64,000 bases of DNA from Podarcis liolepis (Eukaryota). Positions 1 to 64,000 of this stretch are shown in pieces. The DNA lies in NCBI GenBank assembly GCA_965112155.1, contig OZ218101.1. One strand, given 5' to 3'. Numbering within the stretch: position 1 is the stretch's first letter; every line of letters starts with the position of its first letter. A program made the translations under genes and the position numbers. Under the pieces are notes generated by a model. It was not told the origin of the DNA and ran no database searches. It saw only the letters and a program-made list of their open reading frames with translations.

Positions 1-2216
1 ATTCTTTCTTATCAAATCCCCATCTCTGAATTTTCTTCTTGCACTAGAGAGACTGTTCTATCTAGGAAGCAGTCAGCATTCTGTGACACTGGTTAGCCAC
101 TTCCTGGCACTTTTGTGTTGCTGATAGGGATGAAAACACCACTATCTATGGAGTAGAAGCTGGGTACAAGGAGCTACTGATCTGCTATGACTTAAGGGCT
201 AGATATTCCCAGTATCTTTTTTCCTAGTACAGCTACCAGGTACTCATACTGGTGTATCTGTGTTAGAGCTCCTGATGTTTTATTTTCCTTATGACTTCTT
301 AATTGGCCCTTTCTTCAATATTGTAGTTGTCACAGCTCATTCATTAAGCAGGATACCTTCGTCTTCTTCCCTGGGGATCATGTAACCTTCTAAATATGAA
401 TAAATATACCCTGCCTCTTGACCCTAAATGAATTCAAGATGGTGATATGAAATTCTGTGGCTGCTTATGACCTTAACCTATTACAGAAGTGTTTTTGCCA
501 GTGATAGCAGTGCATCCCAAAAAATTTTGTTGAAGACATTGGTGTCCTTTGAAATATAAAATGATTAGCTTTTACAGAAATTGACACAGTATTGAGGTGT
601 TGTGATATGAGTTCATAAAGGGTAATATCTACTTTCTGCAATTTCCATACATTTGGATGGGGCCCTAATTTTGTGTCCACATCTGTTACCATCGTTGAGT
701 TTGCAGAGCCATCTGTTCTTGTATGTCCTCTCCATGCTTCCAGTTCTTTCTCACATTGTAACTGTGTCCCCTATTTCCGTTGAGCATACGGCATACCATT
801 TTCCCCTGGATGACAGCCACTTTCTCATTTCATAGTAATTCCATTCCAATGTGGTTTTTGCATTTTTAATCTTTTTGTACCAATACAGGCTAGATAAGAA
901 AGATATTTTATTTTTATTTCATTAAATTTATGCACCACTTGATTGTGAAAAACCCTGAAAGCAGTTTACAAGAAGATATAAGTATTAGTTAATCTATTTA
1001 TGATACATTTGAAAACAGGTTTTACAGGTAGTTGGTTCATTGAGAAAACGTTACCCTTTTATAAATGAGTTTGCAGTAATTTTGTCTGTAGTTAACAACT
1101 GTGGTACTCCTTCATCCATTATCATAAACATTCTTTTTCAATATTCACATCGCGAGTAAAATGAACAAGAAGCCATGATTCCAGGAAAGCAGGCTCCCAC
1201 CTCATTCTAACCTGTTTACTCACAAATATGTCTCACAATATTCTGTTGGACTTTCTTCCTGTGTGTTAGGATTACAATTTAAACATATTTATGATGAGGC
1301 CATTGGTGTTGCAGAAATACTTTCAACTGCAAGAGTGATTGAATTGGGAAATAAATGTTGGTTTTTTGGGACTAATTTCCTGAAATGCACCACCACCACT
1401 GGTTAGGAGAAAAATTGTTTGAACATTTTTCTGGAATGATTTTAATTCAAGAAAATTGTAGTTTTGAATTCAATCTAATAATGCTCTCCTGGTTTGGTTT
1501 GAGTTTCTTTTAAGTATATGCTTAAGGCAAACAAATGTACATTGGTTTTTCTGCTTTTGTTATCTTGAAATATTTTGAGATTGGTTTGAGATTACAAATT
1601 GAACCTTCCCACTGGCCAAGTTAGCAATTTTATAAATATTGTTGAGAAAAGCCTTTTGATGTATTACAAAGACTTGTAGTCCATACATTTAGCTGCTCCT
1701 GAATCATCCTAGGATTGGATGAACAATTGTCAACAATCACATATGGTGTTCACTTTGCATTTGTGACAACTTTTTACATTCATTGAGAATGACATAGAAG
1801 ATGCATACCTAGACATGACCAGCCCTAAATGTGAACTACATGAATATTTACAATCTAATTCTAGAGTTATTTTAGTGTAATCGCTGTAGGGGGTTCTTTT
1901 AGGGAAGAACTACATGTCATAAGTGTCATGAGGCTGCTGTGCCTCCACCTCCCATAAGATATAGTACAACATATGCCTTGCCCTCTTGTCATTACGTTGT
2001 GTGTGATCTTTGTACGGATGTTAACTAACAATGTGGAGTAGGAACAGAAAAATGCAGAGCAATAACCTCAGAACAAGGGAGGTTGCTGTATTTGTTATGC
2101 AAGGTAGGAGGGAGGATTCAACCTGGCACTGCTGTTTTGGCAGCAGCCAATTTCTCCCTTAGTGCAGCTGCCTCTGCTCTGTTAAGGTTTATATATTACT
2201 TCTGAAGCATTCAGTG

Positions 2217-2579
2217 CAGGGATGAGGAGGGGGGCCCTTCAGTTAGAGGATTGCATTCTGTTGTAGGCAGCCTTCTAGGGGCTACATGCCACTGGTGGAC
2301 AGAAGGCAAAAGTGAGAAGTGCCCAGATACCACTATTACCTTTTTGCAGTAGGCTATGTCCAAGCCTTACAAAGTTGGAGGTTTGCACATAAACACAGAC
2401 ATTTTCCGTCCAGGCATGCAAAACTCACTATCGTAGATCAAGGTCATATTCCAGACAACTTGAAAGTACTTGAGGATAGTGCAAAATAAAGATTGGGCAG
2501 GGTCATGACATAAGAAATGTCCCAAGGGCCAGGTAGAGCCTGAAGGACAATATTTGGTCCCTGGGTCTGAAGTTCCCTG
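2217..2579. mobile_element. Old non-autonomous hAT-type element
   Basis: CAGGG...CCCTG ends; internal similarity (gggctacatgccactgg...) to copies at ~7300-7640 and 32491-32861. Confidence 0.5.
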
Positions 2580-3350
2580 TCAGATATAGAAGCTGGAAGA
2601 GTTGGGTTTGGCTGCTGAAATCCCCTACCCCTAGTCTAGTGTAATGTAAGGCAGCCTGATTGGTCAGCAGATTATTCAGCTCTGAGAAATATATTTTCTC
2701 CTCCCTTCAGTCCTTGAAAGTATCACCACCATTGATGTTACTCGTTGAGTTGAATTGTGACTGATTCATAACTTTCTACCCGGGCTCAAATAGACTGGGC
2801 TAGTAAGAATTAAACTGCAAAAGGAGAGGGGGGGAGAAAAGGTGGAAACATTGCTAAGTCTTTCCTTGAAATTAGCTGTAGAAGTATTATGGGACTAGGA
2901 AATGTTATTTCCCCTCTTTCCCCTACCTGTTTACCTGTTATTGTCCTAACTGGTACGAACACAGCTGAAAAGTTACATAATTGTTATTCATCCTTCTTTG
3001 ATTTAAAGTGCCAATTGAAGTGTGAACATAGACACAATCTCTAGGACCAGTAGCAATGCCCTGATTATAAAACTCCCTCCTTTCTCATATAAGGTTTGTG
3101 CAAACTCTGTTGAGGATTTTGTACCAGCTGAAGACTCAGTTCTTCAGCAGATCGTTGTTCATTCTATCTATATGTATTTTGCACTGATTTTAATGTAATC
3201 AATACTGGGGTGGCTTTGGCAATAAAGAACTGGTAATAGCCTATTTTATTTATTTAAAATATTTATCTGGTAGTATTATACAGGTTGAATTCTGCCCATG
3301 GGCCTTCAGTTACTAATCCCTAGTTCAATGGGGAAGCAAGAAGGTATACA

Positions 3351-3480
3351 CAGGGCTTTTTTTCAGCCCAAACTGACCGGAAATCAGTTCCAGCCCCTCT
3401 CGGGTGGGCACCATTGTCATTAAAAGAGAACAAGGGAGGCGTTCATGGTGAGTTGCTCTTTTTCTAGAGAAATAACACTG
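3351..3480. mobile_element. hAT-type MITE (130 bp)
   Basis: Ends cagggcttttt / aaataacactg; 8-bp TSD ggtataca / ggtatact. Confidence 0.7.
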
Positions 3481-5094
3481 GGTATACTGTAATGTTGCTT
3501 TTACAGCTGTGTACCGTGTAGGAGAGATTTCAGCCAGTTTTCTAGAGCTGTTTGATATTATTTATCAAGGTTGTAAGAGCCAAGATGGTTCAATAAATTG
3601 TAGTTATCTTCTGGTGGCCATGATGGAAGATTGGCATTATGTCAATTTAACTGCCTTTTAGGTTGCATCCACATGATTATGATTGCTGCTAGGAAAGCCT
3701 GGGGCTGTATTCAACTAAATCATTGCACTAGCAATGCTTCTAGCATAACCAGAAACCCCCTCCTCCACCTGCCCCTTCCCAAGATCTTCTCTGAAGAGTC
3801 AGGAGAACCCCCAAAATGGGGGGTGGGGGTGGAAGGAAACGGTAGTTAATTCTGTCAGGTAAGCAGCAATGTCCTAATTTAAATACAACCCCAAGTAGGT
3901 TATTCTTTTTATCTCCTAAAAGCAGCAGTCATCAATGGAGCAGGAACCCTCACATCATTGGACAACCACCACACACATGGTTTCTAACTAGCAGTCTCAG
4001 AGCCTGTGGGATTCCAGAGGGGAAGAAACTTTTTAGAACGTTGTGCAACACAAAGTTAGGTGAAAAGCTGTGGCTAAATACTTATTACTGGTCCTCCAGC
4101 TAGATCCAGTTCCCTGCCTCTTCTTTAGTAGGTCAAATGATAGAATTAAAATTCTATACCAGTGACTGATACATTAAACTTCTAGGGTGATACCCTTAGC
4201 CCATTGTTTTCATAAGCTTACTCTGTGTATGACTTGGTTGGCTATTACCCCAGTCTTTGTTTCCATAGAATAATTCCACAGAGTTGTACTTTCTAAATCA
4301 GTGTAATTTAAAAACTGATTATTTAGCACATTAATACCAAGCATCACTAGTATGTTCTAATTCTTGAAATCATTGCAGTTTTTTTATAGGCTCTGGCCAA
4401 ATGTTCCTAAGGGAAATTCCCATATATTTGGAAGGATATATTCCATATATTTGGAAGGAGGAAGTGGACCTGCAACAAAATTTGTTGCATTGCTGTCTGC
4501 AGCTATTCAGCATTCCAGTTATGCCTCTTTCCAGGATACTCTGTTGTATCCCACCAACCACCCAATTTTCTGTTCTCCCAACATTCAGCCAGTATCCTCT
4601 GCAGTATCCTGAGCATTTTCAGAACTCATTACACTGTCTTAGGGGGCAGGGGAATTTGAGTTCTCCCAAATCTGTAAGTCGTCCTATGCATAGATGCATG
4701 AGGTCCAACACTCCGACAATTGAGATCACTATTATAATACATTATTACAATCAGATTTTTAATTTTTTAAAATGTTATTAGTATCCTGGGTTTAAGGCAT
4801 AGCAACTTACATAATATTGACTCTTCCTTTATCAAAACAAGCACAGCATGAAGCCAAATAATACAGTGAACAGGGTTTTTTAAAAATAAACATACCTGGA
4901 TGTGGACAAAGTGCATGGATTGGTCAGCACGACTGCTTACGCTCTGGACCTTTGCCCCTCTTGGCTGATAAAAACTAGCAGGGAGGGGACAGGGAGGTGA
5001 TTCTTGCCTCCCTTCGAGAGGGTGTGGTCCCTGTCGACTTGAGGGAGACAGTGGGAAAACCACTTCTCCAGAAACCCTCCCTGGATTCAGAAAT

Positions 5095-5990
5095 TACTGG
5101 TAGTTACTGGCCAGTTGCCACTACCCCTTCTTGGGCAAGGTTCTTGATCAGGTAGTCATAGATCAGGTCCAGGCACTCTTGGAGGAAACTGATTTTCTAG
5201 CTCCATTTCAGTTATTTCAGTTGGGGTTTCTGCCCAGTTTCAACACAGAAACAGCTTTGGTTGCCCTGTATAATGACCTATGTCAGGAGAGAGACAGGGA
5301 AATATGTCCTTGTTAATAATGACCTATGTCATTATTGTATAATGACCTATGTCAGGAGAGAGACAGGGAAATATGTCCTTGTTAATTCTTCTGAACCTCT
5401 CAGTGGCTTTAATAACATCGACCACGGTATCCTTCTGGAGCAGCTCTCTGAGTTTGGGGTGGATGGCACCACCATTTTGTGGTGGTTTGGGTCCTACTAG
5501 AATGGTATTTCCAGAAGATAGTCCTTGGGGAGTGCTCTTTGGCCCTGTAGAGCCTTCAGTGCAGGATTCTCCAGGTTTCAGTTTTATTCCATATGCTGTT
5601 TAACATCTACACAAGTGGGGTCATCAGAGTTTTGGAGTTCATTGTCAGCAATATGCTGATGACACACAGCTGTACTTCTTTACAGGTATAGCAGTGGATG
5701 TGCTGGACCATTGTATTGCCTCAATAATAGAGTGGATGAGAGCCAATAAACTGAAACTCTATCTGGATTAGATTAAGGCACTGTTAGTAGGCAGTTCCAT
5801 AGACTTGAGGGTGGGAGGTGACCTGCTCTTGTGTACATCTGGATCCATTGTGTCACTTGAGGCTCAGGTGACCTTGGTGGCACAGAGTGCCTTCTATCCA
5901 CTTTGGCTAGTGGCTCAGCTGTGCCCCTTTCTGTACAGGGATAGCCTGACTTCTGTCTCTGGTAACCTCTAGAATTGGAATAACAGTATT
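5095..5990 (+). mobile_element. Degenerate L2/CR1-clade LINE fragment (RT region)
   Basis: Frameshifted RT motifs [27 protein letters not shown] and caatatgctgatgacacacag (QYADDTQ). Confidence 0.85.
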
Positions 5991-6683
5991 GGAACAAAAC
6001 CCACCCTCCTCTTCTTTCTGAAGGCATGAGGTCGGATTACACCAGAGCTTACATATTGTCATAGTCTATATCATTTATGTAGTGACAACATTCAATACTA
6101 TTTTTGCTTCCATGCTGCCTCCGTCTTACATTGTTAGACATAAGCCAACCTTTTAGCTTTTCCCTGTCACATTTTGGATGACCCAGCATCATATTGAACT
6201 TAAGCTCAGCAATGCTAAATTCTTAATCTCTTTCCATTCCTCTTATCCTTTTCTCCCTTAACCCCAGTGGTATTCTTTATTCATGTTCTTTTCAAGCCCG
6301 TAATTTGGGTGGCCATGTTAGATTTTGTTTTATCCTTTTCTTCCAGTATTTACTCTCATGCTAAACTTGTCATTTTCATCTTTATAACATTTTCTAAATC
6401 TTTCTAATAGAGCCTTAGCCCCTTTTCTCCCCCCCCCACCATAACACGTGTCTTGATTCTACTTGATTCTACATGTCTTGAAGGTACTGCCAGTTAATTG
6501 TTGAGCCCAGGGGGGGGGGGCGATAAGGTGAAAAGGCGGTGACTTAGGTTTATTGTCCCTGAATTACTGCTCTTGCTGACACGTAGATAAATTGGCAACA
6601 AAGGTGTGAATGAATCTACAGATTTTTCAGACTTGACTTTTGAGGGGAATTTTAATAGAATATATCTTTCTTTGCATCCCCAG

Positions 6684-6778
6684 GCACACAGACAAATGGC
6701 CTGGACTTTCAGAAACAGACTGTGCCTGCCGCGGGGGCAATATCTACAGCCCAGGCCTTCCTTGGACACCTTCATCAG
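6684..6778 (+). CDS. POU2F1: POU2F1 coding exon ([12 protein letters not shown]...AFLGHLHQ)
   Basis: cccag|GC acceptor, CAG|gtaaat donor; matches the Oct-1 N-terminal region. Confidence 0.96.
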
Positions 6779-9342
6779 GTAAATATTTGTTTCTTTTTAT
6801 TCTGAAATTTGGAAGGTAATATAAAGGGTTTCTCTCTCTCCGCACTATGTCGGCAAAACCAGAAACAACAAAGTAGTGCAAGGTTGGTGTCTTCTTTTGG
6901 AGGTATGCATAGAGGCTACCAAAGCTTTAGAAAGAGCAGCAGTGTCTTCTGTCTCAACATAAGAAAGGATGATTTACATGCCCTCTGAGTAGGCCCACAT
7001 TGCACAGTGTCTCATATGGCCATTTAAAGGTCTTTGTGACCTAAAACATAATTTCACAGTACATGGACATTTTTTGTACAACTGGATAATAGATGGGACC
7101 AGTTGACCGTATGGGACTAGTAGGCTACTTTCAATTGGGTTTCCAAAGAATCAAAGCTATCATTCTATGTGTCAACCTGTATGGTAGGCATATCTGGAAA
7201 TAGAGCTTGTTTTCACCATTCTATGTCTGTATTTCTATTTTCTTCTGAGAAATGTGAATATTCTTACCTAGGAGGAGCAAGAGCAATCCATTTCTTTAGA
7301 GCTGGAGTGAGAAACGTTTTTCAGCCCGAGGGCCATGTTCCCTTAATGGGGGTTGCATGTCATTGGCAAGTCGGCCTACAGGCAGATGTGGGTAGAGACA
7401 AAGTGGGTGGAGCAATTGATGGGACTCTTACCTTCACACAGCAGGCAACTTTCCAGCCACACAAAAGCCCGTGGTTTCACATCCACCCCACCCATTGACC
7501 AATATCATTCATTCTGGCAAACGAGAGGCATGGACAGACTTCATTATACATTATAGCTAGGCAAAAGCAGTTCAGGAGGCTGTAGGTAGGTTTGGGTATT
7601 TGTGGCCTGGGCAGAGTTCTGCAGGCGGGGAGTCCTTTCCTCAGAGTACAGTGGTACCTCTGGTTAAGAACTTAATTTGTTCCAGAGGTCCATTCTTAAC
7701 CTGAAACTGTTATTAACCTGAGGTACCACTTTAGCTAATGGGGCCCGCCATGCCACTGCCGGGCAATTTCTGTTCTCATCCTGAGGTAAAGTTCTTAACC
7801 CGAGGTCCTACTTCCGGATTAGTGGAGTCTGTAACCCAAAGTGTTTGTAACTCAAGGTGTTTGTAACCCGAGGTACCACTGTACTTGGCAGTATGCATGC
7901 CTGCTGATTTCCTGACAAAACTTGAAAGCCATCTAATCTGAAAGGACTGTGACTAATGTGTTTTCTGTCTTAAATTTTGACTCAATAAGAGTCTTTCGAG
8001 CTTGGGGAGGGAAGAGGGAAGCAACTGAGAATCCCAGCCCTTTGTCCACCTCCTCTGCCTACTCGTTTGTCCATCACAGCATCTACTGACATGGTAGAGG
8101 CAAGTTAGGTTTCCAAGTCCTGCTGCTTCTCCTCCCTAAACAAAACATTGTTTCCAGGCTCTGAGAAGCAGATGAAAAATGTTTCCATTCCCCACCCATC
8201 TCAGGTGTTGCATTTGAAGTAGGGAAGAGCAGCTTAAGTAGTGCTCTGTGTTGCCTCTTTCCCTTTTGAATCTGGTGCTTTGGGTTTTTGTTTTTGTTAT
8301 AGTGATGATGAGAAACATTGGTCCACCATAACCTTGGAGTTGCCTGAAGGAGGGGCATACCATTCTTCCCATAAGTTCCTGTTGTGGGTGTAGGCAGGTT
8401 TGTTGTCCCCAAATTGGTTTATACTCTTCTTGATAGGAATGAATGGCAGCCGTTTACGTATATACCCAGGCTAGGTAGCACATAACCACTAGGGAACATT
8501 GGACCTACTATGCCCTGAGAGAAAGCATCAGACAGGAAACCCAGGCCAAGAAGATAGTTGCATCTGCTCCCAAAGTCAGCTTGTGAATATTTTGTACTGC
8601 TTGCTTATGTTTAATATCTTAAATTGCAAACCACCCTGGGCAGCTTGGTCAAAAGGCAGTATATAAATGCAATAAATAAATACAGTAGAAAAGAACAGTA
8701 TGAACTTATGGTTACCATGAAGGCGAAACACCACAGAGATAAAAACATGTTTCCTGCTGGTTCCAGTGTCTTAAGAGGTCAGATATGATCCCTTATTACC
8801 CGACACCAAGACTTCAGCTTATCTGTACAATTTGAAGTCAGTAGGAACCATTTGAAGGCAGATCTAGCTATGTTCTACACATGTCAGGTGTGCCTTAATC
8901 ACTTTCATATTGTGTTACTTGCATTTGGCATGGGGCTGCCTATGAAAAGTATTCAGAAATCAGTTGGTGCAAAATGCCAAAGGTTCCCCCCCCCCGCCCC
9001 AGGTAACTTCTGCTTTATTGGCTTCCAGTTCGTTTCAAAGCCCATTTTAAAAGTGCTGGTTATTGTATTAAGAGCCACTAATAAAGCCAGTGCTGTTTCA
9101 TTGCACTTAGGTTTGAGTAGTGAAATATTTTTCTTCGCATCATTTAAAATTTATTTGCTGTGCTGCTTGATGCTGCTGTATAAATTGTGTGCTTTGTTAT
9201 GTTGTTTCCATTGTTGCTGGTGGTGCTTAGCAGCCTTGGGGAATAAAAATAAATAAAAGAAAATATTTGCATAGTCTCACTCTTTCATCTTTCTATGCTT
9301 GCCGTGGTTCCTATAATGTTCCTTAATGTGGAGTGTGCTTGC

Positions 9343-9392
<50 letters not shown>

Positions 9393-11878
9393 AAGAGGAA
9401 AGTAAATAGGCTGGTGAATGGTGATGCCGACATGATGGCCGTAATATGCACAGACCAAGATGATAAAGGGTCTGGAAACCTAGCTTTATGAGGAACAATT
9501 GAGGGAGTTGGGTATGTTTAGCCTGGTAAAAGAGGAGACTGAGAGCAGATATGACAACTATCTTCAAATATATAAAGGAAGATGGAGTAAGATTGTTTTC
9601 CCCTGCTAAAGTGGTTAGGGCCCAAACAAATGGCTTCAAGTTACAAGAAATGAACTAAACATCAGGATAAACTTTCTGACAGTAGGAGCTGTTGGAGAGT
9701 GGAACAGACTTTTTCAGGAGGTGGTTGACTCTCCTTCCTTGGATATTTTTAAGCAGAAGTTGGGTGGTCATCTGTCATGTATTATTCCTGCATCACAGGG
9801 GGTTGGAAGAGATAAACCTCAGGGTCCTTGCCAATTCTGCAGTTCTTTGATTCTATAACACTATTCATGCATGCCTTTCACATATCATTATCACTCATGC
9901 ACAGTCCAACAGTTGACCCAATGGTTTGACCCTCTCGACCAAACATCTGCCTGTCAAGAGTGTACACCACCCTCTGCCCCTAATTCTTGCATGCTGACTA
10001 ATTTTGAAACTTAAAAGGCCGTTTGTAAACCTTCTGTACCCCTGAGCAGCTAAACCCTGAGCAGCGTTTATGTCGAGCAGCTGAAGCTAGTCTCCTTATG
10101 GCCAATAGCTTATAGAGTTTTCAAAGGCATTAACACATATTTACTGAAAGTTCTATTTTCTCAAGCTTCTCTGATTCAGCCACTACTTTTATTTAATACT
10201 TTGTTCATCTCTTTATCAAAAAATTCTAAAAGATAACATACAGCTGCCTTTGACTTTAGCATGCTATATTTCTTAAATCTCAAGTGCCAGGGTATAATGA
10301 ATCTAGAACTTTGAAGTGGCTACTGTGTTTATATGTTTATCTTGAGTTGGCAGTTTCCCATGGTAAAACAAGCCAGAGTCACCTTATCATTCCATCCCTG
10401 TGCAGTATTTTTTTTTTATTTTTTTTTTATTTTGCAAGGCACTATTTACAGCAGAAAGTTTTTGCTTTGGAGCAACTTCAGCTCAGGCTTTGGTTAAAAT
10501 GGGTTTTTAGGCCTTTGCAATCAGTACCTAAGAGGCCTTTGTTCATAAGCTTATGCTGCAAAAAGAGCTGAAAAGGCCAAAAACTGGTAGTTTATTAACC
10601 TAGCCAATTCTCTAAGACAGCTGTGCATGATGATGCTTTGGAAGCCTTTCTCTAATTAATATGGTTGCTATCTCAGAATACTACAGGGCAGAAGATTAAA
10701 CTGGATGTTGGCACTGGAGATAGGAGCTTTTTTGGAGACAAATTGCCTGCTTGGTGACAGATGGCATGTTGTAATCTTGTAGAATCCAAACCCAGAAATG
10801 TAGGAACCATTTGAAGACATGGCATAACACTTCCTTGTATTGTTATTCTGCCTAGGTTATGCAAAAGGTAGTGTTGAATTAGTACTGTGTCACAGCTCGT
10901 GGAGTGCAGACTAACAACATATCTGTTTTGGAATTCCTTTTCATAAAAGTTACATTCCTTTTTTCTCACTTGACTTTCACCTTCAATATCTGGATAAACT
11001 GTGGCTACTCCCAAAAGTTTTCTGTTTGTAAAAAACTGACACTCAAAGTTAAGATTCCACCTAAAGATTTTAAATGGAGCAGGATAGTTCAGATACCTTG
11101 CCAAACCATGGCTTGTCATGATGCCTGTAGCACCACCAGCCATCAATCCATGATTTGTGAATGTCCACCAAACCAGGATTTTTGAAAAGTTCATATACTC
11201 TGGTTTCTCTTCAGATCGTATAAATCCTTTGCCTTTTACTAAAGGATCTTTGAAGAGACCACTGTTTGGATAATATCTGGGGATTCTTGGGAAAGGCAGG
11301 AGGAGAAAGTAACCCCAAATAATTGTTTGTCTGAACCTCTGGAATGCAAATTATCATTTGGAGTATAAACTATAGTTAGGGCAAACCATGTTCTGGCATT
11401 AGATCAGAATCAATCATTATATTTTAAAATTCTAATTATCTCAGTGGTCTTAGGTGTTTCGAAAACTAGAGATACTTTCTTTTTCAGCTATTTTACTTCT
11501 CTCCAGTTTTGTGTTTTTAAAAGTACATCATTTTTATAGGTTCAGCTCCCTGGATCAAGTTTACAGGCTGCTGCCCAGTCTTTAAATGTACAGGTAAGTG
11601 CTTTTGCGTCTGCATCAACTTTTTTTCTTTCTACTTTTCTTTTTGCAGTACCAATGGGAGAGTTTGGCAGCCATTAACAAATGTTGCTCAGTACAGAAGT
11701 CCTGTTTGACATTAAAAGATGTTTGAAAAACTCCCAAGAGTTGGAGCTGAAATAAGATGGTCAGCATGGCCTTACTTTAATCACTTCGGGTTTTTCTTTA
11801 TAATAATAAAGATTTATAGTTAAAATCTGAAATTGGTTGCTCTTCTGTTCTCTGCAAGATGCAGCTGACTGCTTAAGC

Positions 11879-11925
<47 letters not shown>

Positions 11926-14900
11926 TTATACCCTGTCAATCTAGCTGGGTTTCCCCAGCCACTCTGGGCTGCTTCCAACAAAATATTAAAATACAGTAAT
12001 CCATCAAACAGTAAAAGCTTCCCTAAACAGGGCTGCCTTTAGATGTCTTTTAAAAGTCTGGTCGTTCTTGTTCTCTTTGACATCTGGTGGGAGGGCATTC
12101 CACAGGGCGGGTGCCACTACCGAGAAGGCCCTCTGCCTGCTTCCCTGTAACTTGGCTTCTCGCAGTGAGGGAACTGTCAGAAACATACTGGGAGCCATTG
12201 TAGGTCTTTCAAGACCGGTGTTATGTGGTCTCGGTGGCCTCTCCCAGTCACCAGTCTAGCTGCCGCATTCTGGATTAGTTGTAGTTTTCAGGTCACCTTC
12301 AAAGGTAGCCCCACATAGAGCGCATTGCAGTAGTCCAAGTGGGAGATAACCAGAGCGTGCACCACTCTGGTGAGCAGTCCGTAGGCAGGTAGGATCTCAG
12401 CCTGTGTACAAGATGGAGCTGGTAAACAGCTGCCCTGGACACAGAATTAACCTGTGCCTCCATGGACAGCTGCAAGTCCAAAATGACTCCCAGGCTGCGC
12501 ACCTGGTCCTTCAGGGGCACAGTTACCCCATTCAGGACCAGGGAGTCCTCCACACCTGCCCGCCTCCTGTTCCCCCAAAATAGTACTTCTGTCTTGTTAG
12601 GATTCAACCTCAATCTGTTAGCCACCATCCATCCTCCAACCGCCTCCAGACACTCACACAGGACCTTCACTGCCTTCACTGGTTCCGATTTGAATGAGAG
12701 GTAGAACTGGGTATCATCCGCATATTGATGAACACCCAGTCCAAACCCCCTGATGATCTCTCCCAGCAGCTGCATGTAGATGTTGAAAAGCATGGGGGAG
12801 AGGACAGACCCCTGAGGCACCCCACAAGTGAGAGCCCAGGGGTCTGAACACTCATCCCCCACCACCACTTTCTGAACATGGTCCAAGAGGAAGGAGCGGA
12901 ACCACTGTATAACAGTGCCCCCAGCTCCCAGCCCCTCAAGACGGTCCAGAAGGATGTTATGGTCAATGGTATCAAAAGCTGCTGAGAGATCCAGCAAAAG
13001 TAGGGAACAGCTCTCACCTTTTCCCTAGCTTGCCGGAGATCATCGATCAGTGCGACCAAGGCAGTTTCAGTCCTATGATGAGGCCTGAATCCTGACTGGA
13101 AGGTGTAGGATGCCTTAAAGCGTTATAATCTACTGCTTGCTGCCTTTCATTAAAATATTCAGGCAATGCATCAAAGAGGAAGGAAAATAGTATTATTGTG
13201 AAGTGGTGTCATTCTCTATGAGTGCTAAGGAACTAGGGTAGAGCATTCTTGAAACCCCCTAGAACATGCACCTAGTTACATATGATAATTTTGAAAGGAG
13301 GCGAGATAGTGACCTTCCTCTCTAAAAGAGAGAGGCTGAAAATTGCCTTGGTTGCCATGGCAAACTTTGAGTCCCTGAGAGAGATGTTGGCAAACAGGCT
13401 ATATCTCCAGTGCAGAATGTTTACAGTCCTGTGCTGTAATTATCTCTCAATGACTGGCAGAATTAATCAGAGCCTCTATGTTAATTAGCCTGCTCTGCAG
13501 TCCCCAAAACAGGTGGTGGAAAATATGCAAATCTATGCAGAATTTTAATGTTCTGCATAAGCAGTTTTAATTACCATAAACCCCCTCTCCTTGTTTTTCC
13601 TTTTCATGTGCTTTCTCACTTGCATTTTTCCCTCATGGCTACAGTAATTTCATCTTTCATAAGATGGTTTTAAATAAATGAACTGTGTTTGCCTATATAA
13701 ATACCAAATTCTGTTTCTTGGAGACAAGATGTGTGGCGAGTGTTTGTTTTTGTTCCTGGATGCAATTCAGCATCTAAGGTTTTTCAAGCTAGTACCTTGT
13801 TTAGTTTGAAATACTATGTTTATGAATTATTATAAAATGTATAAAAGAAAAATCTACTGCACTAATCCAAAACTTGCATGCTGCTGATTACTGAGTTTCA
13901 CATTGACTAGGAATTGGGCAGTTTGGTACAGGTGTTTGCAGATCTGTCTGTAGTATGGCAATGACTGGGACAGCTTAGAAACTTTAAAGGCCGTGCCTTC
14001 AAATCAAGCACTAAATAGGAAATTTTCTTGAGCATATGTATATGTGTTTTGAGGGGGCAGAACTGGAGGTCCTCTGTCTCTCTCCAACTGCAATCAAGCC
14101 CCTGTTTTTGTTAATGATTTGAAGTAACAGCAGCGTTTTTTTCTTCCATTCTGATACGTGGAAATATTGGCTTAGGGCTACAATACCAAATTAGCATTTC
14201 TTCCTCCCACCTGTTATCTACAGTTACCTACGAAAACAAGTTGTTGAAATAAGCAGCTTTTTATCTTATTGATATCCAAAAATCTTGTTAATATCATCCC
14301 TCCTCATATTACAATAAACTATGATAATGGCTGTGAGAGCCAGTGTGGTGTAGTGGTTAAGAGCAGTAGTCTCGTAATCTGGGGAACCGGGTTCGCGTCT
14401 CCGCTCCTCCACATGCAGCTGCTGGGTGACCTTGGGCCAGTCACACTTCTTTGAAGTCTCTCAGCCCCACTCACCTCACAGAGTGTTTGTTGTGGGGGAG
14501 GAAGGGAAAGGAGAATGTTAGCCGCTTTGAGACTCCTGAAGGGGAGTGAAAGGCGGGATATCAAATCCAAACTCCTCTTCTTCTTCTTCTTTACATTGAT
14601 ACCCATTCTGTTCTACAAAAGCTTGTATATTTTCTTTCCTAGTCTAAACCTAATGAAGAATCTGGGGACAGTCAGCAGCCAAGCCAGCCTTCCCAGCAGC
14701 CTTCAGTACAGGCGGCCATACCCCAGACCCAGCTCATGCTGGCCGGAGGACAGATCACTGGGGTAAGATGAGTCCAAGTGAATTGTAATGAGCCACCAAC
14801 TCATGTTGTTGTATTAGACAGTGTAGATTGTTGCTTTATCATTCCAGGTGAATGTGGCCGGAGAAAATCTCCCTATTGGTTTTATGGGTCTCTCAGTGGC

Positions 14901-17900
14901 ACTTGATGCTGTGGATTATGGTATCCCAGTCCATGGACCTGTTTTCTTCTAGGCCTATATTGTCTGAGTTCAGCCTATCTGGAGAAATTGCCACATCTCT
15001 TGAGATTTGCTGGAGGAGACCTTGTGCTATGTGCCCATGCCATGAGAAAAGTTGTCTTCTGGAGCAAAAGTAGAACCCTCTCCATTGTAACTTACCTTCT
15101 TTGAACTTTCTGTCTAGGGAGGCTCTGTTAATCCTTCCACCACTATCTTTTAGAAATCAGGTTGATATATTAGAAATTAGTTGATACAATTGTAGATGGG
15201 GAGTAGTTTTTAAATTCTGTAATTTTATTTTTGATATAGTGGTTATTGCTGTGTAATCTATCTGGAAAGTTGATATATACAATATGAAACCTACCATATC
15301 AGATGCTATTTCTCTACTTTGCTGATGAGTATAAGGGTGATTTTTAACACAGTATGTTGATTAAAGAAGTCAACAATTTATAGGGAATTTCTTCTTTTAG
15401 ATTAATTTCGGGGGGGGAGTGTTTATCTTGCTCCAGGGGTAGGCAACCTAAGGCCCATGGGCTGGATGCGGCCCAATCACCTTCTCAATCCGGCCCGTGC
15501 ACGGTCCGGGAATCAGTGTGTTTTTACCTGAGTAGAATGTGTGCTTTTATTTAAAATGCATCTCTGGGTTATTTGTGGAGCATAGGAATTCGTTCATCTC
15601 CCCCCCCCCAAAAAAAAAAAAAACAACAACAACAACACCATAGTCTAGCCCACCACATGGTCTGAGGGACGGTGGACCGGCCCACGGCTGAAAAAGGTTA
15701 CTGACCCCTGTATTGCTCCATATTTGCTTTTTTCTGTGACCTAGTCACAGTGAAGAGGGAAAAGAAGTTAGTATCGCTGTTACAATGTCTCGATCATATT
15801 TATGACTATTTGATCAACCATTTTACCACAGTGCTATTGTTGATATAACCACACTCTTAAGTTTGCTGGAATTTCCTTTTCCATACACAAAATGAGGTTT
15901 AAATCCACCTATTAACAGTTCTCAATGGATGGAGAACTCTTTATGTAAGTTATCAGTGTTTCTTTCAATTGCAAAAAAAAAAAAAGTATGCTACAACAAC
16001 TTGGGAGACTAAAAACTGATAAATCACTTCTGCTGTTTTCAAAATTTGAGACATGCAGTTAATTAGAGACTTTTCTCCCTATATTATTTATCTTTGAAAG
16101 GTATATGTAACATGTAAATCAAATGACACTGCTTTGAATTTAGTTCTATTTATAGACATATAGAAAACTGCTTTGTACCAACTCAGAGCAGTGGTCTGTC
16201 TACCTTAGTATTGTCAATATTGACTGGCTGTGTTTTCTATTTATGCCAGATCCTTCGCCTTAAAGCTCTACAAATGGCTGTTTTCCATATGTAGTGGGCT
16301 TTTGCTGTAATCTGAATACAGTTTTTTTCATGGCTTTTACTTATAGCACTTTTGTATAAGCATACAGTAAAAATTAGTCCAAATACATTAAATGTCATTT
16401 TGCCTAACTGCTCTTTGCTACATTGAAACTAGATCCAGGTCTTTGAAGGTAAGGGCTCTTTCTATACAGAAACAGGGAAGAATATTCATGTATCGAAGGG
16501 AGTCCAACGCCACCTGTTTCATAGAGATAATGTGTGTTTGGAAACCTGCAGAGATGTCAACCTACCAGCTCAATCCTATCAAAACAAAAAGGCAGACGGA
16601 AGAGGGGGGTTGACTTGGAGGGGAACAAATGGTGCACATGTTCCTCAGCTATATCTTAAGGCATAATGGAAATGATGAAACATGCCAGGGATTCATGCTA
16701 ATGTGAAGCAGCTGGAGTATTATCAGTTTGTTTGGTAACCACAGCCAGTATTGCTATTTCTCATTCATCTGGCTAATCGCTTCTGCTTCTGGTGGGTGTA
16801 AATTTCCTTTCAAAGCCTGTCAGTGATGGCTTGTTCTTTTGCTTGCTATTTCCTGTCAGTGCTGTTTCTTTCCATTGCTTGCTAGCTAATTACCTTTTTC
16901 ACATTAATATTGAAGCAGTGCCACAATAATGCAGTGGTCACAATGATACAATGCTTATGCCAGTACCATTTAGATGAGGTGAAATATAGGTTGATAGATT
17001 GGTTGATTTTTATCTTACCTGGAATAAACATCTGCTCCCTGTATACGGTGGCTTGTTTGAAGGCAACTGGTCAGAAATAAATAGCGATTGTTTGTAAAAG
17101 GGATGATGTTTCGTGCTATTAACTACTGTCCTAAAACTTGTTCCTAGCTCACGTTAACACCAGCCCAGCAGCAATTATTGATACAACAGGCACAGGCACA
17201 GTTGCTGGCAGCTGCAGTGCAGCATTCAGCCAGTCAGCAGCACAATGCTGCAGGCGCCACCATCTCAGCTTCTGCTGCAACGCCCATGACACAAATCCCT
17301 CTATCTCAACCGATACAAATTGCACAGGTGAGCTTTGTCTTTCGAACCATTGATCATGTTGGCCTGCCCTAATATGTCTCTTTTGTTACTCTTTTGTTCG
17401 CAGTGCAACTGAATAAGGGCTCACAAGGCAGTGTTTTGAATACCTTGGCAACATAGTCTGCTTGGTCCTCTGATTTCCAAAGACCACACATCCCTGTTAC
17501 TGAAAGCTACAAGTTTCCTTTTATAAAATGCAGGCATGGCAACATTCAGGTCAAATAATCTGGCTCTTATAAACAGTTTTTACATTTGAGCACTTGCTCT
17601 TTCCACTCCGCTTGCTTTCCTCATTTCCTGATTTTTGCAAGCAACAATTTGGTGTGACATCCAAAGTGGGTAAATTAAAGTTTATGCAAACCATTATTTT
17701 CCCATTCTGGTTTGGAGACAACCATGGTTTGAAATGAGTTTCTAATTCTGGTTTGATAATAAAATGTAGTATTTCAAACCCAGAAATGAGAGAGGACATT
17801 GAAGGGAGGTTGTGGGCACAAAGCTGTTCACAAGAACCAAACCATGATTCGGCTGTTAAATCTGAACGAGACTCACATATGCAGTTTGGTTCTTGATTCA

Positions 17901-20900
17901 ACTCAGGACTTCATGGCAACCATGGGGTTGTTTCAAGTGATCATTGACCTGACACACAGTGCAGAACACACTCCTGATTTGGTTTTTGCTCCTGGTGGTG
18001 AGGTTGGATGCCTGGAAATGAGGAGGCGTTTCTGTGCCCCTTTTGTCATCATCAGACCACTTCCTGGTGAAGCTTGAGCTGACACCAGTTCCCCCCTGCA
18101 GGGGTGGAGGACCAATTAGGGTGGACCACTTAGGGATTCCTGAATGCTATAGGTATTTTCTGATGGGTGAAACAGGCAAACCTGCCAAGGCCCTCGTTTC
18201 ACTGGGGAATGGTGAGATGTGGAGGGCCGTAGATATGGTTCCTTCTGAGCATCCTCTCAAATGCTGTGTTAGAGCACATAATCATGCCTACTTTGCAGTA
18301 GTGAAAGCAGCAAGGAGGGCCTACTTCACTGTCTCCATTGCACCATTGAATAACTACATAGGAGTTCTTCAGAGTGGTCTGTTGGCTCTGGACTCCTGTA
18401 CTAGTGAATGGAGCTCAGGAGCCCCCAGGGACTTTTGCTTTCTAGACACTTTAGAGAATGAAGTCACTCACCTCCATAATGTGCTTGATTCCATGATTTA
18501 TGCAGCTCCAAGTGAGATTTCCAGTCATCCACTAAGCCTTTTTGTGAGATCAGTTTCAGTTTTTGCAGCCTGCCGACATAAACAAGATGCTTGGAAGTAT
18601 GCTCCAATTCGTGGGGGCAGACTACTGCCAGCATATATCTCCTTGTCTTTGGAATCTGCATTGGCTGCCAAGCTGCTTCCAGTCCAGGCAGCCAATACAG
18701 ATTTCGGTACTAATGTATAAGGCCCTAAGCATCTCTGGACCAAGTTATTTGAGAGACTGCCTTACCCTCCATATGCCCAGCAAGTTATTTCTTTGCAATT
18801 GGGGCTGTTCTTGAAACCCTAAAAATATCAGAAGTTCTAGCCATGACAATATGTTGCAGGGTTTTCAGTGTGACTGTTTGTGTAACAGGATCATTGTTGA
18901 GATACAGCAGGTGCCCTCTGTTTGTAATTTCCAGAAACAATTGAAGACATTCTTGTTTCAACAAGCTTTTCCAGATGGGTGTGAGTAGGGATGGGAAACA
19001 TGGCCATAGATTGAGGTTGATTACTGCCCAGACACCATATTGTTCCATGTTTACTTCCCCTCCCCCTCCCATATGATGAACATGTCCTCACATAAACAAT
19101 TGTGGGATCCACTTCTGTGGGTGGGGCAGACTAGGGCCAAGAGGAAGGAGATGGTATGTACTTTCTCTCACCACTGTTTTGTAGCTGCTGCTTGCCTGGA
19201 AGCGGATGTATGAGAAAGCAAAGGCAGATTTCCAGTAGCATCCCTCTGCTTGTATGATGCAGCTGGCATAAAATTCCAGCAGGTCTCCTTATGAGCAGGG
19301 TTGATGAGCCTGGTGGGCTGTTGATGGCTGCACTAGTCATTTCCTACCAAAGCCCCCATCACCTGCGGAGGGCAGATACAAAAACTGAAGGAGCCTGGGG
19401 ACAAGCAGAGCTCCGTGGCAGCCTAAAATTTCAACATTTGCTGATGCTAAAATTTTGTTTCTATTAGTGAAATTGATGATATGCTGAAAACCTCAAGAGG
19501 AGGACTACATCCTTAAATCAATACTTTGCTGTTGTTCGTTTGCGTTAGCAACTTTTTCCAGGTCATTCTATGATTCTATGAATTAGTATGTGTTCATTTT
19601 TTTATGTGCTATTAAATTCAGATGCCCTGTGTTTGCAGAGTAAGAATTTTGGATCACGGTTCTTTTCCTAATGGGTTTGTTTTGCTTTTGAAGGGGAGGG
19701 AATGACTGTTTAAGTTTGAAAAACTCTTAATTCCGTTTTGCTTCTTCAAGGATTTGCAGCACCTGCAGCAGCTCCAACAACAGAATCTCAACCTGCAACA
19801 GTTTGTGTTGGTGCATCCAACAACCAACTTGCAACCAGCACAGTTCATCATCTCACAGACGCCGCAGGGGCAGCAGGGTGAGCAAGACGTTTCCTAAAGG
19901 ACTTAAGTTCTTTATAAAGATATTTTGTTGCAGGCAAACAAGCAACCAGATGTATTTAATACTCAGGCACGTAAATTTTAGGGAAGATGTTTGTTACTAT
20001 AGAGTAGGGACCATCTGGGTGAATATATCCATCGCATGAGCAGAAGTCCAATAAGTATGCAGGCATGGCTTCTCTGGAATCCTTATCGTTTCCCTTCTTT
20101 AATATAGTACTCTTTTTTTCTTTTTTTGACAGTTTTGAAATAGTGAGTATACAGGACACCTCTTTTCCCTATATGCCTTTATTTGGGTTAAAACCTTAAG
20201 CTACAAAAATTCATTTAAAAAAATTCTGTCCCACTTTTTCTGCAATTGCTAGAGTGCTTCGAGTGTCATGATTGTAATGAACATAAGAAGAGTTCTTCTG
20301 GATCAGGCCAAAGACTCATCTAGTCTAGCATCCTGTTCTTACAGTGGCCAACAAGATCCCTATGGGAAGCCCCTACGCAGGACCTGAGTGCAACAGCACT
20401 CTCCCTTCCTGCGATTCCCAGCAACTGATATTCAGAGGCATACTGCCTCCAACCGTAGAGTTAGAACATAGCCATCGTGGCTAGACACCATTGATAGCCT
20501 GATCCTCCATGAATTTGTCTAATCCTCTTTTAAAGCCATCCAAGTTGGTGGCCATCACTACGTTTGTGGGAGCGAATACCATAGTTTAAACTATGCGCTA
20601 TGTGAAGAAGTACTTTCTTTTGTCCTGAATCTTCCAACATTCAGCTTCATTGACTTCCCCTGAGTTCTAGTACTATATAATAGGGAGAGTTTTCTGCCTG
20701 CCACTTTTTCCATGACACACCTAATCTTATGCACCGCTCTCATGTCCCCACTCCCACCACTCATCTTTCCCCCCTAAACTTAAAATCCCTTTATGTTTCC
20801 TCAGGGGAGTTACTCCAACCCCATGATCACTTTAGTTCCCTCTTTTCTGAATTTTTTGTCCCAGCTGTGCAGTATCCTTTTTGAGGGGAGGTGACCAGAA

Positions 20901-23900
20901 ACTGTACACAGTATTCCAAGTGTAGTCTCCCCATATATTTGTTATAACAGCATTGTGATATTGGCAGTTAAATTTTCAGTCCCTTTCGTGATGATCCCTA
21001 ACATGAAATTCGCCTCTTTCACAGCTGCCGCACACTGGGTCGGGTCAACATCTTCATCGAGTTACTCTCTACAACCTCAAGGTCTCATTCCTGGTCAGTC
21101 ACTGCCATTTCAGACCCCATTAGCCTATATGTTAAATGAGGGGTAAAAATTTGCCCCAATGTGCATCATTTTACACTTGCTTACAATAAATTGCATTTGC
21201 CGTTTTACTGCTCTTTCACCCAGTTTGTAGAGATCCTTTTGGAGCTCAGCAATTTGGTATCGTCAGCAAACTTGGCTACCTCACTGTTCACCCCTAACTC
21301 CAGGTCATTAAAAAGTAAAAAGCAAAGGCCTCAATCCTTGTTGGCCTTCACTTTCTTCATCCTTGCATTGGGAGAACTGTCCATTTATTCCTACTCTGCT
21401 TTCTGTTTCTTAACTAATTCCTGATCCATAAGAGGACTTCTCTTACTCCATGATTGCTAAGTTTATTCAGGAGTCTTGGGTGAGATACTTACCTGCAGCT
21501 TTTTGAAATTATTAAGTCAACTTTAGAGGTAGTAAGACAGCATGTCAACTGGATCACCTCTTCCTATATGCTTGTTGATACTCAAAGAGAGAACTGTAAT
21601 AACACAGGACTTGCCCTTGCAGAAACTATTCTGGTTCTGCTTCAGCAAGGCATAACAATTCTTTCCACCAGTTTTTGTGGAACAGATGTTAAGATAATTG
21701 ACCTGCAGTTTCCCAGGAACCCCAACCCCACCCCAGATCCTTTTTTAAAAATTAACCTCAGGTATGGAGGTTAATTGACAGTTTTCATATTTTTGTTATA
21801 AGTTCAGCAATTTCACATTTCAAAACTCTTGGGTGCCATCTGGACCAGATGATTTTTCAGTTTCTAATTTGTGAAAAAGACCTAGAACTTGTCACCACCA
21901 TTTGCCTCACTTCTTCTTCTTCTTTAAAAAAAACAACTCCATGCAAGTTTATTCAGGCACAGGTGTCTTCCCTACATCTTGCACAGTGAAGACAAATAAT
22001 TGATTCAGCTCCTCTGCGGTCTCCTTTTACTCGTTTAGCACATATTTGGCTCTTTTGTCATCCAAAGGCCTGACTACCTCCCTATGCAGCCACCTGCTTT
22101 GAATGTAAATAATTTTTGTCAATCCTTGTTTTTATCATTTATTGGTTTCATTGGTTTATTATTTATTGGTCTGTCTGCCTTTCTTTTGGACTAGACTTCC
22201 ATTTTCTGAGGGAATCCTTCCTGCCTCTGATAGCTTCCTTGACTCTGCTCTTTACCACACCAGTATCTTAATGATCCTGGTGGTACCTTTCCAGATCTGT
22301 GGAATATATTCTAGCTAGGCTTCTATTATTGTGGTTTTGAACAACCCTGGGGATTCTGGAGAGACTTGTCCCTCTTGACTTTCAGCTTCCATTTTACCAA
22401 TCACCTTATTTTGGCAAAGTTTCCTCCTTTGAAATAAAATGTGACTGTGTTGGATTTTCTTGGCAATTTAAATATATGTTGAATTTGATAGCACTGCGGT
22501 AATTGTTTCCAATCTGCTTGACACATCTTCCACCTGGTCCTGAGTTTCGCTTAAGTTCTAAGTCTAGGGTTGCCACCCCTCTAGTTGGTACAATGACCAC
22601 CTGTTAGGAAACAGTCATTTAGGATATCTAGAAATTTTATTTCTTTTTTATTACTAGAAAATGCATGTAGCCCATTATATGCGTGGGTTACTGAAATTTC
22701 CCATTACTGTAGCATTTTCTCATTTGGATGCCTCCTTGATTTAATCCTTTATTTCAAGATTACCCTGGGCATTTTGGTCAGGGGGATCCTCAGTGCTAAA
22801 TTACTTTTGGGAGCTGTATAATGCCCCCCCCCCATTTCTGTGAAAGAACCTGCCCCTTTTGGGGTTTCTAGCTTGTTGGACTTGGGTTCTCTCTGTTAAA
22901 CAGAGCAGCCTCAGTTCTAGACCATGTATAGAGTCTGTATCCAGAGATCATCATGTCCCACTGGCACTCTCCATTCCACCAAGTTTCCATTATACCCACT
23001 GTATCTATTCTGTCATCTAACTTAGCTTGTCTTCTAGCATTATCATATAAATACTTATACATAGTGTCTTCAGCACATGTGTTACCCTACAGTGCTTCAA
23101 ACCTTTGAATTGCTATCATGTGCCTCTTCACTCTCAATGCCTATTTCTATCCCTCTCTCCTCTGAATACGGGTAACTTATGGACGTTTAACTTGTACGAT
23201 TTCAACTTTGCCCGGTTGAAGGCTGGTCAGTTGAAATCACACAAATTAAAAGCACAGAAGGCAGGAGCTTCAAAGTCTTTTTACACAGTGTTTCCCCAGT
23301 GCAGAAAGAGCTTCTGAGCTGTAAGACTTGCTGACTGGTTTTTGGTAGATCTTGCAAGAGCTTCCCAGAGCCCAGTAAGCAGTTCAGTTCCATTGGTTTT
23401 TTGGGAAATGATATACTTGAAATAGATTTCCTTTAGCAGACTTCTGCATAAAATACTAAGGAGCTATATGGTCTGTGCCCATAAGACACCATACTGCAGT
23501 AAATCAGTTTGATCAATAGCATTTATGTAATTTTTAAAATTCGTGTCTCCTCTCTTTCAGGTCTCCTGCAAGCGCAGAATCTCTTAACGCAACTACCTCA
23601 GCAAAGCCAAGCCAACCTCCTGCAGTCTCAGCCAAGCATCACTTTCACTTCTCAGGTCAGTTTTCGATAATTTTTCTTATTCCTACTTGGTGGGGGTAGG
23701 ATGAGAGAATTCAGGCCATGGTGCATAGCAAAAGTTGTCCATTTTATTATTCTAGAGAGACAATGAACTGGTGGCTACCTCTCACTTAAGAGATTGTTGA
23801 CATATTCTAAAAACCTTTGCACTTGCGCTGGAAAATGTTGAGCACAGTGTGTATGTGTCATGCTATATTTTACGTATCAAGAAATTACTGGAAAATGTAT

Positions 23901-26900
23901 TAACGCATCTGGAAAGCAGTGATTAGAAGTCTAGCTAATGTCAGAATAGGAATTGTGCTTAGATGCAACTTCTGAACCAGTCCTAAGTCTACCTGATAAC
24001 ACTTTGTCACTTGCTAAAAAGCTTTATAGCAGAAAAAGCCATAAACTCTTTCTGGAGCTGTTTTGGACTTTTGGGACTTTACTCTTCCCACTCACCCCTT
24101 TGCTTTGTTCAGTCATTCTCTTTTTTGCATAGTGAGAATAATTGGGAGAAAGTGTACTTCATTCTTAAGCAGAAAAATTAAAGGATCAGGAGACACCTTT
24201 GTTTTTATTGTCCTTTTAAAAGAATTGCTCTGTTGAATAAAATTTCCTTTGAGAATACTCTAGATTGCAATACCTATTTTAGAATTGAATGTAATTAAAA
24301 TACAATGCGTATGCTAGAAAATAGTAGAGACTAGCATTTACCAAGAAAAGCCATACCTTTTTTCTTAACCATGCTTTTATTTCTATATGTTTTCTGACTT
24401 CACTCTTTGCTTTCTTATATTTCTTAGCAGCCAGCAACCCCAACACGCACAATAGCAGCGACCCCTATTCAGCCACTTCCACAGAGCCAGTCAACACCAA
24501 AGCGAATTGATACCCCCAGCTTGGAAGAGCCCAGTGATCTTGAGGAGCTTGAGCAATTTGCCAAGACTTTCAAACAAAGACGGATCAAACTTGGATTCAC
24601 TCAGGTAAAATGGAAGATTTAAGATCCCTTCACAATGAGTAAAATACCAGTGTTCAGATCTGGAAGGACAGGGTCTATATCACTTTTCCTAATTTATCCT
24701 GACTTCTTATGTGGGCTTTTATTAGTGTCTGTGGAGGATTTGTGAATTTCCAAGTGAAATGCATTTTAATTAATGTCAAACAAACATAAGCCACCTTATA
24801 CCGAGCCATACCATTGGTCCTTAAGTTCAGTATTGTCTGCATTGGCTACTAGCAGTTCTCCAAGATTACAGAAACGAGAACTCCCCTGTTCTACCTGGAG
24901 GTAGAAGGGATTTTGCATGCAAATCATGTGTTGTACCATTGAACTACAGAGCTGCCACTTCGGATGGGTTCTGTACAGAAACCACTTTAGTTATCCAAAT
25001 GGATTAGCTTTGCAAGGAGATCAAGGTGAGTTTGCCGCTACGAATTCTCCTGGACCTTTTGGAAGCTTTTGGTGCCATCATCCACAGCATCCTTTTGGAC
25101 TGCCTGGCTGGGATGAGAGTGAATGGCACAGTTGTTTTATTACTACCTGGTGGGTCAGGTTCAGAAAGTGGTTCTGCAAGACTATGGCTCCACACCATAG
25201 CATGTATCCTGTGGGTTCCATAGGCTTCTAATTTGTCCCTCTGGCTACTACTGCATCACAGGTAGACAAACTGTTCCTCGTGCCTCTTAAAGCTGCCCCA
25301 TTCCTCCATCCCATCAAAGTTCTTTCCTCTACTTCCCCCTTTTTTTCCTTGCTCACCTCCGCACGCCCACCCTTGGAGCAGAAATCTGAGAAGAAATTGG
25401 TGGGCTGCTGCCTTGTGTGCATTGTACTGAAAAGAATACCTCTATACTTATTTGAGAACACCTCCATCAAATCTAGTGAGGTTTGATTCTAAATAGGGCT
25501 GAAGATCAGAGTTTCAGATGTGGTGAGTCCATGGCCTTCACTTTGTACGCAGAAGTAAATATCAGTGGTATAAAATTCTTTTTACAAGCTTAAGCTGGTG
25601 CACATGCTGTGATCCTCCTGGGCAAAGATAGCCTGACCACTTTTCTCTATGAGAAAAGTTATAACCAAAATGACCCATTGCAACACACTTTATGGGAGAT
25701 GATATCTCATCAGTTCTAAAAGAGCTCTGTTGGTTCCTTATACATTTCTAAGCTTAGTGCTGAGCGTTGTAGCTATAAAGGGCTTTACAGGCTTTCTTAA
25801 GGACTGCCTACTCCTGTACAAACCTGACCATTTCTGAGCTTACCTGGAGATGTCTTTCTTAAGGTTCCTCCACCTTTTGAGAAAAGCATGGTGGTAATTG
25901 AAGATTGGACTTTCCTTGTATTGACATGATATTTTGGGCTTATGAGATTTTTAAAGTGGTCTTGTGGGTCCATACATACAGAAAAGCAATGCTAGGAAAG
26001 GATCGTCATAATTTTCCCAATAAAATCTGTTTGAGCAGACTTCAATGAGAATCAACTTGTTTATGTTAAGCATATATGTATGATCCATGCTTCTGTAGCT
26101 TTTTCAGATGTATGCACTTCAAACTCCACTGAATGTATATCCTATGTGACAAGCTAATCAATCTTTCCTTAACTGAGATGGGCAAAAATTCAATTGTGGA
26201 TGGAAATTCATCTCCCCCCCGCCCCCAAGTCAAAGGGGCACCTTGTACTTCTCTGTTTTGCAGCAAAACATTGTACCACTAGGATGACAAACAGCATAGT
26301 ATTTACTTAACAATTATATTGCACAAGCTATATACATAATTAGTTTTTAATGATAGTGATTGCTTAATTATGTGAGAGGATAGTAATTAGAAAACTGAAG
26401 TAATAAATGTTTAATTTATCAAAGTATGTGCGTGAGAGAGAATTATTTGCTGGTGGTACTGTAAGTTATTTTCAGATGCTTATAGATTTATTGTTCTGTC
26501 TTTCAGAAATAATTACTCGGTGCAGGTTTATATAGAAGACTAATAAACTAATTGCCTATTGCAGTTCAATTCTCAAGTTAAAAAAAATCAAAAGAAGACT
26601 TTACAATTTAAAATAAATATCTAAAGTAGGAGATTAAGTAGTATGGTCATTAGACTCCTCATTGTATCCAAAGGTGGTGGATGTCCTACATAAACAAAAA
26701 TAATTCAGTTTGTTATCCCAGTTGTTTCCCAGCTGTTGTCAATTTGATCTGTCATGAGTTGTACATGAATTAAATGAGTTTATGTACTTGACCCTGATAC
26801 TTTTTATGTGACTATATGCGCACTCATTCATTGAGCTGAGATCCCTTAACGTTGGAAGAAAGTGCTTAACTTCACTTAACTGTTGGACTTGAAGGCCGTG

Positions 26901-29900
26901 GAAACTGATTTAGCCCTCTGTGTTGAGGCAGAGTCCCTTAAACAGTTAAACCTCAGATCCCGAACACCTCCATTTCAGAACGTTTACGTTCTCAGACGTT
27001 TTTCAGAAGCCGAACGTCCGACATGGCTTCCACTGGGTGCAGGAAGTTCCTGCAACCAATTGGAAGCCGTGCCTAGGTTGTCAAACATTTCGGAAGCCAA
27101 ATGGGCTTCCAGAATGGATTACGTTCGACAACTGAGGTTTGACTGTACATAACACTTCAGCAGGCCTCCTCACCAAACAGGGTGTGGGTCAGATACTTTG
27201 ACCAAGCGCTAACTTTAAAATTTAGAAACAGTTCATTGCTAATCAAGTAATTGGCCTTTGAAGATGCAGAATTTGGTGCATTTGGTGACCTGTAGACAAC
27301 ATCTTTATTCCTTCTTGAGCAACACTTTTGCAAGATGGTCTATCTTATACCAGTTTTAAAGCATGTGTTGGACATAAATTCGTCAAAAGGACAGTTTAAT
27401 TCAGTGGGAAACTAGCATACGTCTATCAACAAGACGGAAGAAATCTGATTGTGTCTCCGTTGTATCTGTCAATAGCTTTGTAATGAGATTTATTTTATTA
27501 CATCTGTCCTATAGAAGTATATGTCGTTGAGCAACTTGTTTTATTCCCATCTTCTTTTCTTTCAACCGTGCAGGGTGATGTTGGGCTCGCTATGGGTAAA
27601 CTCTATGGAAATGACTTCAGTCAAACTACTATCTCTCGCTTTGAAGCCTTGAACCTCAGCTTTAAGAACATGTGCAAGTTAAAACCACTTCTGGAAAAGT
27701 GGCTCAATGATGCAGGTGAGAATTTCCTTTTAAAATTCCTGAAATACCGCAGAACAACTCTGAATTTCGTAAAGATTTTTATTCCAATGCTCTTTGTGGT
27801 GGGGTTCCATTTTGTTATACTTACAACAGATATTTCCATTCCGTTCAGTCTGTTATGCAAGTGGAATAGATTGAAGAAGCATAAATAGTTACTTACTTGA
27901 GCGGTCTTTCTGAAGCGTTTGTACGGCACTGGCTCTGATGTGAAAATAATTGCACATATGCAGTGTTTTTCAACCACATAATCATAAGCTTACTCTGGCA
28001 CTTTTTATTCTTAAGACCAAAAAAATGCTCAAAAATACATGAGCAAAACTATTGGCTAGTGCATATAAAAAGTTAGCGGCTAACCCTAAATGTGGCCATG
28101 TGCAATTAGGTTTGATCAAACCTTTTCTCCTTCAGATCTTGAGAACTGACTTTCCATCAAAGCTGTATAGTATGGCTTTTTAAATAGCAAGTACTGTTAG
28201 TTTCAGTATTTCTGCTACATAGGACCCATAGGCTTAGATGCTAGATGTCCCTTCCACAAATTGAAGGGCTCAGTCTGTTTGCAGAATGGCTTTCGATCCA
28301 ATGGTAGTGATGCAATTCATCCTGTAGCCTGCCACACACCACCTCCCGCTCTGTTCTGGAGGGTGCCTCAACTTTCTTGAGCAGATTTGAAGGAGGGGAG
28401 GAACAGGGGGCTGCTGGGAGGAGGGATAATTGGTGAAACTTGATGGGAAGGTCCCATGAATGGATTTCTGCTCAGGGAACTTGAGATCCAAGCCATAGAA
28501 TTTTTGGATATTTGTTTGTTTGTATGCTACCTTTCAGGACTATACAGTGGTTCACATTATAAAGGAAATTAAATTACAGTATGAAATACATTATGTACAA
28601 TAACTGCATGAAATACACAACGTACAAAACCAATAACCCGACATCGTATACAGCAAATGAATAAGGTCAGCAGAGGCAGCCTACAAACCCCTTAACTAAA
28701 GGCCTGGGATACATTTTTAACTGGTGCTAGAAACTAATTAAGGTGGGTGTCAGTCGGGTCCGTAAGGGAAGGGCATGCCACAATCATGGTACCCTTATTG
28801 AGAACACCCTTAGTTATGGGAGTGTAGTCTGGCATCAGGAGGCCCAGTGCTGGCCATTCCTAGGTTGAGGTTGAGGGGCCATTACATGAGTTAATGTGTA
28901 GTTGTTTAACCAAGTACTGTGAGTGGTACCTTTTAAAAATATATTATTAGCATGCTTCAGTGACCTTGACTTGTGTTGACTGTTTTCAGAAAACCTCTCA
29001 TCAGATTCAGCTCTCTCCAGCCCAAGTGCCCTGAATTCCCCAGGGCTGGGGATTGAGGGCTTGAACCGCAGGAGGAAGAAACGCACCAGCATAGAGACCA
29101 ACATACGTGTGGCCTTAGAGAAGAGTTTCCTGGAGGTTAGTCGATCTGTTGCACTGTGTGCTACTCTAACGGCTGCTGAGTAGTTTCAGCATAGCATGAA
29201 ATGATAAAATGGCATAAGAACAATTAAATAACATTATAAAATACTATATTACCTGACACACTATGACTATATGAATCACTTCACCTTCTGTCCTTCCCAT
29301 GTAAGAAGTAGAAGAGGAACTGGTGCATCTTCCCTGCTATGAGAGAGATATTTCAGATGTATCTGCAACAATTATAGGTAGCTGCTGGCTTTCATTGTTG
29401 CAGCTTCCCTGTAAAATGGGAATTCACCCTGTGTCCAAACCATAACTGAGCTCTTCTCTTCAAATTACTACTCTTTCAGAACCAAAAGCCTACCTCGGAA
29501 GAGATCACCATGATAGCTGACCAGCTGAACATGGAGAAAGAGGTGATCCGCGTTTGGTTCTGTAACCGGCGCCAGAAGGAGAAAAGGATTAACCCACCGA
29601 GTAGTGGTGGAACCAGCAGCTCGCCCATCAAAGCAATTTTCCCTTGCCCAACTTCATTGGTAAGAATTAACTTGAGTTATACTGGACTGGAAGAAATTAA
29701 AATCACTCCTATCCTCTTGGTAATGAGGTTAACATAATGCAGATTTCAAAATCTTAAGTTTTTATCTTCAGTGGTCACTGCTGTGTTCAGTACACCACCT
29801 ATTGCTTCTACTTTGGTCCATATTGAAGAAGACATCCTCCAGAGGGCTTTGAGTACTAAGCAAGACATGAATTGTTGCTGGATTGAGCTGGGTGATTCAC

Positions 29901-32900
29901 ATGGGTGTTTGTGTTATACATAGCTTAATGATTTTCTCACTACAAGTAGCACTGTAGCATAGTTCTAAGCTTCAATGAATAAAATTCCAAAGCTATATGA
30001 TAGTATGTGTTTGCTAGCTTCTGTATTTGTAGGTAAGTAGTAAACATTTAAATCTGATTTCTTTTCCTTTCTTAAAGAAAGCTTAGCTGTTTTGTTCTGA
30101 CCTCTAGGTGGCAACCACACCAAGCCTTGTGACAAGCAGTGCAGCTACAACCCTGACTGTCAACCCTGTGCTCCCTCTAACCAGCGCGGCAGTAACTAGT
30201 TTGGCAGTCACAGGTAAGAGAATATTCAGACTTCCTCAGCACAGAAGTACTTGCTGTTACAAAGACTGAAATTTAGTGACCTATTATGTCAGAGAATCCC
30301 TAGAATCATTTGTATCCAGGGTTGTTTGTTAAGCAACAAGTTTTAATACACTCAGATCCAAGATAAACAGTGCCTTTTGGGTTCTGTTCACAATACTGTA
30401 CTAACACACAGTGTCCATTGAGTTAATCAGTCCTCTTTTCCTTACACTTTGGCGCATTGCCCTTTCATTCCATTGGAATGGTGTCTTTTGTTCTCTGTCT
30501 GTCTTGTAGTTTTAGATCTCTTCCAGGAGTATTAACTATTTTAGTCTGATTGAAACCATCCTTTCAGGCACCACAGAAACCATCCCCAACAACACAGCGA
30601 CTGTGATTTCTACCGCACCCCCGGCTTCCGCAGCAGTGACATCACCCTCCCTGAGTCCCTCTCCTTCTGCCTCCGCTTCCACTTCTGAGGCATCGAGTGC
30701 CAGTGAGACCAGCACAACACAGACAACCTCCACCCCCATGTCCTCAGCAATTGGGACCAGCCAGGTGATGGTAACTGCTTCTGGGTTGCAAACAGCAGCA
30801 GCGGCACTCCAAGGAGCTGCACAGTTGCCTGCAAATGCAAGTCTTGCTGCCATGGCAGCAGCAGCAGGACTAAATCCAGGCTTGATGGCATCCTCACAGT
30901 TTGCAGCTGGGTAGGTATCTGCCATTCATAAAATTTGCTTGCCATTTTAACTATCTAGCCTTCAGGCATCAGATGTCAATACACTGCACATTTAGTACCT
31001 TTACTTAAAAATAAGTGCTGTTTGAAAATAAAGATTGTCTTAATTCTTTCTTTTAATTCAGTAGTTCAGCCCATCAGAGATTATTGGCACTTTTCAGGTA
31101 TAAAAATGTTTGGATGCAAGTTTTTACATTTCTTGCCACTTTTAAGATCGATTTTAAAGAATGCAACCAGTCAATAATAAATCCTAGGTAGAAATGTTGC
31201 TGAAAGGATCTGCGTCCGTTTTTGTGATAAACAACAGGGGAAATTCGAATTTGACTTTTAAAATCTAATTCTGTGTCTAAGACTGCTCACCTGGAAAGTC
31301 GCTCTGTCTTCAGTTTGTTTTTGTTTCCTGTTTTGGGATTGCAGAGGTGCCTTACTCAGTCTCAATCCAGGGACACTAGGCGGTGCTCTCAGCCCAGCTC
31401 TGATGAGTAACAGCACTCTGGCAACTATTCAAGGTCAGTGGACTTTCACCAGTCTTCCCATGTCTGTTATGTTTGTGTTTTTCATAGGGTTCTTTCCCCC
31501 ACAAAGAGAGAGAGAGAGGCTACAAATCCTAAACCTCCTTGCTTGGAAATGTCACATTGAAGAGACTTGCTTCTACATAAACATTTACCTTTATATATTC
31601 AAATCTCCATCAACCACACATGCACACTTCACACTCATGACAATGAAGGGGTGACATATTTTATTCCAAACTCCTTTTGACATTCAGAGATAATAACTAG
31701 TCTGAGTAAAATCAGTATATGAAAACACCCTTGTGAGGATTTTCACTTAGAAGCCTCCAGGGAAATGATCAACCTTCATACATCAGGATCCTCTCAGACC
31801 TCCTTTCAGGAATGAATGCAACACAGTTGAAGGCTGTCACTCAAACACTTGTGAGTTCCTGATACATTGGTAAGAAACCTGAAGCATCAACTGCATGATT
31901 GCTATTGCCTCTTATCACTTTATAGGAGGTGATAGTTCAGAGAGGCTGCCAACACAATTCCAGTGCCATGCTGAGACCAGAAAAACAGACTATTAAATCC
32001 TAACCTAGTCCTTGGGGATAAAATTTCACCCCAGTGCATTTTTTGAAAATCCAGTGCTGTGTAAATTCTGCAACAATGTAGTCCCATCTAAGACATTGTT
32101 GCCTGCACAGTCATAAACAAACAAGTACATTTTATTCATAGCGATATGTAGCTCTTTTACAAAAGAAAAGTACATATATGTGCAAATGTTCTAGGTGTAC
32201 AAAAATTCCTTTTATTAATATATTCATAATCAAGCACCTCATTTGTTTGCATATATTTCCCTCCACCAAACCAAGCTAGCAACTGATCAGGCTTTGCAAG
32301 TCAACAAAAAAGCCAGGCGGCAAACTGATCTACTCTTAATATGAAATGATTCTTCAAAGTGAACAGGTACTCCATGAATTAATTATCAGAGCGCAGAAGG
32401 TGAATAATACACAATGACTTAAGCATTCTTCAGGTGGTTGAAATCTGACTTCATATATCTTTATGCATGAGCCTTTATAATACTTTGATGCAGGGGTTGG
32501 GGAAGTTTTTCAGCCCCAGGGCCTCATCCCCTCAAGGAGCCTTGTGAGGACCACATGCCACTGGCATAAAAGTGGGCATAACAATGGATGTGGCTTTTGC
32601 CTTTGTGCAGAGTGTGGAAAGTTCAAAGGTTTCAGTAGGTGCACACACTTAGCCATCGCATCTCTGCAACCAGGCATGTTTGCAGTTGAAGGATGAATTT
32701 CAGCTAGGCAAAAGCACTCGAAAAGGGTGTGGAGCCGGGCTGGTGAGGGGTGTAGCCTGTGGGGAGGGGCATGGCATGGCCAGGGGAGAGAGCCCCAAGG
32801 GACACGTAGAAAGGCCCCAAGAACTGCATTTGGGCCCTGGGCCTGAGGTTCTCCATCCCTGCCTTAATGGGTCTTCACGGCACCTGCTTTTTCCTCTCTG

Positions 32901-33016
32901 GTGAAAATGGTGTGTTTATCTGGATAATAAAATGGTCAGTTCTCAATCCTCAGTCACTCTGAATCCAATCCAGCTTTTCCTCCTGATGTTGAGATGGCTT
33001 CGTTTACTATTTTTGG

Positions 33017-33063
<47 letters not shown>

Positions 33064-33460
33064 GCATCCGTTGGTAGTCAGAAGAAAAACTTCAGTGCTG
33101 CTGATGTGTGGGGCTGCGAATGCTGACATTTTCTTCTGCCCCTCTCTAGCTCTTGCATCTGGTGGCTCTCTTCCAATAACATCACTGGATGCAACTGGGA
33201 ACTTGGTATTTGCCAATGCTGGAGGTACGCCGAACATCGTCACTGCCCCTCTGTTCCTGAACCCTCAGAACCTTTCACTGCTCACCAGCAACCCAGTTAG
33301 CTTGGTCTCTGCAGCTGCAGCCTCGGCAGGGGCCTCTGGACCAGTTGCCAGCCTTCATGCCACCTCCACCTCAGCAGAGTCTATCCAGAACTCTCTCTTC
33401 ACCGTGGCCTCGGCCAGCGGGGCTGCCTCCACCACTACTACTGCCTCCAAGGCGCAGTGA
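6684..33460 (+). CDS. POU2F1: POU domain class 2 transcription factor 1 (Oct-1), 5'-partial, 14 coding exons in window
   Basis: Join 6684-6778,11540-11593,14643-14762,17148-17327,19751-19877,23561-23655,24431-24604,27574-27715,28990-29135,29480-29659,30108-30213,30568-30910,31345-31433,33150-33460. All introns are GT-AG, phases are consistent and the frame is open to TGA at 33458-33460. Contains the Gln-rich N-terminus, POU-specific domain, POU homeodomain (VRVWFCN-type [15 protein letters not shown]) and Oct-1 C-terminus ...[11 protein letters not shown]. Confidence 0.99.
7300..7640. mobile_element. Old non-autonomous hAT-type element (same family as 32491-32861)
   Basis: Start ttttcagcccgagggccatgttccct is shared with the other copies; boundaries approximate. 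Confidence 0.45.
7649..7881. mobile_element. Tc1/mariner-pogo (Tigger-like) MITE
   Basis: TIR cagtggtacctc / gaggtaccactg, TA on both sides, subterminal taacc(c/t)ga repeats. Confidence 0.9.
9345..9389. repeat. (TG)n microsatellite
   Basis: About 22 TG units. Confidence 0.97.
9453..9856 (+). mobile_element. CR1 LINE 3' fragment
   Basis: gagttgggtatgtttagcctgg...aggagactgag (ELGMFSL..RRL) and a ttctttgattctat 3' end. Confidence 0.85.
11540..11593 (+). CDS. POU2F1: POU2F1 coding exon ([18 protein letters not shown])
   Basis: ttttatag| acceptor, |gtaagt donor, 54 nt. Confidence 0.96.
11880..13103 (-). mobile_element. 5'-truncated L2-clade LINE with simple-repeat tail
   Basis: RT ORF 12997-12299 ([28 protein letters not shown]), C-terminus ...[14 protein letters not shown] (12198-12004) and (TAA)n on + at 11880-11925. 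Confidence 0.95.
14335..14590 (+). mobile_element. tRNA-derived SINE, Squam3-like
   Basis: A box tggtgtagtgg, B box ggttcg, CORE-like gggtgaccttgggccagtcac, (CTT)n tail. Confidence 0.8.
14643..14762 (+). CDS. POU2F1: POU2F1 coding exon ([13 protein letters not shown]...LAGGQITG)
   Basis: tttcctag| acceptor, |gtaaga donor, 120 nt. Confidence 0.97.
15434..15710. mobile_element. hAT (Charlie-like) MITE
   Basis: TIR caggggtaggcaacc / ggttactgacccctg; 8-bp TSD tcttgctc / tattgctc; cggccc subterminal motifs. Confidence 0.88.
17148..17327 (+). CDS. POU2F1: POU2F1 coding exon ([11 protein letters not shown]...QPIQIAQ)
   Basis: ttcctag| acceptor, |gtgagc donor, 180 nt. Confidence 0.97.
17870..19070 (+). 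mobile_element. Highly degenerate L2-clade LINE remnants
   Basis: Endonuclease-like HTPDLVF and SDHFLV, C-terminal [13 protein letters not shown] and GPSYLRDCL, in shifting frames. Confidence 0.75.
19751..19877 (+). CDS. POU2F1: POU2F1 coding exon ([23 protein letters not shown]...QGQQ)
   Basis: ttcaag| acceptor, |gtgagc donor, 127 nt. Confidence 0.97.
20278..23062 (-). mobile_element. Degenerate CR1 LINE (3' end, RT and endonuclease remnants)
   Basis: 3' end aacataagaagagttcttctggatcaggcc on +; AKFADDT on - near 21256-21277; VGIMETWW...ISGYRLY at 23062-22868. Confidence 0.85.
23561..23655 (+). CDS. POU2F1: POU2F1 coding exon ([32 protein letters not shown])
   Basis: ctttcag| acceptor, |gtcagt donor, 95 nt. 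Confidence 0.97.
24431..24604 (+). CDS. POU2F1: POU2F1 coding exon, start of POU-specific domain (PATPTR...[27 protein letters not shown])
   Basis: tagcag| tandem acceptor, |gtaaaa donor, 174 nt from the distal AG. Confidence 0.98.
24785..24950 (-). mobile_element. Old tRNA-derived SINE remnant
   Basis: Family also seen at ~16155-16240, 59520-59610, 61760-61890 and 62440-62580 (shared cagtattgtc..actgactgg segment; tagctcagt head in the + copy). Confidence 0.5.
26943..27145. mobile_element. Tc1/mariner-pogo MITE
   Basis: TIR cagttaaacctcag / ctgaggtttgactg with TA on the right. Confidence 0.8.
27574..27715 (+). CDS. POU2F1: POU2F1 coding exon, POU-specific domain ([47 protein letters not shown])
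   Basis: gtgcag| acceptor, |gtgaga donor, 142 nt. Confidence 0.99.
28990..29135 (+). CDS. POU2F1: POU2F1 coding exon, linker and homeodomain start (ENLSSDS...[23 protein letters not shown])
   Basis: ttttcag| acceptor, |gttagt donor, 146 nt. Confidence 0.98.
29480..29659 (+). CDS. POU2F1: POU2F1 coding exon, homeodomain (NQKPTSEEI...[16 protein letters not shown]...PTSL)
   Basis: ctttcag| acceptor, |gtaaga donor, 180 nt. Confidence 0.99.
30108..30213 (+). CDS. POU2F1: POU2F1 coding exon ([35 protein letters not shown])
   Basis: ctctag| acceptor, |gtaaga donor, 106 nt. Confidence 0.97.
30568..30910 (+). CDS. POU2F1: POU2F1 coding exon, Ser/Thr/Ala-rich region ([19 protein letters not shown]...SQFAAG)
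   Basis: ctttcag| acceptor, |gtaggt donor, 343 nt. Confidence 0.96.
31345..31433 (+). CDS. POU2F1: POU2F1 coding exon ([29 protein letters not shown])
   Basis: ttgcag| acceptor, |gtcagt donor, 89 nt. Confidence 0.97.
32491..32861. mobile_element. Non-autonomous hAT element
   Basis: TIR caggggttggggaa / ttctccatccctg; degenerate 8-bp TSD ctttgatg / ccttaatg. Confidence 0.7.
33020..33061. repeat. (GT)21 microsatellite
   Basis: Direct read. Confidence 0.97.
33150..33460 (+). CDS. POU2F1: POU2F1 terminal coding exon ([14 protein letters not shown]...ASKAQ*)
   Basis: ctctctag| acceptor; TGA at 33458-33460. Confidence 0.98.
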
Positions 33461-33658
33461 GTTGGACTGAGCTGTGCTTACCCATAGCCTATTTTACTCT
33501 GCAGTGAGATGGGCTGCCAGCTGGGTTTACAAACTGCAAAATGTGATTGGTTTCCTCTCACCGTGTTGCTGGGGACAAGGGAGAGAAGGAAAAATACAAA
33601 AGGAAAAAAAACCAAGAAGAAGGATTTAAAACTGGGACAAACATTTGCCTAATTTTAT

Positions 33659-33664
33659 AATAAA
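33659..33664 (+). terminator. Candidate proximal poly(A) signal of POU2F1 (AATAAA)
   Basis: AATAAA about 200 nt after the stop codon. Confidence 0.45.
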
Positions 33665-33891
33665 CACTGTCTTTTCAGGATTGCTTCATTGACTGGAGAA
33701 CTTTCTAACCAAAAATGTATAAAACAAAAAAGGACTACTTATCATTTCCAGCAGTATCAATGACAAGTTAAGGTGGGTTATCAACTCAAACGTAGGAATG
33801 GGATTTCTTCTTTCTTTTTGATCTAAATATCTTTTTTTAATTATCATTTATTGGTCTGTTGTACAGGCCATAATGTCATACAAGGTGTTTA

Positions 33892-34028
33892 NNNNNNNNN
33901 NNNNNNNNNNNNNNNNNNNNNNNNNNNNNNNNNNNNNNNNNNNNNNNNNNNNNNNNNNNNNNNNNNNNNNNNNNNNNNNNNNNNNNNNNNNNNNNNNNNN
34001 NNNNNNNNNNNNNNNNNNNNNNNNNNNN
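33892..34028. other. Assembly gap (137 N)
   Basis: Run of N. Confidence 1.
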
Positions 34029-36712
34029 CTGCTCCTGGAACAGTTTCAGTGAGCTCCCATGCTACACAGAGGGAGGAGCAAAGAGAGGGAAGCATGTGAA
34101 TTGCGAATGTTCTTTAGTTTCCTTTTCCCTGGCGGTATGTTTTTCGGGATTCTCTCAGAAGTGTTGGCGGCTAAGTGAACATACAGAGGGTAATGTGCAA
34201 AGATAGTCCATGCTTGTGAGATGGGCGCTCTGATTGGACAGCTGTTTGCTCAGCACACTTGGGCCAAATCTAGCTCTCATTTGCACGTCTTTGGCTCCTG
34301 TTGATGCCAAGGGAGGAAGGATTTGGCCCATAGGTTCTGTCTTCAGCATCTGTGCTGGCCACTGTCTTGTCTCATAATTGCATGGAAATGGCCACTTTAC
34401 AACTGGGAATATTTCTGTTATTTACTTTCTCAGGAGGCTGCCTGTATTGGTGATAATTCATATGCATTCGTTGAACCTTCCTACCAGCTGTTTGGCATAG
34501 GATTTCTGAACGCTGCATTGGTTCATCTCTAAGAACTTACTTTTTCCAGTGTCTCCAATATGATTGTACTGAAAATGTTTTCAACTTAAAACATTTCTAT
34601 TCCAGAAGTAAACTAGGTCATGTGAACAAGTACTGTTTTATGCCAACACAGCAGAGCGTGCTCCATTCTAAATAGTTTGTAATGTTCTTTGACACTGTTC
34701 ACTGCTCTGGAAAAAGTTGGTAAGGAATTCTCGGAAAGCTGACCAGCGTGCCGTGGAGAGTGTTGTCTTTCTGGTGAACACTGGCATGTTGCATGCGTCT
34801 TGCAATATTTCATGCTATTTCTGGGTGATGCTGCTGCTAGCTAGATCATTTATGGCAGTAATAAACACCTCTACTAGAGAGGGAGAAATGTTTCCAAGCA
34901 ACGTAACAAGTGGTATGCACAAACAGCTGCTGACAAATGGATGAGAGAGAGAGACTGAGGAGACAAAGATGAATTTAAATGTTATGCTGGTCTGAATCTA
35001 AATTTTTTTGCTGAGAAGAGATTGGATGACTGCAATGTACTTGGAACTCTCCAATCTCTTTTTAAGGTGAATTGAAAAATATCTTCAAGAAGGAGGAGCT
35101 GCCCAGTTTTTCTTTTCACTAAGCCTGGGGAGAAGGGGAGTTCTAGCACTCATGTAATTATATTGCATTTCATGCCAAAGGTAATTATTTAACCTCTCAT
35201 CACCTGATATCCTTTATCACCTGATATCATGATGGCAGTAACTTTATTCTCAATTCCTTCTCTGGCTGCTGATCCCAATTCAGAGAGCTGGCATTAATGC
35301 TCAACTAGCAGAAATCTTTGTCTCTTCTCGCATACCGTCATGCTGCTTTCGCTCTGTTCGTCTCTGAATTTCCAACTTCCTGTTTCACAAGCTATTTAAA
35401 AATAATGAATTCTTCCTAAAACTTTAAAAACTTGTGAACTGTAAGCAGGGAAGTGAGCAAATGTCCGTCCACCGTCTTATGTGTGTTTGATTTTTTTTAA
35501 TGTTTTATTTTTTTAAAACTAAGCTTGAACCAAAGTCAATTTCTAGCAAGCTGCTGTACTAATGGACTAGTTTGTATAAGTGCAGTTCAGATGCAGAGAG
35601 GTGATAGATGCTACTGACAATTTCTTTTCATTTTTTATTTTATATAAAAATTGCTGCTTGTTTTAATCTTTTTTGGGGGGTGGGGGTGGTCTTTTATATA
35701 TCCTTGGGGCAGACAAAATCTCAACTTGATTATTATCTAATTTCCATGGTTTGGTGTGTAAATAGAATGGCAATGGCAGATGGTTACTAATTCAACTGTT
35801 CCCACATCCTCCTTAGCAGTTTGGCTCAATCTATATACTGTGGTGTGACTGTCTCCATGATTTCAGTCTCAGTTTAAAAATATAGGGCTATGAATAATAC
35901 TGTGTGTTAAGGTTTTAAGTGGCCCATAGCAACAGCTTGGAGCAGTCAAATGCATGAAAGGATGGCAGAGGAGAGACAGGTACCCACTATGTTGGTCTCA
36001 AGGCCATAGTGTTGACTAGTTTCTACCAAAGGAAATATCAATCCCATGGATTTTTTATTTTATTTTTTTTGTCCATTGAAATTAGATCTATGTAACTTGT
36101 GTTTTTTGGCGCGCACACATCCATACGTATATATTTTAATAGAGGAGATGGTGATGACTTCTGAACTGTGGCATTTATTTAGCTATGAATTTCAAACATC
36201 AAGGAGGAAATAAGCCCTTCATATTTATGTACAAAAAATGAAGAGAACACAGCCCTGTAAATCGCCCCAAAACTCTCAAGGATTAAGAGAAGCTGTTTAT
36301 TCAGTTGACTGGCTGCCTCTTCTTGGGTTCACTGTTTGCAGTTAGAGGACATGATGAATCTGGAACACTAATGTAGCTCAGATGATGGCCATAAAAATCT
36401 TGCTGTAGTATTCACAGTATTCACATATTGTTGGTGTGAGCACCTTTAATCTTTATTTCTATTAGATTCATGCCACTGCCACACTACTAGCAGATTTCAC
36501 AGCAGGTTCTGGTGAAAGAAACTGGAAGCTAAAAACATGCAGCTAAAATGCTTTGGTTGAATTGTATTCATCCTACTTTACATATTCCATTCCTCATATC
36601 GCTCATACCTAATGCATTGATGCTTGTTCACAGCAGCACAGAGATACCAGGATCTGAATAGCTGTCACTATTTTGTGTTGATCTTGGCTATATATTTCAC
36701 ATGGCCATATTA

Positions 36713-36715
36713 ACA

Positions 36716-36772
<57 letters not shown>

Positions 36773-36778
36773 ACACAC
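36713..36778. repeat. Compound (AC)n(AG)n(AC)n microsatellite
   Basis: Direct read. Confidence 0.95.
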
Positions 36779-39491
36779 CTCTTCCCATTCTAGAGCGGCC
36801 AGCCCCAACCTGGTGCCCTCCAGAGTACCATTCCCATCGGTCCTAGCTGTTCTGGAAGAAAGGCTGTTCTAGAGAGATAGATAATCAGCTTCTGCAATAC
36901 ACACTTCAACAGAAAATCAGATCCAGATAATTGGAGAATCTGCCCTGGAACCTCACAGTTATAATACATTTCTCTTACCACAAAGCTACAAGGATAATCA
37001 CAAAAGTCATGAACGTTCTGGTATAGTGAAAATTTTCTGGTCACTACCAAGTGCAATTCCTGTAATCCAAAACAATGTGTGATACCTGTGTCCCTAATAT
37101 CCAGTACTAACCATTCTTCCATTACTGCATTAGTTGAACAAATTAGTCCAGCATTCCAGTGTTCTAGAGATTGTTGATTTTATTTTCATTTTTTCAGTCA
37201 TGGGTTATTAGGCTGTCATTTCATTTCACACAGTTTCAGATCTGTTTCATAGGCCAAAGTCTGAAACGTTTGCTTGCAAACTTGAGAGATTCCAGTACAC
37301 CTTTTATTACCAAAAAGGAAAGGAGTAGGTTAATCCTCATACCTGCAGTTTCCACAGTTGCAGGTTACTTGCGAAAATGGCAGAGTTCAGTCCGTGTCCC
37401 TTTCAGATGAGTTGGAATGTTTCTATTGATTTTAGAGAAGCCAGAGTGCCAGAACTTTATTGGGTGCAAATACTACTTCCTTGAAAGGTGTGAAAAATGG
37501 GGATATATTGAGCAGACAAACCATTGGCAGATGAGTTAAAACATCTATTCAATTTACCCTAAGTTGTGTGCACTTAGGGCCAGTGTGGACACTTTCTGTT
37601 GTAGGAGAGTTGTTCTTCCAGCTGAATACATAGCTTATCATACTGATGGACAAACTTGCAAGGTTCATAATTTCAAAGTAAACTTGTTCTTCCACACCTT
37701 TTTGAATCTGCCCATATATACCAATTTGCACATTACATATTCCCATGTATGAGGCTCACACGTACGAGTAATGTCTGAATGTGCCCTTACTTTGCAGTGT
37801 GTGTAGATATAATAGACCGCTTCCTTTGTAAGGTTTGTGCTTATGAAGTGTTATAAATGTAAACTATGTGTGATACTCAACTATGCTTTACCCAGAGTAG
37901 GCCCATTGAAATTAATGGACCTAATGTAGTCGTTGTCCTTAATTTCAGTGCGTCTACTCTGCATAAAAATTAGCTGAGTACCACCCTATATCTCTACATT
38001 ATTTTGCCATCTTGAGAATGTATAACTGCTCCATATATCTGTGTCAGGGTTGGTGGATGGGAGGTTAACCAATAATTCTGCAGGTCCAAGCAAGTCTTCC
38101 AGGCAGTCCAGCATCTCAACCTTCACTTGAGTGATAGATTGCTAAGACTGAAGAGCAAAGGCTGAGACAACGGTTATATAAGGTAGGGTGGAGTCTTATT
38201 GGCTCTTTGGGTCACCTTATTATGACCATTTGTGGTGCCAGAGCAGCAGAGATCAGCCCAACTGTTCACTCTTCCTGCATGCTGCCCCAGTAGCACCGGC
38301 AGTAAGATGTCTGGGCCATGAATTAGTTTACCTTGGAGATAAGCAAGCATGCCTAATGTAGGAATTGTCATTAACCCAGGGCGCTCAGGAGTACCAGTGC
38401 AGTGAATTACAACATATGACAGAAATGAGATGGAGACAATTTCTCATAAAAGGGAGGATCTGAAAAGTTTTTGCTGTTTTTCCCACCTGCCACCTAAATA
38501 TGCATGCCACGTGAATGTGAATGGACAGTGGTCATTTAATGTCGCTTCCCCTGATGTATAGAGTTGGATCAGATGTAATACTCCCAATATCTTAACCCTG
38601 ACTAAGGAAGGTGGGCTGCAGGATCCCTGCGTTCATGTTAACCATGGCTCAGGTGAGTGCCAGCACAGACATTAACCGTGTTTAAGGCTGACAGAAAGAG
38701 GGTAGGGAAATTGCAGTCCTACAACCTGCTCTGCACTAAGTCTGTACCTGCTCAGAAACATTACAAAGTTGCTTTACAATGACATATTTATGTGAGTTAC
38801 CAGAACCCTGATGCCTGAGCCTGTGTAGAAACACGGCTAGGAAAAGCTACAAACGTAATGTTATAAAAATGGGTCGCCTGGGTGCCCTGTGATGGAAAAG
38901 CAGTTGTGAATGGTGAATCCATGCTATATTTTAAAAATAACTCCTAAACTTCAATTGCCAAGGAAAATACCTGATAGGTTAAGTTTAGTTTTATGTTGAT
39001 TGTCATTAAGACATTTTTACTGGATAAGTTCAACCAAAGATATTATTGATTGAAGTTATAAAGGAAGAACAGAAGTACTTATTGCTGAATTTCCGGTGCC
39101 AGAAACCAGGCTTAAGAGTCCATTGTTGCCTTATCTCCTTCCCTTCCCTATTTCAGTTGTATATTACGTGGGGTTAGGTTGGTAATATCATGCTTTAACT
39201 GTCTTTCTAATTGCTGTTCTAAAAACCTTGAAGAATGTAGGCTGCCCTGTATTTTATTTGCTACCACACTGATGGCTTATTTCAATTACTGGATGTTGGG
39301 CTATACTGCAGCCTAAGCAAAGACTGGCTCTGATGCAGTGTTTGGCACCTGAGGTGGAGGGTTCGCGTGATTTTTGCATGGGGCATTGATTTATGTTCAG
39401 GATCTGGTAGGAACTTTGTGGGACCACATTCAAAATGAAAATATTTGCATCAAATATTACATAGGAAGTGTGAGCACTGAACAGATAACAC

Positions 39492-39547
39492 ATTGATTGA
39501 TTGATTGATTGATTGATTCATTCATTCATTCATTCATTCATTCATTC
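39492..39547. repeat. Compound (ATTG)6(ATTC)8 microsatellite
   Basis: Direct read. Confidence 0.95.
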
Positions 39548-42500
39548 TTGTAAGTGATAAGATGTGGGAAAATATCACTCAAGTCTTGCTTTATGAACAT
39601 TTTCCCCAATTTAAATGTAATCTTGCACTGGTTCCACTGTGGGGCCATACAGTTATGCTTGGGGTTTGAGCTGCAGGGGCAGTTAGCATCACAAGGATGC
39701 AAAATCCACTAACTGACTTGATTAGTGTTTGGTATAATTAAAGCTTTTGCTATGGCCTTGTTGCTTTTGGAGCCACACAAGTGTAGCAGCTATATTTACC
39801 ATAAAAGTTCCTTTATTAACCTTTCAGACGACACTTTTGTTACGTAGAATTATTTAACAATATCTTATCGATGCCTATATTTTTCAGTAACATAATTTCT
39901 TGTAATGGAAGTGCACATTTAGGCAGATACATCATTTCATCATATTCGTGCTGTTAATGACCTTTTTAAAAAAACAACATCCCGCGTAGAAGTCTCTCTT
40001 CTGCTTTGAACATGTAATCCTTTCTCTCTGACATTAGGAGTATGTTTATGCTCGATCTGTATGTGCCTACATGCACTTTTTAGAAGATGAATTCTAAAAG
40101 GGTTCTAGAGGTTCATAAATGTATATAGGTATAAACCATTAAAGAGAAAACACTACCAAAGGAGAATCTGGCTGGCTGATTATGGTTATTCATCTCTAAC
40201 CAAAACTTCTCAGGACTCGTTAGCCAATTTTTTTACAAAGTTACAATCTAATGTTTTTTAAGCAATACACTCTTTTAAGACATTCACCTGCAAAGTTCTT
40301 GCTCCATGCAGTTATTAGGCCAAGTCGAACTTGCCAGTGGGGAGCTTTTCTATTGGCTTAAGTGATAAAAGTTGGCTGAGATCCCTGAGCTTCTTGAATG
40401 GACTTTGATGCCAAAGTCCGTGCCCTGTATGAACAGCTTCAGAAAAAAAGGAATGCACCTGGAACTAGTGCCAATTTACCCAGAGTCTTCTTACTTTTGT
40501 GAGTGTTGTGGGATGGCGTATTGTCACCCTCCCCAGTGTTGGCTTCATGTTTGGAAGGGCCCTTGAGCAAGAGATCTTCCATGGGTTCCTCCACCCTCCT
40601 CGGTCCCTCAGCAAATCTCCCTTATCACTGGAGCAGAACAAGGAGACTCTTGGCAGTAGAGGGCCTTGGACAGATGCCCAGCCATGCCAGTCCTCTCTGC
40701 CTTTTTCCTGTGTGCCCAAAACGTTTTCAGATTACACAAATTTAATCAAAAGGCATTTGATTAATAGTCAATGGAAAAATGAAACCTATATTTCATTTCC
40801 ACTTTTCTAGGGAGACTTTCAAAAGTTTAAAATTCTTAATACAGACATCTATATAGATTGTGAAAGAAAACTTGAGATATATTGGTCCTAGCATTGATTA
40901 GTTGCCGCAGCCTATCCCTAATACATTTCTGAATCGGTTTTGCAATGTTGAGTTCAGCCTCACTATCAACAGATCACATTAGTCTTTAATCCTCCTGGGA
41001 TAATATGCAGGATGATAAGAGGTCTGTTCCACACATTTCACTTTCCTACATACAGATATAGCATCCTTTTAGGAAATTGCATCATAATGTGCAGTGCCTG
41101 TTGCTATTTTATGCATAGACATTCTCTGTGAAGGCAAATTACAGTGTGAAGTGACTCTTGAGTCACACTGGAATTAAATTAGCTTTATTCTCGAGAGAAA
41201 GAAAGGTCGTAGTCACACTGCCTGACATTGCTTTACTGCTATGACCTTTACTGACCTTTGTCCAAACATGCGGTATACATGTAGTTGGGCTGAATGTTGG
41301 CATGAAGCATGCCAAATGTTTTTGACCCTAAGGAGCAAAATGAAGGCTTCTCCTCTGACATAACTTGGGAGTCTCCTTCCACCCCTTCTTGTCTCTCTTT
41401 CTGTAAGCAGGCATTGTTACAGGGTTGTAGGAACAATGCTTTTTGGTAGCAGCTGGCTTTCTGGCACCTTTTTTTTTTAATAAAAAAAATACCTCAGCAT
41501 AGCTTTAGTATCATTTGCAGAATGGAAAATCGGGAGAGAGAAACTTTATAAATAATGGAAGTAATTCTAGCTGTAGAGTTTAGTTTTGAAGACCCTGACT
41601 TATGCTGTATGTATTTGCAGTTCTGTATTTAGGCTACAACTTTATAGGGTATGGGGTGGGGGCGGGAAGGAGAGAGAGTTAGCTGTGCTAGAAGGCAAGT
41701 GTTGCTTGCAACATCTTTTTCTATTTTGTCATTGGCTATCGTTGTCAACACGCTACATAACAGCAGACATAACTGAGTTGCTGTATTGCTTCCAGGGTCC
41801 TTCTAGGGGTGCATGACCTCTGCCTCCCTGCTTTCTTTCTATTGGCAAACCAAGGGCCTTGGTGGGGATGTAAATATTGAGCAAGTTTGTGTGCTTGGAG
41901 GGGGCATACAAGGAGATGAATTAGCAACCCATTTTAGTCCACGTAGTTGCACTAGGGCTGCAGCTGGGCCAAGACTTTTACATTTGGAAAAGGAGGAGGA
42001 TATTTGGGAGAACAAAGTGAAACAGTTCTTTTTATCCCTGCTTGTCTTGTTATTGAATGTAGTATGTGGTAATTAATTTAATTTTCTAATAGCAATGCTA
42101 ATCCTGTCTAGACCAAAAATAGCAGAAGAGAAACCAAACTAAATGCTAACCTGCTCCTAGTACCTGAGTATAGAGTACCTGAAAGGGATAAGATTCTGTG
42201 AGGCAGACTTCAGGAGAAAAGAGGCAATATTGGATGTGGGTTTCTTTTTATGGAAGGTTGAGTCATTTTTCTTTCACAGGACATGGTTCAGATTTTGGGT
42301 GGCATTCTTGGGAGACTTCATCTGCTTCCATCCTGACTCTGAAGCATCTTCTTTCTCTGATTGCAGAAAAATACAGTGTGTGTGTTTGTGTGAGGAAGTA
42401 TATTTCCGGCGGTGGGAAAGGAAAACCTGAGCTTCAGCTGGAGGGGGAGAATTTCCAATGTTTTGATAGGAACCAAAGGTATACTGCTTAGTTTTTGGCA

Positions 42501-44924
42501 GCTCTGCTGTTTTCAGGATGTCTTCGGCAAAAAATTGTGTGGTCTTAGGGGTTTGATTTGATGACTCTTGACTTGGAGGATCTCCTCATGTGTTGGTTTT
42601 CCTACCTTCTTAATGCACAGGGTTGGTTTGGATACTTTTTCTGAGGACATACTGGAGGCAAGTTCTATTCTGGAGGCAAGTTCAACACCCAAGATCACAA
42701 GCAACTGTTGGACGTAGGGAAAACTTGGTTTTATTCTTAAAATATCAAAACTGCATTGTCCTCCTAAATATCAAAACTGCATTGTCCTCTGTTTCCATCA
42801 TTTCAGAAGTCCTGTGGGTTTTCATAGTGGAAAACCTTGGAGACGTCTTTCTTTCCTCCCCGGAATAGCTTTGGGCATTGTCACATTACATGCTATTGGC
42901 TTGATGAATTGCATCAGTCAAGCCTGACATGTTCATGTGTGAAGCAAGGGAGAAGGTAAATATATATTAGTTGTCCAGCTATTCTTCCTCTGGAAATCAG
43001 CTGGGTTGCAGAACTTCCCTGGAAAGCTTTACTAATAGACTTATTGTTCTGACATTATGTAAAGTGGTATTAATATTGTGTGACTTTTCTAAGAGCTAGG
43101 TAGATTTATAAGTAGGTAATAGGGAAATGGAAAATGACTTCTCAAAGATAAGAGCACTTGGAACAAAAGATGTGGAAAACAAGGTGTGCTTTAAAAGAAA
43201 ACAAATCTGAGGAAGGAAATGAAACAACCAGTTGGGAGATGGGATCACGAGAGGAAGATCCTTAGTACTATGAGGAAGGTTGGAATGTCTCCCCTCTTCT
43301 GCCTTATTTCTCTTTACCTCACTCAGGCGAAAATATGGGTTTAATAGTTTGTTGTCGGCTCTTTCCCCAAACATTTCTAAAACTCTGATCTTTGTTCTCA
43401 CCAAAAATTCTCTGTTTTTACAATGTAGAACCCATCAAAAGAAAAGCCTTCCTGAAGTATTTCTAGCAGAAATATCTTTAACCCACCAGGGGGCTATAAG
43501 TGTAAATGGTGAATGTTTCTGGCAAGAGTACCACAGGAATAGTGGTAAATATTAAGGAGTACAGATCTGTGTTAAATTAATATCTGCACAATACAAGCCA
43601 CCCACCCTGGCCAAAAGCCTTGGAACAAACACCTTTTGTCAGGGCTGGGGGGAAACTGTCACTTGTCCCATCTAATCCATGTTAGCACATTGGCATTTTC
43701 GATCCAGTTTCTGTATTTGAATTTGAGGAAGAAGCCACAGCAGATACCCATATACTGATTGGTAAGTTACTTCCATTTATTTGAACCTCCCTGGAGGAAG
43801 ATATAGGCTTTTCTCAAAAATCCAGGAGATAAGAGGTCAGGTGCAAGTGCATTGGAGAGCATCACGGGACTCCGGCCGTTTTGCGCTCCCCTGGTCCCAC
43901 CGTGTCGCTGTTCCATTTCCTTCTTCTGTGGTAGTGTCTAAGGCTAGGTGTGAGTAAGTGTCGGGTGTTTATCCGCCACAGGTACGGGAGCTGTCGTATA
44001 CCTCATTTCTAACTCATAACTGAGTAACTTGCTTTAACTTTCTCCAAGCCCTACAGAGTTGCCAAGACTGCCCTCCCTCCCTTGATTAACGTGGAACTCT
44101 GGCTTATAGCACCCTGTGACCTGTAACCTGGGGGGCGACCCCCTAAAGCCTCTGAATGTCGCTGCTTAAAAGCTACTGCAAACTGAGGGCAAATTGCAAT
44201 CTTCTATTTCTTTTGGTTACCAGGGGTCCTCTCGTAGTCTGTGAATATCCATCTCCACTCCCAATCCGTGCATGAAACCTCCATGCTGCCTTCTCCCTCC
44301 CCCCTGGTGAGATGTCAGGGCTATAATGTACTGCAGGGTCAAGGCAGGACCCTGACAGCTCCTCTCAGCCAAGTGCTGCATGCATATTGCTCGCTACGTT
44401 TTAATTTTGTTTCTCTCATGCTCCTCCCATATTTAATTTCCTTTGTTTATTATTTGACAATCTTGTTCCTCCCCGTCCCCGCCTCTAGGCTAACCAGAAG
44501 CTGCATCCCTGTCCCTTCTGCCATTTTACTTTGAATGTAGTTTCCCCACCCTTTGGAAAGAGAAGCTTTTCCAGGTCACGGTGCACTGCTATATGCCGAG
44601 GGGGGCGGTTTCTTTGTTTTGTTTTGTTCTTTTAGAAATTTCCAGCCAAAACCAAAGATTTCCTAATGATTGTATAAACTCAAAACAGACAAACAAACAA
44701 ACCAAAGACAAAAGGGGCGTCTTCAGCACCAATCATATCTCTCAGATGGCTCGGTCCCATCCTGTGCTAACTTGCTTGGGAGACCAAGTTCTGTTTGACC
44801 TCCGCAAATCCAAAGGCGCACAGCCATTGGGAGGGAGAGTTCAGTGGGGGAAAGTGATGGACTCCACAGATTGGTTGTGAAGCTGAAGACATTGGTGCAT
44901 GACTGGCGGCTCTGGTGGGTGCTT

Positions 44925-45020
44925 TTAACCCTTTGGGAGCTGGGTGATATTAATACACGCTGAGGTGCACTTCTGAGCTCTCTCCCCCCCCCCCCCCGCC
45001 ACTGCTTGGAAGAGGCTGTC
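44925..45020 (-). CDS. CD247: Putative CD3-eta-type alternative terminal exon of CD247 (DSLFQAVAGGGGERAQKCTSACINITQLPKG*)
   Basis: Minus-strand acaacag|GAC AGC CTC TTC CAA GCA GTG, phase 0 like the exon 7 donor. Resembles the start of mammalian eta exon 9 (DSHFQAV, recalled). No expression evidence. Confidence 0.5.
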   Translation of the reverse strand, partial: DSLFQAVAGGGGERAQKCTSACINITQLPKG

Positions 45021-46424
45021 CTGTTGTGCAAAATCTCTGAAAAAAATGTTTTGTTTTTCTTTCTCTCCCCCCCCACTTCTTTTTTGTTCTTTAATTATTT
45101 TTGCAGCACCACTGTGCAACTATGCATTGTATTTCTCAACCTTTTGTGCTAGGTAGGTAGATGCCTATGACTTTTTAAACTTTGGGGGAGGGGGGGTTGC
45201 CAATGAAGGAACTTTTTACATGGATCTTTTAAATCTCAGTTGATTAGGGGGTGTTTGGTTCTAGGGTCATACAAGCTCTATCCCAAAGCAAAATCCAAAT
45301 GTTAATAATATTAGCCTGATGCAGATACCAAAGATAATTTCTTTCCTGCAGAACCTTAGACTTGTGTATTAAGTACAATTACCCAGCACTTGCATTAGTC
45401 TAACCTCAGTAATTCCAAAGCTTAGATGTATATTTTGGTATATTTCTGGGATATTAAAAATGTCGTTTAAATTCTTGTTTGTTTCAGTGTAATGCTCTTA
45501 AAGTCATAGCATGGAGATAACTGAATTGTCTTATTCTTAGTAGTTTGAAATAATAGTATTTTTGTATGTTTTGGGTGTGTCAATGTATGTATTAACACAA
45601 CAGTTTTCACTGCCTAGGTGTTCATAATTGAGAAAAAGTGTACATAATCTGTGATTTCCACCAGATTGTCGATTTAGATTGCATTTTCTCTGATTGCCAT
45701 TCCCAACAGGGGGATCTTTATTCCTTTTTTTTTTTTTAAGAGACAGCATGCTTATAACAGTGAGATTGTACTTTTGCCCTCCCATAAAGGTCCAGTTCCC
45801 TGAAAACATCGTCCTTTAATTTTGAAAGGTGAGGCAAGACTCAAAGTGTAGCAATTGAATAACTAAAAGCACGGATATTACTATGCTAGGAATTTATGCT
45901 TTTTGTTTTTATAGTGGGGGGGAGGGATCTTGCCAAGAAAGCTATGGTTTGTGGAAATTGATTTATAAAATCCTGAGCTCTTCCTATGGCAAAAAAGAGA
46001 GATTTGTGTTGATTACAGAGCTTCCCTGTCGTCAACCATCAAGTTGGCTTATATCTTCCTCAGGCCTGCTAATGTGGTCAATTGTACAGCTTAATTTACA
46101 TGAACACTTTGTATCTAACTGTGATAAATATATTAAGATACAATGCATTCTTGCCTAACTTTAAATTTGAGAACTGTAAGGCCCTATTTTGAAACTGTGT
46201 GTGTCTCCAAAATGGAGATGAAAAGGATGCTGTCTCTTTAAATATACCTTCTATTTTTTCCCTAGTGGCTGCCTACAGGTGGCTGTGGGCATTGAGAGAG
46301 ACTGTGTAGATTATAGTGAATCAGGATGAAAATGGTAGATTTTGTGTAGATGCATTTGTCTGCTGTAATTTTTATATATATAAAACTTACTGTAACTGTA
46401 CAGTTCATTTCTGTTGTAAACATC

Positions 46425-46430
46425 ATTAAA
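46425..46430 (+). terminator. Distal poly(A) signal of POU2F1 (ATTAAA)
   Basis: Several TGTA (CFIm-type) elements at 46300-46420 and GT/T-rich downstream sequence (gtgtttt...ggtttgtggttttt, 46443-46478). Confidence 0.65.
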
Positions 46431-47137
46431 CCATTTTTCCAAGTGTTTTAACATGCATGCACTGGTTTGTGGTTTTTGAACAAGTGAAAGGAAATGGCTG
46501 AAAAGAAATGGCAGAACCTTGTATTTCTGTTGTTTTAAACCTGACAATCCGGAGCTGAAGGATGTTCCTCCTTCCCAACTACAAATTTTCTCCCAACTAC
46601 AAATTACAAGACATCTCAGGTTAGAAGACTCACATAATGGGACAGCAGAAACAGGTAAGCCTCTCAGTTCTGTTATTCTGCAGAAAATAAATATGCCAGA
46701 TTTATTTTAAAAGCTTACACTACTAGTAACTTACGGCTTCCATGTTGAACAGGATGTGTTAAATTCTTTCAGTTAAGTAACCACCATGTGCAGGTTGTCT
46801 AACTAGCTCAACATCGTAATGCACATTTATTTAGTATTCTCTACATTTGTGTCCTTGACAAGATAATTTGTTTATTGCTACAGGCGCATGTGTCATGCAT
46901 ACTACTAGTTTGGTCCTACAATAGATATTGCTGCCCTTCTAAACTGCCCTAAAAGTCAGTGATGTGAGATCTGTGCACCCTTGTTTAGCTTTAAATCTTA
47001 AGGTTTTGTAGGACTTATTGCTCCTTTTCATTAAGCTCTTTTTCCCCTTTTACTTTCCACTGCAACATGGCGCTATGAAGTTCAAACAAATCCAGAATAA
47101 GACCAGAAGAGGGAAAAGCAGGTATATTTAAGAAGCT

Positions 47138-47143
47138 TTTATT
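47138..47143 (-). terminator. Candidate CD247 poly(A) signal (AATAAA on - strand)
   Basis: TTTATT on +, followed on - by T-rich sequence; would give a ~1.9 kb 3'UTR. Confidence 0.45.
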
Positions 47144-48251
47144 TAAAAATACACAGAACACATGGTTTCAGTTCTTTAGATAGAAAAGCATTTTCTTTGT
47201 TCTTTTCAACTTAATTTATAGATTTAAAGCTCCAGAAGTGTATTTTTGAAAGATCAGATTTAGGCTGTGCACACCCCATACATTTAACCACCTCTGCCCA
47301 GTGCTGGATTTACATATAACCAAAAAAGAGCTATATAGCTTGGGGCCTACTCTCTCGGAGGCCTCCAAAAAATTTAAAGGAAAAAAATGGATGTATATTT
47401 CCAATATATAAGATGAACTGAAATACAATTGAGATGTTTAACAGTTACTTTGATAAAATACGTATTTTGTTATGTGCAAATGGCTTTAGATACCTATTAG
47501 GTCCATAAATTACCATATAGCATATATCCAACACAAAAAAGAGTGACAATTTGTTGTTTACAAAGGACAGCTGGACAAACCTAAATCCAGCCCAAGAATT
47601 CTAGGATCTGTAGTTTAAGGGTGCTGGGAATTGCTCTGTAAGGGATAAACTACAGCCCCTGAGTTTGGGAAGTGGGTGTATGCAGCCTTAGTCCAGTATG
47701 AGTTCTGATAAGCAGACTCTCATTTCCATTTTGCCGATAGAGATGTATGTGAACCCTTTTTGGATCAACCAGTCTGATAAGATGGGCAGAAGGAATAAAA
47801 ATCCTCTGTGAAACTAGGTAAGGGAAATAGATTCAAGGTATAAAATTCTCACAATCGGCATTTGCCTGGGGGAAAAGCATAATAGGCAGCTGTGACTTCC
47901 CACGTCCTAAGGCTACAACTCTAAACACACTATGGAGTAAATCCACTAGCTATTCCTTTGTGTAAACATGCTCCCCAGCTAATTCCCCCCTTGCTCCACT
48001 GGTATTAAGCTCACTTAACCAGGACAGCAGCACCTGACAAGTTTGATCAGGATTCTGTCTTAACAGGAATTTGAAGCATCTACGTTTAAAACAGGAGGTA
48101 ATGTATTACTCATTTCAACCAACCATATGTCCTGTGGAAGAAGAACCTACTTCTATTCTCTTAACTATGGGAACATACTGTCTGTGCCTGCCCATACTTC
48201 TCATGCAACAGAAGTCAATTTTCAATTTTCATATTAAATCCCTTTAGCAGT

Positions 48252-48474
48252 CAAAATAAAAAAATTCCTTCCAGTAGCACCTTAAAGACCAACTAAGTTA
48301 GTTCTTGGTATGAGCTTTCGTGTGCATGCACACTTCTTCAGATACACCAGAAGTGTGCATGCACACGAAAGCTCATACCAAGAACTAACTTAGTTGGTCT
48401 TTAAGGTGCTACTGGAAGGAATTTTTTTATTTTGACTATGGCAGACCAACACGGCTACCTATCTGTAACTGGAA
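48252..48474. mobile_element. Penelope-like element terminal-repeat insertion with inverted duplication
   Basis: 12-bp TSD ccctttagcagt (48240-48251 and 48475-48486); 89-bp perfect inverted arms; pLTR sequence cgaaagctcatacc...ttagttggtctttaaggtgctac. Confidence 0.85.
48308..48345 (-). ncRNA. Minimal type I hammerhead-ribozyme-like motif of Penelope pLTR
   Basis: Minus strand: GUAU-CUGAAGA-A-GUGUGC(AU)GCACAC-GAAA-GC-UC-AUAC. Has the CUGAnGA and GAAA core boxes, stems I and II, and palindromic AGCU in place of stem III. Confidence 0.6.
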
Positions 48475-49051
48475 CCCTTTAGCAGTGCATGTTTACTCAA
48501 AAGAATGCCCTACTGCACTCCGTCCAAGGTCAGTGGTGGTGCATGTTTTTGTATCTTGGCAAAAGAGTGTTTAAAAAGGTCCTTCGGGGCAATGGTGATA
48601 CACTGTATATCTCCTCCCCCAAACCCCAATTGCTATTTATAAATAAAAACCCAAACCTATAACAAGAGGGGGGGCAGTTAACCTGTTGGTGCTCAGAATT
48701 ATCTGATGTTTTGGAACAAAATCCTTCCACATGAGCAACATTTTTTAATGCACATTTAGCTTCAAAAAACATATTTCTCCAGAAAAGAAAATGACTTTGA
48801 AATAGCCATCGCAACAGCTGGTCTTAAATTTTAACTGAGCAACAACATGGTGCCCAAGCTCTATAGCTATGTACACTTTGAAAGCTACAACTTGAAATTA
48901 GTTTTAAAAAGGAGCTTTGGTTTTTATGCTCATGTAAAAGTGGCATTTGTTGTAGAAGGCAACAGATTTCTGAACAGATCACCTTGAGAATGGTAATCAA
49001 GATTCCCGCTCGCCATGGAAATAGTTCTCCTCTTTCTAGACTCAACTGTAG

Positions 49052-49120
49052 CTAGTAAGGAGGTGGTAGGGGCTGCATTTGAAGGACATCGTATGTATCC
49101 TTCGTTGCTTTGCTGAGACC
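49052..49120 (-). CDS. CD247: CD247 exon 8, coding part (GLSKATKDTYDVLQMQPLPPPY*)
   Basis: ctttatcag| acceptor; TAG at 49054-49052. Confidence 0.97.
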   Translation of the reverse strand, partial: GLSKATKDTYDVLQMQPLPPPY

Positions 49121-52100
49121 CTGATAAAGAAAGATGAGATGACTCAAAGTTATAACTAAATCAATATAACTGTAGTTATTAATCAGAAGTACTAAGTCCA
49201 TATGCCCCTGCTAAAAATAAGTCCAACAACTCTGGCTTTCTATCCAGAGTAAATAAAGGTGACAGGCTGATACTCATAGCAAGGCAAAAGTCCTGCTTAG
49301 GAGAAGAATGTGACTGGTCCATTGTTTGTTGGAGGAAGCAAAGATGTATACTGCCCTTAGACGCGCCTCTGTACTTGTTCCTTCACAGACTGCATTAACA
49401 CCTCTGGGCAAGCAAAAATATTCTCTTAGGTGGCTCAAAGTGAGGGAACAGGGCACTTGCTGTGGTCTCCCATTGTAGAAAGGTGATCCAAATTGACAGG
49501 GTGCATGTATGCCAGAAACTAATTAAAGCAAAGGCAAACAAGATTCCTGTGTGAGCTGCTTTTGTGCAGCTTGCTTCCATAGGATTGTGACCCTGAAGTT
49601 TGTAAGGAGATAGGCTTGCTATTGCTGTGCCTTACCTGATAAACTGTTTCACTGCCTTTGCCACGTCGTCTCTGAAAAAAAGAAGCCCAGCATCAATACA
49701 AAATCTCCCTGCCAAAATCTTTTTGCCCATGCAAATAATTACACTCACACTTGGCTCAATTTAACTGGGGGAAATGGGAGGCTTGCTTCTGATTGGTCTT
49801 TTAAGAAGGTGCTGCACAATCTGACTCAACTGCCCCTTAATCAGTAATAAATAAAAATAATAAAGCACAGAAGTGTCATTCAAACAATATCAAAAGGGTG
49901 AGGAGGATACTATAACTTCTGTTTTGCTTGACAGTACTGCTTTAAATAAAGGGTAGGAAAAAAGCAGGCAGAGTAGTGCCTGAAGCCACCTTGGCACCTT
50001 ATGTGTAGAGCCAAATTGGCAAGAAGTGTCACTTACCTCTCCTTTCTTTCCAATTTCGCTGTATGCTTCAGCCATCTTATCCCGCTGTAGAGCCTGGCCA
50101 TGGAAGATCAGAAAATAGTGTCAGCACGAATAAAATTAAAGTACTGTTTTCTGTCATACCACTCCTCTTTGTCAGAGATAAGAAACCATGGACTCTCCCT
50201 CCAGATGTTCTTCCAGTTCACATCAACCCCAGCAAGCAATGTCCAGTGGTCAGGGACGATAAACATTGTAGTCTAGCATCATCTAGAGCAGTGTTTCCCA
50301 ACCGGTGTTCCGCGGCACACTACTGTGCCGTGAGACATCGGCTGGTGTGCCGTGGGAGGGAGGCGGGCGAGAGGCGGCGGCGGCGAGGATCCGGCGGGGG
50401 TGGGGGGAGCGGGGGCCGTCGCGCGCAACCGAACTCACTTGGCGCGCTGCCGGCTTGTCCTCCTTCAACCCGGGTCGGGCCAGGCCTGCTCACGTCCCCG
50501 GATCCCCTAGCAGCAGCCGCACGCTCTCCAAAAGCGCAACGCTGCGCGCAACCGCTCGGCCAGCTGGTGCTCTGCGACTCCGCCCTTTCCCCTCCCAGCG
50601 CCGGAGGGTTCGCGCGACCGCAGCTGTTCCCTTTCGCAGCGCGCGGGAAACAATTCCAGGCCGATTGCCTTGTGCCGAAAAGCACCGCCTCTCCTTCCAG
50701 CTCAGGCCCGGGCCGCCGGCTCCCCGAATGACGTCACGGGGGCGGGGCTTTAATGGTGGTGTGCCGCGAGATTTTTTTCCGGTAAACAGGTGTGCCGTTG
50801 CCCAAAAACGTTTGGGAAACACTGATCTAGAGAGCCACCTACAGGTTCCCTATCCTTGCTATATAGATATAACAAAACAATACTTTCCCTGTGTTCATTC
50901 ATGGGAGAGGAGATGTGATTGGTGGTCCAGACTAAGGCAATGTTTCTTCCTTCACATTGCAGTTAGACTTGAAAGAAACCACTTGTTGAGTACAGTAAAA
51001 AACTCCTTTCAAGTCTACTTGCAGAAGGGGGGGATGCTGCAGGCCAGATGGGGAGACCCTGCAGGTCAGCACTTACTCTTGCTTTATACTCTCTTTATTT
51101 GGTAATTCCCCCCCCCCCAATGTCAAATAGGTCCCTGCTACTCCCATACTACAGCCATGGGAGGATTTCAATGTTGCACTAATTGAGCATCCCTTGGTGG
51201 GCTACTAGTTGCATAAGGAAAGGGCAGGAAGCCTTGTGGCAGGTCACACAGCAGATTGCTGTAGTCAACAGTACTTCCTCCTGTACAACAAACTTGCACT
51301 ACCACAACTGGGGCGGGTGCTGGGGAATACTACCCCACAGAGCAGGTTGGGGGAAACTCTGGCCCTCCAGATGTTGCTGAACTTCTGCTCCCAACATCCC
51401 TGGCCATTGGCCATGTTTGCTGGGGCTAATGGGACTTGGAGTCCAACATGATATGAAGAGCCAATGGTTTCCCATGCCTGCCATACAGTCTGTTCAATTG
51501 CACATTCTACCTGTCATTAATGGCATTTCATGGCAGCTGTTTGCTGCAGCAGAGGAAAACAGATCACAAAAGTAGCGTGCTGCTGAAATGGCATAGGGAC
51601 AGACATGCACACATAAAAATTTTGCATGCAGGAGCAGAAAACATTCTTTAAAAAGAAAGAAAAAGTGGACTCTAGCAGAGTGAGGCTAAAATGCAACAGG
51701 AATATAAGTTTTTGTAAACCAAAGCAGACTGCTTATGGGGTTCATTAACAGCATGAAAACAAGCTGGGTCTTGAAACACATTCTGGGAGAGGTATTTGGC
51801 ACCCATGCGCTCACAATCAATCAAACAAATACACTGGCAAATTGTCATTTGTGTGCAAAACGAGATAAATTAATGAGGGTGATGCCTACATGGTAGCACA
51901 ATTTACTTCCCAGTGTTGTTTCAGATGTCTTTAGGTGGGTTTTATGTGAAGGTGGCTGGTCATTTTAGAAAACTGAAAAGCAATTTAGAGAAATTCTAGA
52001 CAATATGGCAAGAAACCAAAATGCTTTTCTGAAATGGTCAGTTCTTGGTTTTACTTACACTGTAAACTCTGTCCTGAGCTTGTTTTCTTCTGTGCTGAAA

Positions 52101-55100
52101 AGGGGAAGAATAAACAAGCAGTTCTTGGAACCGTTCTTGCGGACAATATCAAAAAAATACTTGGGGATGCACAAGGCATTGCAGAGATTCTTACAGAGAT
52201 GCTAGTCTGGGATTAGTCACAAAATTTCTAGCTGCATTTGACGATGCATGAAGCATTATACTGAGTTGCTGGTATATGTACACATGGCAGTGGGAAGGGG
52301 GCTATCAACAGCTGTTGATAGCACCGACATCCTGACATATATAATGTGTGAACGATCCTTTGTCTCTATTTAGCCCACAGGCTATGGGGCTGAAACATTG
52401 CAATTTAGTGGCTTAACCAAACCACATATGTGTCCACCCACCCACCCCTGTAACTCAGAGTAGCACTTCATGCACTTAAGGAAGTGGACTGTAATCCACA
52501 AACATTATTCCATCCTTAATAATAAATCTGTTAGTCTTCAAAGTGCCATCAGATTCTTTGCTGTTTTAGGAGAGGTCAGGGATGCCATGTCCCAGTGGCT
52601 CCCTGAGCTGGGCTGACATTTTCTCTGCACAGAAAAGAGTGGCCTGAATAAAAGGACCACGATGAGATGAGTGAAGGTACCTGGGCTTTCCCCCCTACTT
52701 CAATGTCAGCGTCTGTCTGTTTTGCTCCCAGCGATGCATATTCATCTCTGGTTCCATGAGACAATCTCTGAAATGAAATATATAGATAGGGACATTTACA
52801 AGAATGACAGCTCATTGGTAAGTTGCAGTCCCGAGCTCCTAACGGGCTGACCAGTACTGTGTCTTCAAAATAGACTCAAAAACAAACATGAGCTCAATAA
52901 ATCACATTCTGTTATGTTAAAACCATCCCATAAAATCCTGGTCCTAGACGCAAGTTGCTAACACTTTGCCCAATCCTTCCGCAGTCAAGGGATTAATTAA
53001 GAAACTGAAAGCCCATCTAATCCAGCATTATTTTCTCTCCGTGGCCTATGCTGAGCACAACACTCTTCTGGACCATACCTGGGTCATACCAGGTATTCAG
53101 AGACATGCTGCCCCCAATGCCAGAGGTAATACAGCCATTGTAACTAGTAGCTGTTGATGATCTCCAGGAATTTGTCTAGTCTCCTTTGAAAACTCATAAA
53201 TTGGTGACCATGGACATCTTGGGGCTGCAAATCCCATAATTCAACTCTTGTGTTATGCTGAGAAGTACTTGCTTCCTGAATCTCCCACCATCCACCTTTC
53301 ATGGGATGCCAATGCAGGCTTCCCAGTAACCTCTCATATAAACCCTTCCATTCCATCCCAAAGTTTTCTGCCAATTATCCTTCTCTCTACTACTGCAGGG
53401 CTGCCTCTCGTTGCAGGAGAGAATAGCCATAGTCCCAGTCCCATGCACAGCCCTTGTACAACAGGCCTCTCTCTTCACCTTCCTTCTAGCATTAGAGCTG
53501 CTGGCTCTTATACTAAACAGGAAACCGAGCTGGCCACACATAGAGTCTTCATGGCAGCAACATGGTGTAAGCTGCACGTGCAAGCTCATTCTCTCTTCTA
53601 GCAGGAGCCAACCAGAATCTCTTGATTCTAAACAGGAAAACAAGGTTAACCCTGCTTTCACATAGGACACTGCTGTGAAGAACTCATGTAGGTCGTGCTT
53701 TCTCCTCCTTCAAAGCCCACAAACCACCTGTCTCTAGACTTTAGGCCAGAATAGAACCACTACATGTGTAGCCATTTCCCCATAACTACACAAGGCTTCC
53801 CTTGCTTATTGACTGATTTAAGAATTTAGAAATTGCTCTACAGTAAAAGAATACCTGAGTGGTGTACAAAAATAGACTGTGGGTGGGATACTATGTCAGG
53901 CTAAGGGCATCATTTTGTCAGTACAAGCATTTCTGCTTTCCTGATAGAATGATCTCCCTCTCCTCCTCTTGACTCTCCCAAGCAGATTTATGTAGGGTGT
54001 AGGGGGAGAAGTTCCATTGCACTAAAGGAATTTGTTGCACTGGCTTCTTCTGGAACAACCTGTGTTATTATGAAATAAATTATGAATTTTTAAACAATAT
54101 TCAAAATGTGAAGCCAGCTAGAATAAAACGCTGCAGAAATAAAAAGGGTGATTCAAGAAGAGTTTTTTTCATTGAATTATAGAACTGTAGAGTTGGAAGC
54201 GTCATCTAGTCCAACCCTCTGCAATGTGGGAATGTTTTGCCCAGCATGGGGCTCGAACCCACAACCCTGTTCTTAAGAGTCTCATGTTCTACCGACACAG
54301 CCATGCAGTCTCCTGCAAACATCCAACACACAGATTTCCTTCCATGGGTGTAAATCAACACCAAAAGCAACCATTTTATATATTTCCAGTGTTTATAGGT
54401 TTACACAATATCCAAAGTGATTTACACAATATCAAAAAATAAATAAATCATAGTGTATTTAAAACAAAAGCCACATGTAAAAGTGTAAGTTCCACAAATA
54501 GGCAGTGTTTAAACCAAACAATATTGGCAATAGCATTCGGGAGGGAAAGAATTCCAGAGAACTGCTGCTATAATGTTTAAAAAAAACCCAACATGTTCAA
54601 GTCATGTCAGGCTTTACTGCATGAGACTGTGGCACTGTCAAGAAATCTTCATCCACAGATCTAAGTGACTGGCTTATCAGATATCCTGGTCCGGAACTGT
54701 AATATGGCCCAGGAGCAAACTGGAAACTCATGCAATGCTTTCAACAGAGGTGTCATATGTTGACAGGTTGCCCCACAGACCAACAATAGCTGCAGTTTCT
54801 GGACCAAATTCAAGGGCAGCCCCATGTAAGGTGTGTTCTAGTAATCAAGCCTAGAGGTTACCAATGTGTGGGTCACTTTCTCCAAGACTGGTCCAAGAAT
54901 TGTTGCAACTGCCATACCAGCCCAAGCTGGCAAAAAGCACTCTTGGACATGGAATACATCTGAGTTTCCAGCGGCAATGCTCCAATTACACAGCTGCCCA
55001 GAACAGCTGATGGACCAGTTTCCTGGACCTAGGAACCACTCACCCACAGGGCCTCCAACATGATTGCCAGCTGATTGCCTGGCGCAATCCCCTCTCAGCA

Positions 55101-58100
55101 ATGGGCATACACCTGGTTGGTTGGGAGATGATTGCCTGTGGTGAGCACCTATCAAATACTTGCTACATTCCAGTTTTGGGCTATTGACATAATGGAGGAA
55201 TGTGCAGAAGTAACATGCAAAAGGTAAAGTATGGGTGGGGCAATGGAGACACTCTTGAGTATTTCTGTATCAGAACAGAGCACTGCCATCTCTTTATAGC
55301 AAATAGGTAAGCCAGGTAAGCCAAAGGTTGCCTTAACTCTAGACTTTAATCTAGTGATTAAAAATAGAAGAATACGCTTGAGAGTGCTGCCCTATCCAGA
55401 AACTCCTTAGAATGTATGTTTCTTTCAAATTCTTAAAGTGAGGATGCAGCAAAGCAAAACCACTATTTTAATTAGTATGGAGAAGACCACACACTGAAAG
55501 ACAAGAGTATATTCCAAATAGAATATAGTTTAAATCTAGTTAATTGGGAGGCGATCTACTGGATGCTGTAATTTTATTTGATATAAAACTGGTTCTGCAT
55601 GCTCCTCATTGTGGAGGGGCTACCACCCACACTGTGCTTTGAAGTCCCAACTATTGGGGCTTCAAAGTGCAGCAGCATCTGACATCCCTAAGGCCACCTG
55701 TTTGATTTGGTCCACCAGGAGAACAGACTAAGATCTGGTCCACCAGACAGAAAAGATTCTCCACTTCTGATTTAAACCTAACTCCTGAGACCCACTCTAT
55801 TACCAGAAGATCTCACTGCCATTAACTCTCCCCCCTTGCTAAGCTGGGGGAACTTGAGAGGACTCTAACAAAAGGGGTAATGAATTTTAAAAATCTGCTT
55901 AGGATTTGCCCTGACTCTGGAGGAGTCCTAGTTGAATCTTGAGGGCAGATCCACGAAATCTGGTCTCATTTAATTGTCTGTCCTACTATAATTATTTTAT
56001 TTGTGAAATAAAAATCATTCAATTTCAAGAAGACATAAGTTTAGTACTTACATTATATAGGTCCTCTGAATTCTGAGAAGTTTGAGGTTCAGGAGAGCCT
56101 TTGCATATCTGGAAAACACAAAGCCCATTTCTATCTCTGAATGTGACTTTAACAGGATAATTTCTGCTAGTGATTTATAAATGGTGCTTTATAAACCTAC
56201 AACCCACACATTTCATGGCGATTCCAATATTCTCTTGTTCCCAAACTCGAATAACGCCAGTTACGTAAGTATATGAAAACTGCATATTAAAAAAGCATGT
56301 AAAAATGTAGATTCATCATTGAATTTCTAGATCTTTGGTCATCTTTTCCTAAACTCTCAGGAACTATGCATACATTGTGATATGCAGAGCACTAAGCCGT
56401 TAAGAAGATCAAACATGTTTTAGGATATTAATAGAGTACTGAAAAGTTTCTCTGCAGTGTTCTTGCAATCTTATCCTAACTTTATTTGCAGCTAAACAAC
56501 CTCCTAGTGGCAATGGTAGAGATTTACCCATTTGTTGGTAAATGGAAAAATGGTTCCAAAGTACAGTGGTACCTCGCAAGACGAATGCCTCGCAAGACGG
56601 AAAACCCGCAAGACGAAAGGGTTTTCCGTTTGCGAGTTGCTTCGCAAGACGAATTTCCCTATGGGCTTGCTTCGCAAGAAGAAAGCCCATAGGGAAATTC
56701 CGGGGACCTCTTTTAAATGCTGGCGGTGGGGAGCAAAGCCTCCCCTCCCCTCTGGCCTTCAGAAGAGGTCCAGGAAGGCCGGCGGGGGCCGAAAGTCTTT
56801 GCTCCCCACCGCCAGCATTTTAAAAGCAGTCCGGGATAGCAGGGAAGCGCTTCCCGCTATCCCGGACGGCTTTTGAAGGCAGGCGGGGGGGGGAGCAAAG
56901 ACTTTCGCCCCCCCGCCCGCCTTCAGAAGAGGTCCAGGACCTCTTCTGAAGGCAGGCGGGGGGCCAAAGTCTTTGTCCCCCCTGCCTACCTTCCCAGAGG
57001 CTTTTAAATCGCCCTGGACAGCGGAGAAGTCCTCCGCTGTCCCGGGGCGATTTTAAAATGCCGCCCGCCAGCATTTTAAGATCGCCCCGGACAGTGGAGA
57101 AGTCCTCCGCTGTCCCGGGGTTTTTTAAAATTCTGGGGGTGGGAAGAAAAGCCCTTGCCCCCCCCCCCCAGCCTTCAGAAGAGGTCGGGGACAGATTGTC
57201 CCCGGACCTGGTCTGAAGGCGGTTTCCATAGGAACGCATTGATTGATTTTCAATGCATTCCTATGGGAAACCGTGCTTCGCAAGACGAAAAACTCGCAAG
57301 AAGAAAAAACTTGCGGAACAAATTAATTTCGTCTTGCGAGGCACCACTGTAAGTATTGTTCATCAGGCACCTTTTAATGGCAGGTATGAAATCTCAAATT
57401 TCCAAGAGGGAAAGTGTTTTGTTTTGCTGTTTTGTTTTTAATTAGTTATTACTAAAGGTTTTCTTGTGTAATAAAAAAAGTACATAAAGCATCTCCACTT
57501 TCAGTTCATAGAGTCTTTTTCACAGTTCGTTTACATTTGTTATGAGGTACCGTTGTCATAGACATTATGCGGGGAGCATAAGTGGCAGAAAAAACTACAC
57601 TCATTTAACTTCTCTCACAAAAAACATGAATAAACTCCACATTCCTGCACCTCCCATCCTCAGAATGATGGGGAATTCCCAACACAGAACTATGCTATAT
57701 CACCTACGAAGTCCACCACATAATCCCACAGAAGACGGAATGAAACAAATGGGTACACGTGGAAATAGATAAAACCAGAAACACCCCCACTACAGTGTAC
57801 ACAAGAGGGAAAGTTGCATTGAAGGTTGGCAACAGGTCTGCATCTTCCCTTCTCTCTCTTTGTACTTCTTGTCTCTGTATACACTGCTTACCTGTGTGTG
57901 AATATGAATACAGAGTGGGAAAGGCAAAAGATTCCGTCTTTGCATTGATAACTCAGCTTGCAAAGGAGTCCCCAGAGGACCACAAACAGCAGCTGCCACC
58001 ATTTAAAATGTCTTTCATTAGGTTTGAAGGGATGTTTTTTGCTTTTCACTTGGCCAATATCTGGGGCTGGAAGCAAGCAGCTGGTTGTCAATTGACTTAC

Positions 58101-59479
58101 TCCTCGATCAGAATCTCAGTGGTAAAACAGAGAAACCCTTTCACTAGGGTACTTTACCATGCCCTCCCTAATGATCACCTTCTTGACTCGGCAATGGGCA
58201 GAAGTTTTGACTCCAGTAGTTATAAACAATGTGTATCAGGCAGTGGGAATGTAAACCAATTTCTTTACCCTCAGGCTAGCTCATGAAAGGTTTCCAATGT
58301 TAAGATCAGCTGTTTTCTGCTGGAGTCAAGCATCGCGGCCCCTTCTTGCCAATTTTGCCCACTTCTTCATTTAAAGCTTTCTTCTTCTGTATTTAATGCC
58401 CATGAGAAAAGGGACCAAGTTTTCAGTCATATTGTTGCTTCCTGCTTATAGGTCAGCAGGGGGAACTTCCAGCCCATCTGCCTCATTAGGTCAGCCACAC
58501 TTCTCCATTCGGCCCGCAAGGCCATTTTGGCCAAGCCACACCCACACAGGACTGAACTCTGCACATCAGCAGATACACAGGATATTCAGTCCTGCTTTCT
58601 GCAACCTCATTGCTACCTACCCCCAAACCTGACATCAGGAGTAGGGCAGGTGTATATGGTTTCAGAGAGAAAAAAAGTCTCTTGAGCCAAATGGAGAAGA
58701 CTGGCAGGTGAAGTTTAGCTTGCAGGCCAGAGATTTCCCACCTGGTCCTAAGGAATCAATGAAGAGACCGCAAAGTGCCAGGCATCTCCAGTGACTTCTC
58801 AGGATACCCTGAGGATATCCTCAGGAATGGGGAACCTGTGGTCCTCCAGATGTGGCTGGATTTCAACTGTCATCACCCCAGGTGCCCAGTCAGCATGGCC
58901 AGTGGTCAGGGGTGATGGGAATTGAAGTCCAGCAAGGACACCAGTTTACCATCCTTGCACAACTTCGTTGTTCCATCTACTGATCCCAGAAAGGGCTTGG
59001 GAGGACCCAGCAAATTTAAAGAAACGTACTGCTGAGTGGTGAGAAGTTCCTTAGCACAAAGCATCTTTGAATTCCTGAGGTTATACATGACTGTATAACC
59101 ATCCAAAGCATTGTCCAGCATACCAGGTGCCCAGTGGAATGCTCTGTTGAAATGCTGAAGTTTCCAAACACCATGGATAATTGGTTTCTCAAATGAATCC
59201 AAGTGTCCAACAGCTCATTGGTGCTCATCCTTATTCTCGTGTTGGAAAAAGTGGGTGGAATTGGGGCAGGAAATTGAAGACACAGAGTTTACAAATAAAA
59301 ATACACGTTTCACAGGTCATTCCTTGTATGTTAAAGATCAAGAGTCTTCCCATTTTAAAGAGGCTTAGGACTCACCTTTAGTTTTACGAAACAGGCTGTG
59401 ATGATTATAGCATAAATCAAGAGGATCCCATCCAGAATGTAGCAGAGTCTTGGATCTGTCAGGCCTAGGGCATTGGCAT
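49052..59479 (-). CDS. CD247: T-cell receptor CD3 zeta chain, exons 2-8 (exon 1 lies beyond the right edge)
   Basis: Minus-strand join 59479-59376,56108-56052,52767-52681,52094-52059,50093-50037,49671-49636,49120-49052 gives (D)ANALGLTDPRLCYILDGILLIYAIIITACFVKLK-ICKGSPEPQTSQNSEDLYN-RLSHGTRDEYASLGAKQTDADIEVGGKAQ-HRRKQAQDRVYS-ALQRDKMAEAYSEIGKKGE-RRRGKGSETVYQ-GLSKATKDTYDVLQMQPLPPPY*. Zeta TM signature CYxLD and three ITAMs (YNRL-7-YASL, YSAL-8-YSEI, YQGL-7-YDVL); syntenic with POU2F1. Confidence 0.98.
49636..49671 (-). CDS. CD247: CD247 exon 7 (RRRGKGSETVYQ)
   Basis: ttttttcag| acceptor, CAG|gtaagg donor, 36 nt. Confidence 0.95.
50037..50093 (-). CDS. CD247: CD247 exon 6 (ALQRDKMAEAYSEIGKKGE)
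   Basis: ggccag| acceptor, |gtaagt donor, 57 nt; near-identical to mammalian DKMAEAYSEIG. Confidence 0.97.
50289..50824. mobile_element. Young non-autonomous hAT element with CpG-rich interior
   Basis: TIR cagtgtttcccaa / ttgggaaacactg; perfect 8-bp TSD atctagag (50281-50288, 50825-50832); tgtgccg subterminal repeats. Confidence 0.95.
51343..51480. mobile_element. Short hAT-type MITE
   Basis: cagg...ggggaa...ccctccagatgtt...cccatgcctg; related copies at ~58822-58957 and ~63660-63786; degenerate TSD ccacagag / ccatacag. Confidence 0.7.
52059..52094 (-). CDS. CD247: CD247 exon 5 (HRRKQAQDRVYS)
   Basis: ccttttcag| acceptor, |gtaagt donor, 36 nt. Confidence 0.9.
52470..52566 (+). mobile_element. 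Degenerate Penelope pLTR remnant
   Basis: gaagtggactgtaatccac...aataaatctgttagtcttcaaagtgcc resembles the pLTR at 48349-48474. Confidence 0.55.
52681..52767 (-). CDS. CD247: CD247 exon 4 (RLSHGTRDEYASL...EVGGKAQ)
   Basis: catttcag| acceptor, CAG|gtacct donor, 87 nt, completes ITAM1. Confidence 0.9.
53060..53390 (-). mobile_element. CR1 3' fragment
   Basis: Similar to 20281-20690 (gaatttgtcta.tc.cctttgaaa; gagaagtactt). Confidence 0.65.
54170..54297 (-). mobile_element. tRNA-Lys(CUU)-headed SINE with CR1-type tail (Squam2-like)
   Basis: Minus strand gtcggtagaacatgagactcttaa...gggttgtgggttcgagccccatgctgggc, then ggttggactagatga...ttccaactctacagttctat. Confidence 0.8.
54540..55050 (-). mobile_element. 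Degenerate L2-clade LINE fragment
   Basis: LEKVTHTLVTSRLDY motif on the - strand. Confidence 0.7.
56052..56108 (-). CDS. CD247: CD247 exon 3 (ICKGSPEPQTSQNSEDLYN)
   Basis: ttttccag| acceptor, |gtaagt donor, 57 nt, ends in LYN like mammalian exon 3. Confidence 0.9.
56564..57349. mobile_element. Young Tc1/pogo (Tigger-like) non-autonomous element, 786 bp
   Basis: TIR cagtggtacctcgcaagacgaa / ttcgtcttgcgaggcaccactg, TA TSD, cgcaagacg subterminal repeats, GC-rich palindromic interior. Confidence 0.95.
59376..59479 (-). CDS. CD247: CD247 exon 2 (ectodomain and TM)
   Basis: taatgcag| acceptor, AAG|gtgagt donor, 104 nt, DPRLCYILDGILLIY. Confidence 0.97.
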
Positions 59480-59611
59480 CTGCATTAAAAAACAAACAAA
59501 TCCATGTGTTGATTATTGAGAAAGTTGCCCTGTACTGAGTCCAGAGTCAAACTACTGGTTCCCCTCACTCAGTATTGTCTACATTGACTGGCAGTGGCTC
59601 TTTGTGGCTTC

Positions 59612-59807
59612 AAATAGGTACCGCTCCGGCGGGAAGGTAAACAGTGTTTCCGTGCGCTGCTCTGGTTCGCCAGAAGCGGCTTAGTCATGCTGGCCACATG
59701 ACCCGGAAGCTGTACGCCGGCTCCCTCGGCCAGTAAAGCAAGATGAGCACCGCAACCCCAGAGTCGGCCACGACTGGACCTAATGGTCAGGAGTCCCTTT
59801 ACCTTTA
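59612..59807 (+). mobile_element. Sauria SINE (Squam1), 5'-truncated
   Basis: aaataggtaccgctccggcgggaaggtaaac...gtcatgctggccacatgacc...gagtcggccacgactggac and cctttaccttta tail. Confidence 0.9.
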
Positions 59808-60499
59808 GTGACTAGAGATCAATAATACAAATGCTAATTGGGCAAATTAACAGACAAAGAGGTTGATAGGTTTCTTAGAATGACCACCTCCGGGTTTCAT
59901 TAGAGATGTGATTGAACAGTTCACAAGACAGTAACATTTGCATGAATCGGTACCAATGTGCTGTCAAAGTAAACAATTAATGGGTGACACAAACACTAAG
60001 GGCTGCCCCGTCCCACTTTCCTGCAGCCAAAGGACCAAACTCCACATTGTGTCAGTCATATATTTTAACAAACAATTTTTTCTCCACTTTATTTTGGAGT
60101 AAAAAAACACCCATCAAGCCCCAATTCTGGCTCAGCAAGCTCCCTAGATTGCGAGACCATGCTGGTTTTTTTGCTAAAAAACACCCCCTTATCTGACTGC
60201 TGGTTGCCCCCAGATGTGCTGCTTACAGTAACAGTTGCCTAGACTGATATGCACATCCCCATCCCTATCTAAAGACTCATCCAGCCTGCTCAGCGGTTCC
60301 TAGAGAAACACTACAAAAAAGGATGCTAGTATACTGTATATCCATATTCACATTTGCCTACTCTAGAGGAAAGATTATGGTGCTGTCTTTGAAGCAGCAG
60401 CAGCAGAGAAAAATCAGAGGTGGGGATTAGAGGAAAATTCAGTACTCGGGGACTCAGATCCAAATGAAGTCACACTAAAGTCCCAGTGAAGATATTCAA

Positions 60500-61040
60500 A
60501 AGAGTATGGTGGCACCTTAAAAATTTATTATGGCACAAGCTTTTGTGAATTCCAGTCTCAAATGACAATGATCAAACACCAACGGCCACACTCTGGCTCT
60601 AATCCTTAACTGGTCATTCTAGAACAAAGGAGCTTCCAGGGGAGACTGAAATGTGAAACCACTGAATTTCAATTCACCAAGAGACTCAGTGCTATTACTT
60701 GTGGACTGAATCAGGGCAGGGTTTTTTAATCACACTATGTGTCGTTAATTGGCTTACCAATGCCAGGGTTTTCTCATCACCAACATCTTTTTTTGTGAAT
60801 GGCCAAATAGCCATTTGTATACTTTTATGCACTTCCATTGCCTTTTGATCTGGCTGTTTACAATTCCCTCCCCACTACCATGTGTATAGACACCTGCACC
60901 TCAGGATAATGCTGAATGCATCTGATGAAGTCAACTGTACAAAAGCTGCTGCCATAATGAATGTATTAGTCTTTTAAGGTGCTGCAAAACTCTTTGTTGG
61001 CAGTTTGCTGCAACAGCCTCATCTGGCTACTCCTCAGGAA
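60500..61040 (+). mobile_element. Degenerate Penelope element (inverted 5' pLTR piece, GIY-YIG C-terminal remnant, 3' pLTR)
   Basis: VILEQRSFQGRLKCETTEFQF...GLNQ remnant at ~60613-60715; gcatctgatgaag...aaaagct; ttagtcttttaaggtgc; inverted ggcaccttaa...aagctttt at ~60510-60545. Confidence 0.7.
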
Positions 61041-61366
61041 AATGAAATTAATTGAACTTAAAACAATTGCATGAAATTGAGTATAGATTTCAACAGGATT
61101 AAAGCACAATCTCAATGAAGGCCAGTTAAAGGCTGATCAGAATAAACACGAGTATGTATCACATGGAACAAAGTCAAGTTACAGCAACATTTAAAGAGGA
61201 CAGTCTCTCTCATACATGTACACTTTCATGTTTATGGCACATGTGATGGTTCTTCAGGAGTATTGGGCAGCTCTCTGGTTCATATATTAATACAAGCAAT
61301 GAAAATTGCAATCCAATGCATGTCTACTCAAAAGATCAAATGGAGCTCCCAGGTTAATGGGTATAG

Positions 61367-61726
61367 CAGTGGTTCTCAAACTTTTTTGTCTGGGCTACGC
61401 TTTCAGAATAAAAATGTGCTCGCGCCGCACTTAATTTTTTATTGATAAGAAATACATTTAGGATTATCTTCAGTATCACTTGATGCTCTTGTTCTTGTTT
61501 ATAAACGTTACCTATCCATGTTAATGACTGTTTTAGGCAAGTCTCATATGTGTGCAACCACGCATGCATGCATCGCACCAAACCTGGAAGTGACCAAAAA
61601 TTCCCAAAAAGTGTCTCTTGGTAAATGTAAGCCTCTTGGCACATTGTTTCAGTGGTTTTTCATGACACGGTTTGATTTTTTGTTTCAATCAAATGCAGTC
61701 ATAAATTTCCATTCTTAGGGAAACTG
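61367..61726. mobile_element. Probable old hAT non-autonomous element
   Basis: Starts cagtggttctcaaact; right end uncertain and no clear TSD. Confidence 0.4.
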
Positions 61727-64000
61727 CCATACTCATGCTGGCTCCAATCCATGTGTGGAGAGGCTGTAGCTCAGTCATGGAGCACATGGTAGTGGGTTCA
61801 GTCTCTAGCTACAGCTGAGAAAAGCTTCTGTCTGAAGTGCCAGCAAGCCAGTGTCAGTAGGTGTAGACAGTACCAAGCTAGATGGAAAAAAACTGTCAAT
61901 TTCTTTGCAATTGTCCAATTATGGTTTAAAACAGTGCCATGAGGTGTGAGCACCCTTTTCAGAGAAAACTACTGAATGAAAAATTGCACATCTTAACAAA
62001 ATACTGAACTCTTTCAGCCCTAGTAGGAAGGGTAGCCCCCATAAGAGACAGGTTAAAAACAACAACAGCAGTCTATTTCCCAACAGATTAGCCTGCTGAA
62101 GTTTCATTGTAACAAGATAGTTTTGTTGAAGCACGAGATTGGAAGTCACTATAAAGGAAAGGAAACCTGTGCGCTCGAGGTAAAATGGAGCTCAGCTTCT
62201 GACATCAGTGCAAAGAGTTCCCTTGGCTGTTTGTGGCATTCGGTGTGGTTACGCTAAGTGTTTACAGCCCCCTCCTCTCTGATCTGACAGCTGTGTCTCC
62301 TGCCTGCAAGGTTTCCTGAGTGCAACGTTTCCTCTACTAAGTTTCAAGACCAAGTGCAGAAAAAGTTTATGCCATAAAGCAGGGATGGGAAAGCTGTGGC
62401 TGTCCAGATTCAGCCACACTGGCTACAGCTGATGTGTCTGGAACAGACGAAGTTGCCATACCTTGGCAGACCATTAGGACCCATCAAGCTCAGCTTGTCG
62501 GAGACCCACCTAAAAATGCTGGGCGTTGAACTGAGACCTTCTGCACGCAAAGTGGATGTTCTATCACTGCTCTACCCTTGCTGAAATCCAACAACGCAGG
62601 GGAGGGGCACAATATCATTTGCTGCTGATATTGTGGTCACCAAGGATTGAGAGCCAATAGGCTGAATGCAAACTCCAAGACATGTAAGAAAAAGCGAGGT
62701 TCTGAAGAGATGCAAGGCACAGTTTCCTCCCACTCTTGTAGACATACTTCTACATCTACAACACACTAAGCACCAAAGCAATAGGAAGCTTTCATAGAAC
62801 AAGAAAAAGGGGACTGGAATTTAGAACAACTGTCTAGCCAAAAGCAAGCTGGGAGAGTTTCTTCTCAGCCAAGTTCTTAAAACACAAACACACACAAAAA
62901 CCAACAGCATGTGAACACGAGTCTTCCTGAAAGTCTAGGGGAAAGATATGAACTTTGAAACCTGCTTTCATGCCACAGCAGCCATTCTTAACTTATTCAT
63001 CTCTTGAGGGGGCTGGCAGCAGCATCAAACACACTTAGTCACATTCAGAGGAGGAGAAACACACATGCACAGCTGTTTCAATTCTAGAAGACTAGAACCA
63101 AAAGAGAGTCACAATGTTAGCAAACGAGAGCAAAGTTTGTGCAGAAGTAGCTGTGAGCCAGTTGAGCTGCTGTCAAAGCCCCCACGAGCATTGTACAAAG
63201 GTGGACAATTCTCCCCATGGCCCATTTCCCCACGCAGTCTCTGTGTAAGCATCCAACACACAGATTTCCTTCCCTGGGTGTAAATTTATTCCATAGCTTA
63301 ATAAACAAATGCCTTTGCCACCCTAGTGACATTAAAATTCATAAGTGAGCTGAACTTCATTTCATAGACTTGGGGGCAGACGGAACCCCACGGTACATGT
63401 AACTGGATGTTTTTAAAGTATAAACATATATGTGCAGGGCCTGTGAATCAACACTGGGTCAATCTGAGCAGAGGTGTTGAGAAACTCAAATGTATATACT
63501 GCTTGAGACATAAGAATATTCCAGTTTAAAAGCAGGCTGAAAAGCTCCTCGGCTTCCTTAGAACAGGACAAAATCCTCTCAGTGTCCATATATTTGATTA
63601 AATCCACAAAAATGTATGCCGTAATAGATTAGTTATTCCTTGAGGTACTGTTTTGGCAGGATGGCTGGGGGGAAATTGGCCTTTCAGATGTTTGCCAGAC
63701 AATATAGCTCCCATCATCACTGACGGGGGGGTAATGGGAGTTGGGGTCCAATAACATCTGGTGGGTACAAAATGTCCCACATCTGGTCTATAATAATGTT
63801 CCATATCATGGCAGCAAACTTACTTCACTTACGAGATTCTTGTCTAGAAGCTAGACAAATTCATGGGGGGAAATAAAAATCAGGCCCTGCTGGGCCAGAA
63901 AGGTTCCCACCTCTGGACTGGATAACGCAGCCTTGATTTTTACAGGCTTGTTTGTTAATACTTTAATTTATTGTTCATCCATGGCGTGTGGGGGTGGGGT

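Follow-up and report, generated by a model that had tools for sequence, protein, structure and literature searches.

In mouse, CD3-eta is formed with exon 9 of Cd247, which is transcribed antisense to the 3′ end of Oct-1 (POU2F1), and it is usually regarded as a rodent curiosity. The mouse exon is reportedly described in papers by Jin (1990) and Clayton (1991). The antisense overlap of eta and Oct-1 is reportedly stated in the title of a 1993 paper by Lerner and colleagues, and the title of the mouse knock-out work of Ohno and colleagues (1994) reportedly points to the Oct-1 strand. The nucleotides that mouse eta shares with the lizard sequence discussed here are presumably read in frame 1 at first and further on in frame 2.

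The locus of the lizard Podarcis liolepis, analysed in a stretch of 64,000 nucleotides (the window), resembles the mouse system in several respects. The same two genes lie tail-to-tail, with the sequence of interest downstream of the last zeta exon; an AG precedes DS[L/H]FQAV, which continues the frame of exon 7, the mouse side of this likeness being taken as known; and with the exon in use the second half of ITAM3 would be lost. The downstream nucleotides are homologous to the lizard block by way of a bat protein model (P0058), the direct match to the mouse sequence being presumed both here and in the preliminary description of the locus. The differences concern the reading: in lizard and bird it stops after ~30 codons whereas the mammalian models continue, and the frame in which the shared nucleotides are read differs between lizard and mammalian eta.

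Layout of the CD247/POU2F1 locus

CD247 exons 2–8 are found on the minus strand, and the POU exons and last coding exon of POU2F1 on the plus strand, where the POU2F1 stop codon (..TASKAQ TGA, 33458–33460) lies 11.4 kb upstream of the block. CD247 exon 7 (RRRGKGSETVYQ, 49636–49671, minus strand) begins and ends in phase 0 and is followed by the donor gtaagg. The coding part of exon 8 (GLSKATKDTYDVLQMQPLPPPY followed by TAG, 49052–49120, minus strand) supplies the normal zeta end with the second half of ITAM3 and is identical to that of the Podarcis zeta proteins P0001 and P0097. Past this last zeta exon, and antisense to the 3′ end of POU2F1, the minus strand reads acaacag, with the AG of the proposed eta acceptor at 45022–45021 (acaacAG, then GAC from 45020), 4,616 nt (4.6 kb) from exon 7. 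The block, situated 4.0 kb beyond the zeta stop codon on the side of the CD247 strand, was delimited by tblastn and frameshift-aware protein-to-DNA alignment as the segment common to bat and bird eta-type tails (44831–45038, assigned to neither strand). It overhangs the proposed coding part at both ends.

At the level of sequence, exon 7, which ends in phase 0, would join the proposed AG without a change of frame, to give ...YQ followed by DS.FQAV. The frame-1 reading of the minus strand, DSLFQAV...INITQLPKG, spans 44925–45020 with 31 codons and the stop TAA (44927–44925), a stop position that the bird model shares. On these points the preliminary description, which had placed acaacag, a phase-0 DSLFQAV...LPKG and its stop at 45020–44925, 4.6 kb past exon 7, proved exact. 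It had also matched a block in the adjacent frame to the C-terminus of mouse eta. This frame (frame 2) reads ...KSTHQSRQSCTNVFSFTTNLWSP... within a stop-to-stop open frame of 123 codons (44726–45094, minus strand), for which a protein search returned no relatives; any special significance of its length was dropped, since 26 stop-to-stop frames of at least 123 codons occur within the window. The proposed coding part also contains a homopolymer of 14 G (44984–44997 on the minus strand, C14 on the plus strand), a run in which the gain or loss of a single base shifts the reading into another frame.

The proposed acceptor is weak in context and shadowed by a better AG upstream. Pyrimidines make up 47% of its positions −20 to −4, and further AGs occur at −18 and −16, ~14–16 nt upstream; for comparison, the acceptor of exon 7 has 76% pyrimidines and its nearest upstream AG is at least 33 nt away. 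The AG at 45037–45038 (minus strand), 16 nt upstream of the proposed one, directly follows a T-run (tttttttcAG, then AGATTTT) and is T-rich and stronger. Exon 7 joined to it would yield an unrelated tail, read in frame 3 and stopping after 28 codons.

Candidate polyadenylation signals were read from the DNA of both strands. On the plus strand, ATTAAA followed by a T/GT-rich stretch (45453–45458, ~430 nt past the block) is a candidate distal signal of POU2F1, and AATAAA or ATTAAA also occurs before the block at 33659, 34860, 39737, 40138, 41173 and 41479. On the CD247 strand, AATAAA at 44446–44451, ~570 nt beyond the AG, is a possible end signal for a terminal exon of the eta type.

Homology to eta-type tails of a bat and a starling

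Homology was assessed by tblastn and by frameshift-aware protein-to-DNA alignment, with scores compared with those of shuffled tails. Conservation is thus judged from two protein models, which cover the flanks over a few dozen bases only.

The first is a model of the bat Rhinolophus ferrumequinum (P0058, KAF6292573.1), in which DSHFQAV follows immediately on exon 7 (...GLYQ, then DSHFQAV...), in the manner proposed for the lizard. Its 69-residue tail is collinear with the window from 45023 to 44831 (score 96 versus a shuffled mean of 36, z 9.9). The identity of 31/60 is reached only with frame shifting allowed; three frame changes are needed over 193 nt, from frame 1 into two other frames, and the alignment crosses lizard stop codons. 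It extends ~95 nt beyond the lizard stop at 44925, where lizard and bird end and the bat reading continues. Judged through P0058, the block is truly homologous to the eta-type exon of a mammal, as the preliminary description had claimed, and it occupies the same CD247/POU2F1 position.

The second is a model of the starling Lamprotornis superbus (P0011, KAI1242427.1), the tail of which aligns collinearly from 45038 to 44945 with 22/28 identical residues (score 85 versus a shuffled mean of 24, z 20.7) and is found within the window by tblastn with E = 4.5e-7. Lizard and bird share DSLFQAV, a final INITQxPxG (INITQPPEG in starling, INITQLPKG in lizard) and the position of the stop. Between these ends two frame changes occur, from frame 1 to frame 2 and back, and ten starling residues (LRSAPQRVLI) are identical in the lizard but encoded in another frame. 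Contrary to the arrangement proposed for the lizard, the starling exon begins further upstream, after an out-of-frame piece of exon 8. Its residues KDFSRQ, which precede DSLFQAV, pair with lizard RDFAQQ upstream of the proposed AG and align at the AG at 45037–45038, so that the starling exon would start at or near that AG. P0011 is an odd and uncertain model.

The only stretch kept in frame among lizard, bird and bat is Q-D-S-[L/H]-F-Q-A-V. Since all three have the AG and the seven or eight codons that follow it, the sequence is older than the mammal–reptile split. As a protein, the eta tail does not keep its reading frame, given the frame changes, the differing stops and the G14 run. Similarity independent of frame extends past the antisense ‘exon’ and reaches 18 nt upstream of the AG, as seen with the two protein models.

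An Oct-1 non-coding element or an exon of CD247

Since the block (~44831–45038) is preserved in its nucleotides but not in a protein reading, it most likely represents an ancient non-coding element of Oct-1, and an eta exon that works in the lizard is the less likely view. Such an element would be shared by amniotes in general, would belong to the distal 3′ region of POU2F1 and would have been exapted as eta in mouse. It would lie in a long POU2F1 3′UTR, some hundreds of bases short of the last polyadenylation signal, and would have been kept for a role on the Oct-1 strand, presumably in message stability, translation or 3′-end choice; both its presence inside the lizard Oct-1 transcript and its role there are what we infer. 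The reverse strand would carry the AG and DS[L/H]FQAV by chance, and mouse would take them as the acceptor and the start of the Cd247 eta exon. The lizard would resemble eta by having inherited the same letters, and since the rest of the frame would be free to drift, its tail would not be a conserved protein. If exon 7 were spliced to the block at all, this would then be a minor by-product not under selection, and the resulting zeta would have two ITAMs and a short tail of arbitrary sequence.

Several observations favour such an Oct-1 element, namely the plus-strand setting (POU2F1 stop 11.4 kb upstream, ATTAAA 430 nt further on), the reading of the same nucleotides in different frames by bat, bird and lizard, the similarity outside the coding part, the G14 run, the poor acceptor context, and the presence of the tail only in the bat and starling models among ~240 CD247 proteins examined. 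The mouse knock-out work of 1994 reportedly points the same way. Against it count the AG and first seven or eight codons, in frame in all three animals, the start DSLFQAV and end INITQxPxG that lizard and bird share in one frame despite two indels, and the starling model itself, which means that at least one annotation pipeline joins CD247 to the block. The shared start and end could also be expected of a short tail conserved in sauropsids.

That the block is instead conserved non-coding DNA outside the POU2F1 message, whether an enhancer, an insulator between the tail-to-tail genes or a separate non-coding RNA, is unlikely. This explanation draws on the 12 kb length that the POU2F1 3′UTR would need and on the several earlier plus-strand signals (33659 to 41479). 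Against it, the mouse eta exon reportedly overlaps the Oct-1 transcript, as far as the titles of the 1993 and 1994 papers tell, and no Rfam family matches 44694–45600.

Quite unlikely as well is that sauropsids have a genuine alternative last exon of CD247 under selection, an ancestral eta, to which exon 7 would be spliced at 45020 to give a two-ITAM zeta ending in DSLFQAV...INITQLPKG. Such an exon would account for the phase-0 end of exon 7 and the AG at 45022–45021 giving an open tail of 31 codons, for the same first seven residues, last nine or so and stop in one frame in bird and lizard, for the AATAAA 570 nt downstream on the CD247 strand, and for the AG and first codons being retained in the bat too. 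The agreement in frame is less telling than it looks, since one frame is kept across two indels by chance in about 1/3 of cases and 15 codons stay open in about 1/2. The exon is further opposed by the frame-shifted middle of the tail between bird and lizard, the G14 run inside it, the weak AG shadowed by that upstream, the bird residues before DSLFQAV that align across the proposed AG, and the place of the bird exon behind an out-of-frame part of exon 8 instead of behind exon 7.

A survey of CD247 proteins also speaks against an ancestral exon. A search with Podarcis zeta yielded 200 CD247 clusters, and among the best 120 of the 200 cluster representatives, squamates included, none has an eta-type tail; mouse eta is likewise not among these best 120 of 200. 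The tail comparison excluded P0168 and P0204, two proteins labelled human by their source. A protein search with the starling tail alone matched only the starling tail itself, one metagenome scan with the degenerate pattern QDSLFQAVxGG gave no match, and a full-text literature search for the CD247/Oct-1 overlap or the eta peptide found nothing useful.

The view that the block is kept as an eta coding exon is not supported, in view of the three (bat) and two (bird) frame changes, the G14 run, the shadowed AG and the lack of such a tail among the best 120 of 200 clusters. The alternative that the preliminary description had held in reserve, an element of the POU2F1 3′UTR, fits better. The claim of the preliminary description that the eta acceptor and the sense/antisense overlap predate the mammal–reptile split is upheld for the sequence, with the AG and first codons in lizard, bird and bat, and not for conservation of a coding exon, the frame being lost after DS[L/H]FQAV.

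As to chance, a resemblance of this kind might be suspected of a tail that is short and partly low-complexity (the G run), but it is rejected, with hardly any probability left to it, by collinear alignments at the exact syntenic place (z 9.9 for bat, 20.7 for bird) and by tblastn of the bird tail within the window (E = 4.5e-7).

Age of the eta sequence and other ends of lizard CD247

The raw material of CD3-eta is far older than mammals, lizard and bird both having its AG, its opening codons and the block downstream. The locus probably offers a clean example of an exon that seems conserved merely through constraint on the opposite strand, and it cautions that deep conservation of an antisense exon is not proof of exon use. 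That the option of dropping ITAM3 by splicing into the Oct-1 3′UTR goes back to the ancestor of amniotes, instead of being peculiar to mouse, is very doubtful. Were reptiles or birds to splice here, which is unlikely, the tuning of ITAM number by sense/antisense overlap would be an ancestral amniote feature.

Squamate and turtle CD247 variants among the best 120 of the 200 clusters end otherwise, mostly by read-through of intron 7, which in squamates is found in lacertids, Varanus and Anolis (P0103 of Podarcis muralis, P0098 and P0220 of Zootoca, P0140 of Varanus and P0129 of Anolis). These isoforms resemble the eta type in being zeta without the second half of ITAM3 and with a short unrelated tail. 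They differ from it in that intron 7 is left unspliced (49635–49519 in the window) and no distant exon is used, and, in contrast to the eta-type tail, they are annotated in lizards.

Gene arrangement and the eta-like reading frame

POU2F1 (Oct-1, plus strand) and CD247 (minus strand) are arranged tail to tail in the window. The POU exons of POU2F1 lie at 24.5, 27.6, 29.07 and 29.55 kb, and its last coding exon ends in TASKAQ and a TGA at 33458-33460; a run of N occupies 33892-34028. CD247 comprises exon 2 (~59.5-59.4 kb), exon 3 (~56.1 kb), exon 4 (52773-52681), exon 5 (52097-52059), exon 6 (50093-50037), exon 7 (49671-49636, ending in phase 0 with a gtaagg donor) and exon 8 (49120-49052, ending in LPPPY and TAG), and the translated exons give the zeta chain known from Podarcis muralis and P. 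lilfordi (P0097, P0001), which places the window in a wall lizard or a close lacertid. In exon 2 the window agrees with P. muralis, not P. lilfordi; together with two residue differences from P. muralis in the intron-7 read-through peptide (see below), the source may be another Podarcis species or a different P. muralis haplotype. The intron between exons 5 and 6 contains a GC-rich stretch (~50100-50800; GC 0.505 in 50001-52000 versus ~0.41 in the surroundings) with long open frames on both strands, which may be a CpG island or internal promoter. The intron separating exons 2 and 3 holds a region (~56400-57450) where numerous open frames overlap on the two strands and peptide motifs recur from frame to frame, a pattern that suggests a tandem or interspersed repeat.

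The eta-like frame noticed in the preliminary description is present on the minus strand, where acaacAG (AG at 45022-45021) is followed from 45020 (GAC) by a frame reading DSLFQAV...INITQLPKG, with TAA at 44927-44925. Because exon 7 ends in phase 0 with its gtaagg donor, a join to 45020 would stay in frame. The surrounding block (~44831-45038) lies downstream of all three landmarks: 4.6 kb from CD247 exon 7, 4.0 kb from the zeta stop and 11.4 kb from the POU2F1 stop. The adjacent frame contains STHQSRQSCTNVFSFTTNLWSP and is open over 123 codons, an unremarkable length since the window holds 26 such open frames.

Homology to eta-type tails

Searching with the exon-2 ORF, without a profile, gave 96 zeta-family representatives, two of which have an eta-type ending. 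In the CD247 model of the bat Rhinolophus ferrumequinum (P0058, KAF6292573.1), exon 7 runs straight into DSHFQAV, followed by 62 further residues; that of the starling Lamprotornis superbus (P0011, KAI1242427.1) ends in ...KDFSRQDSLFQAV...INITQPPEG. In protein-to-DNA alignments tolerant of frame changes and scored against shuffled tails, the bat tail scores 96 (shuffled 36 ± 6; z 9.9) from 45023 to 44831 and the starling tail 85 (shuffled 24 ± 3; z 20.7) from 45038 to 44945. Both map to exactly the block, with no comparable match elsewhere in the window. The lizard block and the mammalian eta exon are therefore truly homologous, and the sequence is older than the mammal-sauropsid split. This homology is established through the bat and starling sequences; the mouse eta exon presumably resembles the block too, as the preliminary description states.

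In P0011, residues ~129-152 correspond to part of exon 8 read one frame off (...PRTLMMLSKCSLCPPAK being KDTYDALQMQPLPPR shifted), after which the protein passes into the eta-like block, entering it ahead of the proposed AG. Such a structure hints at a transcript or a prediction that connects the last zeta exon with the block.

Nature of the constraint

Sharing in a single frame is limited to Q-D-S-[L/H]-F-Q-A-V and a glycine or so. Beyond this motif, the bat tail can be traced along the lizard DNA only by changing frame three times and crossing lizard stop codons, its identity of 31/60 being reached only when frame shifts are allowed. Ten starling residues (LRSAPQRVLI) are encoded without a single difference in the lizard, in another frame; the starling afterwards rejoins the frame of the lizard, sharing with it INITQxPxG and the stop. 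The downstream block is read by the bat in the lizard's frame 3 and, presumably, by mouse eta in frame 2; the same nucleotides are thus read in three frames across lineages, a hallmark of constraint on DNA or RNA, not protein. Similarity also extends beyond the proposed coding part at both ends, over 18 nt ahead of the AG (KDFSRQ in the bird, RDFAQQ in the lizard) and over ~95 nt beyond the lizard stop, where the bat tail continues down to 44831.

The most likely explanation, which we consider reasonably probable, is that the block belongs to the distal POU2F1 3′ region and was retained for a role on the POU2F1 strand; mouse would later have recruited the antisense AG for splicing, as an acceptor, and the lizard would just keep the ancestral letters. 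Judged by position, the block probably lies inside a long POU2F1 3′UTR, ~430 nt ahead of an ATTAAA (45453) with a T/GT-rich stretch behind it. In mouse, the eta locus reportedly runs colinear and antisense to Oct-1; its disruption is said to alter Oct-1 transcription and often to be lethal, which fits with the Oct-1-strand reading. The lizard block is a non-mammalian member of this known sense/antisense arrangement and most likely plays no part at the protein level.

An unlikely alternative is a conserved element outside the Oct-1 message, for instance an enhancer or a different RNA. A selected sauropsid eta exon is quite improbable: start, end and stop are common to lizard and bird, but chance alone would keep the frame through two indels and 15 open codons in about one case in six, which makes this sharing weak support. 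A working exon is also opposed by a G14 homopolymer inside the tail (44984-44997, minus strand; C14 on the plus strand), amid an otherwise conserved block, where one base more or less moves the reading to the 123-codon frame or to a frame stopping after a few codons. Further, the proposed AG is pyrimidine-poor (0.47 over -20 to -4 versus 0.76 for the exon 7 acceptor) and a T-run acceptor, tttttttcAG (AG at 45038-45037), stands 16 nt ahead of it, with one more AG between the two. Finally, the eta-type tail is absent from ~240 CD247 proteins apart from the bat and starling models. Of the conserved CD3-eta-like exon first proposed, the homology and its age hold through the bat and starling alignments, but its status as a coding exon does not, given the frame changes, the spill-over, G14 and the weak AG.

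Joined to exon 7, the upstream T-run AG would yield an unrelated 28-codon tail. In the alignment, the residues before DSLFQAV in the starling model run across the proposed AG, consistent with use of this upstream acceptor. The C14/G14 run is assembly-error-prone and likely variable in length, and the starling protein suggests a much shorter run at this position. Between both AGs (45023-45036, minus strand), the CD247 strand reads ttttgcac, containing TTTGCAC, the seed match of the miR-19 family, which may mean nothing.

Other CD247 variant endings

Among the best 120 of 200 CD247 cluster representatives, squamate variant ends are intron-7 read-throughs (Podarcis muralis, an Ensembl-type entry; Zootoca X1 and X3; Varanus X1; Anolis), and turtle variants are devoid of an eta-type tail. 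A metagenome scan with a pattern from the start of the eta-like tail gave no match. In the window, read-through of the exon 7 donor (49519-49635, minus strand) gives YQ|VRHSNSKPISLQ...CLCFN and then a stop, which would also yield a zeta chain without a complete ITAM3. Such ends are annotated in P. muralis (P0103), Zootoca (P0098, P0220), Varanus (P0140) and Anolis (P0129), as well as in some mammals (P0044, P0046, P0051), and may represent a real isoform or merely unspliced RNA. The window peptide differs from P0103 by two residues (S for R and S for N).
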